A stretch of 59,289 bases of DNA, filler included, from Dimargaris cristalligena (Eukaryota): NCBI GenBank assembly GCA_003614675.1. It is 8 parts of 8 records of this genome, joined end to end, with 100 filler letters (N's around TTAATTAATTAA, not from the genome) between each part and the next. Parts side by side here need not be neighbours in the genome. Positions count along the whole stretch, not along the records: positions 22,325 to 29,654 come from ML003426.1; 7 more parts are not named here. One strand, given 5' to 3'. Both the position numbers and the translations under genes were made by a program. Below, piece by piece: positions 1 through 59,289 of this stretch. Position 1 is the stretch's first letter, and each line of letters opens with the position of its first letter. The notes below the pieces were generated by a model, which was not told where the DNA came from, did no database searches, and saw nothing but the letters and a program-made list of their open reading frames with translations.

Positions 1-1418
1 GGTGGGAATTAGTAAGAGATTTTAAAGTACTAGAAGGGTAGTTTAATTAAAAAAATCACAGTTTCTATACACTAGCTGCAAGATTATATATAAAAGAAAG
101 TTTAAGTTTATTATAATTTGATTCAGTATAGGAATAGTCCTTTAATAAGTAGTAGAAAGTATTGAAAAATAGTAAAAAGTAGTTAAAGAAAGCTAATTTT
201 TCACTAGTCCGGTTGCTAGACATCAATTTACATCGTACAGTTTTTTTTTGGCTTTCCCGAGTCATTATTCATAGATTTATTATAGGTCTTATGATTGATC
301 ACAGGGTCGGGGATCATTTTTCCCTCATTTTAAAAAAAAGTCCCATCGATCTACCTATTTCCCGTTTCGATAAAAAAATAGTCCCGCTACATCAATTGGA
401 ACTTTCATTCAAATCGTTATATAGCTTGATTGAACTTCTCCCATATAATACCATCCACCCTCACTTAAGGATAAAATGCGATGGACGGACTTCTCCCACA
501 TTGCCCACTAGCCAAATTCATTCCCACTGTAACCGTAGACCGGTGCCAACCACTGGGAGAGCGATAGGGATCACCTGGCCACCCGGATAAGCCCGGTATT
601 ATTAAACGAAGCGAGCAGTTGCTGTGATCCCTTTTGGGCCCGACTAGTGAAACCGAGGAGTATAAATCATGTTTTAATGAAATAAATAGGTTATATAGAT
701 TTAATTGGTTGCAAATAGAATTCACTCCTCGATACTCAATGGTAATCAGGGCTTCACGGCCCAATATTATGCTACCATTATTACTATGAGCAGACACTGA
801 TAATAGTGGCAATATATATTAACCGGTTGCCACATCACCTCGGTTCGGCATTGGATATACCCGTGTCTCGGCCTCTCAGCAGGCGCTCTAATCTGGGCCC
901 GGCGCCGGTGTGAACCAACCAGACTAAACCGTAACTTGTGACTCAGCCGGACTGCTTTTCCATAGGCCGAGGCCCTTTCCTTAATCTATTCCTGCCTTAA
1001 CGGGATATAGTGAGGGGGCTACATACAAGGCTCTTCCACGCACATCAACAAGCCCCCCCCGCACACACACGCCGATTCCTTTCCCAGACTCGAAACATGG
1101 CCGCCGCTTCCTCCCCTTTTATATTCTATTAAGCTATACTATACAGCATACAGGCAGGTTTGGGGGCCGCATACAATGTAGCGAGCAAAGAAGCTGAGAC
1201 AAACCCCACGTCGTCTAACCTTAAATACTGTCCCGGTTCACCACCTCTCTTCCTCCTGTATCAAGTTACTTTTGTTGTTTGACTGTCCGTGCCCCTCGCA
1301 TTCATTCGCTTGGCTCATTCACCTCTTCTTCTCTCCTACCCAATAGACCTTGCTGTTGTCTAATTCCTCCCACCAGTTTATTTCAAGACTTTTAAGACCC
1401 CTCCTCCTTCCCGGCACC

Positions 1419-3908
1419 ATGTCTCAGGTTCGGCCCGTCTGCGTTCGCGAGTACGAAAACATCGCCAAGAACATTCTGCCCCGTAGCGCCTGGGACTACT
1501 ATGCTTCGGGCGCAGAGGAAATGCTGACCGTGCAGGACAACATGGACGCTTACTCTCGGTATGTACTACAACCCCTTTCTGGTATGGGTCTATCTCTGCT
1601 CACCCACCCTCCCTCTTGGCTACTCGTATAAGACAACAAGGAGGTGGAGGAGAGAGGCCCTTTTCACGCACGCATCCCCGGCAATTCATTTCATTTATCC
1701 ACCGGTCTAATGATGACCCGCTACTTTCTTAGATAGTGATCAGGGGGGAATACCATCTGCCCCCCTGGGCTGTTTAGGTTCTAGTGCATCGATCTAACCG
1801 TTGGTATCACACCAACCATGTTACATATTGCTTTTGGATTGATTCCCCGCATTTTAGAATCCGCCTGCGTCCCCGTGTCCTCGTTGATGTGAGCAAAATC
1901 GACCTAAAGACTAAGGTCATGGGGCATACTATCCAGAACCCCATCTGTGTTTCCCCTTCCGCAATGCAGCGCATGGCCCACGATGCCGGAGAGAAGGCCA
2001 CTGCTCGGGGTAAGTCAGCTAGACCACCTCCTAGTCATTAGAAATGAGAGTCTAATTGTTGGGCTGCAGCAGGTTATATATATATATATATATATATATA
2101 TTGGCACCTTTCTCACCTCCCTTGGATGATAGTAGTATTTTCAATCTCCCTATCTAATTACCCATACTCGACCGACTCTAACCATTGAATATCCGTATCA
2201 CCCGTACACCAAACCTCTATTAATATCCCTGATTACTATAGCCTGCGCCAAGATGCGCACTTGCATGATTCTATCTTCGTGGAGCACCACCTCCCTCGAG
2301 GATGTGGATACCGCCGGCCGCGAGGTGTCCGACGACCCATCTCTCGCCAAGCGTGACCTGCCCTCTCCGACTCGCTGGTTCCAGCTGTATGTTTACAAGG
2401 ACCGCGACACCACCCTCAACTTGGTTAAGCGCGCCGAAAAGGCCGGTTACCAGGCCCTGGTGGTTACCGTCGATACCCCGTATCTGGGCCGCCGCTTAGC
2501 GGACATTCGGTAAGTCCAGAAGCCCCTTTTTAAGTTTCAGGCAATCTTATGACCCTAGGCTAGAGCTAAGCCAACTCTAACTACTCTAAGCCCTATTGGT
2601 TAGTTTTAATCCAACCCCCCCCCTCCACTTGCACACGCACACGCACACCCACCCTATTGTGACCACCCTTGCTGAATATGTTGGTATGAATCCGATCTAC
2701 TATAACACCATTCCCTACTAATATCCTTCCTAATCCTTGTCAATCTGTGGACAACCCATTTAAATCATTCCAACAGTAACAAATTTACCCTGCCTCCCCA
2801 CCTGACGCTGGCTAACCTGGAAGCCCACGGCAAGGGCGAGAAGTCCCTGATGGGCCCCGTTGATCTAACCGAATACAGTGGTGGGGCCGCCAAGCGGGCC
2901 CCCGGTCAGACGAACACGTCGGGACTGGCCGCCTACGTAGTGGACCAAACCGACGCTAGTCTCACCTGGGAAGCCATTCACTGGCTGCGTGCCAACACCA
3001 GTATGCCCATTATTGTGAAGGGCGTAATGACCGCCGAGGATGCTCGTTTGGCACTTGAAAACAAGGTTGACGGCATCATGGTGAGCAACCACGGCGGACG
3101 TCAATTGGACGGAGCACTATCCACGGTAAGTAAATATCTATTTCAGAAAAGGCCTACATTATCTGGCTACTACCCCCCTCTTCCCTTTATTTGGTGTTAC
3201 TACGCGATTCACTTATTACTGGCTGATTATCCACTGATCTCAACTCCAACTACCCCATATAATATTTCACTAACGAGTGTGTCTCTCTAAAAATATATAT
3301 CTTCATTTGTCGACTTATCTCCTGCTTATATGTAGATCGAGGCTCTGCCCGAAATAGTCGAGGCGGTCAATGGAAAGGTCGATGTCTTCATCGATGGCGG
3401 TGTCCGTCGTGGTACTGATATCTTCAAGGCCCTCGCTTTGGGTGCGAAGGCCTGCTTCCTCGGCCGCCCCGTTCTCTGGGCCCTGACCTACAAAGGTGAA
3501 GAAGGTGTCCAGGAAATGATGCAGCTCCTGGAGGACGAATTCAAGCTCTGCATGGCCCTTTCCGGTAAGTTTACTTTTACCTACCTATATCCACTAAATA
3601 GTTGGAAAAGTAGTAGATGAGGGGTGAACAAATTTTGGAATCTTGAATGCCCTCCGACAATCATCAACGAGTGTAATTAATGATGAAATGAGCATCTACT
3701 ATGTATGACATCGCTGTACCACACTCTAACCATATGGCTTCTAAATACGTGATTTATTATTGATTGCCATTCGTATTTCACGCGTATATATATATCACTC
3801 TCTATCCGCACAGGCTGTACTGACGTTTCCCAAATCTCCCGTCGCCATGTCATCCTGCCTAGCGATGGGATTGGTCCAGCCTCAGGTGTTATGCGGTCCA
3901 AACTATAA
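1419..3908 (+). CDS. HAO1: FMN-dependent alpha-hydroxy acid oxidase (glycolate oxidase/HAO family), peroxisomal; 6 exons approx. 1419-1558, 1858-2009, 2242-2509, 2777-3125, 3336-3564, 3814-3908
   Basis: Spliced frame joined by hand at GT-AG sites gives [79 protein letters not shown]. The last exon ends MRSKL* (PTS1). Confidence 0.93.
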
Positions 3909-5107
3909 ACCACATAGACTTGGATTTCGCTAAGTAACGTTTTCGACTGTTTATAAGAGAAAAGGGACCAAGGACTCTGTTTCTCACTGGATTCGATGTA
4001 CCACATAATGTCCTAATTGACGCCAACGAGGGAGCGTTATTCTTGAGCTGGTACTGCGTTTGGCATTCTGCGGATCCCCTCACAACCGACTAGTTGTTAG
4101 TTGCTTGTTATTATTTAGCAGGACTGAGCTTTTCTATTTTTACCCCTCGGTTTATAATAGATACAAAATGGTCATAATGACCATGCTTTTTCTAATTACA
4201 TATTTCACCACTTTACATTTACCGGTTGGGAAACTGACATGGAATATAAACTTATTTAATACCTATTTTCCCTTAGGGGCGTCATTTAAATGGCAGGTGA
4301 TAAAGTCGACCCCTCTAAACCCTAGATTGGGTCGATGAGAGAGGGGCATTGGGCGTCGATTACATTCAGTGGTTAAAATGCAAATGGAAAGGGAAGCAAC
4401 CGTAATAGCAGATTACATCCCATGGTATTGGAAGGAGCCGGCTATCCTGGTCTAGGTATATTACTGCAATTGGATTCGGAAACAGCCCGCTACTAAACTC
4501 AAGCCAAGGAGGGAGGGAGGGAGACGCTTATGGTGGCGCCGTCCATGATGAGCCAACTCGACCGGGACCCGTAGTTAAGGGAGTGGGGTGTGTGATATAA
4601 GAGAGGGGAGGGAAGCTTTATGGTGAGGGAGGCATGGTTTGGTGGATTAATAAAACCCTCCAGTACTAACCAACCCTCTCTCTCTTTCTCAATCGACCCG
4701 TTAACTCCCCTGATTACTCGGCGCCTTTCGGTCCCTGGCTAACCCCACGACCCCTTTCGCGGGCCTACTACAAATAATTGGGGACTGACTAAAGCCACGG
4801 ACTCTCTCATTCCAGTACCCCCCTGTCAAAATTGATTACAGGCCGAGTTCCCTTCATTCATCCGGCCTAACTAAAAGATTCCGTGTTATTTTTAGGAGTT
4901 CAGCCAATCGGTCGCTATTATAAATGGAAGGGAGTCCCCAGCCCTCGGGCCCACGCTTTATATTACCCGGACCTCATCCAATTTATTCGATAGTGACAGT
5001 CATTTTACACTTTACACTTTAACCTTTTAATCCAGTTTGGGCTCCAACCAGTTCCGTATATCTATATCTATAGACTTATAGTCCATTTAAATACACACGA
5101 CACAACT

Positions 5108-5848
5108 ATGTTCGGTCAACCCCCTTCCACTTCCATTCACCCTTCCGTGCCCTTGTCCAAGTTCCTGGCCCGCTTCGCCCCATCTCCCTCGCGCCTGGAC
5201 AAGTTGTACACGCGCAGCAAAAAGGTCGCCCGCCGGGTTTTTCTCTCCCCGGACCACGAGCAACATTTTAAGACCCAGGCCAAGGGCATCCTGCACCACG
5301 GTCGGAACTTCGCCCACGCCACCCAGCACCAGCTGACTACCTTGAGCCACGCCCTCTACGCGGTCACCCCAGTCTGGGAGGGTATGAAGCCGTGGTCCTC
5401 TACCACCACTACGAACAAGATGCAAATGATCGTGGGCGGTTGCTCGTCGGTTCTGACCAAATTGCCCATTGTGTGCACGACGGTCACTTTACTGGGATCG
5501 ACCGTAGGGTTGGCCCCTTTGGTGGTGACCCTGTCTACCCTGGCGGGCGCCGTGGCGTTTGGCGTCATGGCCGTGGCCGTGTCCACCGTGCTAGTAACGC
5601 TCTTGTTGGTCCCCGTCTCCCTGGCGGTGGCGTGTTTCGCCCTGTACACCCGCGCGGCCGTCAAGGCCCTGCCCCCGACAGTTCCGGAGCAGGTCACCGC
5701 TTGGAAGGCTGACATTGTGACGTCCACCGTGCGCTATACCACCAAAGTGCAGGATCATTGGAAGGCTAAGACGACATCCAAGTCCGCTGGAAACTGGCTG
5801 TCGCAGTGCGTCCCGGCGGTGTTTAAAGCGAAGCCCAAGAAGGAGTAG
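5108..5848 (+). CDS. Hypothetical 246-aa protein with one ~60-residue uninterrupted hydrophobic segment (possible lipid-droplet/hairpin membrane protein)
   Basis: Single ORF with coding-like GC3 bias and a TATAAA upstream (~4918). LPIVCTTVTLLGS...VACFALY contains no charged residue. Confidence 0.7.
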   Translation: MFGQPPSTSIHPSVPLSKFLARFAPSPSRLDKLYTRSKKVARRVFLSPDHEQHFKTQAKGILHHGRNFAHATQHQLTTLSHALYAVTPVWEGMKPWSSTTTTNKMQMIVGGCSSVLTKLPIVCTTVTLLGSTVGLAPLVVTLSTLAGAVAFGVMAVAVSTVLVTLLLVPVSLAVACFALYTRAAVKALPPTVPEQVTAWKADIVTSTVRYTTKVQDHWKAKTTSKSAGNWLSQCVPAVFKAKPKKE

Positions 5849-6888
5849 ACCCGCTGCTACTGTTTTTTAAATACGGCCTGGATGGATGCCCCCCTTCCCC
5901 GCTTCGGCCATCAAATTAAATTAGAAGAGGCTTAATGTACACCCGTCTTAATTATACAGTTTAGACCGTAATCAGTAGACCAAAAGGTCGCAATTGTTTA
6001 TTATCCAATTTCACTAAAGATCGATAGTTAAAGGAGAACGAGGAGGGGGATAGGGGAGTCTCCCAGGTGAGATCTTTTCTACACAGGGGTAGTATATATA
6101 TATATATATATAGATATAGTCGTCTTTGGAGGTCAATGTTAATTGGTTACTGTATACTAGAATGGTGTGGCCTCATTTAAAATGACTAGCTACCGTCTAG
6201 GACAGAGTTATCTTACTAGTTGATGTCTAGTATCAATGTGGGCTATACTATCCCACTGTCCAATATATAGATGGGCATTAGTAACATTGGCTATGCAATC
6301 CACAACACGTGATTTCGATCAAATACCTTGTTGGTTGGATTTGGCACTAAATCCCTTGGGCCTATTAACACTAACATTAACGTTAGACTGCCCTCCCTAA
6401 TCCGAAGCATTTGGGGTTGGAAGACATTATTATTATTCGATCAGCTGGCCAAGCAATGCCACCCAAATATATATATATATAAATAATAGATATTACTGAC
6501 TGACTCACCCTAAACAAAGCCCCGAAAGTATGATTTATCAAGCCTTATTTGCAGTTAGGAGGTTATCTTTAGTCTAAATGTAATATGGTCCGTGGGAAGG
6601 TGGGAAGAAAGCCGATGCCGCGGATGTTCTATACTTTATACAGCAGCGTCCATTTCTAGAGGTGGTGGTGGTGAATCACAAGTATTGTCGTGGCTCATTA
6701 TAATGGTTGCCTAATCCAGTCATCATTTCCCTCTCACTCGAGCAGTGACGACTTTTTTTAGAATTTTTTATATAGCTGACTCCCTCCTCCCTCCTTCCTC
6801 CAACCTTAAAGCTAGCCTGTATTGTGTGTCGTCGTTTGATCCCTCGCTTCGCTGTTTTTACTTTATATATAGTTTCTTCGGTCTACAC

Positions 6889-7356
6889 ATGCCTTTAGGT
6901 CGGTATAGCTCACTATTTGCCTCTGTTCGCCTGCTCCGTGCCACTTCTACTGTTTTTCAACCCGCTTCTACTACCCGCTATCCGCCCTTTTCTTTAACCA
7001 CCCGGTTGGTCAGGCAAATCCCGTTGATTTCGGCTCCCGTATCTACGCTGCTGCCCTCCATTACTACTACTACTAACCCTTTCCGCTCGCTCACCACCAC
7101 CAGCACCGCCCAAGCCCCGCACCGCATCAACATGCTGGACTTCTTCAAGAACGAAATCGCCCAAACCCTGGCCGGCTTCTCCGGTTTGGAGCCCCAGGTC
7201 ATTTTCAATGCCATCGACACCCCCAAGGTGGCCGATCACGGTGATTTGGCCGTGGCCGTACCCCGGCTGCGTCTCCCGGGCAAGCCGGTCGAGATCGCCA
7301 AGGACTGGGTTGCCCGGTTCGAACCCACCGAATACGTCACCAAGTGCTCCCACATT
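6889..7356 (+). CDS. RARS: Arginyl-tRNA synthetase, N-terminal part, truncated by contig end
   Basis: MLDFFKNEIAQTLA...DHGDLAVAVPRLRLPGKPVEIAKDW matches the fungal ArgRS N-terminal domain. In-frame ATGs at 6889 and 7132. Confidence 0.85.
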
Positions 7357-7456
7357 NNNNNNNNNNNNNNNNNNNNNNNNNNNNNNNNNNNNNNNNNNNN
7401 TTAATTAATTAANNNNNNNNNNNNNNNNNNNNNNNNNNNNNNNNNNNNNNNNNNNN
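7357..7456. other. Artificial contig linker (N44-TTAATTAATTAA-N44)
   Basis: Identical 100-nt spacer with stops in all six frames; recurs seven times. Confidence 0.99.
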
Positions 7457-7574
7457 AGGGGCTCATTCACTCGTCAGGGGCATACTTCCGATAAGTGCGA
7501 AAAATAGATAAAAAATAAAAGTAGGTAAAAAATGTGGTAAGTTCACCACAGTATCTATCCCTATTAGACCTTAT

Positions 7575-8095
7575 AGTGCCATATTGACCTTCCCATGGTC
7601 ACCCCCGGTACTATGGGATCCTCCTATATCATATAACTCTTCCCCTTCTAGACTCCACCTCTTTGCACTAATCACTTAATTGCTGATCTAAGACTCTTCT
7701 GGTTACCATTAGAGTCTTCTAGGTCCTCATGGCCATCTGGCTGGTTTATTCATCATATTAGTCTTAGTAGTACCCTTCCCCCAGGGCCTCCCTCTGGAGT
7801 TGTCCCTGTGTATATATAACCAGGCCCCATTGGGTCCAGTTAGATTTGGAAGCTTATTCTTACCTACCTGGTTTACCCCAATAAACTCTATATATACTCA
7901 CCCCCTTATACTAACCCATAAGTGTACCCACTGCAGATCCCTTGCATAATTAATTGCCTAGGCCTTTATTAGTTAGTATTGTACCCCATACCTAATGCTA
8001 GTAGCTGCTTAGCTGAGTCTAAAGCCCCACCTCCCATTAGAAGCCTATCCCCAGGGCTCTTGATGGACTAAGAGTAGTAAACCTAGGTAACAATA
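7575..8095. repeat. Decayed interspersed repeat, uninterrupted copy of the element at ~45500-46845
   Basis: Colinear similarity, e.g. TCCCATGGT..., CAATAAACTCTATATAT(A/G)CTCACCCCC, CTCTTGATGGACTAAGAGT. CpG-poor; differences are mostly transitions. Confidence 0.8.
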
Positions 8096-8881
8096 CTATT
8101 AATTTTTAGCCCTTTAGTTTCCCTTTCTAGGTTATCTCACCCATACCATTAAAAAATGAAGGCCCATATTTCTAATTTTCTGAATCTGTTTGTATCTTCT
8201 ACATTAGGCACCCCTTAGCCATCCCAACTTCTCTCGTGGACATATATATGATTAGGTTCTGCCGTCTTCATTGGACTCCAGTTTGCCGCCTTCCATCACC
8301 CCCAATTGTACCTTGAATGGCCGGAAATCGGTATTCATACATCCAGTTCCATAGTATACCACGTTGATGAGCGCCTGATCATCAATACAGTTGAACCTTC
8401 TCCCTTGGTGCTTCATCTATTTATCGTTCATGAATTGAGGCAAAATAGCTCACCCATCCCTTACTCAATGATACTACTAGACACTCGGCCTGACTGGGTC
8501 CAATGTGCCCTAAAAAAAGGTATCCTAATTGAATAGAACGCTATTATCAGGGTACGGTGTAAGGGAAGGCGGGTTACGGCCCGAGTGGCGCAATTGGCAC
8601 CGACGGAATACCATATCGCTTAAGCGAATATCGCAATATACAGGGTCTGACATTCGGCCTCCACCAATAATATAAGCACATCGACCGCTTATTTTTTTAT
8701 CTAGCATGAATCGAATATGTAATACATCTAACCCGTGACACCAACAGCGTAGGACCTCGGATCATCCTAGACACGAATAACATGCCACTGGCAAAAAAAA
8801 AAGAGGTATGGTCTGCAATTCACCACATATAGGGGCTGCCGATCTATGTACATGGCTGGCGAATTAGAATTTTATGTTTAA

Positions 8882-9543
8882 TTATTTCTTTGCTGTCCTC
8901 CGTCTATTCCAGTCATGAAGTGAGTCCACCCAATGTACCAACTGATGATTCCAGCGAGCTTGCCATCGATCGACCGACGGACGCCAAAGTGGGGGTGTAT
9001 TTCTACTTAAGTGGCCGGTTAATATATGTTCTTTTTGTGATCCGATATTCCGTAACAGACTCTACATTGGTACCAAAGAAAAATCGTATACGGGGCCCCG
9101 GCTGTTAGTCAGTAAGGGGCGGCAAACCGGGCTGTGAAGCATAGCTGACTAAGGGGGAAGGGAGTGCACCTCCGGGATTCGTAATCGTTTGGTACAGGCC
9201 GCCATCGAATTCCACTCGGTTATAGATCAGTCGTCGCACCAGAAGACACCTCTACCACCCTCGTTTGCCTGTGAATAGACGCGGGTCCGAAACCCCTTTT
9301 CATCGCCTAAAATATAACGTTGAACGAGATAATATAAATATAATGCGGGTTTACCTGATCGCGTAGAGAGGCCGGTAGTCCCAATTGGAGTTGGAGCCGG
9401 GATAGGAACAGACCATAAGCGAGCCGGCGTCCACCCGAGTCGATCGTTTGGTAGATGGTCTGGTATAAGACGTAGGTCAATGTACCACCCCCAACCAGTC
9501 CCCCAAGGAAACCGCGGATGGTGGAGCGCAGCGGAAGAGACAT
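8882..9543 (-). CDS. MIC12: MICOS subunit Mic12/Aim5-like small mitochondrial protein (spliced; internal exon structure unresolved)
   Basis: Exon 1 MSLPLRSTIRGFLGGLVGGGTLTYVLY...RDQ ends at a GTAAAC donor (9354). A downstream frame reads RPSVDRWQARWNHQLVHWVDSLHDWN...* with the WN...DW pattern of Mic12. Confidence 0.55.
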
Positions 9544-10455
9544 GCTGAAATGCAAGTTGGTTCCGGAAAGATAAAAAAACACAATAGTATAAAATAACCC
9601 TATGGGATCAAAAGGTTGAAAGGCTTGGGAAAATTGGGGTACAGGGAATGGGGGAGCAGAGCTAAATGGGCCCTTCTGGCTCTGGTGCACCACCCCCTTT
9701 CTGCCAGGTTTACTTGCCAGGAGGACTTTTAAAAAGTAGCTGAGTCTTCATGGACTGTTGCCTATAGGGGTTAGTTAAGTAGAGTCGACAAGCGAGCCAC
9801 TAACATGATGGGCCAGCATAGGCCAGTATAATTGATTATACACCAAGGATTTCAACGAGGGTTATAATCGTTGATTGTCCAACCATTTAAGACCAGGTGT
9901 TCAAGATGAAATTACTAATGTTTACGATTAAGTATAAGATACCTATACTTAAATTACTCTGACACCATAGCACTCGATGGCAACAATGGAATACCACAAA
10001 ATAATGGGTGTGAATAAAAAGTATTATTACTAAAAATATGCACAAGCCATAGAATCAGTGTTTTAAACGAGGTAATAACGCAGTTACTAAATAGCTTGAT
10101 CGCAACTATCAACGAAACTGAAATTAGAAAAGACATAATAAGTAAATGAATAAAAAAAATGATAAGATGAACACCGCCCCTCAACCGAACCCCGATCATA
10201 GTGGAAACCTAATGACAGGTGGTATACCGGCATATACACCAGGGCGCAAAACAATATGTAGATACATCATATCTTCCCAGCGCCCTGACACCCATTAGTT
10301 GGGATACATTTAGGAGGGGCGGTAAAACGCGAGACGACTTTTTGACCGAATGGGCCCCAAATGCCAATAGGGGAAGAAATGGCATGGCGAAAAGAAGGGG
10401 GCAAATGGAAGAGATAACCCCCAGCTTAATCGACCCAATGTCTACTATAGACCGA

Positions 10456-10485
10456 CAGAGAGAGAGAGAGAGAGATAGAGAGAGA
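10456..10485. repeat. (AG)n microsatellite (others: (AT)n ~2076-2101, (TAG)n ~33554-33577, (TACTA)n ~36230-36265)
   Basis: Read directly from the sequence. Confidence 0.85.
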
Positions 10486-10999
10486 AGGTGGGGAAGATAT
10501 TGTAAATCAGAAACACCGATGGTATAAAGTATAGATGGATATGTATATATAAATGGATATATGGGAATGGGAGGATATAAAAATATCAATATATATATAA
10601 ATGTATAAAAAGGCGAAAATATATGGCCACTCTACTAGCAGAAGTACATACGAGTATTTCGGAATGGTACTGCCATTAGAGGCATCGGTAAAGGTATATT
10701 GAATTAAGCTGCGGTTTGTAATATAAATAACGAAATTGAAGAGTTTGGGAGCAGTGGAGGGGGATCGGGACAGTCTACAGCACTCCCGGTTGGGACAGTG
10801 GTGTCGGGTTGGCCAATCCGGGAGCACCGGCGCAGATGAGTAAGCGGGCGCTACCCAATTCAGCTATCCAATTTTAATGTAGGAGTTTCGACACAGGCGT
10901 ATGTGGTTGTGGGGTTGTCCCACGCAACCAAGTTCAGCGAAAGTGCAGGGGGGATTAAGAGGGACCAATGGTCAGCGGAACGTGCATAGAGATCTAAAA

Positions 11000-13048
11000 T
11001 TACAGGGACGTGACGCGAACCACCAGCCGGGTACGATTACTTTCGTCAGCCAAAACATCCTGGAGGTCCTCCTCTGAATGGATAGTGATGAATTCGCCAT
11101 CGGCATCCCGGTAAGCCAGGCTGCCAACGTGGATATTGAGACGGTCGCCAATACGCTCCTGGAGGATGGTGAGGGTCATGGGTAAAGTAATCCGGATGGC
11201 CACCAAGTCAGCATTATACATCACCTTGACTTTGATGGAAGCCGAAGTGGCCCCCACAATCGCTGCGTTCACGGCAGCCGCGGCCACATCGCTGGAAGGG
11301 GGAAGCTGGGGCAGTGCCAGCTCGGCTCCACTGCTGGGATCGGAAGGTGATGTAGCGAGGGGCGGGGGCCCAGGCAGAGAGGCGTCCGAATAGTGCTGGG
11401 TGGCAGTAGTCTCCGAGCCGGAGCGCGACCGAGGGAAGGATCGCGAGCCGCGTGGTCCACTGGGTGAGCTCACACGCTTATCGTCAGCCAACGTATGGGT
11501 ACCCGAAATAGATGAGCTACCCGAGCGGTACCGCTCTTCACGGGAGGGGGAACCGGAACCCACGGAGGAAGGGTGGAGACTAGGGACCGTCGATGGGGCG
11601 GCGATTTCAATGTCTTCCCCGCGAGGTGCCAAGAAGTTCTGGAAGGGGGCACTGTTGATGATATAGCTAGGCTGTTGGAATAGACTACGCAGGTATTCAT
11701 CCAACTGGACTCGACGTTGGGCCGTAATAGTTTCGTTGACAAAGGAGAGGGGGCCGGGCATGAAGGGTAGCGTACGGGGCTCATCCATTCGACCGGCCTC
11801 CTTCGGGAACTCTTCCAACAAATATACTTGGAACTGGTAGAACTCCTCATAGAGGCGGAAAAGGATACGCTGTGTGCCATCCTGGAACGCCATTTGGATC
11901 TGGAAGTAGAAGCGGTCGCCTTTGTTTTTGAACGACACCACCGAAATGCCCGCGACCTCCTCTGCCACAAAACAGTGGGCAGGGGAAATGGTGGGAACCT
12001 CTCCATTGGTATCCATGGAGGTTCGGGGAGCTGCGGCCCGATAGGATGGATCCTGGGATTCCAGGCTCGATTGGCGGGGAGCATACGGTCCGGGGGTTCC
12101 GTGGCTCCCGCTGCTGCTCACGCTCGCGCGCGATACACGCTGTCCGGAAACCGCGATGGGCCCGGCGGCCGAAGCCCGGTGGGCTCCAGGGTAGGACTGG
12201 GCAGGGCCAGAGTTGGCTACCACACCCAGGGGGATGTGCTGTCGGTCCTGCTCCATGGTTTCACGCTTCCACTCCGCCACCCCGGGGAGTTTGATATTAT
12301 TGGCACGCAACATTTCGTGCAGATTGGTAACTGGTTGGCCGGTCTTCAGGTCACGCACCTGGATAAAGGACACTGGCAGTAGACCCGGTCCACCAATTCG
12401 GTTGATGGGTTTAGCAACAAACCAGTCTTCGTTAGATTGGGCAATGATGATAACATGGTCGCCAGTCTTGGCGGCTAATTCATCGGGGCGCTCGGCATCA
12501 AAGTCGTAGAGGACGGTGCCATAAATCTGGGGCTGTTGGGGACGGGCCCGGGAGTTGCGACGAGCCGTAGGAACAGTTCCGCCGGGCGCCACACCCAGGG
12601 GTGAACTAGTGCGCGAATGAGGGGGATTCAGGTTGGCTAGAGCGGGGTTTTGAGGGACCGGGTGGACCATGTGGGCCATCTGGCCCTGGACTGAGGCGAT
12701 CTGGGACAAGCAGGCGGGGGCAGGGCTACTTTCCCGGCGCTTGCTGACGATTTGGAAATAGCTGACGGGAACAAGGCCGCGGGCCCCGGTGTTGGGGTTG
12801 GAGGCCAGGTACCAGAATTCGTCATTTTCATTGGCGACGACCATGAAAAAGTCGCCCTTGATAAAAGAGAGTTCCTCGGGGCTCTCAGCGGTGTAGTCGT
12901 AGAGGGCCTTGATGACTTTCTTGGGGGGGTTCATAATCTCCGGGGACTTGGGCTGGAGGTGGAAGGTGCCCTGCACTGAAGTCCCACCCTTGCTGGAGTT
13001 GGGCAACGACTTGCGCAGGGTATTCAGTGGCTTAAGGGCCTTCGACAT
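11000..13048 (-). CDS. BEM1: Polarity scaffold Bem1/Scd2 (SH3-SH3-PX-PB1)
   Basis: PPKKVIKALYDY...ELSF.KGDFF (SH3), LYDFDAERPDEL...KPINRIGGPGLLPVSF (SH3), RLYEEFYQFQ..LL..FP.EAG...LPFMPGP (PX), IKVKV...YRDADGEFITIHSEEDL (PB1). Confidence 0.95.
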   Translation of the reverse strand: MSKALKPLNTLRKSLPNSSKGGTSVQGTFHLQPKSPEIMNPPKKVIKALYDYTAESPEELSFIKGDFFMVVANENDEFWYLASNPNTGARGLVPVSYFQIVSKRRESSPAPACLSQIASVQGQMAHMVHPVPQNPALANLNPPHSRTSSPLGVAPGGTVPTARRNSRARPQQPQIYGTVLYDFDAERPDELAAKTGDHVIIIAQSNEDWFVAKPINRIGGPGLLPVSFIQVRDLKTGQPVTNLHEMLRANNIKLPGVAEWKRETMEQDRQHIPLGVVANSGPAQSYPGAHRASAAGPIAVSGQRVSRASVSSSGSHGTPGPYAPRQSSLESQDPSYRAAAPRTSMDTNGEVPTISPAHCFVAEEVAGISVVSFKNKGDRFYFQIQMAFQDGTQRILFRLYEEFYQFQVYLLEEFPKEAGRMDEPRTLPFMPGPLSFVNETITAQRRVQLDEYLRSLFQQPSYIINSAPFQNFLAPRGEDIEIAAPSTVPSLHPSSVGSGSPSREERYRSGSSSISGTHTLADDKRVSSPSGPRGSRSFPRSRSGSETTATQHYSDASLPGPPPLATSPSDPSSGAELALPQLPPSSDVAAAAVNAAIVGATSASIKVKVMYNADLVAIRITLPMTLTILQERIGDRLNIHVGSLAYRDADGEFITIHSEEDLQDVLADESNRTRLVVRVTSL

Positions 13049-14805
13049 GGTTGGTATGGTTAATGCCACTGTGAGATGTGGGCGCCCAGGGTATAAGCTA
13101 GATGGGGATGTGCAGCGACTAGAAAGGCCCACCGGAAAATAGAGGGTGGTTAAATAAGCAGTTGAGTCGGAGGGGGGATCTTTGGAAATCTAGATAATAA
13201 GGTAGGATTTAGGAGGGACTGGCGAATAAAAAGGAAGGGCCGTTGTGTAAGAAGGAAGCAGAGGGCTGTTATGAATAGACCCAAGCTAGACTGGATCAGA
13301 ATATAGGGCAAAGTGGGAGGGAGTCGGCTGGGTAAAAGGGCACGGGTGGTATAGGTGGTACGGGGGGGACTGAAACAGTAGCGGGCGTAGCTAGAGCGTC
13401 GGGTGGGCTAGGTGGCGAAGATGGGCACAGGTGCTATCAGTGTGTTGAAATAAGCCAGTGGTTTGCGGGTGGTAATACGGAGAAAAGCGGGCTAGCTGGG
13501 AGAGGATGGGGCCTTCTTCCTAAATAACCCAGATGCTATTTTACAGCCAACTAGAAGAGGCACAGTGGGCAGTGGGAAGTAAACAAAAAGCGGGGATGTA
13601 CAATAGCCGAGAGAGGGAATGGTTGGACGAGGTCTATAAAAACACGGCAGGAATGGCGTGGGCTTCTAAGGAGGATTGAAGTTAAAAGAATGAAGTAGTT
13701 GGAAAATGAATGACACGGGAAGGAAAGAGGCTGTGCTTGGGGCAAGGGCTAAAGGAAAGGTAAGGCATATAAAAGGGTCAGCAGTGGGCTATATGCATGC
13801 ATGTATAGAGAGATATACTAAGAACAGTAGCAGAGAGGTCAAATAATCAGGGCTTTGAAGAAGAAGCCCGCTTGCTTTGAACGGGAAAGAAAGAGTGCCC
13901 AGTACTTGTTGGTCTTCGGGGCATCTGTACGGGGCCCTGGCCTTCCTCTCCGAACTGATCACGAGTGGCAAAAAACCCAATGGGGGGCAATCCAGCCCAT
14001 GTATGTCCTCTCCGATAAGACAACTGTCACTCCTCAGTGGCTAACTGTGGACGACTCCGCTCAGGTCGAAGGAGAGAGAGGCGGGCGGGTTCGACCATAA
14101 CCGCAATTACTTAGGAGAGCACAGGGGCGTGAGCCATTGCTCCTGATACCGGAATGTGTCTACTACCCTCACTAACCCTAGTCCCATTTACCCCCCATCA
14201 CACGTCATGCTCCGCGCGAGATTAGCCTCCTTCGCTGCTGCTACTGGCTTCATAAACATACTAAGGAATCTTGTCCCGACTGGCGTTAATAGTGTCAATC
14301 CTGGACCAGGGGCACCCCCCTCCTCTATATTATGAGCCATACCAATTGCACCTCCGCGGGCCAGCATTCCCCCAGTGTCTGTAAATTCTCCTCCCCCCGT
14401 CTGCCCGACACCTCGCTAACCACGGTTTGGACGGAGTAGACTGTTCCCAGTATCCCATTCCCCCGGCCAATTTCAAGAAATAATAATAACAATAATAGTA
14501 ATACTGGGCATTTGATATTCTCACTAGTTGGTGTGCGTATCGCACGTTTCTTACATGCAGGGGCAGTTGCAATCCACTAATCTTCAGGGATATGGCTCCT
14601 TATCATCGACTGCCCGATACTACAACCTCCTCTAATTCAAACAATTTAAACCCCTTCCAATTAGTACTTTCTCAAGCTGCTATTTTTTTTATCATCACAC
14701 AAACCTCCTCATTCTCTTCTATCCATTTGGATTACCCGACTAGAGCTCTGGGCTCACTGTAAGCTACCTGGTTAATCCAATCACCCTTCATTCCATGCCT
14801 GCTTG

Positions 14806-14905
14806 NNNNNNNNNNNNNNNNNNNNNNNNNNNNNNNNNNNNNNNNNNNNTTAATTAATTAANNNNNNNNNNNNNNNNNNNNNNNNNNNNNNNNNNNNNNN
14901 NNNNN
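14806..14905. other. Artificial contig linker
   Basis: N44-TTAATTAATTAA-N44. Confidence 0.99.
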
Positions 14906-14956
14906 TCCCATACACAAATCATGTAAAACTTTATACAGCCGGCTTGAATTTCACCC
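14906..14956 (+). mobile_element. Right end of MITE-like element (same family as 38923-39063 and 56239-56374), cut by contig start
   Basis: TCCCATACAC...AAAAC.TTATACA...TTCACCC followed by ATAT, matching the right ends of the other copies. Confidence 0.65.
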
Positions 14957-17031
14957 ATATATAGCTGGCCAAAAAATAAAGACTGCACGCCTCCAACAGA
15001 ACAGCGAAATGCAGAAGCCGATCATTTAGAGATAGTCACAGTTATAATCAAGAATGCTACGATCCCTGCCTAAGGCTAGGCTTAAGCCACCAATTACAGG
15101 CCACCACGGCCCAGTTGGGTTGAAGATGGAATAGTGACGCTAATTTACGAGGGCCTCTTAACCAAGAACGGCCTCCAGATCGACCTGGAGTCTATAAAGC
15201 TGGCGTCGACGGTCGATTAAAGCAGCGGCGGGTTATGCTTAAACAATGGTACTAGAATCCCTTGGATCCTAGAATCGAAGAATAGTAGAATAATCACGAA
15301 CTAGGGAGGGGCGGTGTGCGAATAAGGTAAATAGCCGCCGATCCCTCGCACCCTGTGTGTGGTTTATTCTTCTGGATGTCTTAGCGCGCTGTTCTGGAGG
15401 GAGATGGATAGATTGGGAGTGTTGGAGCAACTTTAAGCCACAACTCCTCACACTCCCGTGTGGTAAACTAAATACTGGGCGTAATGGTATTGAGTGCTTA
15501 ATAATGCTTTCCCACTGAGAGTATTTGGCGACTGGCTTATACCGCGACTGCCGCTGTCGCAGTGTCGTCAGGTAGTTAGTAGAACTCCTGTGTTAGTTTC
15601 CAGCTGCACGTCTTATCTGTTGGCATCCTTTCGTTACTCAGGGAATACCTTGTTGGTGGGAATTCGTCAAGTCGGGGATAGTAGCCGCCTTGGCGTAGTG
15701 GCGATTGTGGACTGCTAGGCCAATAGATAGCATGAGTATCGTTTAATAAGCAGAAAGGATGCAGCAGCTCATTTGGGCCCATCGGGAAGAGCGACGTCAT
15801 GCTTTACTCGACTGGGCTTGGCTTAGGTCAACAGTGCCCCCGCCACGTTCATTGTCATTGATCAAACGGGCCCGAAGCAACAGGGAATGGTGTGAATGTA
15901 AGGTGGAGGGACCCTTGTTCGTTGCTCTGCGATGTAGGCGCATACACCCAACACCTACACACCTCCCCTTTAGTCATGCATTTATTCACCTATCACTCTG
16001 GCTACATATAAGTATCGGCCTTCGGCCGTCGTTTCCGACCTATCTTCTACTTCTCATTTGTTTACCATCCATTCGCCGGGTCTTTCCCCTTATTTCCCCA
16101 TTTACATGTAAGTTCTCCCTACTGCCCATCCCCCTAGTATCCGCCAACTTATCCATCCCCATTTCTACCGCCCAGTATTGGGCGAGCCCTCGCGGTTATT
16201 ATAAGTAGGTAGGTGACTGGCTCTATACTACTGTTGCCCCGGTTTTCCATATCCCTTTGGCTAACCAACCCACTCTCTGAACTCGACTCCATTAATTATA
16301 CTGTTCGCCATTTATTACCTGCTGCAGAGGCTCTGCTTATCCGATTACTACTATTCGCCATCAAGTCTTATCGTGCATATCATCAGCGCATTCAACCTCC
16401 CCATTACACCAGTTCATTGGTTATTTCCCTTAAACAAAAAACATTCCCCTATCCCTGATTAGTGCTAGTAAGTCAAATCCCTTAAACTACCTTTTATTCG
16501 CACTGTACTGGCGTGGTGAGAGAGCCCCGCGTTGATGCCACCTTTTAATGATTGGGCACAGAGGTGGTGGAGGAGGGGGCGGTCGTTGGGGGAATTGAGC
16601 AACACCCACTTGTACTAGTGGTTTTCTCTATCCCCCCTACTTACTTGCCCTTGGGATAAGGAGGTGGAGGTCCAGGAAGAGTCGAGTATGTTAGGGAGGA
16701 ACTCCCAGGAATAGCCTAGTAATTAAGCTTTATCGGAGTTCCTTTTTACCATACTCTCTCTCTTTCTTTATTTCCATTTTCCCTTCAACTCCTGCCTCTA
16801 CTATACAGAGGCATACTACTCCCCTCATCTCGGTTACCCTTCGCACTGAGCTGCCTTTATCTTAGGAACCGCCCTCTATTGCCCCGTATCTCGTTTCATT
16901 GTTTGTAGGAGGTCCAGTAGTGTGCTAATTGTCCTCCACCACTGTTCCACACCACCCATTCCCATTCCCATTCACCTACCTACCCCCTCGTTTCCCACGG
17001 CCCCTCCACCCTTAATAGCATTTTGACTACC

Positions 17032-20000
17032 ATGTCCTCCGCCGAGCAAAAGCACATCCGAGAGCGCTTGGACTACTATTACCGAGCCTCCCAGGCCATT
17101 ATCCTGAGCCGCCAAAACCCCAACACTGGTCTCATTCCCGCTTCCGTGGCCGTTACCACGCATGGCGACTATCGTGACGCTTGGGTCAGGTAAATAACGC
17201 CTTGTGCTACATTCCACTATATTTGCCCAGTTTATCCTCAGTAACAATACTGCGTGGGGTATCACCGCGGTACATTGTCCAATTCCCTCATCGCTGTTCA
17301 GGTCATTTACATCCAATTTATCTGTTTTATATTCCACGCCACCAGAGATAATGTGTACTCCATCATGAGCGTTTTTGGTCTGGCTCTGGCCTACCGTCGT
17401 ATCGACGACGAAATGGGCCGGGCTTATGAGTTAGAGCACGCCACTATTAAGTTGATGCGCGGCCTACTCTTCAGCATGATGCGCCAGTCCGGTAAGGTGG
17501 AGACCTTCAAGTACACCCTGGCCCTGACCGACTCCCTCCACGCCAAGTACAACACCAACACTGGTGATACCGTGGTGGGGGACAACGAGTGGGGTCATTT
17601 GCAAGTGGACGCCACCAGTTTATTCCTACTGATGCTGGCCCAGATGACTGCCGCTGGGTTCCAGATTATCTACACCCTCGATGAAGTGGACTTTATCCAA
17701 AATCTGGTCTTCTATGTGGAGCGGGCCTACCGTACCCCCGACTACGGTATTTGGGAACGGGGTAACAAGGTCAACCATGGTGAACCCGAACTCAATTCCT
17801 CGTCCATCGGAATCGTCGTGGCTGCTCTCCAGGCCATCAGCGGGCTCAACCTGTTTGGCCCCCGTGGCGGCCCATCCTCCGTGATCCACGTTCTTCCCGA
17901 CGAAGTCACTCGCAATTCCATGATTCTGCACTCCGCCCTTCCTCGTGAATCGTTCTCTAAAGAAATCGATTCGGCCCTTTTGCCCGTAATTGGGTACCCC
18001 GCTTATGCCGTAGCCGACGAAGAAGTGATCAAAAAGACCCGTCAGGAGATTATAACCAAGCTACGTGGCAAGTACGGCTGCAAACGGTTCCTGCGTGATG
18101 GTCATCAGGCGGTCCTTGAAGACACCTCCCGGTTGTACTACGACCCGCAGGAGTTGCGGATGTTCGAAAACATTGAGTGCGAGTGGCCCCTCTTCTTCAC
18201 TTACTTTATCCTGGACGGTCTATTCCGCGGGGATACGGCCATGGTCGAAGAGTACCGTGATGCCATCCGTCCCCTATTAATCGATTCCACCACCCTGACC
18301 GATTTCCAGGATATGCCCAGCATAACCACCCCTATTATTACCAAGACTCCCCCCCGCAACTCCCCCAAGTCCCCGCGACTGACCCGGGAGACCTTCCACT
18401 TGATTCCAGAAATCTATTATGTACCGCAGGAATCGGTCGAAGCCGAAAAGGCCAACCCCCACTCGCAGGTCCGCCTTCCCAACGACAACGTACCCCTGGT
18501 CTGGGCCAACTCCCTGTACATGCTGGGCAATTTGGTCCACGAGAAACTTGTATCCACCGCCGAACTGGACCCCCTGGGTCGCCGCTTCTATGCCAGCCGG
18601 GCCGACAACCGGGATACGGTGGTCCAAATCTCCCTACTTACTGAGGACGAGTCCCTGCAGGCCAAACTGGCCACCTTCGGCCTCGAAACTCAGACCCTAG
18701 ATCAAATGGGTAGTGTGACCATCTGTCCGCCCTCAGCCCTCCAGGAGGTGTATACTACCTTGGGCATGAATGAAAAGCTGGGCCTTTCCGGTCGTCCCCC
18801 GCGTCCGGTGGGCACCTTGAGTACCTGTCGCCTCTACCGGGTCCAGGGTCGTCTCTACGCATTTGTGCCCCATTTCCTGGACAAGCAGGAGTTCTACTTG
18901 TCGTCTGACAATGATTACCTGGTCTCCGTCATCGAGAGCCAGCTTTCCTTCGTTCAGCGCCACTGGACTTTCTCAGGCCGCCCGACCTTGGTCATTTTAC
19001 TGACCCACCAAATGTTCAACCAGAGCTACCCCCAGTCGTGGATGGCCAACCGCATCCCTACCGCAGTCGATGACTCCTCCAGCGGAAAACCCGGCCAAAG
19101 TGACCGCCTATTCACCGGGAGCCAGCGCCACTTGTTGCACTTTATCATGAATCTACGCAGCGGCAGGTGCTGCAACGGCACGGTGCGCGTGCGCTTGGGT
19201 AACTTGGGCGAGATGGTCCCCACTAGCTCCATCGAGAGCCTGGATTTTCTGGTCAACAAGAACGACGTGGACTGGCTGGGTGTCCTCCGTGGCTGCCCGA
19301 CCATTTCGCGATCTGCCAGCAGTTCGCGTCTGCGTGAATTCGGCAAGTCCCCCGCCGCCACTCCCGGTCGTGGTCTGCGTCGTAATGCCTCGTTCTTTAA
19401 TACCAATTCGGGCCTCAAGACTCCGGTTGAGAAGAAGGAGGCGGATGGCTATTTCCCGCTGGCCCAAGAACTGCGTAAGCGCTTCAACTTTAAGCTTCTC
19501 GACCCCGAGTTCCCTAGCGAATTGTCGGTCTCAAGCACCGCTGCTCCCGCCACAAACTCGGCCGTGGCCTTGGCCGATGACCTGATGGCCTTGGGATTAG
19601 AACCCGCTCCCAGTATGAGTATCGACGAGGTTGACTATGCGCAGTCCTCCCCCCCGACCGCCAGCTCCCCTAGTTTAGAGAATCTCTCTTTGACCCTGGG
19701 CGATCCATCAGAAGTGCCACAGGCCATTGGCATGCTCAGCGTGGCCAATAACCTCCTGGATCAGATGGATTTGCTTCACTACCTCTACTCCTGTCATGGT
19801 CTCAAGTACTACGTGGAGGCCTTTGACGCCACGGTTCACGAACTCATCGAGGAGGTGTATATGAAGGCCCAGTACCTCAAACTCTGGGGGGTTGTGCGCC
19901 AGGCCGCCGGTGTTCTAGGTAAGGTGGTCAACAACCTCCTGACCATCTGTATCACCGACTTGGTGGTGCGTCTGAAACAGGTGTCCATTGGCCATGGCGA

Positions 20001-21588
20001 TAACGAGACTACCATTTCCTGTCCCGTGCCTCCGGATGCCATCAACGATATTTTGACCAACTGCTGTAACGAGGACGTCCGTGAGATCCCCCTGGTCCAA
20101 GAGGTCATCATCAATTTGGCTGACCTCATCCAGGCGAAGCCCAACATGTTCGATGGACTTATGAGACTGCGCACCCACAATATCATCATTGCTTTGCGCG
20201 AAGAAATCTCCCGCCTGCGCGGCTGCGATGAGGAAGAGGCCCTGGATACCCTTCTGGAAATGAGTCCTTTCGAACTCAAGATTCTTATCACCACTGTCCT
20301 GAGTGGCCCTAGCCTGAGCAAAACCAATATTCATAGTTTGGTACACGCCGAAGGTAAAGCAACGACCAGCGATACGAAGGTGCGGGGTTGGCGCAATGTG
20401 AATGTTAACGCCGTGAGCGGGGATCGGTCCGATATCTTTTCCAGTGATAAAAATGAACTGAGCATTTCGGTTCAGTCAGCTGGCTTCCAGTCAGGTAACT
20501 TTGCACGGATTGATATTAACCGAGTGAATATCCCAGTAACCAACCGGGGTATCAACCTAGTGGTGGTAGACCCAGTCGAGAGTGTTGTGGCCGAGACTAT
20601 TTCTTTTGATACCCACTTGTCCGATGCCGATTCACAAGAACTAGCTGAATTTTTGACCAACATCGAACCCCACATGGTTGTGATATTGGTGGTGAAGGAC
20701 GACTGTGCCGAACGCTTCACCCCCGAAGCCCGCCAGGCCTGTGAACTTATTGGCAGCCGGGCCGTGCACAAGGTAGGCTACCGCGACTCGTGGTGCCTAG
20801 TGGGGTACAAGGGGGCCCGCCCCGACCATGTGGCTGAGCTACACCGTGTCGCTACCCAGGGTCCCACCGATATGCTCCACATTCGCTACCCTTTGGCTGA
20901 GCTGCGCCAATTGGCCCAGCAAACGACTACGGCGACGCTACCAAATCCCCTCACTAAGAGCGCTGCTGGGGGCCGCTGGCTGCGGAGACGCAAGAATGAT
21001 GGTGCGCTCAACCGGGTGCCATCTGATTTTTATCCTCGCGTGTGGAAAGTCCTTGCCAAGTGCTACGGTATCATGGTGCAGAATGAGTTCCTGCCCCGCG
21101 ACCCTCTGGTGTACGAAAAGACCCCAGAGGAACCCAATTTCGCATACCGTGTGGAATCCTTCCTGGGCGTGACCCAGGACCCTGCTGAGCGCCAAATCGC
21201 AGTTGAATGTCTTATGACCCTGTCGTTCCTCCAGCATACCCACCCTGACGCGGGCGCAGGCCTGCGCCCTCAAGACCAGGGCGAGGAGGTCATCAATTTA
21301 ACCCAGATCTTCAAAGATGCCTTGGCGGCATTTTGGCAGCAGTGGTGCCAGAAACACGCTAATGGAGCTGACCAATCGGCTTCGTTGGCCGAGCTTCCCT
21401 ATGACGACCGGCTCGCTCGTAGCCTCTTTTACGATTTGCCCACTACGGCCGAATTCGGCACTGTGTACTACCTAGCTCGTAGCGCACTGACCCATATCGA
21501 TGCTGGCCAAGCTGAGTCATACGCTCGCGAATGTGTGCTGCACTACGGTCAGTGGGAGGGCGAGAGCTTTCCCATCTGCTTTTCTTAA
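17032..21588 (+). CDS. Phosphorylase kinase regulatory subunit alpha/beta-like protein (GH15-like domain) with an ILEI/PANDER-like domain; exons 17032-17189 and 17346-21588
   Basis: ILSRQNPNTGLIPAS, AWVRDNVYSI (across the intron), WGHLQVDATSLFLLMLAQMT, AYRTPDYGIWERG, LPRES.SKEID, GKYGCKRFLRDGHQ, FENIECEWPLF, WLRRRK.DGALNRVP..FY, P..RQ..VE.L are PHKA/PHKB family motifs. Confidence 0.92.
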
Positions 21589-22224
21589 ATTATACGCCCT
21601 CCATCCTACCTTATGAGTTGGATTGGGATGGCTTTAACATTATTTATTTTGCCTAGATCTTAGCTGGCATCTGCCCTCCCACCGCTTTGATCAGGTCTCT
21701 ATTTTCCCGCCGATTTAGTAAACTGAGTGGTTATACTTGGTTAAGTGGGGCTATCACCCATACCTATATCGTCTAGTTGTCCGTTCCCGTATTAAATAGC
21801 CGTTAGCTCAGTATGAATACAAATACAGTATTGAAGTCTAAAGTCCTGTATTTTTACATACGGTGGAATATAAAAACGTAAAATAGTAAGAAAGATATGA
21901 GGGGATAAGCAAATAATATTATCAAAACGGTATACACGTGTAGCCCAAAAATCGGACTTTTAATCTTACGGCTGAGTTGCGCTTGCCCCATATTCGATGG
22001 TATGGTGCTGCAGAGTGCAGGTAACTGGATGTATATTTAATTACCTGATTCCTTTACAAATTAGAACCCATTTATCAACGTAAAGCATAGCTCCTTTAAT
22101 CATACTCTATCAATTCATCCTGTAAAACCAATTATTCATCAAACAATATCATATATTTTATCAGTCCTATTCATTTCGTTACCAGAAAAACGACAAAAAA
22201 CATCAACCATTCGATTATTATATC

Positions 22225-22324
22225 NNNNNNNNNNNNNNNNNNNNNNNNNNNNNNNNNNNNNNNNNNNNTTAATTAATTAANNNNNNNNNNNNNNNNNNNN
22301 NNNNNNNNNNNNNNNNNNNNNNNN
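22225..22324. other. Artificial contig linker
   Basis: N44-TTAATTAATTAA-N44. Confidence 0.99.
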
Positions 22325-22590
22325 ACCACCCCCCTCCACCAGCCCTCCACTCAACACCTCCAAATCGGGGTCGTTTAAGCCATTTCTGGATCATCCTTCA
22401 ATTCGAAGGCGCGTCAGTCAAGGGTGAGAAGTGCAAGGTGCGTGTTAGTGTAGCCTGAAGGAGGTGGACCTTGCATACCGTTACCTGAAGTGCAGTTCTT
22501 CGGAGTGCCCTCCCCACAGTAGTCCCAGCTTGCTGGGATGCGAAGCACCCGAAGGGCTACGAGGAGAGGTCACGTAGATGAACGGAACGT

Positions 22591-22650
22591 AAGGTATAAG
22601 GTTTGCAACTTGCAGGCCCACCGGTCAGGCGAAACGTGCGCACCTGGAAC
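22591..22650 (+). repeat. Left arm of inverted repeat flanking the array
   Basis: AAGGTATAAGGTTTGCAACTTGCAGG (22591-22616) is the exact reverse complement of 29628-29653; imperfect similarity continues about 35 bp inward. Confidence 0.9.
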
Positions 22651-22654
22651 GTCG

Positions 22655-25600
22655 TAAGCGAAGCGACCTCGTGCATAGGAGACCAGCAGCCAGGATCGGT
22701 AGTAAGTGAAGAGGGGGTGGATAGTGTAGGACTGAAGCCCTTGGGGGCCCCTTTAGGGGAGGCGTAAGGACGGAGCGTGCCCCCTCGTAACGACCTCGTG
22801 CAAGTGATCAACATGGAGTAGGGCAGTCATGAATGAACATGAGACACCCACGAGGTGGCTCCCTGCAACGATCATCAGTAAGCAAAGCGACATACTGGCT
22901 GAGACAGCCACAGCTGGCTCAATGCAGCGATAATTATTAGGAATTGGCAGGGTTCACGTAATAGTTACTCAGCAACATGAGACGGCCATAGTCGGCTCCT
23001 TCTAGCGGTGGTACTAAGCGAAGCGACCTCGTGCAGCTTGAATTTAAATAATCAGCAGGGTTGACGTTATCGTCATGAACATTACCAAAGGAGCCAGCTG
23101 TGGCTGTCTCAAGCAGCTATAATTATTAGATTACTTACCCGAGACACCCACGAGGTGGCTCCTAGTAACGGCGGTATTAAGCGAAGCGACACCTTGCAAC
23201 TCGAGTCAATAGTCATCATTATCAACGTCACCCTCATCACTCAACGGTGCGACCATGGTTTAAATGACTCCAAGGGAGCCAGCTGTGGCTGTCTCAACAA
23301 TTAGTAGTGAGCTTAGCGACTCCGTTATTCAACCTGCAGCATCAGTTTAAATGTGAGACCTCATCACTATTGTCATTCTAACCATCACCAGTAAGCGAAG
23401 CAACCCGATTCATCCAACCGTTCAACATTGAGTTATAATGTTCAACAATGGGGCGGTGATGGTAAGCGAAGCGACCTGTGCATCATGAATTAGTAATACA
23501 CCTGATACACCCACGAGGTGTCTCATCTGTGAGACCTTCAGGATTAGCCAGGAGCCAGCTGTGGCTGTCTTAATAAATTCATGTTCAACCGTGCAGCCTT
23601 CATTTAAATGAAAGATGGCCACCGTCATCATAAGGGGTTAGCCTAGGGAGCCAGCTGTGGCTGTCTCAACACCGTAAGTTCCTATTCAACCTGCAGCGAT
23701 GATCTGTAATAAACTACCTGAGACGGCCACAGGCGGCTCAACAGTATAGAACTCGGTAAGCGAAGCGACACGTGCAACATGAGCTTATAGGAGGGAATAA
23801 TATACGAATGAACGATGCCCTGAAGCTTCAGAGTTGAGAACGAGAAAATGACGTCAAGCGGAGCGACACTACATCAAGAGTTACCCAGCTGCAACCCTGA
23901 CTATCAATGATTCACCTGTAACGCATCACCGTCACCATCAACAGGTAGCAAGAGGAGCCAGCGGGGTTCACATCATGGGGTCACCGTGCAGCAAGGATTG
24001 CTAATAAGCTACCCGAGACGGCCACAGGCGGCTCAATGTAGCGGGGGTAGTTCATAAGCATAAAACGATGCTGCGACGGCCACAGGCGGCGCCCTCTCGT
24101 TAATTCAGTAAGCGAAGCGACACCTTGCTCATGCAACCTGCAGCCGTCATCATCAATAAGCGACAGGTCCCTCCTGAGTCATTTCAGTACAACCATCAAC
24201 ATCATGTAGCAATAGGGAGCCAGCTGTGGCTGTCTCAACCGTGCAGCGATGATTAGTAAGTGACCTGAGACGGCCACAGTCGGCTCATTCAATCGGTGAT
24301 ATTAAGCGGAGCGACTCGGGTATCATCACGTTCCACCTGCAGCCAGGATTATGAATCAACATAATCGTCATCATCGTCAACATGATCACCACCCTCAACA
24401 TCAATCGTAACCCTCACCATCAACACCTTCAGGTTCAACCTTCAAAGATGATTAATCAACCTGAGACACTCACGAGGTGACTCCATTCGATCGTACTCAA
24501 TAAGCGAAGCGACTCGTTCACCAAGAGTTACCAACCGTGCAGCATTGATTGTGAATCACCTGAGACGGACATATCTAACGGATTCAGTAAGCGAAGCGAC
24601 CTCGTGCAGATCCACCAATGGAATCATCATAAACGTCATCCACCTCGACAAGTTAGCCAGCGGGGTTGACATAATGAGGGTCACCCATGCAGCAAGGAAC
24701 TATAACTTAGTACGATTAGACGAGCAGCCAGTAGCTCCGCAATGAGACCGTCATCAACAGGGCTTATTCAACCGTTATCTAAATGAGTGACTCCCTAGTG
24801 GTGATATTCTAAACCTAAGGGTCCCAAGAGGTCATCGAACTCAGTAAGCGAAGCGACATCGTGCAACATGGGTCAGTTATCCTCCTCATCATCAACAATA
24901 AGCGAAGCGACCTCGTGCACATTCAACCTGCAGCTTTAATTTAAATATGAGACCTGAAACGAATATGAATAGAAAGAAGAGCCAGCTGTGGCTGTCTCAA
25001 CACCAGTAAGTTCAACCGTGCAGCGGTGATCTTTAATGCTACCCGAGACACCCACGAGGTGGCTCCTTCCATTCATCATAATAAGCGAAGCGACATCTTG
25101 TTCATCAACCTGCAGTACTAATCTAACTGAGTAACCTGAGACGGCTATAATCATCTTTATTATAACCGTCACCCACTTCGACAGGGGAGCCGCCTAGGCC
25201 GTCTCAACGTTCAGCCTTGATTAGTAAAGGTACCTGATAAGCGAAGCGACCTTTATTCACGATCGACCTACAACCCTGGTCTATAATCCACCTGAGACAC
25301 CCACGAGGTGGCTCCCTTCAGCACTAGTTGATAAGCGAAGCGACCCCTTGCTCATTCCACCTTCAACCATAATCTTTAACATGTTCCACCCGAGACGGCC
25401 ACAGACGGCTCCCTAGATTCCTGATGTTAAGCGAAGCCCCATCGTGTTCATCAACCTGCAGCCCTGATTAATAAGCGGAGCGACATCGTGCAACGAAGGG
25501 TGTCACCATCAACATCGCTAAACATTAGCACCATCATGAGTAATCGACTTAGCTTAATTCAACGGTGCAGCCATGATATTTAATTAAACCTGAGACGGCC

Positions 25601-28600
25601 ACAGTCGGCTCAATGGTCCACTGATTAGTAAGCGAAGCGACCCGGAGTACAATTCACTGCAGCACTAGTTTATAACCAACCCTCATCAACATCATAATCA
25701 CCAAGGGAGCCAGCTGTGGCTGTCTTAGCGAGTTCAGTGTTGATAGGCGACACAATTCATTCAACAGTGCAGCGGTGATCTAAATGGACAACAAGTCCAG
25801 CAGTGATTCATAAAGCAAGAGGAGCCAACGGAGTCGCCATCATCAAGCGAAGCGACCTCGTACGTCATGGGTCAGCAGGTGAAGTCCAGCGAAGGAGTGA
25901 TCGATCCCCTGAGGCTTCAGGGGTGAGAGAACGAAAGAGCGTTACTAAGCGAAGCGACACCATGATCAACCGGTCAGTCAACATTGTCATCAGTAGGCGA
26001 AGCGCCTTGTGAGTCACCCAACGGTGCAGCATCAATTAGTAATCAACCTGAGACAGCCACAGCTGGCTCAATCTATTAGTGCTACTAAGCGAAGCGACTC
26101 TGATTCAGTCAACGATGCAATCATGATCTAAATGAGCAAGAGGAGCCAGCTGTGGCTGTCTCGAGCAGCAAGGGCTACTATAACTCAGCTACAAAGATTA
26201 AGCAGCAGGGATGGTTATTAATTAGTATGAGACGGCCACAGGCGGCTCCCTTGATTGAGTCTTGGTAAGCGAAGCGACCCTGAGCTCATGATACCGAGCA
26301 GCACTGATTTATAGACTCGACCTGAGACACCCACGAGGTGGCTCCCTTCAGCGATGGTGGTGAGCGACTTCATATTCAATCGTGCAGCATTAATTTAAAT
26401 CAACTACCTGAGACGGCCACAGGCGGCTCCTTCGATGGTAACTGGTAAGCGAAGCGACCCAGAGTTCAATTCAACCGTGCAGCACTAATCTAAATGATCA
26501 CCGAAGGGAGCCAGCTGTGGCTGTCTCAACAGGTTCAGCTACGGTTATGAATGAATCACCTTTATCTCACCATGAACCTGCTTACCATAGCAGCTGAGAA
26601 TGTCAATCATAACCCATCACCACATGACCATAGTCATGACCGTCACAAAAGAGCCAGCTGTGGCTGTCTCACGATGCAGCATTAATTGGTAAGGATTCAA
26701 CAAGGATTATGGAGGTCAACATGACAACCCCCAGAACCGACGTCAACATTACCCAGGGAGCCAGCTGTGACTGTCTCAACACCAATGACCGTTCAACAAT
26801 AATCTACTCGAGACGGCCACAGGCGGCTCATAACGCTCATCATCAACGTAAGCGAAGCGACCTGTGCAAGACTTATTAACCCGAGCAACCGTGATCTATA
26901 GTGTTACCTGAGACACCCACAAGGTGGCTCCCTTGATTAGATATGATAAGCGAAGCGACCCTATTCAAATGAGCGTCATCGGTATCAGAACCATCAGCCT
27001 TGATCAACGAGTACAGCGGTGATGTTGAGCGAAGCGACAGTTCAGATGAACCGGCGGAATCGTTATCCTAACCGTCATGACCAACATCCTCATCACCGTC
27101 ATTAGTAAGCGAAGCGTCATCTAGGTCAAAACCAATGCAGCTGTAATTGTTAATAAACCTGAGACGGCCACAGGCGGCTCCACTCATCAGGGTTAGTAAG
27201 CGAAGCGACTCGTGCACCATCAACCTGGAGAATAGTGTATGAGTGAACGATGCCCTGAGACCTCAGGGTTGAGTGAAAGAACGTCATTGTCAATATCATC
27301 ACCCTCACCGTCGTATTAACTCACCCTCAACATTGTCATCAAGAGGTATCAACCGAAAGGAGCCAGCTGTGGCTGTCTCAAGCAGTCCAACATTGATCAT
27401 CAAGGACATACCGATCAACAGTCAAGTCAACCCCTCAGCCATAACCGTCATCAAGGACTTCAATATAATCCACTCGACCGTCAACAATACAACCAGGATC
27501 AAATCCAAGGATAGTAATCAGATCCATCAGCCTGAACGTCAACGCCGACGTTAACAAGAGCAGCACAAACCTGTAGACCACCAGCGTAAACGACGGGAAG
27601 AGTAACCAGATCGACGTCACCAGATACTCCAGCAACGTCATAACCGATAGGAAGGACATCGCCAAGGGAGCCAGCTGTGGCTGTCTCAACAGGTTCAATT
27701 GGTGAGCGAAGCGACATCATGAACATCATCGTCATCACCACCACCGTTATCCTCAACATCAACGTCACCATCATCACCATCAACCCGAGACGGCCATAGT
27801 CGGCTCTATTCATTAGTGATGTTAAGCGAAGCGACCCGTGAGTCAGTCCAGCGGTGCAACCCAATCAAAGATTATTAATGATAAGCGAAGCGCCTCTTAC
27901 ATCCTGAGTCAGTCGTCACCATCATGATCAACAAGGAGCCAGCTGTGGCTGTCTCACGATCAACCTAAATTGTAAGGTCGTTAAAAAGGAGCCGCCTGTG
28001 GCCGTCTCAACATTCAACAGAAGCACCATTCCGCAGGATAATTATATGATAAAGAGCTCCGCAGGAGTCATCTATGATAACTTACGTGATTCATCAGCCT
28101 GCAACATCGATCGAAAGGTCTACCTGAGACAGCCACAGGTGGCTCCATCCAGTTCAATTGGTAAGCGAAGCGACATCGTATATCAAGGGTCAGTTACCGT
28201 GCAACCATGATCTAAAGGAGACCCTTACAGCAGGATGATAAGCGAAGCGACATCGATTCACATTCAACGGTGCAGCTCTAGTCTAAGTTCCACACCATAA
28301 CTCATCCTAACCGTCCTCATCAGTAAGCGAAGCGACATCATATTCATCAGTTCAACAACGGTCTAAATGTACTACCTGAGATACACACGAGATGATACTG
28401 GTAAGCAAAGCGACTCGTGCAGCGTTAGCCTCTAGGAGGATGAGTGGACGAACGAGCGATGCCCTGAGACTTCGGGGTTGAGGGAGTGAGGTAACGTCTA
28501 CAAGCGAAGTGACCTTGAGTATCTAGGGTTAACAATGCAGCAGGGGTCTATAGGTGTGTCGCAAACGGAGTGCGCAGGAATAGTGGTAAGGAGTGGAGGA

Positions 28601-29570
28601 GTGTCGTTAAGCGAAGCGACACCTTATTCATTATACCTGCAGCCGCTATCTGTAAGATCAACCGTATAGCGAGCATTCATAGTGCTACCCGAGACACCCA
28701 CGAGGTGGCTCATACAGCGGGGATTAATAGTCAATTCGCACAGGGAGCCAGCTGTGGCTGTCTCTGCAACAACAACTGGTAGCTACTCGAGACGGCCACA
28801 GGCGGCTCAACCCAGAGGAGGATACCAGACTAGCAAGGTCAACACGATCATTAATAAGCGAAGCTACTTAACAACGGGAGCCAGCTGTGGCTTCTCAACA
28901 GTGCAGCATGAATTATTAGTTAGCCACCTGAGACGGCCACAGGCAGCTCAATATACTAATTAATTGGTATCAGCATTAAATTCGTCATCAACAGAAGAGC
29001 CGGCTGTGGCCGTCTCAGGTTGGTTAATTAAGTCCTGGCTGATTGAGCTAACCTCAGCTACCTCCCAGCAGAGGTACTTTATAAGCGAAGCGACCCACCG
29101 AAGAGTCATTCAACCGAGCAACCCTGATTTAAAATAACTCGAGACGGCCATAGGCGGCTCAACCTGAATGAACTTCATAACCGACCTCTTGTTAACTGAG
29201 ACAGCCACAGCTGGCTCCATTTAATAGACTTGATAAGCGAAGCGACCGGGTGAAGGATCACGTGATGTGGCTAAAGAACTAGTAGGGGCTAGATGCAGCA
29301 GCAATCATAAAAGATGCGCAGGGCTAGAGATCACGATCAATTTAAGTCTACTTGAGACAGCCATAGCTGGCTCAATCGTTAATTACTCAAGGGTTAATCA
29401 GGTCCCGAGACGGCCACAGCCGGCTCCATAGCCACGATCAATTCTAGGATTCAGCAGGGATTAAGATTCAGTGATGAAGCAGAGTGCTCATCAGGTGAGC
29501 CGACTATGGCCGTCTCAAGCTATCAACGGTTAATATAGGGAGGCTACTCGAGACAGCCACAGCTGGCTCC
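22655..29570 (+). repeat. Modular hairpin-box array: box A GAGAC(G/A)(G/C)CCA..GGCTC (both orientations), box B TAAGCGAAGCGAC (+ strand only), box C CAACC(G)TGCAGC, with variable linkers; non-coding
   Basis: By eye roughly 40 box B, 50+ box A and 25+ box C copies. No credible ORF. Confidence 0.95.
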
Positions 29571-29593
29571 CTATACAAGGTCGTTCCGGTGTC

Positions 29594-29653
29594 TGTTCCG
29601 GGGTGCACGCTTCGCCCAACCGGTCCCCCTGCAAGTTGCAAACCTTATACCTT
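29594..29653 (-). repeat. Right arm of inverted repeat flanking the array, running into the contig end
   Basis: CCTGCAAGTTGCAAACCTTATACCTT at 29628-29653. Confidence 0.9.
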
Positions 29654-29654
29654 C

Positions 29655-29754
29655 NNNNNNNNNNNNNNNNNNNNNNNNNNNNNNNNNNNNNNNNNNNNTT
29701 AATTAATTAANNNNNNNNNNNNNNNNNNNNNNNNNNNNNNNNNNNNNNNNNNNN
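29655..29754. other. Artificial contig linker
   Basis: N44-TTAATTAATTAA-N44. Confidence 0.99.
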
Positions 29755-30955
29755 AATGTATTGGGAGGGGCGCGATTGCGGTTAGCGGAGGAACCGGACT
29801 CGGATGTGGCGGGATTTGCAGGGGAACGGGACCGGCGATTGTTGGACGGTTGCTGCGACATGGTCCTGGTAGGAGGGGTAGGTAAGGGGAAAGGGGGGGT
29901 GAGTGAAATGCTATGCAGGCCCGGTTATAAAAGGGATGCGAGCAAATCAAATGGAAGCGGCTTCTACAACCACTAGAAAGAGAGGAGGAATAAGAGGCAG
30001 TGTCCAACAAGTAGTGAAGGCGTATATAAATATAGCCGGTGGGTGGAATGGGGGTGACTAAGCCTTTAGAACGAAGAAACGGAAGAAAAAGAAGGATTGG
30101 TGGGAAGAGTGGTCTGCCACAGAGGTCGTTTATACCTGTGTCATTGGCGCCGCTTCTAGGACTGCTGCTGAGATTGCCCTAAAATAAGGGGGTTTTGATA
30201 GATCTATTCGAGATGGTGGAAAGAGTCTGACGCCCGGCACTACTCACTCGGTTCCCTTGTGAAGGAAGCCAACTCCATTCGTCTCTCTTGGGAGCTGGGA
30301 GGGGACGCTAAGTCTCTTTTCGTACTGCAAAAACGCGGCTGTCAAAGCGTAAAGGGCAATGCCCCTCTCTCCCTCCAACTATATCATTATCATACCACCA
30401 CTAGCATCATCATCATCATCGTCGTCGTCGTTATTGTAGAGGTCTTCTATCGTCGGTGGTGGGCTCGAAGCAGCCCCACACTGACCAGCGTTGCGTCGCG
30501 GGTTACACGGGTCCCGCTGGTGGAGCGACGGAGAGTCCAATAAGCCAGGGCAGAGCCGCTAGGAGGGAAGAGGCCAACCGTGCGACGTGGTTGTTTCATC
30601 GTGGTTGGCCCTCGAAGCGACGACAGAGAGAGCGGTGCTGGAAGAGGAGAAGCTGAGAGCCCCGGCGACTATTTAAATGGACGGGCATTTTCCGCTCAGG
30701 TCGGGCTTGGCCCATAGCCCATTTACCCCTTAGCTGCTGTATCTATCCGTATCTATCCGTGTGCGTGTTATTATTGCATGTTGTGCTGTATCTTCCTGCA
30801 TCTTTCCAAGTAGTCGGTCTGTCCGGTTATCTACTCTAATAACTCTCCCTGTGCTTTGGTATCTTCCCTACCCGAGTTCGTTACACATTCTCCCCACATT
30901 CACCCTTATAGCTTCAGTTCTACCCCCCCCCCCAATTCCTACCAACCCTGCCGCC

Positions 30956-31903
30956 ATGCCTATGCAACCCGAACAGTGGATTGACGTGACTCCCGAGAAG
31001 TTCAACTACTCGCTGGACCACTTCGTCATTCCCCGTCACTACGAAAATGACCTCCAGAGCATCCTCATTCCCAACGGCCTAATCATGGACCGCATTGAGA
31101 AGCTGTCCCGTATGATCGTCGACGAGACCGAAGGCCCTCTAGGTAAGGTTTACCCCAAGCCCCAATGTGGGCTATACCCCTCCTCCTCCACCTCTTCCTA
31201 TGATAGGGAAAGGAATACAGCTAAGCTACACAAACGGCCTAGTCCACTGCCCTCTAAGTTACACGATAACATATATTTATCCGCTGCTCCTATGCTTCCG
31301 CTCTCCACTACGATACGGTACACCTTTTACTAACCCCTTAACCCTTCCCACTCACACATCCTTATTCTACTCGCCTTTTGGGCTGCTGGATAATCCGGAC
31401 CTCTCTCTACTTCTATGTATCCAGTGGTGTGCTGTGTCCTGAAGGGCGGCCACCAGTTCTTTGCCGACCTGGTCAGTTTCATGAAGAAGTGCGTGACCAA
31501 ATCCGGCCACAATGTCCCCTTGAGCCTGGAGTTTATCAAAGTGAAGAGCTACGAAAACGACCAATCCACCGGTGACGTGAAGATTTCCATGACCGACGCT
31601 GAATTGGAAGACCTCGCTGGCAAGAACCTCCTTATTGTGGAAGATATAATAGATACCGGTAACACCATGGTGCGTCTGCTCAAGCGCCTCCAAACCTTTA
31701 AGCCCGCCTCCGTGCGGGTAGCCTCGCTGCTGCTCAAGAAGACCCACCTCTCCTGCGGGTATGTGCCCGACTACGTGGGCTTCGCCATCCCTGATTCATT
31801 CGTGGTGGGTTACGCCCTCGACTATAACGAATACTTCCGGGACTTGGACCACATTTGCGTGATCAACGAAACCGGCAAAAACAAATACGCCGTTACCAAA
31901 TAA
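30956..31903 (+). CDS. HPRT1: Hypoxanthine-guanine phosphoribosyltransferase; exons 30956-31142 and 31425-31903
   Basis: [38 protein letters not shown] (PRPP loop), [16 protein letters not shown]. One GT-AG intron restores the frame. Confidence 0.96.
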
Positions 31904-34900
31904 TTAGTCGCCATATTGTAATGATGTGACTGACTAGTAGTGTTAATTGATATTCTCTATTTCTAGGTATTTCTTAGCGTATATACCTATATATTAGACC
32001 ATTGTATGGGGGTGGTGGGCTACCCCACCGGGGAAGTCTTACGTTGTTGTTAGGTAGTCTCTTAAATTAAAGAATATAATTGTGCTTGTGGAACGAGTGA
32101 AGAAAAAGGGTATCATTGGAGAGATGAACGGGTGATTGGAATGTGAGGTAGACCGCCACCATTCCCAATTTAGACAGCGATTCCTCATCGGCCATTTGTT
32201 AGGGAATGGCAGGTTTCCGGATTGATTTATCCCGAAACCCACATGCTAGAACCGTTTATATAGAAGTGGGAGCATTGGCCACATACCCAAATCAGTGGGG
32301 AGGAATATACCATGATTTAACCCGAAATGGCAAGCATCACTCGGGTGCCTGTCATTCATTAAACAGCAGGTTGCGGTGAACTATGGCCAAACTGTATATA
32401 TAGGGGGAATGCTCCTATTCTGGACCGAGGCCATATTCTTCATTTCATTAAACTACCAATGATTATAAGTAACCACAGCCGTCCATCATTCGAAGATCCA
32501 CTAGCTAGTTAATAACGAGATGCCCTTGGGCGTAGCATTCCTAATCAATGGCTCCAAGGGTTAAATGTCCTTGTATAGAGATGTGGTTAATCGGCCGGTT
32601 GCCGTTATTTCCGTCACCGCCCAATACACCCCCCCCCCCATTTGTTATAATAGCCCCCCCCCTACTAGGAAGATAATAGACTGGGTTATAATTATTGCCC
32701 AATTCAAGAAAATCCAGTCCAAAGTTCTGAGAAAGTTTAATGGTACCACGACCTCCTTCACCGCTCCGCATTTGCCACTGGGGCCGATCAAGGTCTTGGC
32801 GTTGACAGGTGCTGGTGTAAGGGAAGAAAATGCAAGTGCCGTGCGGCGGGCGGGGCCAATAAAGGGGGAACATGTGAGGTGGGGCCCTATTCCCGACTTT
32901 TCTCGTCTATTTGATTTTCATGATGGAACGCAACCTGTTGAATCCCAAAAAGGATCGCCATCTGCCTTCGAGTAGCAGTTTCCTTTGGGTTGAAAACTCA
33001 CCTGCAGTATCTTTACAAACTCGCACTACCAATAAAAAGGCTCGGACCAAGCTAAACTCTGGTAATATAGTTTCTTTGATGGTATATTTCTAGGGACCCG
33101 TTATTCGGCGGCTTGGTTGCCAGATGACTAAATATACCGATTGTTTAGTCACTTGTCAACTACAACCTTATTAGCAGCAGACTTGACGTCTGAGTTCACC
33201 CAGCGCCCAAGGTAATCCCAAATGCTGGAAAACCCGGACCAGTATTGAAACAGTAGGTAGTCGGCTCACCCACAAACCTCAATGCCAAACCGCCCGTTTT
33301 TCTAAGGGGCTTGTCTGGTGGGCTCTACAACATGAAACGTTACACAAGCCCCATCTATACATTTACCCACCCCTTCTCTCCCTCTCTCTCACATACACAC
33401 GATCTTCCTTTACATCCCTAGCCCTCTTTTCCTTGCTGATATTGGGCTACCCTTTCGCCCGAACGACTTTTTGATTTTTAATTAATCAACCGAGTGACTT
33501 TGGGAAATTCCCCTGTTTTGCGGGGGGCTGTTATACCAGTTGCCGTGACATTATTAGTAGTAGTAGTAGTAGTAGTATTGCTGTTGTTATCATTCATTTC
33601 TAAATCGGATATTGAGATGGGTATCCCGAATGCTTGTGACTCCGCTTGGAGAAAGATACACCCGTGACCAATGCAGGTTGGGCTGGGAACAAGCCAAGGG
33701 AAATGTCCGCTATGTGACTTAAACTGTAATAAGGAATAAGTGGCATCACATCTGGTCGCTAGACCACATCGCGCAAATGACTCTCCCCCCCTCCTTCTAT
33801 TACATCCCTACAGTTCCGTGTTATGAAAAACAAAACTAACTGTTACGCGAGGCGCGTCTGTGACAGCCAAACTAAACAGGCCATATCGCAAAAGAAAAAC
33901 GAATTTAATGATCAAAAAGGGTGACTTGACCTGGCCTGTCGGAATATAGGGTGATAATGAGGGGGGCGTAAACCACCCATATAAAACACCTTGTTCAATA
34001 ATGAATGGCTCGAGGCCATCCATCTGAAACACATATTCTAAGGAAAAGTGAAGCTAACTCGCCCCCCCTCTCAGTGCCAGCCGCTGCCGAACCCCTGCTG
34101 AGGCGTGTGAATGGCAAGGTAAAAACTCATTGAGGCTGCCGAACGGAGGTATGCAATCGTAGCGAAGGACAGCGCGATATACATTACCAGCCTGACCTAA
34201 TGACCTGGGGAAATCCGTTAGCTATACCGAAAAATGGCGCAGCAAGCGATCTGATCAACTAGGCACTACTACTCTAGTGCGATTCGGGGGTTGACGGGCT
34301 GGTTTCAGGTGTGGATAATAGGTAAATACGGGCCAGAGACTACCCCAACCGTATTATTATAAGGATGTACTCACCCTGTGGCCTCGGATTAACGGTATGG
34401 TTAATGGGGGCCTGTCGAAGGGCCTCGAAGCATTGGGGCTCCGAGGCGTTTCATCGCACCTCGACCCGTCCTTAATGAGGGTGGGAAAGTGAATTACGGG
34501 GTGGAACGGAGGGCCGGTGGATGGGGTTGGGGAGTCCCCATTGCCAGTATTTCACCTACTTTTTTGGGGGAGGATTTTTTGTTGGTGGTTTTCAACTCCC
34601 AAGTTGGGGCTGAAAGGAGAGGGGGGTTAAGTTTAGGGGCAAGAGGGTCGTAGTCTGGTATTTTCTCCGCAGCTATTTGAAATGTTGCCCGGACTTTCTG
34701 ACTAAGCTCCGTCCCCTTTGGGGTAAACGGAACCGGCATTAATTAGCCCTTGGGTTCAAAAATCTAGCTAGGGTCCTCTCATCCACCCGATTGAGCACAT
34801 TCAGCCCCAAACCAATTACTACAACGTACACACATACGCTCGCACAGGTATCCAAGATGTCCCCATTGTTTTTTTGAGTCGGGTAGTATTTACCCTCGAA

Positions 34901-36844
34901 ACGAGTGAAGCTGGCGCGATTCCCAGTCCTTTGGCCTCATGCAGGGCCGTGTCCATGTTAGCCCCCCTACCCTGCCACCCTCCAGATCTGTTTTGGGAAG
35001 CCCACACCATGCAATTTCCACTTGCCCAACCTATAATTCCATGACCCGTGCAACGACAAAATTTTGTTAAGCAGCGGGGTTTTTCCTCGACTCGCCTTGT
35101 AAAAATTGGCAAAAGGGCGAGCCAGTGAGTTTGGGGTGTGCTATGGACCCTCTATTGGATCGATTGACTTTTCTATTACAGCGCCCATCTGGGCAAGGAC
35201 GTGAGAAAAATGACGATCACTGGTTGGAGCCGATTCGTCATTGCTCCGTCTCCTCTTTCGGGTGACTGTCATATGGTGCATTTGTGGGTCTGGGCGCCTC
35301 CTGTCAACAAGAAGTAAAGGACGCCATCCACCCACTAATATATCTCGACACCCTCTCTCTCGCCCTATTCCCGCATGAAATGCCAATAGGATCCCCGCCG
35401 GATAGGACCGGCTGGCTAAATCCGAACACAGGTGCGAAAGGGCCCATAAGTTCATCTGGGAATACGGAGGAACTAGACCGAGACTCGGCTTAGGGGATGC
35501 TATGTTTTATGGGCCAGCCACAGCGTAAATTGGATTGGGGCATTTATGGCTATGGGGAGGGGGGGTTCACCATCCATATATTGGACCGGGGGGTCTAACA
35601 GTGGTTTGTTCCACTCGGCCAACGTGAACCTGTAATACAGGGTTATTTTTCCAACCGGAACACCTCTTTGATAACCCCCACCGTTTCCTCCCACCACCTT
35701 CTCCCCCGTCACAGGCATTACAAGCCAGCGGATAAAAATAGCTGTAAATAACCTGCAATGCTATGGAATAGTTGATGGGAGGGAGGTAAATATAGGCGAT
35801 GTATCTTGCCCAGATTTGCTGGTGAAACGGGCCATAAACCCCCCCCCTCCCTCGCACCACTCTCCCACCAGCTTTATTTGCGGATGGTGGTGGCTATGTT
35901 CGGCTGCTATTCTTACCGGACCCCCTCATTGGGGGGGTATTGGAAAATAGAAGAGTCGGATTAGGAATGGTCCAGAGTTACACAGCGCGACGGGGGGGTT
36001 GCGAAAGAGGGGAGTTATAATAAACGATAACGCAGTCCTCCTTTTTTCCTAGCCCACCCGTGAGAGCTGCGCCCGCATCCGGGCCGGGGGGAACGGGAGA
36101 GAACCGCGTAGTACAGCAGTTGAGTCAAAGCGAAAACAAGGAAGAAAGGAGGGATATGCTGGTGAAGGCTAAGTGGTAGGAATCCCCCCGTTGGTGATGA
36201 TAGCATTTAGAGGAAGTGACTGACCACCCAACTATACTATACTATACTATGCTATGCTATGCTATTTTGTATAAACTTTGCTATGACAATGGCTGCTCCC
36301 CCGCCTGACTCTATATGCATGCATACATCCCACCCTGCGACTTGTCTATTAGGGTTAATTAATATAAATACCACTGGCCAGTCCGGCCGCATTAGCTCTG
36401 TCCGTCTATCTCTCATTTTCTCTACACGCCGTCACCCTTCTTCATTCACTGCGCATACCCAAAATAACTGCCTAACTATTTCTCTCTCTTTGTCGTCGTT
36501 ATCTACCGCGCTGATTTATTTGGCCGTCATCCCCGATCCTTACTGTCAACCACTTCTGCTTATAAAATAACACCCCCCATTTCCCCCTCATTCATACCCA
36601 CAGTACCCTTCCTGAACTATCCCAACCCATTCAGTGTTGCCAGTGCTTAGCATCCTTTATATTTTTGGTCCACCGCCTTGACGACCCCCACGGTCACCTC
36701 TTTCTTCCATCTTTTCCATTTATACCATTACCCCGTTTGCTATAATTCGCGATTGCCTTAAAAATAACTGCTTTTATATTCCATTGCAATAATCCCCTCC
36801 CCCGAGTAACTCCTCTCTCTCCGCCATTTAATTGGTCCTACATT

Positions 36845-37068
36845 ATGATGCACCACCAACAGCTACCCGATACGTTCGAGGACTTGTACCCCGAGCTACA
36901 CCAGGATACCCCGTTTGCCGGGCCCCTGCCCCGCAGCCCCCGTCGCCCGTTTCTTCACCGCCGCCACACCGCTTGTACTACCACTGCTGGCACGACTTCC
37001 TCCCCCGCCTCCGCCGCCACCCCCCCCCCTACTGGCGGTGCTACTAGCCTCCTCCCGAGCACCCCCCC
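36845..37068 (+). CDS. Possible 5' end of an unknown gene, truncated by contig end
   Basis: ATG follows a long pyrimidine-rich leader; the GC-rich frame MMHHQQLPDTFEDLYPELHQD... stays open to the gap. No recognisable motif. Confidence 0.35.
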
Positions 37069-37168
37069 NNNNNNNNNNNNNNNNNNNNNNNNNNNNNNNN
37101 NNNNNNNNNNNNTTAATTAATTAANNNNNNNNNNNNNNNNNNNNNNNNNNNNNNNNNNNNNNNNNNNN
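37069..37168. other. Artificial contig linker
   Basis: N44-TTAATTAATTAA-N44. Confidence 0.99.
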
Positions 37169-37760
37169 GGCGTTCGCCCGATTCGCCCCTCTCCAGAATA
37201 TTGTATGCGGCGGTTTGGCAGGTGCGATAAGTAAAACCATTGTGTTTCCGCTGGACGTGGTACGCAAACGATTACAGGTACGTCACAATAGCAAGTTGGC
37301 ATCATCCAACGAATGGTTTTAATTTATACGTAGCTGCTTATAATACGCAAGTCGCACAATTCTATGCTACTACCTGGCGTGTCCAATTGGTCTTGTTTTT
37401 CGATGCCTTTGTTGAACGTCTCCATGTACGTACAACTAACTGGGTTTACAAACCCCCTCCCCATTGTTTTCCCCCATCCCCTCATCGGGTATACTGTAAT
37501 GTTTGGTTTCCGAACAATTGCAGGTCCAAGGACCCTCTAGAGCGTACTTTGGTCGCGACCCCGTTCCGGTTTATGAGTCGTCCGTCTGGCGCACCCTAAA
37601 GCAAATCGCCCGGCAGGAGGGGGTGGGTGGTTTATACCGGGGTATCGTTCCCGGCCTACTCAAATCCGCCCCCGCTTCAGCGGCCACATTCTTTATTTAT
37701 ACTGAAATGACCAAACAATGTGAATTATTTAATCTTCGGACGTCACGGCCCAGCTATTGA
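37169..37760 (+). CDS. TPC1: Mitochondrial carrier (SLC25), thiamine pyrophosphate carrier-like, 3' part; exons <37169-37277 and 37524-37760
   Basis: [27 protein letters not shown] carries the PxDxxK/R signature; [25 protein letters not shown] follows. Confidence 0.8.
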
Positions 37761-38922
37761 TTGTTATTTTTTTTAAAAAAAAAAATCATATCCAGTCTGA
37801 AGAAGTTCGGTATAGTCTTTTTAGGGATTTATGTATTTTATTATCGCCTCGCTGTATATGTTGCAGGAATAAGATAGGGGCAGGTCGTTGCGGATGTCAT
37901 GGTGGTCTTCAATGAGGGGGTTAGACCAGGGTCTCCTTTAAATAAATATAGTAGGTTTAGTAAAGGCGGGTAATACCAATGGAAACCAACCTAGCCGGCG
38001 GTTAGAGAATACCACAAGTATTCGAGCGGGTTAGTGATGGTTGAGCTGTGAGGGGTATTTCGAGACGACATTGCGGGGGGCATCAGATCCATAAAGAAGT
38101 CAGTAATATAGTAGTGGAAATATGATGGGTCCTTGATAGTGGGTGGAAATGAAAGTACTGTTGACTCAAGCAGGCATCGCGTTTTATTCCTGCGACAGTA
38201 ATTAATACGTTTCCGTGGAGAGGCATAACGGCCCGCTTTGTCCACTCATACTGGTATAATAGGGGGGTATTCTAGAATATAATTAACAAGATGGTTATGG
38301 ATGGGATAAGTTTAGCCCTTATGTGCTGCCAGGATAAGACAATTCCGGCGAGCCCCCGCCCCCTGATGACCCCCCCCCCTATACGCAGTCATGGTGGGGT
38401 AGGGTCAGCACCCATTCTACGATTTCTAAAATGGTTATTTATATTGTGAAATGCAACCAGGGGTCGTGGGGGGGAGTGCCCGGGCGAGCAGTGGGTGCCC
38501 TTACTGGTAATGTATTAATATATCCCTAATTAAGAAACCATTTGAAAATGGGTAGTAATTGATTACACCACCTAGTCTGATTTAAGTACGCTTCTACCTA
38601 GGCTATTTTCGCTGGAGCAGTTTGAGGGGTAGTAATTGGCCAGGAATGGAACATTAGTGGCACGGTGGACAGTGGAGGGTGGTATTAGTAATCGAGGGGC
38701 GTCTTAATTCCTCTCCGTTGCCGATTGTTGGATGGTGGAGATCTCGGCGTGGTAGAGTCGGGATTTAATAATACGCCTGAATGCATGGCGCACCCGCATG
38801 CCAAAAGACACTTGTTCAGGTGGTCTACGCGCATCGTTTGGGAAAGACACCATTGTTGTTTGGGCAATAATGGCCTTACCTTCACCACGATGAGCTATTT
38901 TTAGTTGAATTACGTTGTATAT

Positions 38923-39063
38923 GGGAGTAATTCAACAGGGATGTATAACGAAAAATCCATTTGATGAGGCAAGTAAAGTACTACTGGTTGAAAATAAACA
39001 TCCCACCGATTTTCCCATACACATATCGTTTAAAACCTTATACAACCAAGCTGAACTTCACCC
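38923..39063 (+). mobile_element. ~140-bp MITE-like element
   Basis: ATAT-GGGAGTAATTCAAC...GCTGAACTTCACCC-ATAT with imperfect TIRs; highly similar to 56239-56374. Confidence 0.75.
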
Positions 39064-41009
39064 ATATGGTACCATCGTATTTGGTTAGAGGACTTGATTT
39101 GGCTGACAATCACTTTAAGGGTAGCTGCCTAACCACCTTTGTTAAATCAATGTTGTGGCGGATGTATTGCCAAATACCAGGTAGCTGAAGTAAACCGGTA
39201 CATTCTATTTATACCATACATTGCATTTATTGTGTGGTTAGAAACCGGTGTCCCAGCGAATAGGAGGGGGAGCACCGGGGAAAGGACAAGTCCGATAGTC
39301 AACAGTTCATCAGTACGGGGTACAATATCATTAGTTACAAGTAGGATAAATGTAATTACAAGGGGGGAGACCCTTGGAGTAGAGTGGCACAGGGTCAGTC
39401 CGTTGGCTATTCTCCACAACTTTGCAGTAACAGTCATTTGAATGATTGTATTCATTCACACCTGGATAAATTTAGCCCTCCTAAGATGATGTCTAAGCAA
39501 ACCGGTTTTTTAATATCCCATCTTCTACGGATGATGGAAATCGCAGATATCCGCGTCATTTACAGGTCCATTACTAGATTATAGGGTACGTGCCTTCTAC
39601 TCCCTTCGTATTGGAACGGGTATTGTACATCCTTCAAACAACTGGCCTGTCGTCACGGGCGGCCTTAACTTCCGCCCTCAAAGCTATCTCGGACATACAC
39701 TTCCGCGCCGCTCCATGGAACTTTATTATATTAACGAGGGTGAAGGACTGTAGAGCGGTGTATTCGTATCCCAATGAGACTATGCGGTCGAAGAATGGTT
39801 TCGAGCCGTATAGATGAGGCGACGAGAAGCTCGAGCCGACGGAAGTATATGGGTTCTACTGCTGCAGAATGGCCTTTGCCCATATCTCTAGACGATATTA
39901 TAAGCTATTGCAGGATATGGGAAGACCGTCCATTTACCCTACGCCTGAGTCGATTAATTCACCCCCCGGGTTCCCAATCTGTTAGGGATGCAAGTCTAAG
40001 TCAGCTACTTCGGCGTTTGGGGGTGACGCTCGTATCTTCCAGGGGCCATGGGTCAGGGGAATATCCTATACAAGAAGATTGGCTCGATTCTCTCAAATCA
40101 CTCGGTTGCCCCGGATTTGGTGCAGGAAGATGCAGCAGGGTGCACAGATTGCCCGTTTGGGGGGCGTGAGGGATATCGAATACCTCAATCTCCCACCGGG
40201 AGGTTGCGCACTTTATTCTATTCTAGTATTGTTAGATGTAAAAGGGCCGAATAATGCTCACGGCGAGGCGCTAGACTAAGCAAAGGTAAACAATGGCCGG
40301 TTAGCGGAAACACCAGTAGGGAAGAAATGAGCAGAGCACGCATTTCCGGCCAATCAAAGCCAAGGTCGGTGGCAGTAACGGTCACGGAAGGTACCGCCCA
40401 GGGTACATTGGGAAGGCCGAATCAAACGGCGTAGCTAAACGGGTTGACTCTATGTGGGAGTATTCAATAGCAATGAAGGGGGATGGCATAGGCACGTTAT
40501 GGTGCCTCTAGGATTCCTGAGGGAAATGCAGCCGGTCAGGAGGACCGCTAGTTGGGTACTGACGACATGCACATAACCACCCCCCGTCTATTCATCCTTG
40601 CTGGGGAGATTATACACTGCTGTCGCCGCAATCCTCGCAGGCGTGGCGCTCATGTATATAAAAGGGCGAAGGGGGAAGGGCACGATCAACTTTCCCCTTG
40701 CTAAACCCCGTCTCCCTGATTGCCGTCGAGTTTACTTATTCCTGCAACTACCCTTCCCTCCTTCATTTCCTCGTTTGCCCGCCATTACACTCTATACCTC
40801 CCTGGTTACTTGAAATATAACCAAATCCTCCGCTTCGGAGACCCGCACCGCCTTTTCTACTCGTTATTCACTACTCCTGCGATAATTTTGTCCAATTCTC
40901 TGGTACTCGGCGGCCGTTTCTACCCGCTACCCTCTATATCATCGGATATTCACAATTTTGCCTTGACCTTCCCTCTCCCTACTTGTACAGCTCCCAATTC
41001 CCCTTCGAT

Positions 41010-44000
41010 ATGACCCCCTCCACTGAACTATCCCCGACCACGGTCCTCGGCTACCACCGCCTGATCGCTGAGGGTTACCAAGACTACGAGGCCCTCCCGC
41101 TTTTCAAACCGGATAACCCCCAATCCGGTATTTTCGGCGTATCCCATCCACTGTCGACCATGCTCGACACTTCTGCCGCCCAACTGGACCCGTCCCTGTC
41201 GCTGGACGTGATCCTACACGCCGCTTGGGTGGTTCTGCTGGCCCGCTATAGTGAGACCCCGGCTGTAGTAGTGGGTACAATCCGAGCCGATCCAGCCGAT
41301 GGCCCCCTCGAAAAGGCCGCCGGCCGAGTGGCCGCTCTGGTCCATCGCTACGAGCCCGACATGCCCGTATCGGCCTGGCTGGCCACTATTCGGGCCGCCC
41401 TGGATTCGGATGAATCCCAGGTAGATTCGGCCCAGCCGGATCCCAGCATTGATAGGCCAGCCCAACACGCTCTGTTCGAGTCAGCCATCGTTACCCAACC
41501 TTTGGGCCCGGCTATGTGTAAATCGCAGTCACTTCTTGTGGAGGATGATGCCGACGCTCCTTCCATATATGGTCCGGTCGATCTCGTCCAAGAGTATTCC
41601 TGGGGCCAGGTGGCTGAAGCGCTGGCTCATCATCATCAAGTGACACTGTTGGTTTCCCTGAGAAAGGGTGACCCTGAGGGGACTTCCCCATACCTCCGAT
41701 TACACTTTGACGGCCGCACGGTGGCCACCCAGGCCGCCCAGCAATTGGCCATTCAGCTGGGTACTCTGATGGAGCACCTGATTCGGGTGTCGGCTGACCC
41801 GGCCGAAGAAGCTGTAACTCTGGCGGAGCTGCAGTGGCTCGCCCCTAACCAACGCGAGGCGATTATCCATAAATTAAGCCAATCGCCCGACCCCACCGTT
41901 GCGCCATTTGTGCCAGTGGCCCACAAAGTAGCGGAGTTCGCCCGCTCCCACCCCACTCAGGCCGCCCAACTGTACCAGGGCAACGCCCAGTCCTTCGCCG
42001 AGCTCAACCACTGGGCCAACGTGGTGGCCCATTGCCTCCGCACCCAACACAGCATTGGCCCGGAAGACCGGGTGGCCCTCTTCGTCGAAAAGTCCACAAT
42101 AGTGGTGGTGGGCATGCTGGGTATCCTAAAGGCCGGGGCCGCTTTCATTCCTATCGATACCCAATTCCCAGCGGACCGGGTGGAGTATATTCTCCAAGAC
42201 AGTGCGGCGCAGGTAGTGCTCACTACCCGCTTATCCGCACCGGCCTTGGATTCCCTCCATGCGGAGGGGTCTACTTTGGTGTTCATTGACGAGCTGCCCG
42301 ATATTTCGCTAAGCTCAGAAACCGGCGAGCTCTACCCGGATCCTTCTGAAGAACCAGCCCCCGACCATTTGGCTTACATGATCTACACATCCGGCACCAC
42401 GGGCCGCCCCAAGGGGGTTCTGGTTGAACACGCCGGGTTGGCTAGCGTGGTAACCGTGCCCGAGCGGCGCGACCACATCGAGCCGGGGGTCTGTGTTTTC
42501 CAGTCCTTCTCGATTGCGTTTGACGCATTCCTGTACGAGGCATTCGTCACCCTATGTAACGGAGGCACCCTGGTCCTCCCTGGCGAGGACCCGCTGGCCG
42601 ACTTGGCTCAGGCCCATATTTTGACCGCTACCCCGTCTTTTTTGGCCATGGTGGACCCGGACCAATTCCCGCATCTTCGCCAGATTATCAGCGTGGGGGA
42701 AGCCTGTCCGCCTGGCCTCCGGGCCCGTTGGGTCGGTCGCTGCTTCATGGGCAACGGTTATGGGCCAACCGAAGCCACCGTCTTTACCCACTTCGATATT
42801 CTGGAGGAATCCAACCCCATCACCATTGGACGACCGGTTCGAGGCGTCACCTCTTACCTAGTAGACCACCAGCGCCAACTGGTTCCCCTGGGCGTGGTGG
42901 GGGAGCTGTTAATCGGCGGGGTAGGTGTGGCACGGGGTTACAATAACCTGCCCGAACAAAGTGAGAGCAAATTTATCACCAACCCGTTTGGCCCCGGGCG
43001 GGTTTACTGCACGGGCGATTTGGCACGCTGGCTACCCAACGGCCGCCTGGAATTCATTGGGCGAGTAGACCACCAGGTGAAACTTAACGGCTTCCGTATC
43101 GAGTTGGGCGAAATCGAAGCCCAGCTGGGTGGCTATCCGGGGGTTCAGCAGGCCGCGGTCATTGTGCAATCCGATCGCCTGGTCGGGTACTATAGCCCGG
43201 CCTCTATCGAGGTGGAGTCTATTAGAACCCACTTGAAAAAGACCCTACCCCGCTACATGGTGCCCACCTATCTGGTGCCCGTGGTGGTCTTTGCCCTAAC
43301 CAGCAGTGCTAAGATTGATCGCCGCCGGTTACCGCCCGTACCCGAGCTCCAGGCTGCTGTCCCCGAAGAGGGCCCGGAGCCAGGTGCTAAGAGTAAATAT
43401 AACCCCAAAACACCCGAGGAAGCCACCCTGCGCCAGGTGTGGGCCCAGGTCCTGCGCCGACCCATTCACCACATTAGCCCCACGGACCACTTCTTCCAGA
43501 TTGGGGGTGATTCTATTGTGGCTATTCTCGCCGTCGCGCAGTGTCGCCAGCATGGCTATAAACTCACTGTACCCCTTATCTTCGATCACCCAACTCTGGT
43601 GCGCATGGCCCGCCAGCTGGTGCCCCTGGCCTCGCTGGCTGAAATGGCTGTCGTAGCGTACCCCCAAGGGCCAGTGGAGGGGCCCATTGCCCTTACTCCT
43701 ATCCAGCGCTGGTTCTTTAACTGGCCCGTTCAGCATCGGGACCATTTCAACCAGTCCTTTAACCTGTCCGTTCACCATGAGTTGGATCCCCAGCTCCTTT
43801 CCCATGCCCTGACGCGGTTAGCCGAGCACCACGATATTCTCCGTTGTCGTTACCGTCAGGGGTCCGAGGGGTGGGAACAGTCGATTCCGCCATTGGCCGA
43901 CGATCCGGACCAGTGGGTGCACTTCATCTCTGAGGACAATATCAATTCCGCCGGGGTAGTGACCTGCCTGCAGTCTCTCGCGACCGGCATCACCATCGAT

Positions 44001-44480
44001 AACGGTCCCCTCTGGGCAGTTGCCCTCCTGGCGTCATCCGAGCCGACGGACCATACCTGGGCGCATGTTACTGTGCACCACTTAGTGATTGACCTGGTGT
44101 CGTGGCGTATCCTAATTGAGGACCTTAATACGCTATTATCGGGCGGTAGTTTGCCGGAGAAGACCCTCTCTTTCCAACAATGGGCCTCCGCCCTTGGGGA
44201 TCACGCTGGCCAGCTACGGGCCGATGAATGGCCTGACCAGCACTTCTCCCCCACCGACTACGTCCCATCCCCCCTTACGGGTGAACTTCATACCTCCGCC
44301 TACGAGCGCCGATCCATTGCCTGCACCCTATCGACCCATGTCACTGGGCCTCTCACCGGTGCACTGACCCGTCAGTGGCGGGTTACCACGCGGGACATGG
44401 TGCTAGCTGCCTTTGCCCTGGCCTACTGCCAAGTCTTTCATGTTACCTCGCTCGCTCTCCATATGGAAGGCCACGGATGA
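41010..44480 (+). CDS. Non-ribosomal peptide synthetase, intronless: partial C-like, adenylation, PCP, epimerisation domain (ends at contig edge)
   Basis: A motifs AYMIYTSGTTGRPKGV, FDAF, NGYGPTE, GELLIGG.GVARGY, Y.TGDL, GRVDHQVKLNGFRIELGEIE; PCP FFQIGGDSI; E motifs LTPIQRWF, HHLVIDLVSWRIL, MEGHG. Confidence 0.95.
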   Translation: MTPSTELSPTTVLGYHRLIAEGYQDYEALPLFKPDNPQSGIFGVSHPLSTMLDTSAAQLDPSLSLDVILHAAWVVLLARYSETPAVVVGTIRADPADGPLEKAAGRVAALVHRYEPDMPVSAWLATIRAALDSDESQVDSAQPDPSIDRPAQHALFESAIVTQPLGPAMCKSQSLLVEDDADAPSIYGPVDLVQEYSWGQVAEALAHHHQVTLLVSLRKGDPEGTSPYLRLHFDGRTVATQAAQQLAIQLGTLMEHLIRVSADPAEEAVTLAELQWLAPNQREAIIHKLSQSPDPTVAPFVPVAHKVAEFARSHPTQAAQLYQGNAQSFAELNHWANVVAHCLRTQHSIGPEDRVALFVEKSTIVVVGMLGILKAGAAFIPIDTQFPADRVEYILQDSAAQVVLTTRLSAPALDSLHAEGSTLVFIDELPDISLSSETGELYPDPSEEPAPDHLAYMIYTSGTTGRPKGVLVEHAGLASVVTVPERRDHIEPGVCVFQSFSIAFDAFLYEAFVTLCNGGTLVLPGEDPLADLAQAHILTATPSFLAMVDPDQFPHLRQIISVGEACPPGLRARWVGRCFMGNGYGPTEATVFTHFDILEESNPITIGRPVRGVTSYLVDHQRQLVPLGVVGELLIGGVGVARGYNNLPEQSESKFITNPFGPGRVYCTGDLARWLPNGRLEFIGRVDHQVKLNGFRIELGEIEAQLGGYPGVQQAAVIVQSDRLVGYYSPASIEVESIRTHLKKTLPRYMVPTYLVPVVVFALTSSAKIDRRRLPPVPELQAAVPEEGPEPGAKSKYNPKTPEEATLRQVWAQVLRRPIHHISPTDHFFQIGGDSIVAILAVAQCRQHGYKLTVPLIFDHPTLVRMARQLVPLASLAEMAVVAYPQGPVEGPIALTPIQRWFFNWPVQHRDHFNQSFNLSVHHELDPQLLSHALTRLAEHHDILRCRYRQGSEGWEQSIPPLADDPDQWVHFISEDNINSAGVVTCLQSLATGITIDNGPLWAVALLASSEPTDHTWAHVTVHHLVIDLVSWRILIEDLNTLLSGGSLPEKTLSFQQWASALGDHAGQLRADEWPDQHFSPTDYVPSPLTGELHTSAYERRSIACTLSTHVTGPLTGALTRQWRVTTRDMVLAAFALAYCQVFHVTSLALHMEGHG

Positions 44481-44580
44481 NNNNNNNNNNNNNNNNNNNN
44501 NNNNNNNNNNNNNNNNNNNNNNNNTTAATTAATTAANNNNNNNNNNNNNNNNNNNNNNNNNNNNNNNNNNNNNNNNNNNN
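44481..44580. other. Artificial contig linker
   Basis: N44-TTAATTAATTAA-N44. Confidence 0.99.
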
Positions 44581-45833
44581 ACTGACTGCCATGGTTTCTT
44601 TACTGATATCTTCCACCATCAACCAGTTTATACCAGGGAATGTTCATAATACTGTTAATAGCCTCGCCCCAACCGGTGGTCACTGTTTCCAAGTGTTGCC
44701 ATCTAATATTGACAGTGGAAAATTAGTCTGTGGCGGCCCTTTTTCTTGCGGTATATTGGGTGGATATATTTATATTTTACGTGTCCAAATCTCATTAACT
44801 TATCTATAACCAATACAATCTAAACCATTTACTGTTAGACAAAATCCTGCCTATATTAGGTGTAAGCTATTGCCAGAGATAAAACTAGTAAACAGACCAT
44901 CGGGATGCAATCACTCATACAAGAAGGAATGTCGTCACTGGATTATATTCACTAAGTGTCTGTTGCATTTACAGTCATGGCAGGGCTTGACTCCAGTCAC
45001 TAAAGCAACCCAAATCCATTGGAGTCCACCGGCACAGCTGAGACTATAGTCCCAGTCACTATGCCAGATAATCAGAGTGTCTTACAGCCACTCTTGACCC
45101 GACCAATGACTCCTCGCTAAAAACTTACACTGATACTATAGTTGGTTAATGGTTAGCTCATGTATATGTAATGCTGGGAGCTCCTAAATATGACATGCCA
45201 GGCTAGTAAAGATGCGCGGTGGACGCACTGCCTATCTGAGGCTGCTTTGACACCTTGTTGGGGGGGTCCCAACATGAAAGGTTTTGGGATGTTCAGGGAC
45301 GCGTATTGGGTGGTCTTGGAGGCGCTGGAACTCATGGTGGAGTTTCAATGGGGACGTAGGAAACAAGGAAATGGAATTGTTGAAAGGCCCTAAATAATAC
45401 TAGCAAAAATAGTGGTTTATTGAAAAATGAATGGTTTCTGTCAGACCATCTAATATGCCTTAATCCTATGGGCTTAGATGTCTGACCATATTAGGCCATA
45501 TCGCACCATATGAGTCTTCCCATGGTACATCCAGTACCATGGGACTATCCTTATCATATAACCTTTCCCCTTCCAGACTCTACCTCTTCACACTAACCAC
45601 TCAAGTGCTGATCCACAGAGTCTTCTGGTTACTAAGTATTCTGGATACTTGTGACTATTTAGTTTATCTATTTATCTATACCTTCGTTCAGTAGTATCTT
45701 TCCCTATGGACCTCCCTCTGGAGTTATCCTGGCATATATATAACTAGGCCCCGTTTAGACTAGTTAGTTTCCTTAGCTTATTCTTATCCACTAGTTTATC
45801 CCAATAAACTCTATATATGCTCACCCCCCTTGT

Positions 45834-46093
45834 TGTTGGAAATTAATTTCTCCCGCCCCTCCAAATCCTTTACTCTGATTGGTCCGTCCTAATACCCAGG
45901 ACTATTTTCTATCTATAATTATATCACCCTATACTCGGAACAACGTTTTTATCATGATTACTACTATTTCCAATACAATAAAACCAACCACGGGCATCTA
46001 GCTTTGCCCCTTGCGGCTCTTTCTCTATTCTTTAAATCTTTATAGTTGTAATTGAAGGTATTTGCATTTACCATCATATTTATATTTCCAACA
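45834..46093. mobile_element. Solo LTR, 260 bp, copia-like termini
   Basis: Starts TGTTGGAAAT, ends ATTTCCAACA; 5-bp TSD CTTGT on both sides; absent from the 7575-8095 copy. Confidence 0.9.
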
Positions 46094-46191
46094 CTTGTAC
46101 TGACCAGTAAGCATACTCACTGCATATCCCTTGCATATCCCAATTGCTTAACCTGTATTGGTTAGTTTATGTGCCCCATACCTGATACTAA

Positions 46192-46746
46192 TGCAACCGC
46201 GAGAGGAGGCCAACCACCCAGAGACTATGGGGACGTTAGGCCCCCCCAGCGAAGATGCCCCGCCCAATAGGTGATGACCAGTTACTAACCAAATTGACTA
46301 CCTAACCGAACCCGGGGTATGAAACAAAATAGAATAGGCATAATCCCCGACTCCTCATATCTTAATAAAATAATACTTTAAATGAACTGCATTCTTATAC
46401 TTTCCCTACTCGGACACATTAGTAGTAAGATCAGCCCCCCTCGGCCTAACTGTGACACTAGTGCAACCATTAAATCAAGGGATCCTCAGAGCCCCTGACA
46501 CCCCATGTGACTCCCCCTATCCGGATCCCCAGTCCAATGTAGTGTGTGTAATAGCCAACTCAACTGAGCCAGAGAGACCAACTGAGAACATATAAAACCA
46601 GTCTATCCAACCGGAAAGTCTGGGTTCAACATAATTTAATAAAATCATAATTTATACTTTACTCGTTAGTCTGTTTACTCTCCCCACTCGGAACTCCACC
46701 TACGGTAACCCACCCCTCTGGCCCTACCTGGTCATATTCAGTTATA
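46192..46746. mobile_element. Probable solo LTR, 555 bp, gypsy-like and mutated
   Basis: Termini TGCAACCG...CAGTTATA (a decayed TGTAACCG...CGGTTACA); flanks CTAA/CTAG versus a single CTAG in the empty copy; internal TATAAA and AATAAA. Confidence 0.65.
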
Positions 46747-49688
46747 CTAGTAGCCCACTTAGCTAAGCCTAAGCCCCACCTACCATTAGATGCCTATCCC
46801 CGGGACTCTTGATGGACTAAGAGTGGTAAACCTGGGTGATACCCATAACTACCATTAATTAAATTACATCATTTTTCACCATATCAAATATTATGTAATT
46901 GCAGCTATCTCATTCATCTAGATTCAAACATGCCCACCAGTTAGGGCCCTATAATTAAATAATTTTCTAACAATATTAACAAAATCAATCATCCTTAGCA
47001 TTTCCCGCCTCAAAACTAATTTATAACCCAATTAGTGTTAATACAGCTTCCTTCACTTCCTTTTAATGAAACGCCATGTCTATGGTAACAACAAGAAGGG
47101 AGGGCAGTGAAGAGGTTGGAGTGATATTAAATCACCTCAAGTGGGACATGGGGTATGGTTTCGAATTAGCTACTAGACTAAAAGTATTACCCATATTGGT
47201 AGCAAAGCTATCATGGTGTCTAGGAGTTCTCTCCATGGCAAGAATGCTGAAGATAGTATATATAATCCGGTTCAGCAGAAGAGGCCACCACGCCGTTTCG
47301 AAGAGCCCTCTAGGGTAGTATGCGGACGTAGCAGCCCTAGGCCAACCTTAACACCAAAATGGCGGAAGCTAACTGAGCGAAGGAGGAGAGAGGGGAATGG
47401 CATTTGCTGCTAATAGCCGCTAATCAATATAGTCTATTGAGAAATATGGGGATATGTGTATTTTCTACTGAGTGAGCCGCCGAGGTTTTGGCTGCAATGA
47501 TTGTCACGTTGATTGTTTAAATGAGGCTCATCATATGGCTTGGATGTGCCGGCTTAGAGAATTATGCCGAGACGTCTTAAACTGTCCGTTCACGCGCAGC
47601 TTGTATCGGGTAGGGCCTAGTACCAATCGGAAGAGATTGCCGAATTGGTCAATTGAAACGGGATGGGTATCCGAATGCACAATTAAACACCAGATATATC
47701 TAGAAATTGACTGATAGTGACCATAAGCTGATCTACTTCACAAGTGTCCGGACTTGCTGGTTGCACTTGTGATACACCACCGCGTGGTTTAGAGGGAGGG
47801 AACTCAGCTTCGAGACGGTCTTGGGAAGGCCATGGCGCATGTAGTCGCGACTCGGGTAATGGCTATTAGAGCAGCTATACATATAGGTTAATGCTGTCCT
47901 CCAACAAAGTTAGAAACTGTATTCCCATTGCACACTCATTTTAGCCGTTTGTGCAACTATGGGCCTGATAAAGAGAAACACCCCCTCCGTTTTCTAGCAT
48001 AGTTGCATGAATACCTAATGTAGACGTCTGAGCAGTGATGGAGTACATAAGCGCGAATAAAAGCGGTCATGCCGTCTCTTTCCAAGAAAACATTAGGAGA
48101 GAACGCCTAGCACACTTGGAAGCGATTGTACTAAATGACAGTCAGCCGACTGCTCTCCGTTCCCCCGGCACCTCTTAATTGTAGACGCCACGCTGCTGGG
48201 GTCTATGTATTAGTATTATATACGTCAAAACACCACACATACCTTGAACTATTCTTTACGTAGATACTGCTGAACTGGTTTTCAAAATCAGCAGATTCAA
48301 GAAATACCTAGGCAAAAGACGGGTCTGGTCTTAAGTATAAATAAAACTACACTAGTTGTGTTGGCCATAGCTCATTAGCATGGTCCAACAACACACGCGT
48401 TGGAGTTCTACGGGCCCTCTTGGAACTCCTGATTACATTCGGCCATCTGGTAGTACCGATTGGGTTGATTTTCCTACCTGTGTACCGGTCTAGAATTGGC
48501 ATTGGCTATTTGCAGTGTATAGTATTGGGCATTGTCGAATTAATAATTATGATCACAATAAAGTTATTCATTAAGGCGGCAGGGAAGAGGCCATTTTCGC
48601 ATCAAGGTCCATTCGGCATCACTTCTTCTTTGGTTTGGGTAACTGCCCGCGTGCCTACAATGTTGTGCTGCCATGTGCCTCTCAAAATGTTTCAGGTTCC
48701 TCCCACTAATAACAGGCAGATGGCAGACATCCATTCCCAATCCAAATTGTTATCCGTGTAAATCACTCGCGAGTATTCCCCGATTAAGCCGGTGTCACCC
48801 ACAAACTCGCCGTATTAGACTAGAGAAACATGCATTTCAACTATTTTCTCTTTTATTTCTCCCCAATCGATTTCGAACTAAAAATTTCAACTCGTTAAAA
48901 GACCTCAGACATTTAGGCGGATTGGGGCTTACATGGCCAAGCACCTAGATCAAAATTAGTCATTAAATTATATCTAGTGCATATTACTAATTCACGGGCC
49001 CCAAGCGACTCGGCCTGTGGATGTATTTCTTTGACATTATTACTACTAGAGGTCTGTATATATTACACTTTGGTTGACCATTATCGTATGGTTCCGGAAT
49101 CTGGAATATCTGCAGTAAAAATCAACAAACAAAACCCCAAAGATACTCACTTCATTTGAGCATCCGAACTCAAAACCCCCATATTTACCAACTAGACTCG
49201 TCACTACTAGTGGCCTACTAACGGTTGTCTTCGGAATTACTAACGGACTCTATGCCATCCACCTACAAAAGCCGAAACATGGTGTACCAATAGAGGTAAC
49301 ACATTCCATTGTACTAGTGTATACTGGCGTGCCGACACTGGTGGAGTGCCATTAAAAAGGCCAAAATCAACATAATATTTATACAATTCGTTTTAAAAAA
49401 CATATTATGTTAATATAGGGGAAAGAAAAATTTTTCCGTAAAAATATTACTTTCCCCGAAGTAGAAAGGAAAAATTTTCATGCCAAAATTGTTTTCTCTA
49501 TCTTTCTCCTTCTTTTATTCCTTTGAATAAAAGTTAGGTAGTGATCGTTTTATTATTTACAGGTCTATACCACCAAAAACTCTTATTTATCCTTTCTTTA
49601 TCCCCTCAATACCCAAACGTGTTTTCCTTTGTATTGTCTTATCTAAAACTCCCCCTTTCGCCCTACCCCTCGTGGCTTCTAGTTTATT

Positions 49689-50390
49689 ATGTCTCAGTCC
49701 TTTGAAGATCGTTTCAACACCACGGAGACTCTCCTAAAGGAGATGATTGCAGAACGGCAAGGATCAGCGTTGGTCGATCACCAAGGCCAGAATCTCCGGG
49801 ATAAGCAGCTCCCTGATGCGCTACGTAACGTCCCCAGTACCTTCCGTCCTGCCGTCTATGCTCGTGAACGCCAGCCCATCAGTCAGTGGGCCGACTATCA
49901 CCTCCCGTTCTCGCACTTACCCCCGGAGTCCCGAATTGTCCGAACCCATAAGGATACATACGCAAAGGGAATGGCCCTCGAATCCTGTGAGGAGTACCTA
50001 GCGGGCCAAACCCTCCTGTCCTTAATTGTCACTGGATTAGCCTATGCCGAGTCAGTTGATCCTGGGTTTTCCACGGATCCCCATGTGAATTATCTAGTGG
50101 GGATATTGGCTGGTGCTATTGATGGAACTCTGTTATCTCGGTTAACTCTTAATCGGATAAAGGTAACAGAAGGTGTTAAAGCCGCCAATGCCATTTGTAT
50201 GATGGACGACAGTGACCTTGCTGCCAATAGTTCCCTCTGTTTACAAGGACTGATCACCCAGTTTATGTCTAAGAAACAAGATCAGGAAATGGCGGTGGCA
50301 GCTCAGGTTGCTATACGATCACAGAATGTTAATACTGAAAGTGCTAAGGTAAACCCTGCAAAGGGGAAGCCTAGCACTCGTCAGGATTAG
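49689..50390 (+). CDS. ORF1 (gag-like) of DIRS-type retrotransposon
   Basis: 233-aa ORF directly upstream of the DIRS-like RT; assigned by position only. Confidence 0.6.
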   Translation: MSQSFEDRFNTTETLLKEMIAERQGSALVDHQGQNLRDKQLPDALRNVPSTFRPAVYARERQPISQWADYHLPFSHLPPESRIVRTHKDTYAKGMALESCEEYLAGQTLLSLIVTGLAYAESVDPGFSTDPHVNYLVGILAGAIDGTLLSRLTLNRIKVTEGVKAANAICMMDDSDLAANSSLCLQGLITQFMSKKQDQEMAVAAQVAIRSQNVNTESAKVNPAKGKPSTRQD

Positions 50391-50442
50391 CTCCTCCAGC
50401 CCGTCCAAGGAGGGGCCTCTGTATTTACAGGTCAGGTCAGCA

Positions 50443-51700
50443 GTGGACATTTGGGCTTCCTTAAAAACCTCCCCCCATGTTCTCGATTGGATCAAACATG
50501 GGGTTGCTATTCCGTGGAAAGAGGGCCCCCCACCCCCATTCAACATTCCCGAGTCGCCCTTAGCCAGCCCAGAAGAAGTAGGGTTCATGCAGTCCGAGAT
50601 CAAGCAGATGCTGTCAGCTGGGGCAATCCGGGAAATTCCAAAGGGTACCCATATCTCCCCCTCTTTCCTTATACCCCGAAAGGGAGGTGGGTACTATCTC
50701 ATCACCGACTTGAGATACATGAATACATTTTGTCGGTCACGAACTATGCATTACGAGACTTGGGACACCGTCAGGAACTTTATTCGGCCGGAACAGCGTG
50801 TGATATCCTTCAATTTGAAGGATGGTTACATGGCTATCGGAATCCGCCCGAATTTCCAGTGGTACTTCCAAATGTGGTTGCTTGGGAGGGTTTACCAATT
50901 CAATACCCTCCCCTTTGGGTGGACCTTATCACCCTTCTTCTTCTGCAAAATGATGAAGACCTTAACTTATACCCTCAGATCATGGGGGTCAAGTTGCTTA
51001 CCCTATTTGGACGACTATTTAGTCCTCTGCTCCGGTTCGCACATCAGAATGGCAGCAACAGCCAGTCGGGTACAACAGCTCATCTGGACCCTCGGACTTC
51101 GCCCCCATCCCATCAAGTACCAGTGGGAACCCTCTGCTGTGATCAATCATCTTGGTCTGACAGTAGATATCCCCAATCTGCAGTTCCATCTAACCAGCGA
51201 ATTTCATCAAAAGCTAGCTTCCCAGGTCCACCTCTTATTGAGGAAGGCTGCTCAAAGGAAACGAGTTGTCAAGGCCCGCACCCTGGCCTCTCTGACAGGA
51301 CTCATGCAATCAGCACATCTGGTATTCCCTGCAGTTCTTATGTATCTCTGATCAGTTTATACTTGTCTCACTGCAAAAACAAGTTGGGATGCCCCAGTCA
51401 AACTATCAAATGCCGCCTATCGGGACCTAAAACGTTTATTCCAGATCCTCCTGGAGGTCCAGTTAAGCCACCCAATTCCAGCCCCAGTCCGGACCCATCT
51501 CTTAACTACTGATGCCAGTGGCCAAGGCTTCGGGTGGACCTACGATTCCGACCTTGGCCATGGGATGTGGACTCAGGCCAAAGCCCAGCTCCATATTACC
51601 GCTTTGGAACTAATGGCAGTGGAAAAGGCCTTATGCATGAACTTGCAGAGGATAAAGGGTCATTGAATTCGGTTACAAATGGATGCTGTGGCAAGGTGGA
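50443..51700 (+). pseudogene. DIRS1-type reverse transcriptase-RNase H, inactivated and 3'-truncated
   Basis: VLDWIKHG, SPSFLIPRKGG, LPFGWTLSPFFF, YLDD, HLGLTVD. Reading through TGA 51349 gives TTDASGQGFG and HITALELMAV (DIRS RNase H). A second TGA lies at 51664, and the first catalytic Asp reads N (FNLKDGY). Confidence 0.88.
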
Positions 51701-51888
51701 GTGTCCCCTTCATTGCCACAGCTACAAATTATTACTATTTGACTATTATATTTATATACAAGGTATGAAGCGGCTTTTTTGTCTGGTATATCCAATTTTT
51801 TTCCCTTCCCTTTTAACCCATTTCTTCCACACAAATTTTCCTTTAATTTTATTTATATTTCTATTGGTGGATGCATGCTTTCCCTATG

Positions 51889-51988
51889 NNNNNNNNNNNN
51901 NNNNNNNNNNNNNNNNNNNNNNNNNNNNNNNNTTAATTAATTAANNNNNNNNNNNNNNNNNNNNNNNNNNNNNNNNNNNNNNNNNNNN
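51889..51988. other. Artificial contig linker
   Basis: N44-TTAATTAATTAA-N44. Confidence 0.99.
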
Positions 51989-52445
51989 GGGCTTTGCCAT
52001 TATTGGAACCGTCACGGACTCGCGTCTTGTCAGTGCGGCCGGGTTTGTTGGCAGTCTGACCGCCCTTGCCGGCGCGGTCGTCCCGCTGTTTAGTGACACC
52101 GGCGGGGGCAGCCCCGTCGCGCTTGACCTTCCGGGTCCCCACATGCCCCCACTGGCTAACGAATCCTTCGCTAATGCGGTCAATAGTGATGTCGAGATCA
52201 CCGTAGGCTTCCTCCAGAGTACACAACAGATCTTCGTCCGTCCAGGCGGGGAATAGTTCGTGTAAAGTGACCAGTTTGTCAACGTACTTCTTGCGGAGTT
52301 CCTTGATCTCGGCGGCTTCCGAGTCAGTGAACGACTTGGACTGGGATTTGGCCGAGGGCTGGCTACCAGCCGGCTTTGGGCGGCGGTTGTGTTGTTGGTT
52401 CTTGGGGTGAGCCCCAGTGGTATGTGTGGATTTTCTGTCGCTCAT
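51989..52445 (-). CDS. DEF1: Def1-like CUE-domain protein (RNAPII degradation factor), 5' part
   Basis: LRKKYVDKLVTLHELFPAWTDEDLL..LEEA.GDLDITIDRISEG..SQW..V..K matches the Def1 CUE domain. Confidence 0.85.
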
Positions 52446-54326
52446 CTTGAGTAAGCCGACTCTTTATGTGTGTGTGAGTGGATGTGTGTATTGGAGAGGC
52501 TAGCGGGGAGATGGATCGTCCTGTCACAGTAGTGTCAGGCGGGGCGGGTTCAAACGGCGGCGTAGGCGCTGACTGTAAAAAGGCGGAAACGGATGGGAAA
52601 CGCGTTGTGGATCGGGGTAAGGGGAAGGAAAGAATGCATATAGGGATATGAGTGAGCAGATGAGAGTTAGAATCGAACAAGAGGGTTGGGAGGTTGGCAG
52701 GGGGCAATGTGGTCGAGGGTAGGGCGCTACAGTAAAGTACGCAAGGGGGAGTGGAGAGAAAAAGGACCACCGAGTTCTTGTTGGAGTAGCCAGGCTGGGG
52801 GGTAGCCCACCACCACCACCGGACTTTTGGAAAGCGGGCTTGGAACTGGCGTAACTATGCACGCCAGAACTGCCGGGTGCTAGTCACAAAGAACTATTTG
52901 GTGAGGGGGATACGGAAGGCACCAGTCGGAAAAGACCGGCGGGGAACTCAGTTGGAAAGTCTCTTTGGAGAGGAGGGGTGCAAAGGGGGCAAATATAAGC
53001 GGGGTACCAGTCTGCCAGGTCATTAACCCTTCGCCACCCTAGACTTCTCTGCCGTGAAGATGAGGCAGAGAGTATACATTACCACCCTTCGTATAGTACA
53101 CGGAATTCGATCAGCGGGGGGGGAGAGATTGCTCTACCTCCATTCAGCTGGCCGGGCAGGGACTTCCGGTAGGGCCAATGAACCTACTCCCTGGTCAACA
53201 GGGACGATTAACCAAGGGTAAATGGGCAGGATACTTACCGCGGGGGAAGAGGCTATAATAAAAACAAAATACGAGGGAAAGAGTGTGTGGATCAGTCAGT
53301 TGAATACGAGGATAATAGAAATCAAACAGAGATGTAGTCGGAGCGAGAGAGACAAACAGGTACAAAAGACAAGCCGACGCAGCGTGGACGGGGCAGATGA
53401 AAAAAGGTTGGAAGGGCGAGCGCATACACGCCGATAGACACAACCCACACAAGACAATAATAGGAGGGAGTGGCTGGTTGGAGTGGAGTGGTGGAAGGCC
53501 ACCACCCTATTATTTAATACCACCCTATAAGCAAGCATAGACTGATTGAATGCTCAGCCGATGAGAGGGGAACCCAGGAGAAAGCGGCTGCCGCTCCCGT
53601 GGGATAAATTAGCCCTCCCTGCCCCGATATTTAATCCCGCCCAGGTTGATTTTGGTTTGGCTGGCCTCTTCGGGAGGGTGGACCAGCCTGATGACTCGGC
53701 CAATGATCGACGGTGGTGGTAGCGAACAAAACCATTGCATTGTCATGATGCTACTCGTCAAACTAAGGGTACTGGTTGGGTGACAGTCTAGTCAGGTCAC
53801 CTTGCAGGGGGCCCGATACCCGCCGAGGGCGACATTGTCCAACTGAAGTAATACTTGTCAAATGGATCCGTGTAGGTCCCGGACGACCATCCATTAGTCA
53901 ATAAGGCTGATTGACAACTGATGGGAGGACTATTTAGTCAACAAACAAGGTAAAGAGCCCCCCTCCCTTCCCCCACTTTATCCGAGTTTTGTGTCTAATT
54001 ATCTATTGGGTATAGTTATAGCCCAAGGGGTTTTATTGGTATATACATGCTATATTACACTATCATCCATCTGGTTTACTTAATATCTCTAGTTTTCGAC
54101 CTTACAGTATTGTAATGCTTTATTATATTTGCTAGCAGAGCGATCAGGGTTTGGCCCATGCGTTCAGGTAGAAAACCATCAATGTGGGGTGTATGTATCG
54201 CGTACCCACCGCACAGTACTGGAAAACTCCATAAATACAATAAACACTTGGGATGGGCAGGCGACAATGCCAGCAACATGATGCAGCCGACTAATCAATG
54301 AAATAGGGGACGACAAATCGAGCTAA

Positions 54327-55247
54327 TTATTCGTCAAAGAGGGTGCCTTTGGGAAGGTCCCACAGATTATGGTTATCGACCTGTCGCGCTTTGGTGCCAA
54401 TAGTGGTGATTTTTTGGTACTGGGCGTCAGTGAGCTTAAAGTCGCTTTTGAAGTTGTTTTCGATACGGGAGGGGGTCACCGATTTCGGGATCACCGAGGT
54501 CCCACGCTGAAGGCCCCAGGCGAGTATCACCTGGGCAGGGGTGTGGCCGGTTTCCTCAGCGACTTCCTTAACCGCGGGGTCCTCCAGAACACTGGGTTTA
54601 ACAGTTGATCCAAGCGGACAATACGCCGTGACGTGAATGCCTTTGGCCGTGCAGACATCAATTAGCTTCCGATTCGGGTTGTAGGGGTGGACCTCTACTT
54701 GGTTCACCGCAGGGGGGATCTCGGCCACTTCCAGCAGGGTGGTGAGTCGGGGGATATTGAAGTTGGACACCCCGATGTTGCGGACTTTGCCGTCTCGAAC
54801 GAGCTTTTCCATGGCCCTCCACGTGTCCACAATGGAAACGTCGTCCAGCGCGGGCTTACCGTTGGGAAGCTGGGCCGCCGTTTCTAACTTGCCCCCGTCC
54901 TTCTTGAAGGCCACGGGCCAGTGAATCAGATACAAGTCGAGGTAATCGAGTCCCAGCTTGCGCAGAGTTTCGTCGCAGGCCGGACCAACATCCTCGGGGT
55001 TGTGTTCGGTGTTCCACAGTTTGGAGGTGACCCAAATCTGATCACGGGGCACCTCGCTTTCGCGAAGGGCCTCGCCCACCTCTTCCTGGTTTCGGTAGAT
55101 CGCCGCACAGTCGATGTGCCGGTAGCCGATGCGCAAGGCCTCTTTAACAGCCACCTTCACCTTCTCCGGCTCTGAGCGCCACGTTCCAAATCCAACAGTA
55201 GGAATTTTAGCCCCGGAGTTTAGCGTAAATGTGCTATGGGTGGACAT
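54327..55247 (-). CDS. Aldo-keto reductase (Gcy1/Ypr1/AKR1A-like), copy 1
   Basis: GFGTW, GYRHIDCA.IY, SKLWN, LDLYLIHWP, IGVSNF, VNQVEVHPY, VIPKS. Confidence 0.96.
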   Translation of the reverse strand: MSTHSTFTLNSGAKIPTVGFGTWRSEPEKVKVAVKEALRIGYRHIDCAAIYRNQEEVGEALRESEVPRDQIWVTSKLWNTEHNPEDVGPACDETLRKLGLDYLDLYLIHWPVAFKKDGGKLETAAQLPNGKPALDDVSIVDTWRAMEKLVRDGKVRNIGVSNFNIPRLTTLLEVAEIPPAVNQVEVHPYNPNRKLIDVCTAKGIHVTAYCPLGSTVKPSVLEDPAVKEVAEETGHTPAQVILAWGLQRGTSVIPKSVTPSRIENNFKSDFKLTDAQYQKITTIGTKARQVDNHNLWDLPKGTLFDE

Positions 55248-56238
55248 ATTTCGAAATAATAGGGGGAATACAGGTGGATACTAAGTAATGGATCAGAGAA
55301 TTCGCTGAGGTGAATAAGGACCTGTTAAAAAGGGTATATTCAGGATGTAGGGAAACGAAAGTGTTGAAGGGCGAATATAGTATGATATGGTCGAGTTGAA
55401 ATACTAGGTTAGGGTGCTGGTTGCAATAAAACTTAGCCAAAGGAGAGTTGGTGATAGCTAGGGAGACGACACTTATCGGTCTATTTGTATTCTACAGCCT
55501 GATTTAGAGCTAGCCAGGAAATAGTGATTACACCATTTAACTGGGGGGATCAATCTCAGCTTGACTGTCCTCACATGTGCGTTGGTCGTAAATATTAAAC
55601 CTATCCGGGAAATATAAACTGCGTTGGCTGATCATCTGTTCGAGATGGCCGGATGCTTATTAATCCAAGTAGTCGGTCCGCTAGTTTTGACGCCCCGCTA
55701 TACTGTCGAATAGATTTAGGCGACTATCGCCAGTGTGTAGGTTAGCTTGCGGTGAAACCAATTTGATTGCCTCTGAAATAGTTTGGCTCAACCAGTGTGC
55801 GGCTGGGGGGTGACGATACCATGTCGTACACCTGCTAGACTTGTAGTCGTCATTATCGCCTTTATCTTCCATCACTTTTTGATGTTCCGCTACGTATTGC
55901 TCGTTTTGGGTATAATATCACCCGGTCATAAAAAAATGTCGCCAAGCAAAATATACGTTACATTGCTTACTAAGGTCAGTATTGATTCCCACACCAGACA
56001 TCCAAGTATCATTATTTCGATTGCCACTTCCAAAAGCGACGGGAGTGCTGCCGCTGGACTAGGCCAACAGCAAAATCACCCAGTGGCCTACTGACTTTTC
56101 CAGCGAGAATGCACCGTCAAAGCAACAGCAAACGGTTACTAGCACAATTGGCCTCGCAAAAGAAGCTCAGAGTATAAATCAAAAAAAGGCACTCACTATG
56201 CCGAATTTGGCATGACAATAAAATATCACCTTAAATAT

Positions 56239-56374
56239 GGGAGTAGTTCAACAAGGCTATATAACGAAAAATCCTTTTGATGAGGCAAATACTACTGGTT
56301 GAAAATAAACATCCCGCCGATTTTCCCAAACACATATCGGTTAAAACCTTATACAACCAAGCTGATCTTCACCC
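56239..56374 (+). mobile_element. 136-bp MITE-like element
   Basis: ATAT-GGG...CCC-ATAT with imperfect ~30-bp TIR; empty site in the paralogous spacer at 58649-58652. Confidence 0.8.
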
Positions 56375-56746
56375 ATATCTAATCATCCCGCTTGGTAAAA
56401 CCACAGTAATAATCGGTCACCCTAAGCGTAAACGTAACAATAGTAGAGTGTATATATCAATAATGCCTTTGACTTTTAAAATCCACCCTTATTTACTAAA
56501 CACATCTCAATTGTATTATACTTAAAGTTTCAAGTGTTTTTATTGGTTTTGTAGCTGAAGGGGTAGGCCAAATCTTGATCAATAAATCAGCAAATTCATC
56601 AACAGGGATTATGTGGCATAATATCCACCGGCCATACTGAAAAAACCATACACATTTAATAAATAAGCGGAACGAATGACCACTTGTGAAATCACTAACA
56701 AACTGAGCGACTAATCGGTGGAATAAGGGAAATCAAATCGAGGCAA

Positions 56747-57667
56747 TTATTCGTCAAACAGAGTGCCCTCGGGAAGGCCCCACATATCATGAGGCTCGCA
56801 CACACGTACTTTGGTGCCAATGTTGGTAATTTTCTGGTACTGAGCGTCAGTGAGCTTAAAGTCGCTTTTGAAGTTGCTTTCAATGCGGGAGGGGGTCACC
56901 GATTTCGGGATTACCGAGGTCCCATGTTGAAGGCCCCAGGCGAGTATCACCTGGGCGGGGGTATGCCCAGTTTCCTCGGCGACTTCCTTGACCGCGGGGT
57001 CCTCCATGACACTGGGCTTACCGGTTGATCCAATCGGACAATAAGCCGTGACTTCAATACCCTTGGACTTACAGAAATCAATCAGCTTCTGGTTCTGGTT
57101 GTAGGGATGGACCTCTACTTGGTTCACCGCAGGGGGAATCTCGGCCGCCGCCAGCAGAGTGGTGAGCTGGGCGATGTTGAAATTCGACACACCAATGTTA
57201 CGGGTTTTGCCGTCGCGAACAAGCTTTTCCATGGCCTTCCAGGTATCCACGTAAGAAACGTCGTTCAACACGGGCTTGCCGTTGGCATGCTTGACCGACG
57301 TATCGAACTTGTCCCCGTCCTTCTTAAATGCCACGGGCCAGTGCATCAGATACAAGTCGAGGTAATCGATCCCTAATTTGCGCAAAGTGTCGTCGCAGGC
57401 CGGACCGACGTCCTTGGGGTTGTGTTCGGTGTTCCACAGTTTGGAGGTGATCCAAATCTGATCACGGGGCACATCACTTTCACGAAGGGCCTTGCCCACC
57501 TCTTCCTGGTTTTCGTAGACTGATGCACAGTCGATGTGTCGGTAGCCAATGCGCAAGGCCTCCTTCACGGCGTTCTTCACCTTCTCCGGCTCCGAGCGCC
57601 ACGTTCCAAATCCCAGGGCGGGGATTTTAGCACCAGAATTGAGCGTAAAAGTACTATGAGTAGACAT
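56747..57667 (-). CDS. Aldo-keto reductase, copy 2
   Basis: Same length (306 aa) and motifs as copy 1. Confidence 0.96.
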   Translation of the reverse strand: MSTHSTFTLNSGAKIPALGFGTWRSEPEKVKNAVKEALRIGYRHIDCASVYENQEEVGKALRESDVPRDQIWITSKLWNTEHNPKDVGPACDDTLRKLGIDYLDLYLMHWPVAFKKDGDKFDTSVKHANGKPVLNDVSYVDTWKAMEKLVRDGKTRNIGVSNFNIAQLTTLLAAAEIPPAVNQVEVHPYNQNQKLIDFCKSKGIEVTAYCPIGSTGKPSVMEDPAVKEVAEETGHTPAQVILAWGLQHGTSVIPKSVTPSRIESNFKSDFKLTDAQYQKITNIGTKVRVCEPHDMWGLPEGTLFDE

Positions 57668-59023
57668 ACTTTAAACCTGATGAGTAAATACGGGTATTTA
57701 AATAGTTGTAGACTAGAAAACACACTGCAATAAGTGAGAAGTGGTTATCGAGAATATATTCGAAATATAGAAAATCAAAAGAGTTGAACTTTAAAATGGT
57801 GTAAGAGTTGACTTGGAATACTAGGTATGGGTGTTGATTGCAATAAAACTTAGCCAAAGTAGAGGTAGGAGCGATGGCTGGGGAGACGGCGGTCATCGGG
57901 CGTTTTATACTCCACGCCATGTCTCAGGAGTGGCCAAAGAATGGTGGCTACGCCGTTTACCTGGGGAGAGGGGGTCAGCCGTAACTGGGCTATTCTCACA
58001 CGATATTTGGTTGTAAACACTTACTTGCTTATACGGGAAATATGGGCTGAGAATCTCTCCCGAAAAGACCAGACGCTTAGCAATATCCAAGCACTTAGTC
58101 CACTAGTTTTGATACCATCGCTACACCATCCAAAAGATCCTAGTGGCTCGTCATCACTGGATGGGTTGGCTTTGGTTGAAACAAATTGATCGCCAGCCCC
58201 CAGTCTGGCACTGGCTAGGCTAATTATCTCAGTGGTAATCTCACGGTATACCCCTGCTTGACCTATGGTTATCATTATTGACATTTACTTCCAGGGATTT
58301 TTGAATTTCTGCCATATATCTCGCTTTGGGTAAAATATCACACAATCATAAAAAATTATATTCAGAACAGCCTATAATTTCCAAGGTGACAAAGACAGGG
58401 TTTGATTCCCACACTAAACATTTCATTATATCGATTGCTGCATCCATATGTGGTGGAAGTGCAGCTGCCGGAATAGGCCAACCACATAAACCCCAAGTGA
58501 CCACCTGACTTTACCAGCGAGAATGCGCCACCAAGGTAGCTGCGAACGGCTACTAGAACAATCAGCCTCACAAAAATAACCCAGAGAATAAAACATAATA
58601 TAGCACTCGTGATCCTGAATGCGCCCCGAAAATAAAATATCACTTTAAATATCTAACCGTTCCACTTGACAAAAACATCGTAATAGTTAGCCCCATTTGG
58701 AATAAACGTGACAATAGTGATATGTATATATGAATTTCCTATTAGACCATTACTATCCCACCTTGTTTACTACACACGTATCAATTTTTTTATGCTTACA
58801 ATTTCAAGAAATTTTATTGGTTTGGAATTTGAAGGGGTGAGCCAAATCGTGATCACTGCACCGGTAAATCCCATCAACAAGGTGTATGTATCACATACCC
58901 GCCGGGACATGCTGTAAAAACTATATGTATATAATGAACAATTGTAATTAGTGGTCACTAGTGAAGTCAATAGTAAAATGAGTTCGACTAATATATGAAA
59001 AAGGTAATTTCAGGTTGAATCGA

Positions 59024-59289
59024 CTATTCATCAAACAGGGAACCCTCAAGAATGCCCCACATCTCATGGGGTTCGCCAAAGCGTACAGTGGCGCTGAGTT
59101 TAGGGAGTTTCTGGTACTGGGTGTCGGTGAGTTCAAATTGACATTCAAAGTTACTCTTGATACGGTCGGGGTTCGCTGATTTGGGGATCACCGAGGTTCC
59201 GTTTTGAAGGCCCCAGGCAAGTAACACCTGGGCGGGGGTGTGGCCGGTTTCCTCAGCGACTTCCTTAACCGCGGGGTCCTCCAGAACAC
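59024..59289 (-). CDS. Aldo-keto reductase, copy 3 (3' part; the rest is outside the window)
   Basis: [37 protein letters not shown]...GSLFDE*. Confidence 0.92.

Follow-up and report, generated by a model that had tools for sequence, protein, structure and literature searches.

A gene-free array of covarying hairpins and strand-polar boxes with a preferred hairpin-to-box distance in a contig assigned to Dimargaris cristalligena

The CENP-B box of primate alpha satellite is a conserved protein-binding box located in satellite DNA, and satellites with dyad symmetry are known as well. Double-hairpin elements are known from the mtDNA of Allomyces and other fungi, and GC clusters from the mitochondria of yeast; such mobile hairpins are inserted singly at scattered sites of A+T-rich organelle genomes, among recognisable genes. 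In bacteria, REP/BIME sequences are extragenic palindromes of alternating orientation with short linker motifs and dedicated proteins. The minicircles of Trypanosoma brucei contain guide-RNA cassettes of ~110 bp between 18-bp inverted repeats. Spacers of fixed length and free sequence are found between the stem-loop and the downstream element of histone pre-mRNA, in V(D)J signals and in integron attC sites. Repetitive hairpin-forming elements in the mtDNA of sponges are mentioned in PMC2800124.

The window, a stretch of 59,289 nt from the assembly assigned to Dimargaris cristalligena (GCA_003614675.1), consists of eight contigs joined by N44-TTAATTAATTAA-N44. The neighbours of the contig described here are Dimargaritales-like but, since the contigs were joined by N's, they are uninformative about it. 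The following parts of this contig (ML003426.1) were distinguished:

22325..29654, no strand assigned: entire array-carrying contig, 7330 nt, 49.2% G+C (N runs, contig table)
22325..22654, plus strand: left region outside the array, containing the left arm of the inverted repeat
22591..22644, plus strand: left arm of a near-terminal inverted repeat, 54 nt, 85% complementary to 29600-29653
22655..29570, plus strand: strand-polar array, with boxes B, C and D on the plus strand only and A in both orientations
27380..27667, no strand assigned: longest insert without boxes, 288 nt, A+C-rich on the plus strand
29600..29653, minus strand: right arm of the inverted repeat, which stops one base short of the contig end

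A B-like motif in minus orientation was recognised by eye at one place only, in the right arm. The left region showed RNA folds no better than those of shuffled sequences (z -0.14 and -1.21). Examples of the boxes that make up the array are as follows:

26410..26429, plus strand: hairpin subtype A1, GAGACGGCCACAGGCGGCTC; 16 copies on the plus strand, 3 on the minus strand; DNA fold -5.2 kcal/mol, z -2.5
26050..26069, plus strand: hairpin subtype A2, GAGACAGCCACAGCTGGCTC; 6 copies on the plus strand, 15 on the minus strand; DNA fold -5.8 kcal/mol, z -2.9
25294..25314, plus strand: hairpin subtype A3, 21 nt, GAGACACCCACGAGGTGGCTC; 9 copies, plus strand only; DNA fold -5.4 kcal/mol, z -3.1
26446..26458, plus strand: box B, a direct pentamer repeat (AAGCG)2 plus AC, with T before it
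26470..26483, plus strand: box C, TTCAACCGTGCAGC
27249..27273, plus strand: module D, GATGCCCTGAGACCTCAGGGTTGAG, a second hairpin with purine-rich surroundings

With looser matching, the array contig contains 50 copies of A (31 plus, 19 minus), 43 of B, 19 of C and 4 of D, and the last three boxes have no copy on the minus strand. The boxes are located where the initial annotation had placed them, with the strand rules that it gave for A and B, and their number is far beyond chance. Searching for TAAGCGAAGCGAC with at most one mismatch yielded 39 matches, all on the plus strand and all inside 22655-29246 (0.05 predicted by shuffles), while the pattern GAGACNNCCAY(N4-5)GGCTC yielded 35 + 7 matches, all inside 22841-29569 (0.00 predicted). 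The other seven contigs (52 kb) contain no boxes except for one B-like match with two mismatches at 603. The statement that the whole contig is built from these boxes proved too strong, as they cover 1822 of the 6916 nt of the array. Box C is found 9-16 nt past B in about a quarter of the units, with a weaker ATGATCTAAAT-like stretch after it. The copies of D start at 23814, 25903, 27249 and 28458; for three of them the fold energy is -3.7 to -7.5 kcal/mol (z -2.3 to -3.6). Box B with its flanks folds at -1.1 kcal/mol, which is no improvement on shuffled sequences (z -0.47).

The structure of hairpin A is constrained and has been kept through compensatory changes. In the alignment of its copies, 94.6% of 315 cells are paired and both sides change in three of the seven pairs; neither this degree of pairing nor the covariation score was reached by any of 500 shuffles. 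Among distinct copies, 26 have A-T and 19 have G-C at pair 10-20, which is never unpaired; pair 11-19 takes the forms G-C, C-G or G-T, and at pair 6-24 there is a single switch, to C-G.

Hairpin and box B are combined in a bipartite module, for example:

26410..26458, plus strand: A1, a 16-nt spacer of free sequence and TAAGCGAAGCGAC (gap list, alignment)

Box B starts 16-19 nt past the hairpin in 20 of the 31 plus-strand copies of A, and the distance is 16-17 nt in 19 copies. Given 43 copies of B in 6916 nt, ~0.8 of the 31 would be expected by chance to have B in a 4-nt window. B also follows D at 16-18 nt in three of the four copies, and it begins 15 nt after one inverted A (27668). Five further members of the same DNA family, found in the public runs X3/X4 only, also keep a distance of 16-17 nt, although their spacer sequences are unrelated. 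The module is not obligatory, since 11 of the 31 plus-strand copies of A lack B at the set distance and approximately 20 of the 43 copies of B lack an intact upstream hairpin; many copies of A without B are located at the right end (28900-29570). The fixed hairpin-to-B distance, the three covarying subtypes of A and the near-terminal inverted repeat were absent from the initial annotation, which also missed D, a fourth hairpin module.

The pattern of the array, i.e., its boxes, strand rules, spacing rule, compensatory changes and absence of genes, is real. As for its meaning, we tentatively suggest, with considerable doubt, that this is gene-less multi-copy DNA in which the hairpin-spacer-box module is a protein recognition site repeated along the array. 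The module would comprise an imperfect hairpin of 20-21 nt (A or the related D), a free spacer of 16-17 nt and (T)AAGCGAAGCGAC (B). One dedicated protein would recognise it on DNA, with one part contacting the extruded or melted hairpin and another the adjoining (AAGCG)2 repeat; the distance would be kept and the spacer sequence left free because a single protein touches both elements. The array could then be a multi-site platform on high-copy non-coding DNA, with a role in replication, in the maintenance of chromosomes or plasmids, or in binding of the heterochromatin type. The sites would be preserved by selection or conversion, while the DNA in between would drift and gain or lose bases. 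On this reading the protein would act on DNA rather than on RNA. Copies of A are found in either orientation and those of B, C and D in one only, an arrangement more in keeping with a symmetric DNA structure next to polar sites than with one folded RNA. If functional, the module would be a new bipartite nucleic-acid signal (hairpin, measured spacer, pentamer repeat) with no catalogued relative, and would hint at a new reader protein in little-studied fungi or their associates.

Protein-binding satellites resemble the array in being non-coding and multi-copy, in having a short conserved box in diverged units, and in a dyad symmetry capable of forming a hairpin or cruciform. Unlike them, the array has two elements at a fixed mutual distance, hairpins in both orientations, an inconstant unit length and strongly diverged linkers. 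B-to-B intervals range from 44 to 506 nt (median 128), and only 12 of the 42 are 80-110 nt long. According to the analysis in the Tandem Repeats Finder program, 22325-29654 contains no array with a period near 90-100 at a score of at least 30. The order A>B>C>A with a usual period of 86-100 bp was therefore overstated, and a regular satellite was rejected on the same grounds; the array is an irregular, one-directional string of ~45 short cassettes. This irregular spacing and the right-end copies of A without B, both unlike known protein-binding satellites, speak against the binding-site reading.

Mean pairwise identity in 20 aligned units was 0.85 for A, 0.91 for B, 0.38 for the A-to-B linker and 0.36 for the sequence after B. 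Homogenisation of whole units was rejected given this difference. The initially reported contrast between conserved boxes and diverged linkers stands, and linkers as conserved as boxes, the mark of an ordinary diverged satellite, were not found. The linkers are, however, not unrelated: their identity of 0.39 against 0.26 after shuffling shows faint homology. The accompanying argument, namely that a plain satellite decays evenly and that conservation of boxes alone needs selection or a process acting at the level of boxes, holds in view of these identities and the compensatory changes.

The same data bear on the possibility that the array is an old repeat without function, which we consider quite unlikely. 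A once-regular array with units of ~97 nt would have decayed and nothing would read the boxes; self-templated repair or biased gene conversion would maintain the palindrome, and B would persist through conversion or by chance. The units can still be aligned, the linkers retain a trace of homology, and decayed or truncated copies of A are present (e.g., at 23504, 24463 and 28376); moreover, palindromes can restore the complementarity of their own arms, which mimics compensatory change. However, self-repair does not account for the close match of ~50 copies to three subtype sequences, nor for the identity of 0.91 in B, which is not a palindrome, nor for a distance of 16-17 nt that was held while B-to-B distances changed tenfold.

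Genes were searched for in the array contig. It has no open frame longer than 121 codons, in agreement with its initial description as gene-free; eight of its open frames gave no matches in Pfam, and B-to-B distances are multiples of three in 14 of 42 cases, which equals chance. The 121-codon frame, on the minus strand of the insert 27380..27667, is the basis of public gene models. In an exhaustive phmmer search, the only matches were two gene models of the same sequence and one low-complexity protein. No tRNA genes were detected in the contig, and comparison with Rfam 15 revealed no rRNA or other family at E below 0.1. The best Rfam match, mir-1756, was rejected (25.7 bits, gathering score 100); it is caused by the A+/A- pairing of the cassette 26046..26166 described below.

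The strict polarity of B, C and D would also be expected of an RNA-processing array, an explanation that we regard as rather unlikely. The plus strand would yield a long precursor in which hairpin, spacer and B form a cleavage signal measured from both elements. The short RNAs released would extend from the vicinity of B into hairpin A and carry the variable parts as cargo, similarly to the histone pre-mRNA stem-loop with its purine-rich downstream element or to a CRISPR repeat. The fixed length and free sequence of the spacer agree with this, as do G-T pairs in the sense strand of the hairpin (five at pair 11-19, two at pair 12-18) and the skewed strand composition outside the boxes, where A-T skew is +0.13 as compared with -0.01 in the other contigs. 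On the other hand, 19 of the 50 hairpins are inverted and would have a different loop and a mismatch in plus-strand RNA. RNAalifold analysis of 20 aligned units found no conserved structure besides hairpin A, and no Rfam family was matched, as noted above. The faint homology of the linkers makes them resemble drifted copies rather than acquired guides. A CRISPR array as such was rejected: A occurs in both orientations, spacing is irregular and linkers are faintly homologous, and cas genes are absent from the contig, which has only short open frames and no Pfam family.

Pairs of A in opposite orientation flank about a dozen cassettes, and many units lack an inverted partner. Cassettes of ~110-135 nt between such pairs fold with z of -4.1 to -5.8. 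An example is:

26046..26166, plus strand: cassette flanked by inverted repeats, A2+ ... B ... A2-; DNA fold -31.4 kcal/mol, z -5.8; as a single strand, a 20-bp stem with a loop of ~75 nt

These cassettes would agree with recombination or transposition as the builder of the array, although such an origin seems unlikely to us. The hairpin module would be the site of an enzyme that recognises hairpins, either of the HUH/rolling-circle type (Helitrons, IS200/IS605, REP/BIME) or a recombinase like that acting at integron attC. Unequal cassettes would be added or shuffled at this site, and the whole would be a non-autonomous element bounded by inverted repeats. The unequal lengths between identical sites are as in cassette arrays and unlike satellites, and a family of many copies, in which the left end region is likewise repeated, is consistent with an element. 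The bases immediately 5' of B are weakly T-R-N-T (by eye). In Helitrons and other HUH-type elements a hairpin lies a short fixed distance before the 3' end; in the array it lies 16-17 nt before a conserved junction, which may or may not be an element end. No transposase, Rep/helicase or integrase was found on the contig. Terminal-inverted-repeat transposons have inverted repeats at both termini; of the 54-nt arms of 85% complementarity, the right one is at the contig end and the left one lies 266 nt inward from the other end. The cassettes are too short for genes, which distinguishes the array from integrons, and no target-site duplication was seen at the A+/A- cassettes (flanks ACCT and AACA). 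B never inverts along with A, unlike in recombination signals, so the segments between inverted copies of A do not flip. The similarity to histone, V(D)J and attC signals concerns architecture only (two elements, one of them a hairpin, with the spacer length kept and a variable-segment boundary), and there is no sequence likeness. REP/BIME share with the array imperfect palindromes in both orientations, short non-palindromic motifs and a loose grammar; the array differs in its association with eukaryotes and in having ~50 palindromes over 7 kb rather than a handful between genes.

T. brucei minicircles are similar to the array in cassette size, in variable interiors between conserved inverted repeats, and in the many sequence classes, which vary in relative abundance from sample to sample. 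In contrast to them, the array contig is 7.3 kb long, comes from a fungal context, where we know of no RNA editing, and has the strand-polar B without counterpart. A reading along these lines, which we hold to be very unlikely, is that of a high-copy gene-less family in or with early-diverging mycoparasitic fungi, composed of mini-cassettes flanked by inverted repeats and bounded by enzyme-read signals. Each boundary would be a signal of hairpin, fixed spacer and (AAGCG)2 with a dedicated enzyme as reader; the contig would be one molecule or locus, its variable parts cargo such as small RNAs, and the family a eukaryotic counterpart of kinetoplastid guide-RNA minicircles or integron attC arrays. 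A search with the kinetoplast CSB-3 12-mer, allowing up to two mismatches, placed none of its ten window matches in 22325-29654, and the total is at chance level (6.6 expected); by this mark the contig is not a kinetoplast minicircle.

Mobile hairpins of organelles, proposed in the initial annotation, share with the array short near-invariant hairpin boxes in non-coding DNA, both orientations and variable surroundings. The array differs from them as a gene-less run of 6.9 kb with 49% G+C and no tRNA, rRNA or organellar open frame on the contig, in which a spacing rule is observed rather than scatter. It also differs from double-hairpin elements in its one hairpin, tied to a polar non-palindromic box at a set distance. 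Mitochondrial double-hairpin elements and GC clusters were therefore rejected (single hairpin A; on the contig, no tRNA, no Rfam family, rRNA included, at E below 0.1, and no Pfam family in eight open frames). The result covers this contig alone and would also be obtained for an organelle molecule devoid of genes. None of the four initially listed explanations, i.e., organellar hairpins, recombination or replication sites, processed small RNAs and a centromere-type array, was established.

A further explanation concerns location and may be combined with any functional reading. The array could be part of a pool of small high-copy molecules, extrachromosomal or organellar, like minicircles or amplified mitochondrial subgenomic DNA; we find this improbable. 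In its favour are a stand-alone gene-less contig of 7.3 kb (8.3 kb in another assembly), its high depth in runs X3/X4 and far lower depth in X1/X2, the widely varying X3:X4 ratios within the family, and its finding in assemblies of unrelated fungi, as would be the case for a very abundant small DNA. Depth for exact pieces was 520-1192 in X3, 1697-2249 in X4, 4-13 in X1 and 5.6-9.5 in X2; this is contig depth and not copy number, and library amplification would give such swings for any DNA. The lack of organellar genes, tRNA and rRNA, the G+C content of 49%, the absence of matches to CSB-3 and contig ends without an overlap of the circle type argue against this location.

The initial annotation took the contig to come from the organism of the window. 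This is doubtful, since another assembly, which bears the name of a fungus from a different subphylum, contains the same array in a contig of 8.3 kb, and a gene model labelled Syncephalis pseudoplumigaleata maps onto the array contig with 163 of 164 residues. The gene-less contig thus carries spurious 'hypothetical protein' models in public assemblies of two fungi of different subphyla, and it is unfit as evidence on either genome until its source is found. Six public runs with three organism labels hold the array nearly unchanged, alongside many related contigs, which provides read support for it. No described repeat family was matched, the composite module gave no matches in 185,579 prokaryote genomes, and no relatives were found in the other collections searched. 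The family may have an origin linked to one laboratory pipeline, as it was seen only under three organism labels and in two assemblies. According to PMC6784888, the published genomes of the two species involved multiple displacement amplification. The paper on these species raises library crosstalk as a concern.

This occurrence in two assemblies and under three labels, the absence elsewhere and the reported crosstalk would agree with a non-natural feature, either an assembly chimera or a template of the amplification or sequencing pipeline spread among libraries. We regard this as highly improbable. Contigs from four runs match long exact pieces of the array with 0-1 differences, so it is not an assembly chimera, and spread across libraries accounts for the location of the finds and not for the nature of the sequence. 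The three covarying subtypes, the partial conservation of boxes C and E, copies in various degrees of decay and an excess of transitions suggest long natural evolution, and the features of the array are unlike those of primer-derived synthesis by a high-fidelity polymerase. The excess of transitions among differences between compared copies is mild (~0.76-0.84 against 0.5 at random), as expected for naturally diverged copies.

A multi-copy DNA family is present in independent runs. The left region 22325..22654 is also multi-copy, with a summed depth of ~7000-8000 in X3/X4 as compared with ~500-2250 for the exact pieces. The X3:X4 depth ratio is ~0.5 for the array contig and ranges from ~0.2 to >100 for other family members, examples being 6254.7 and 1612.3, 1435.3 and 7264.9, and 5934 and 38.6 in X3 and X4, respectively.

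The array occupies nearly all of contig 4 (22325-29654, 7330 nt, 49.2% G+C). Box B (TAAGCGAAGCGAC, with at most one mismatch) gave 39 matches, all on the plus strand, against 0.05 expected, and the exact pattern GAGACNNCCAY(N4-5)GGCTC of hairpin A gave 35 plus-strand and 7 minus-strand matches against 0.00 expected. With looser matching, 50 copies of A (31 on the plus and 19 on the minus strand), 43 of B, 19 of C and 4 of a second hairpin, D, were counted; B, C and D were found on the plus strand only. The boxes proposed in the initial annotation are therefore real, being limited to contig 4 and far above chance, and its observation that B lies on the plus strand alone and A in both orientations was confirmed. 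Its description of the whole contig as built from boxes went too far, since the boxes make up 1822 of the 6916 nt of the array.

Hairpin A occurs in three subtypes:

A1: 16 copies on the plus strand, 3 on the minus strand
A2: 6 copies on the plus strand, 15 on the minus strand
A3: 9 copies on the plus strand, 21 nt long

All three share one interrupted hairpin, in which an A/G mismatch separates three base pairs from four more that enclose a loop of 4-5 nt; the fold energies range from -5.2 to -5.8 kcal/mol and the z values from -2.5 to -3.1. Over 45 distinct A copies, 94.6% of cells were paired. Pair 10-20 was A-T in 26 copies and G-C in 19, being unpaired in none, pair 11-19 was G-C, C-G or G-T, and pair 6-24 changed to C-G in one copy. 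The paired share and the covariation score of A were reached by none of 500 shuffles. As the A copies are kin, this demonstrates a constraint on pairing and not independent events. According to the analysis in the RNAalifold program, there was no conserved structure other than hairpin A. A symmetric hairpin present in both orientations, together with no further conserved RNA fold, favours DNA over RNA. An RNA-processing array seems unlikely, and what keeps it alive is that B, C and D stand strictly on one strand.

The standout feature of the array is a bipartite module consisting of a hairpin, a spacer of measured length and the pentamer repeat (AAGCG)2 of box B. In 20 of the 31 plus-strand A copies, B starts 16-19 nt past the hairpin, 19 of these spacers being 16-17 nt long, where a chance expectation is about 0.8 (our own arithmetic). 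Hairpin D (GATGCCCTGAGACCTCAGGGTTGAG), which has the lead-in CCTGAGAC in common with A and folds well in three of its four copies, likewise precedes B by 16-18 nt in three of four copies, and an inverted A at 27668 has B 15 nt downstream. In other members of the family, found on contigs of public sequencing runs X3 and X4, five further spacers between a hairpin and B measured 16-17 nt and one between D and B 18 nt, their letters being unrelated throughout (our own arithmetic). Spacers alike in length and unrelated in letters indicate that the length is kept and the sequence is not. In the preferred reading, which is tentative, the module would be a repeated recognition site for one putative protein acting on DNA; selection would hold the module sites, and the remainder of the array would drift.

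The minus-strand A2 copies usually lie downstream of a plus-strand A/B pair, past an A+C-rich variable stretch, and single strands of such A+/B...A2- cassettes fold with z of -4.1 to -5.8. An array of cassettes could have been assembled by a recombinase or an enzyme of the HUH type acting at the hairpin, which we consider rather improbable. In addition, a degenerate (CATCATCAC)n repeat of 7.6 copies is located inside the array at 27715-27782, and similar A+C-rich stretches with a 3-nt periodicity are seen upstream of many inverted A2 hairpins. The plus strand is skewed (A>T, C>G), also outside the boxes. An inverted repeat (54 nt, 85%) is located near both ends of contig 4, its right arm reaching the contig end.

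Among 20 aligned units, mean pairwise identity was 0.85 for A and 0.91 for B, as against 0.38 for the linker between A and B and 0.36 for the stretch after B. The distinction between nearly invariant boxes and differing linkers made in the initial annotation thus holds for the boxes; the linkers, with an identity of 0.39 versus 0.26 when shuffled, retain a trace of common descent. A functionless decaying repeat is quite an improbable reading of the array. As for the order A>B>C>A with a period of 86-100 bp, it was overstated: just 12 of 42 B-to-B distances fell within 80-110 nt, the extremes being 44 and 506 nt and the median 128 nt, no more than a handful of C>A>B cycles were complete, and Tandem Repeats Finder reported no array of such period.

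The array can still be called gene-free. Neither a tRNA gene nor an Rfam match with E below 0.1 was detected on contig 4. Its longest open frame spans 121 codons, and stops number 115-180 in each frame. Protein coding was rejected: Pfam gave 0 hits for eight frames, phmmer returned self models and one low-complexity protein and nothing else, a plus-strand frame was without any match, and unit lengths were a multiple of 3 in 14 of 42 cases, showing no bias. When the 121-codon frame on the minus strand served as query in an exhaustive protein search, two gene models came up:

27813-26779, minus strand: gene models on the array, namely an ORF of 104 residues and a three-exon model of 162 residues, the latter named as a hypothetical protein of Syncephalis pseudoplumigaleata

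One of them, P0122 ('hypothetical protein SYNPS1DRAFT_28290 [Syncephalis pseudoplumigaleata]'), is located on an 8300-nt contig and maps to contig 4 in three pieces (81/81, 54/54 and 28/29 residues). These models look spurious and have no homologues.

Several other readings were dropped. A Kex2-type repeat-peptide precursor, in which B would read K-R-S-D in one frame, was rejected because every unit contains stops and the frame is not conserved. Tiny spliceosomal introns (GTAAGCG ... TTCAAC ... TGCAG) would open no frame, and G precedes TAAGCG in no more than 9 of 20 aligned units. The left end gave z values of -0.14 and -1.21 as a structured RNA; being C-rich, it was also considered as a telomere, and it contains at most 2.6 copies of an 11-mer, with nothing alike at the other contig ends. 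Bacterial-type promoters numbered 10 versus 8.4 expected, and terminators 8 versus 5.8 expected. The array is not coding, is not a regular satellite and falls outside every family tested.

Judging by the mapping of P0122, the same array is present, essentially base for base, in an assembly whose label names a fungus from a different subphylum than that of contig 4's neighbours in the window. Fast-drifting non-coding DNA shared so closely makes vertical inheritance impossible and points to a common source, which could be one of the labelled organisms contaminating the others, a third organism or a carried-over template. According to excerpts of PMC6784888, both named species passed through one single-cell pipeline with multiple displacement amplification, and library crosstalk was a concern. 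The hosts named in these excerpts, Cokeromyces recurvatus and Mucor moelleri (PMC6784888), differ, so that a shared host fungus alone does not explain the sharing. A section of PMC9866270 states that Dimargaritales samples gave rDNA of the host and not of the parasite. The presence of the array in more than one assembly is a contamination flag.

The composite A-spacer-B pattern had 0 matches in JGI metagenome contigs, IMG/VR and GTDB genomes. The A2 20-mer gave three single matches in metagenome contigs, none in viral contigs and four single matches in GTDB genomes; these are ascribed to chance, because all seven loci contain one A and no B. No blastn match to the array was detected among PLSDB plasmids and phage records. 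A full-text literature search for five box strings found nothing related, and within the literature searched we know of no description of the array in print.

The array sequence was found nearly unchanged (0.77-0.97 of sampled words) in six public runs with three organism labels from three studies, and the window may derive from one of these runs; no RNA run is among the listed runs carrying it. Sister runs X7-X10, from the sample of run X1 or the study of run X2, contained hardly any of the sampled words, a result that refers to sampled words and does not amount to absence. Contigs of four runs aligned to contig 4 (233, 306, 2771 and 5116 contigs); some matched it exactly over long stretches (0-1 differences), and many others were related to it. 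The contig depth of the exact pieces, which is not copy number, was 4-13 in X1 and X2 and 520-2249 in X3 and X4, and for other family members the X3:X4 ratio of depth, again not copy number, ranged from ~0.2 to >100. If the runs are amplified libraries, such swings need no special explanation. An extrachromosomal minicircle-like population, a matter of location that can be combined with other readings, appears rather unlikely.

The array is carried by independent contigs, which excludes an assembly chimera. The three covarying subtypes, the graded decay seen among copies and a mild transition excess between them (~0.8 versus 0.5 at random, our own arithmetic) argue for long natural evolution over in-vitro synthesis, and an artefact of the pipeline is very improbable. 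The array is most likely natural, multi-copy, non-coding DNA, which may belong to one of the labelled organisms or to a third one. Hairpin-bearing non-coding repeats with conserved boxes are already known as a general kind. The architecture of the array is unusual, and no described element matching its grammar was found in our searches or is known to us.

The window itself consists of eight contigs of 7301-7356 nt each, separated by artificial joiners:

7357-7456, 14806-14905, 22225-22324, 29655-29754, 37069-37168, 44481-44580 and 51889-51988: joiners N44-TTAATTAATTAA-N44

The contigs being separate and artificially joined, adjacency across the joints is biologically meaningless. Ordinary fungal genes are located on the other contigs, including the following:

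another contig of the window: Bem1-type SH3-PX-PB1 protein
40983-44480, plus strand: NRPS module (adenylation, carrier, condensation), running off the contig end
17254-21588, plus strand: GH15/phosphorylase-kinase-like protein, an intron-free ORF of 1444 residues

The nearest named proteins of the Bem1-like protein belong to Dimargaritales (a Dimargaris cristalligena model, 84%; Tieghemiomyces parasiticus, 70%; D. xerosporica, 60%), and its protein-atlas match is 'fungal Bem1', nothing finer. As the contigs are merely concatenated, these neighbour genes do not place contig 4. The NRPS module agrees with the NRPS-rich genomes of Dimargaritales reported in a section of PMC9866270. In addition, two aldo-keto reductase ORFs of 306 residues each (54327-55247 and 56747-57667, both on the minus strand) lie 1.5 kb apart with near-equal Pfam scores, and the pair is probably a recent tandem duplication. 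The 1444-residue ORF joins a region similar to GH15 and the phosphorylase-kinase regulatory subunit to two further domains, ILEI (FAM3-type) and phosphorylase b kinase C-terminal, which is an unusual combination.

Follow-up and report, generated by a model that had tools for sequence, protein, structure and literature searches.

Contig 4 of the Dimargaris cristalligena window (the whole stretch of 59,289 nucleotides analysed, eight separate contigs joined by N44-TTAATTAATTAA-N44 linkers) is filled by an array that occupies this contig alone. The array is an old, non-coding composite repeat whose units were amplified head to tail and later broken up by A/C-rich insertions, deletions, and partial inverted copies holding only a hairpin and its flanks. 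The unit (~90-105 nt) runs in the order C box, linker d, hairpin A, spacer, box B, linker x. Judging from sequence conservation, boxes A and B, separated by a spacer of 16 or 17 nt, likely form a constrained two-part recognition module (A-16/17-B). The best explanation, in which our confidence is about even, is an old array of head-to-tail units carrying this putative module under purifying selection. The spacers are the least conserved part of the unit: they were point-mutated in place from one ancestral linker, and not acquired.

The same order of motifs recurs again and again when contig 4 is cut at each box B. Read from this box, the unit comprises TAAGCGAAGCGAC, a linker of 17-26 nt, the C box AACCGTGCAGC, a linker of 18-23 nt ending in ACCT, box A, and a linker of 16-17 nt. 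A unit profile (nhmmer) retrieves 20 near-full copies on the + strand and, on the - strand, only fragments covering the hairpin and its flanks. Some units, e.g., those at 24558 and 25230, simply arose by deletion. The strand polarity of the array is independent of box A orientation: all 43 B boxes lie on the + strand, A exceeds T (29.4% vs 21.4% in contig 4, whose G+C content is 49%), and A/C-rich tracts with a three-base rhythm stand on the + strand before the inverted A copies. Over 50-240 nt, blastn self-matches of the array reach no more than 70-85% identity, and the divergence and indels of the units account for the absence of Tandem Repeats Finder hits in the array region. Column consensus in the unit alignment reaches 0.9-1.0 in box B and the arms of box A, as compared to 0.3-0.7 in the spacer and linkers; the boxes are ~97% identical and the linkers near mutational saturation. 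An inverted repeat brackets the array, and its right arm may be longer than observed, as the contig ends there.

Six-frame reading of contig 4 uncovers no coding frame, no ORF exceeds 121 amino acids, and a tRNA scan of the contig is negative. Rfam 15, whose families include snoRNA, ribozymes, snRNA, 5S, and miRNA, provides no match at gathering score. With E up to 10 and contig 4 alone, only weak miRNA-like hairpins and one Hammerhead_II match (E=7) appear; the best match at E-value threshold is mir-1756 (25.7 bits vs a gathering score of 100), and the weak mir-1756-like hairpin lies at 26047-26165.

Contigs from four sequencing runs belonging to three studies match long pieces of contig 4 with 0 differences (e.g., 27669-29652 in run X2), and the runs sharing these identical pieces bear three organism labels. 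The unique pieces of contig 4 exhibit a low, even depth of 4-13 in X1 and X2. A variant joint, 25015>25081 with 9 replaced letters, is found in all four runs at a depth similar to that of the unique pieces (3.7 in X1, 5.9 in X2), indicating related units at other loci. Two runs contain thousands of related contigs of very uneven depth. A mitochondrial or rDNA origin is unlikely given the low, even depth in X1/X2, the lack of rRNA or tRNA genes, and the G+C content. Fungal genes are present on the other contigs next to contig 4 in the window and, together with a similar G+C content, make Dimargaris the probable source of contig 4; contig 7 harbors a retroelement-like ORF, a weak lead towards mobile DNA in the same assembly.

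Box B, a 13-base box, is found in 43 copies in contig 4, 28 of them exact, 11 with one mismatch and four with two. At up to two mismatches, the whole window provides 44 matches for 0.54 expected, and the sole one outside contig 4 (at 603) has 2 mismatches. Box B follows 20 of the 31 + strand copies of box A, at 16 nt in 13 units, 17 nt in six, and 19 nt in one. The remaining 11 have no B within 40 nt and 23 of the 43 B boxes have no intact A upstream, so the A-B pair is not obligatory. The A-to-B distance has an sd of 0.76, whereas the unit's other two linkers, with outliers trimmed, vary more in length (sd 1.54 and 2.84; Brown-Forsythe p=0.008 and 5e-5, indicative only since the units are kin by descent). 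The first-pass annotation had described a 16-17-nt spacer between the two boxes in about 18 units: all 12 spacers that it quoted, and its 19-nt exception, are found where it placed them, while the full count of A-B units is 20. Its suggestion of a bipartite site with a spacing constraint agrees with this tighter distance and with the conservation of the boxes amid near-saturated linkers.

Box A is a 20/21-nt hairpin, GAGAC-NGCC-ACAG-GNNGGCTC, present in 49 copies in contig 4, 31 on the + strand and 18 inverted. Its 20-nt pattern accounts for 40 matches (0.25 expected) and a 21-nt variant for nine; the other seven contigs of the window (51 kb) contain 0 copies. The hairpin keeps its pairing via compensatory changes: stem pair 6 is paired in 49/49 copies (A-T in 30, G-C in 19), pair 7 is G-C in 22, C-G in nine, G-T in five, G-G in 12, and G-A in one, and pair 2 exhibits one compensated C-G. 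An A.G mismatch occupies pair 4 in 47 of the 49 copies. RNAalifold, applied to 12 units, predicts the box A hairpin and nothing else. The compensatory changes fall into about three subfamilies, hence the independent compensatory events are few, and templated correction within the palindrome during replication could keep the stem without selection. The inverted copies are as well conserved, 16 of 18 being the same 20-mer or one base off, a pattern more in keeping with recognition of double-stranded DNA or with a transposon end than with one specific RNA hairpin. Read in their own orientation, all 18 lack a B at 16-17 nt; on the - strand, spacer-like sequence comes after each of them and leads into a G/T-rich tract. 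To note, some resemblances of these motifs were rejected: a Zn-cluster or E-box site for box A, as its subtypes differ in their central bases; a C/D snoRNA (by eye), as the TGAT..CTGA strings do not have the conserved GA of box C; and 7-9-nt resemblances to 5S, U1, and U2, to which Rfam gives no support.

Table 1. Features of contig 4 and its array; positions count along the window.
Feature	Positions	Strand	Remarks
Contig 4	22325..29654	.	7330-nt assembly contig, N44-TTAATTAATTAA-N44 linkers on both sides, whole feature inside
Inverted repeat bracketing array, left arm	22591..22650	+	51/60 positions (85%) match reverse complement of 29595-29653
Inverted repeat bracketing array, right arm	29595..29653	-	reaches contig end
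Core array	22655..29246	+	43 box B copies, all +, 44-506 nt apart; 20 near-full units
A(21 nt)-17-B module	22841..22891	+	
A-16-B module	22979..23027	+	
A(21 nt)-16-B module	23141..23190	+	
A-17-B module	23720..23769	+	
A-16-B module	24073..24121	+	A with compensated change in stem pair 2 (GCGAC...GGCGC)
A-16-B module	24267..24315	+	
A(21 nt)-17-B module	24463..24513	+	
A(21 nt)-16-B module	25045..25094	+	
A(21 nt)-17-B module	25294..25344	+	
A-16-B module	25392..25440	+	B with 2 mismatches
A-17-B module	25592..25641	+	
A-16-B module	26050..26098	+	
A-17-B module	26229..26278	+	
A-16-B module	26410..26458	+	
A-19-B module	26810..26861	+	sole length exception
A(21 nt)-16-B module	26910..26959	+	
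A-16-B module	27161..27209	+	spacer with two 14/16 matches elsewhere in window
A-16-B module	27787..27835	+	
A-16-B module	28126..28174	+	
A-16-B module	29198..29246	+	last of array
11 box A without B	within 22901..29569	+	starts 22901, 23504, 24015, 26324, 28691, 28789, 28930, 29141, 29354, 29407, 29550
18 inverted box A, 20 nt each	within 23091..29516	-	starts 23091, 23276, 23552, 23648, 24217, 24979, 25707, 26143, 26508, 26651, 26758, 27360, 27668, 27936, 27989, 28745, 28997, 29497
Module D, copy 1 of 4	23810..23838	+	second small hairpin CCCTGA..TCAGRG, purine-rich context, between two B boxes
Module D, copy 2	25899..25927	+	small hairpin
Module D, copy 3	27245..27273	+	small hairpin
Module D, copy 4	28454..28482	+	small hairpin

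A-16/17-B is read as a selected module because box B is nearly invariant, the stem of box A is compensated, and the A-B distance is held while the linkers approach saturation. Its putative partner would recognize two sites, a small hairpin or quasi-palindrome and a 13-mer that is single-stranded or asymmetric, some three helical turns apart, centre to centre, and the array would present many such two-part sites in a row. In the preferred version, the + strand would be transcribed and the array would serve, within a long non-coding RNA or as DNA, as a multivalent binding platform. It is a tentative and rather doubtful extension that the module would be recognized by an enzyme or binding protein of this early-diverging fungus that acts on nucleic acids strand-specifically, making the boxes functional and the array more than decaying repeat DNA. 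Two versions can be envisioned: (a) a hairpin-reading recombinase or nuclease would cut or join at a fixed distance from the hairpin foot, the array being built by insertion of units beside their own ends, as in a eukaryotic equivalent of REP/BIME or integron-cassette systems; (b) a multivalent long non-coding RNA with about 20-40 two-part sites would titrate an RNA-binding protein.

It is conceivable, though on the unlikely side, that box A is instead the terminal inverted repeat of a MITE- or foldback-like element of ~70-220 nt, with the layout A+ - spacer - B - C - A-. Contig 4 would then either consist of nested elements of this kind or represent the internally repetitive part of a larger element flanked on both sides by the 60-nt inverted repeat, and box conservation would reflect transposase binding. 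Terminal inverted repeats are indeed observed: 12 neighbouring A+...A- pairs, separated by 68-219 nt that in most cases include a B, fold as long stems (the 26047-26165 hairpin; z=-4.5). The inverted repeat bracketing the array (at least 60 nt, 85%), the related units at other loci detected in the runs, and, as a weak lead, the retroelement-like ORF of contig 7 favor the same reading. However, no target-site duplication is seen in the flanks of the A+...A- pairs, and the two ends of a pair usually belong to different A subtypes, the + copies being mostly GGCC/GGCG or 21-nt and the inverted ones AGCC/AGCT. Diverged interiors (70-85%) between nearly perfect ends are not expected of a recently active MITE. 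Furthermore, the other 51 kb of gene-bearing contigs contain 0 copies of A and one 2-mismatch B, and contig 4 encodes no transposase.

The orientation of the B boxes might also evoke introns: decayed introner-like spliceosomal introns, or tandem intron plus micro-exon units, in a transcribed gene, with (G)TAAGCG or GTAAGT as 5' splice sites, TGCAG as 3' splice site, and the hairpin as the stable introner structure. Fungal introner-like elements possess stable secondary structure. Only the + strand shows the recurring splice-like strings: GTAAGT precedes A in its linker at 24250 and comes after inverted A at 23677 and 25009, and GTGCAGC/CTGCAGC is seen both within the C box and behind B; the single orientation of all B boxes and the three-base rhythm of the A/C-rich tracts would also suit this reading. 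It is nevertheless very unlikely: conservation is highest in A and B, neither of which is a splice signal, and low in the splice-like strings, TAAGCG being preceded by G in no more than 20 of 43 copies and GTAAGT being left in few units. The B-to-TGCAG distance is only about 35-40 nt, no frame holds an ORF, and the genes of the other seven contigs have no copies. A 97-residue translated piece rich in box translations, compared to 5.8 billion proteins (53-170 amino acids only), yielded one candidate and none scored, and no literature linking Dimargaris with introners was found.

Hairpin-directed insertion is highly improbable. In this scenario, a nuclease or recombinase specific for single strands would attach a mobile unit (B - x - C - d - A - spacer) at a constant distance from hairpin A, on its 3' side, as happens in IS200/IS605, REP/RAYT, Helitron, or integron-cassette systems. 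A unit targeting its own end would give rise to head-to-tail arrays, and the junction does stand at a fixed 16-17 nt from the hairpin foot, with a conserved stem mismatch (47/49) and compensatory changes; the spacer is homologous to the sequence after B-less hairpins, as if B had broken a longer tract, and 11 of the 31 A+ hairpins would be “unoccupied”. Yet B stands at this distance from 0/18 inverted hairpins vs 20/31 direct ones, and common descent of the unit is simpler. A Helitron 3' end has its hairpin 10-12 nt before a CTRR terminus and the next unit starts with TC; here the spacer ends in N-T-R-N, the next motif begins with TAAG, and the hairpin lies 16-17 nt away. There is no HUH or recombinase gene to point to, and prokaryotic and viral relatives are absent (four single prokaryotic matches, 0 viral).

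The constant length and variable sequence of the spacers had suggested a scaffold-guide-scaffold cassette, in which boxes A and B are scaffolds flanking acquired 16-17-nt guides to other nucleic acids. The 20 spacers, however, share a single consensus (approximately C-W-T-Y-N-A-T-Y-N-G-W-G-N-T-R-N). In their 16-nt class (13 spacers), 10-12 members carry C at position 1, T at 3, A at 6, and T at 14. Pairwise comparison of the 20 spacers yields a mean score of 0.400, whereas shuffles average 0.302±0.009 (highest of 200, 0.326) and random 16-mers drawn from contig 4 average 0.318±0.009; the linker after B has a matching score (0.415) and that before A a close one (0.471). Spacer-like sequence also trails hairpins devoid of B, including the inverted A copies. 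Targets were sought in the other 51 kb of the window, a search of low power, and matching against shuffled controls, as the first-pass annotation had proposed, is no better than chance: the longest exact matches average 9.5 vs 9.43 for shuffled spacers, 71 of 200 shuffles reaching the observed mean and 79 the observed maximum. One spacer, 27181-27196, speaks for guides with two 14/16 matches in the window, at 50375 (+) and 16449 (-), a total of 2 vs a shuffled mean of 0.24 and maximum of 2 (50 shuffled sets). No spacer is repeated within contig 4, and the array has neither an adjacent effector gene (no ORF >121 amino acids) nor an Rfam scaffold. One consensus, linker-like divergence, and no targets had been named beforehand as what would speak against guides; the guide reading is therefore refuted, its residual probability being minute, and the caveat that the spacers diverged in place is borne out. 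An assembly or amplification artefact, or contaminant DNA, is the least credible reading of all: contig 4 is short, with inverted ends, in a fragmented assembly, and two runs hold thousands of related contigs of very uneven depth, but identical long pieces occur in runs of three studies and three organism labels, X1/X2 depth is low and even (4-13 for unique pieces), and plasmid, prokaryote, and viral collections have no match.

Literature searches on the motif strings and on comparable arrays bring up no relative, and passages of PMC9866270 and PMC6784888 contain nothing alike. Megablast of contig 4 against plasmids gives no match; the exact box A 20-mer has only four single matches in 185,579 prokaryotic genomes, with no arrays, and 0 in viral contigs. 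A metagenome scan for GGCTC-N16/17-box B returns 33 loci, all single chance-level matches, with box A in 0/33. Two metagenome loci carry the 13-mer in an unrelated 82-nt-spaced repeat.

At face value, a little-studied mycoparasitic fungus carries in this array a complex repeat specific to its lineage, and the guide-cassette reading of the spacers can be set aside. Two short motifs near-invariant at a fixed distance in dozens of units, the rest having drifted near randomness, are the signature that selection on parallel binding sites would leave. Should the partner be found, this would be a new cis-element in Zoopagomycota, for which we know of almost no regulatory, centromeric, or mobile-DNA biology.

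Several known systems share parts of this architecture. CRISPR-type arrays also have conserved elements flanking short segments of constant length, whereas here the spacers are homologous, the two flanking boxes differ, no cas-like genes are present, and the host is a eukaryote. MITE/foldback transposons with internal tandem repeats, such as Drosophila FB and Tetris, resemble the array in the inverted 20-nt ends around ~70-220 nt, the bracketing inverted repeat, the internal tandem repetition, and the presence of related units at several loci; they differ in that target-site duplications are lacking here, ends are of mixed subtypes, old interiors lie between perfect ends, and none is dispersed in the 51 kb of genic contigs. 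Bacterial REP/BIME are arrays of short imperfect palindromes in non-coding DNA. Imperfect palindromes with a conserved mismatch, both orientations, fixed-length linkers, and conserved motifs are common to both, but here the host is eukaryotic, 7 kb hold about 50 hairpins, and prokaryotic genomes have no such arrays; instead of a bacterial context with a RAYT transposase, the neighbouring contigs are fungal. The Xist A-repeat combines conserved short hairpin cores with variable linkers, and such long non-coding RNA modules, presumed multivalent platforms, likewise display many short structured cores in one orientation and no ORF. Here, in contrast, the array is known from DNA alone, the hairpins are also inverted, and the copy number is much larger. 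Primate alpha satellite, finally, is made of monomers harboring a conserved protein-binding box, the 17-bp CENP-B box. As compared to complex satellites, the array has two boxes at fixed distance, one of them a compensated hairpin in both orientations, and it is interrupted by insertions and strongly strand-skewed; its B-to-B distances (44-506 nt) and 70-85% identical units depart from a regular period of homogenised monomers. It shares with them head-to-tail units of one family (20 near-full + units, 43 co-oriented B boxes), and complex satellites likewise consist of non-coding ~100-170 bp monomers, 15-40% apart, with a short box near-invariant in many of them, at more than one locus.

The array fills the fourth contig of the window (7,330 nt). 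Its anatomy was derived by cutting this contig at every copy of the 13-mer box B (TAAGCGAAGCGAC) and aligning the resulting units. One succession recurs: box B is followed by linker x (17-26 nt), a C box (AACCGTGCAGC) and linker d (18-23 nt, terminating in ACCT), after which come the hairpin box A, a spacer of 16-17 nt and the next box B. Box B is found 43 times, on the + strand in every case: 28 copies are exact, 11 carry one mismatch and four carry two. The sole match outside this contig, with two mismatches, brings the whole-window total to 44, against 0.54 expected. Box A is present in 49 copies, 31 on the + strand and 18 inverted; the 20-nt pattern has 40 matches (0.25 expected) and a 21-nt variant provides nine more. 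A box B follows 20 of the 31 + strand copies of box A at a gap of 16 nt (13 cases), 17 nt (six) or 19 nt (one), and is absent within 40 nt of the other 11. The 12 spacers and the 19-nt exception quoted in the first-pass annotation were all recovered in this full count. A search with a 12-unit profile detects 20 near-full copies on the + strand and, on the - strand, fragments spanning linker d and box A only.

The array units are old, matching one another at 70-85% identity. In their alignment, the consensus frequency is 0.9-1.0 in box B and in the arms of box A, and 0.3-0.7 in the spacer and linkers. Hairpin A is the sole structure predicted by RNAalifold: stem pair 6 is paired in 49/49 copies (A-T in 30, G-C in 19); pair 7 is G-C in 22 and C-G in nine, with G-T, G-G or G-A in the other 18; pair 2 shows a compensated change in one copy; and 47/49 copies have an A.G mismatch at pair 4. 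The compensatory changes group into about three subtypes, and the copies are not independent samples since the units share ancestry. Palindromes can persist through templated repair without selection. The distance between boxes A and B has a standard deviation of 0.76, as compared to 1.54 for d and 2.84 for x (lengths of d and x trimmed), which supports the conserved spacing proposed earlier. As far as one contig shows, constraint is present on the boxes and on their spacing.

The first-pass annotation had also offered a scaffold-guide-scaffold cassette as a reading of the spacers, while noting that they might have diverged in place. The mean pairwise alignment score of the 20 spacers is 0.400, against 0.302±0.009 for shuffled spacers (maximum 0.326 in 200) and 0.318±0.009 for random 16-mers of the contig; by the same measure, the linker before box A scores 0.471 and that after box B 0.415. 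The spacers thus share one consensus and diverge about as much as the other linkers, the outcome that the annotation itself had set against guides. Searched against the other 51 kb, spacers and shuffles do not differ in the length of their longest exact matches, and spacer-like sequence also follows inverted hairpins in their own orientation (e.g., CCTTGGTGATTATGAT), succeeded there by G/T-rich tracts without box B. On these grounds the guide cassette is rejected, and the “variable spacer” is well supported as a linker diverged in place within an old composite repeat array. To note, one spacer (CACTCATCAGGGTTAG) has two 14/16 matches on other contigs, the total for all 20 spacers (mean 0.24, maximum 2 in 50 shuffled sets); both are probably due to chance.

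Several further elements complete the array. Some of its B-only units are visible deletion derivatives lacking box A plus spacer, and A/C-rich tracts with a three-base rhythm lie upstream of inverted box A copies. A second small hairpin, module D (CCCTGAG..CTCAGGG), is mostly located between two B boxes, and its stem changes between copies. A stretch akin to it lies near 22700-22790, and CCTGAGAC is common to module D and the start of box A. An inverted repeat brackets the array; the inner part of its right arm harbors, as reverse complement, GCGAAGCGTGCAC, which resembles box B and the following GTGCA. Judging from this resemblance, the bracketing repeat may be the source of box B. Tandem Repeats Finder reported nothing in the array region, and the contig contains no ORF longer than 121 amino acids, no tRNA and no Rfam family.

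Coordinates of the array, its elements and features of the other pieces
Feature	Position	Strand	Remarks
Repeat array	22325-29654		whole fourth contig
Box B copies	22655-29246	+	extent
Module D	23810-23838, 25899-25927, 27245-27273, 28454-28482		4 copies, purine-rich setting
Stretch akin to module D	near 22700-22790		
Bracketing inverted repeat	22591-22650 and 29595-29653		60 nt, 85%; right arm reaches contig end
Variant junction	25015>25081		nine other letters
Spacer CACTCATCAGGGTTAG	27181-27196		
14/16 matches of this spacer	50375-50390	+	
	16449-16464	-	
Joints, N44-TTAATTAATTAA-N44	7357-7456, 14806-14905, 22225-22324, 29655-29754, 37069-37168, 44481-44580, 51889-51988		
1444-aa ORF	17254-21588	+	intron-less
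Adjoining ORFs in shifted frames	49689-51512	+	without Pfam match
Tandem aldo/keto reductase genes	54327-55247, 56747-57667	-	two, intron-less, 306 aa

The joints split the window into 8 pieces of 7,301-7,356 nt, which resemble short contigs from a fragmented assembly placed one after another. Adjacent pieces have no physical linkage, and context that spans a joint is therefore meaningless. On the other pieces lie fungal genes of ordinary kinds, for an NRPS module, a Bem1-like SH3-SH3-PX-PB1 protein, a phosphorylase-kinase-like protein and the two tandem aldo/keto reductases. The first aldo/keto reductase shares 99% identity with a protein labelled Dimargaris cristalligena by its source; the second-best database match (P0002, 83% identity), on the same 31-kb contig, may be the tandem paralogue. 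From co-assembly, a G+C content similar to that of the other pieces and a depth that looks single-copy in two low-coverage runs, we infer that the array contig belongs to the same organism as the gene-bearing pieces. The 1444-aa ORF displays an unusual pairing of a glycosyl hydrolase 15/phosphorylase-kinase-like region with an ILEI (FAM3-like) domain (residues 1098-1188). Among the adjoining ORFs, possibly a decayed retroelement, one of 353 amino acids provides a weak lead: in the ESM Atlas it has features resembling those of reverse transcriptases, with a score of 0.91 and only 119 features shared.

Beyond the window, the array matches sequence in six runs from three studies with three organism labels nearly word for word. 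The contigs of four of these runs (X1, X2, X3 and X6) contain long identical pieces, together with many further contigs that have the boxes in common and differ in their linkers. All four also contain the variant junction, with single-copy-like depth in X1 and X2; the depth of X3 and X6 varies to an extreme degree and was excluded from the evidence. These box-sharing contigs and the variant junction indicate related units at other loci. Searches of plasmid, viral, prokaryote and metagenome collections and of predicted proteins yielded no relatives, and the literature searched described nothing matching the array. Two long, unrelated metagenome contigs without box A (L012, 2940-3034; L033, 2940-3116) do contain the box B 13-mer repeated every 82 nt, probably as an unrelated tandem repeat, possibly coding.

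The favoured function is that of a two-part recognition module, many times repeated, in which a hairpin or quasi-palindrome would lie some three helical turns from a 13-mer; the module's site of action would be either the transcript of the + strand or the DNA. The strict co-orientation of box B and an A>T and C>G skew independent of box A orientation point to a role at the RNA level. Conversely, the equal conservation of box A in either orientation and the inverted repeat bracketing the array are consistent with a role at the DNA level or as a transposon end. On the present data, none of the rival readings (transposon, intron, insertion directed by the hairpin, guide, artefact) passes the tests that define it. 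The array represents a new family of complex repeats, specific to its lineage, in which two motifs are unusually well kept.
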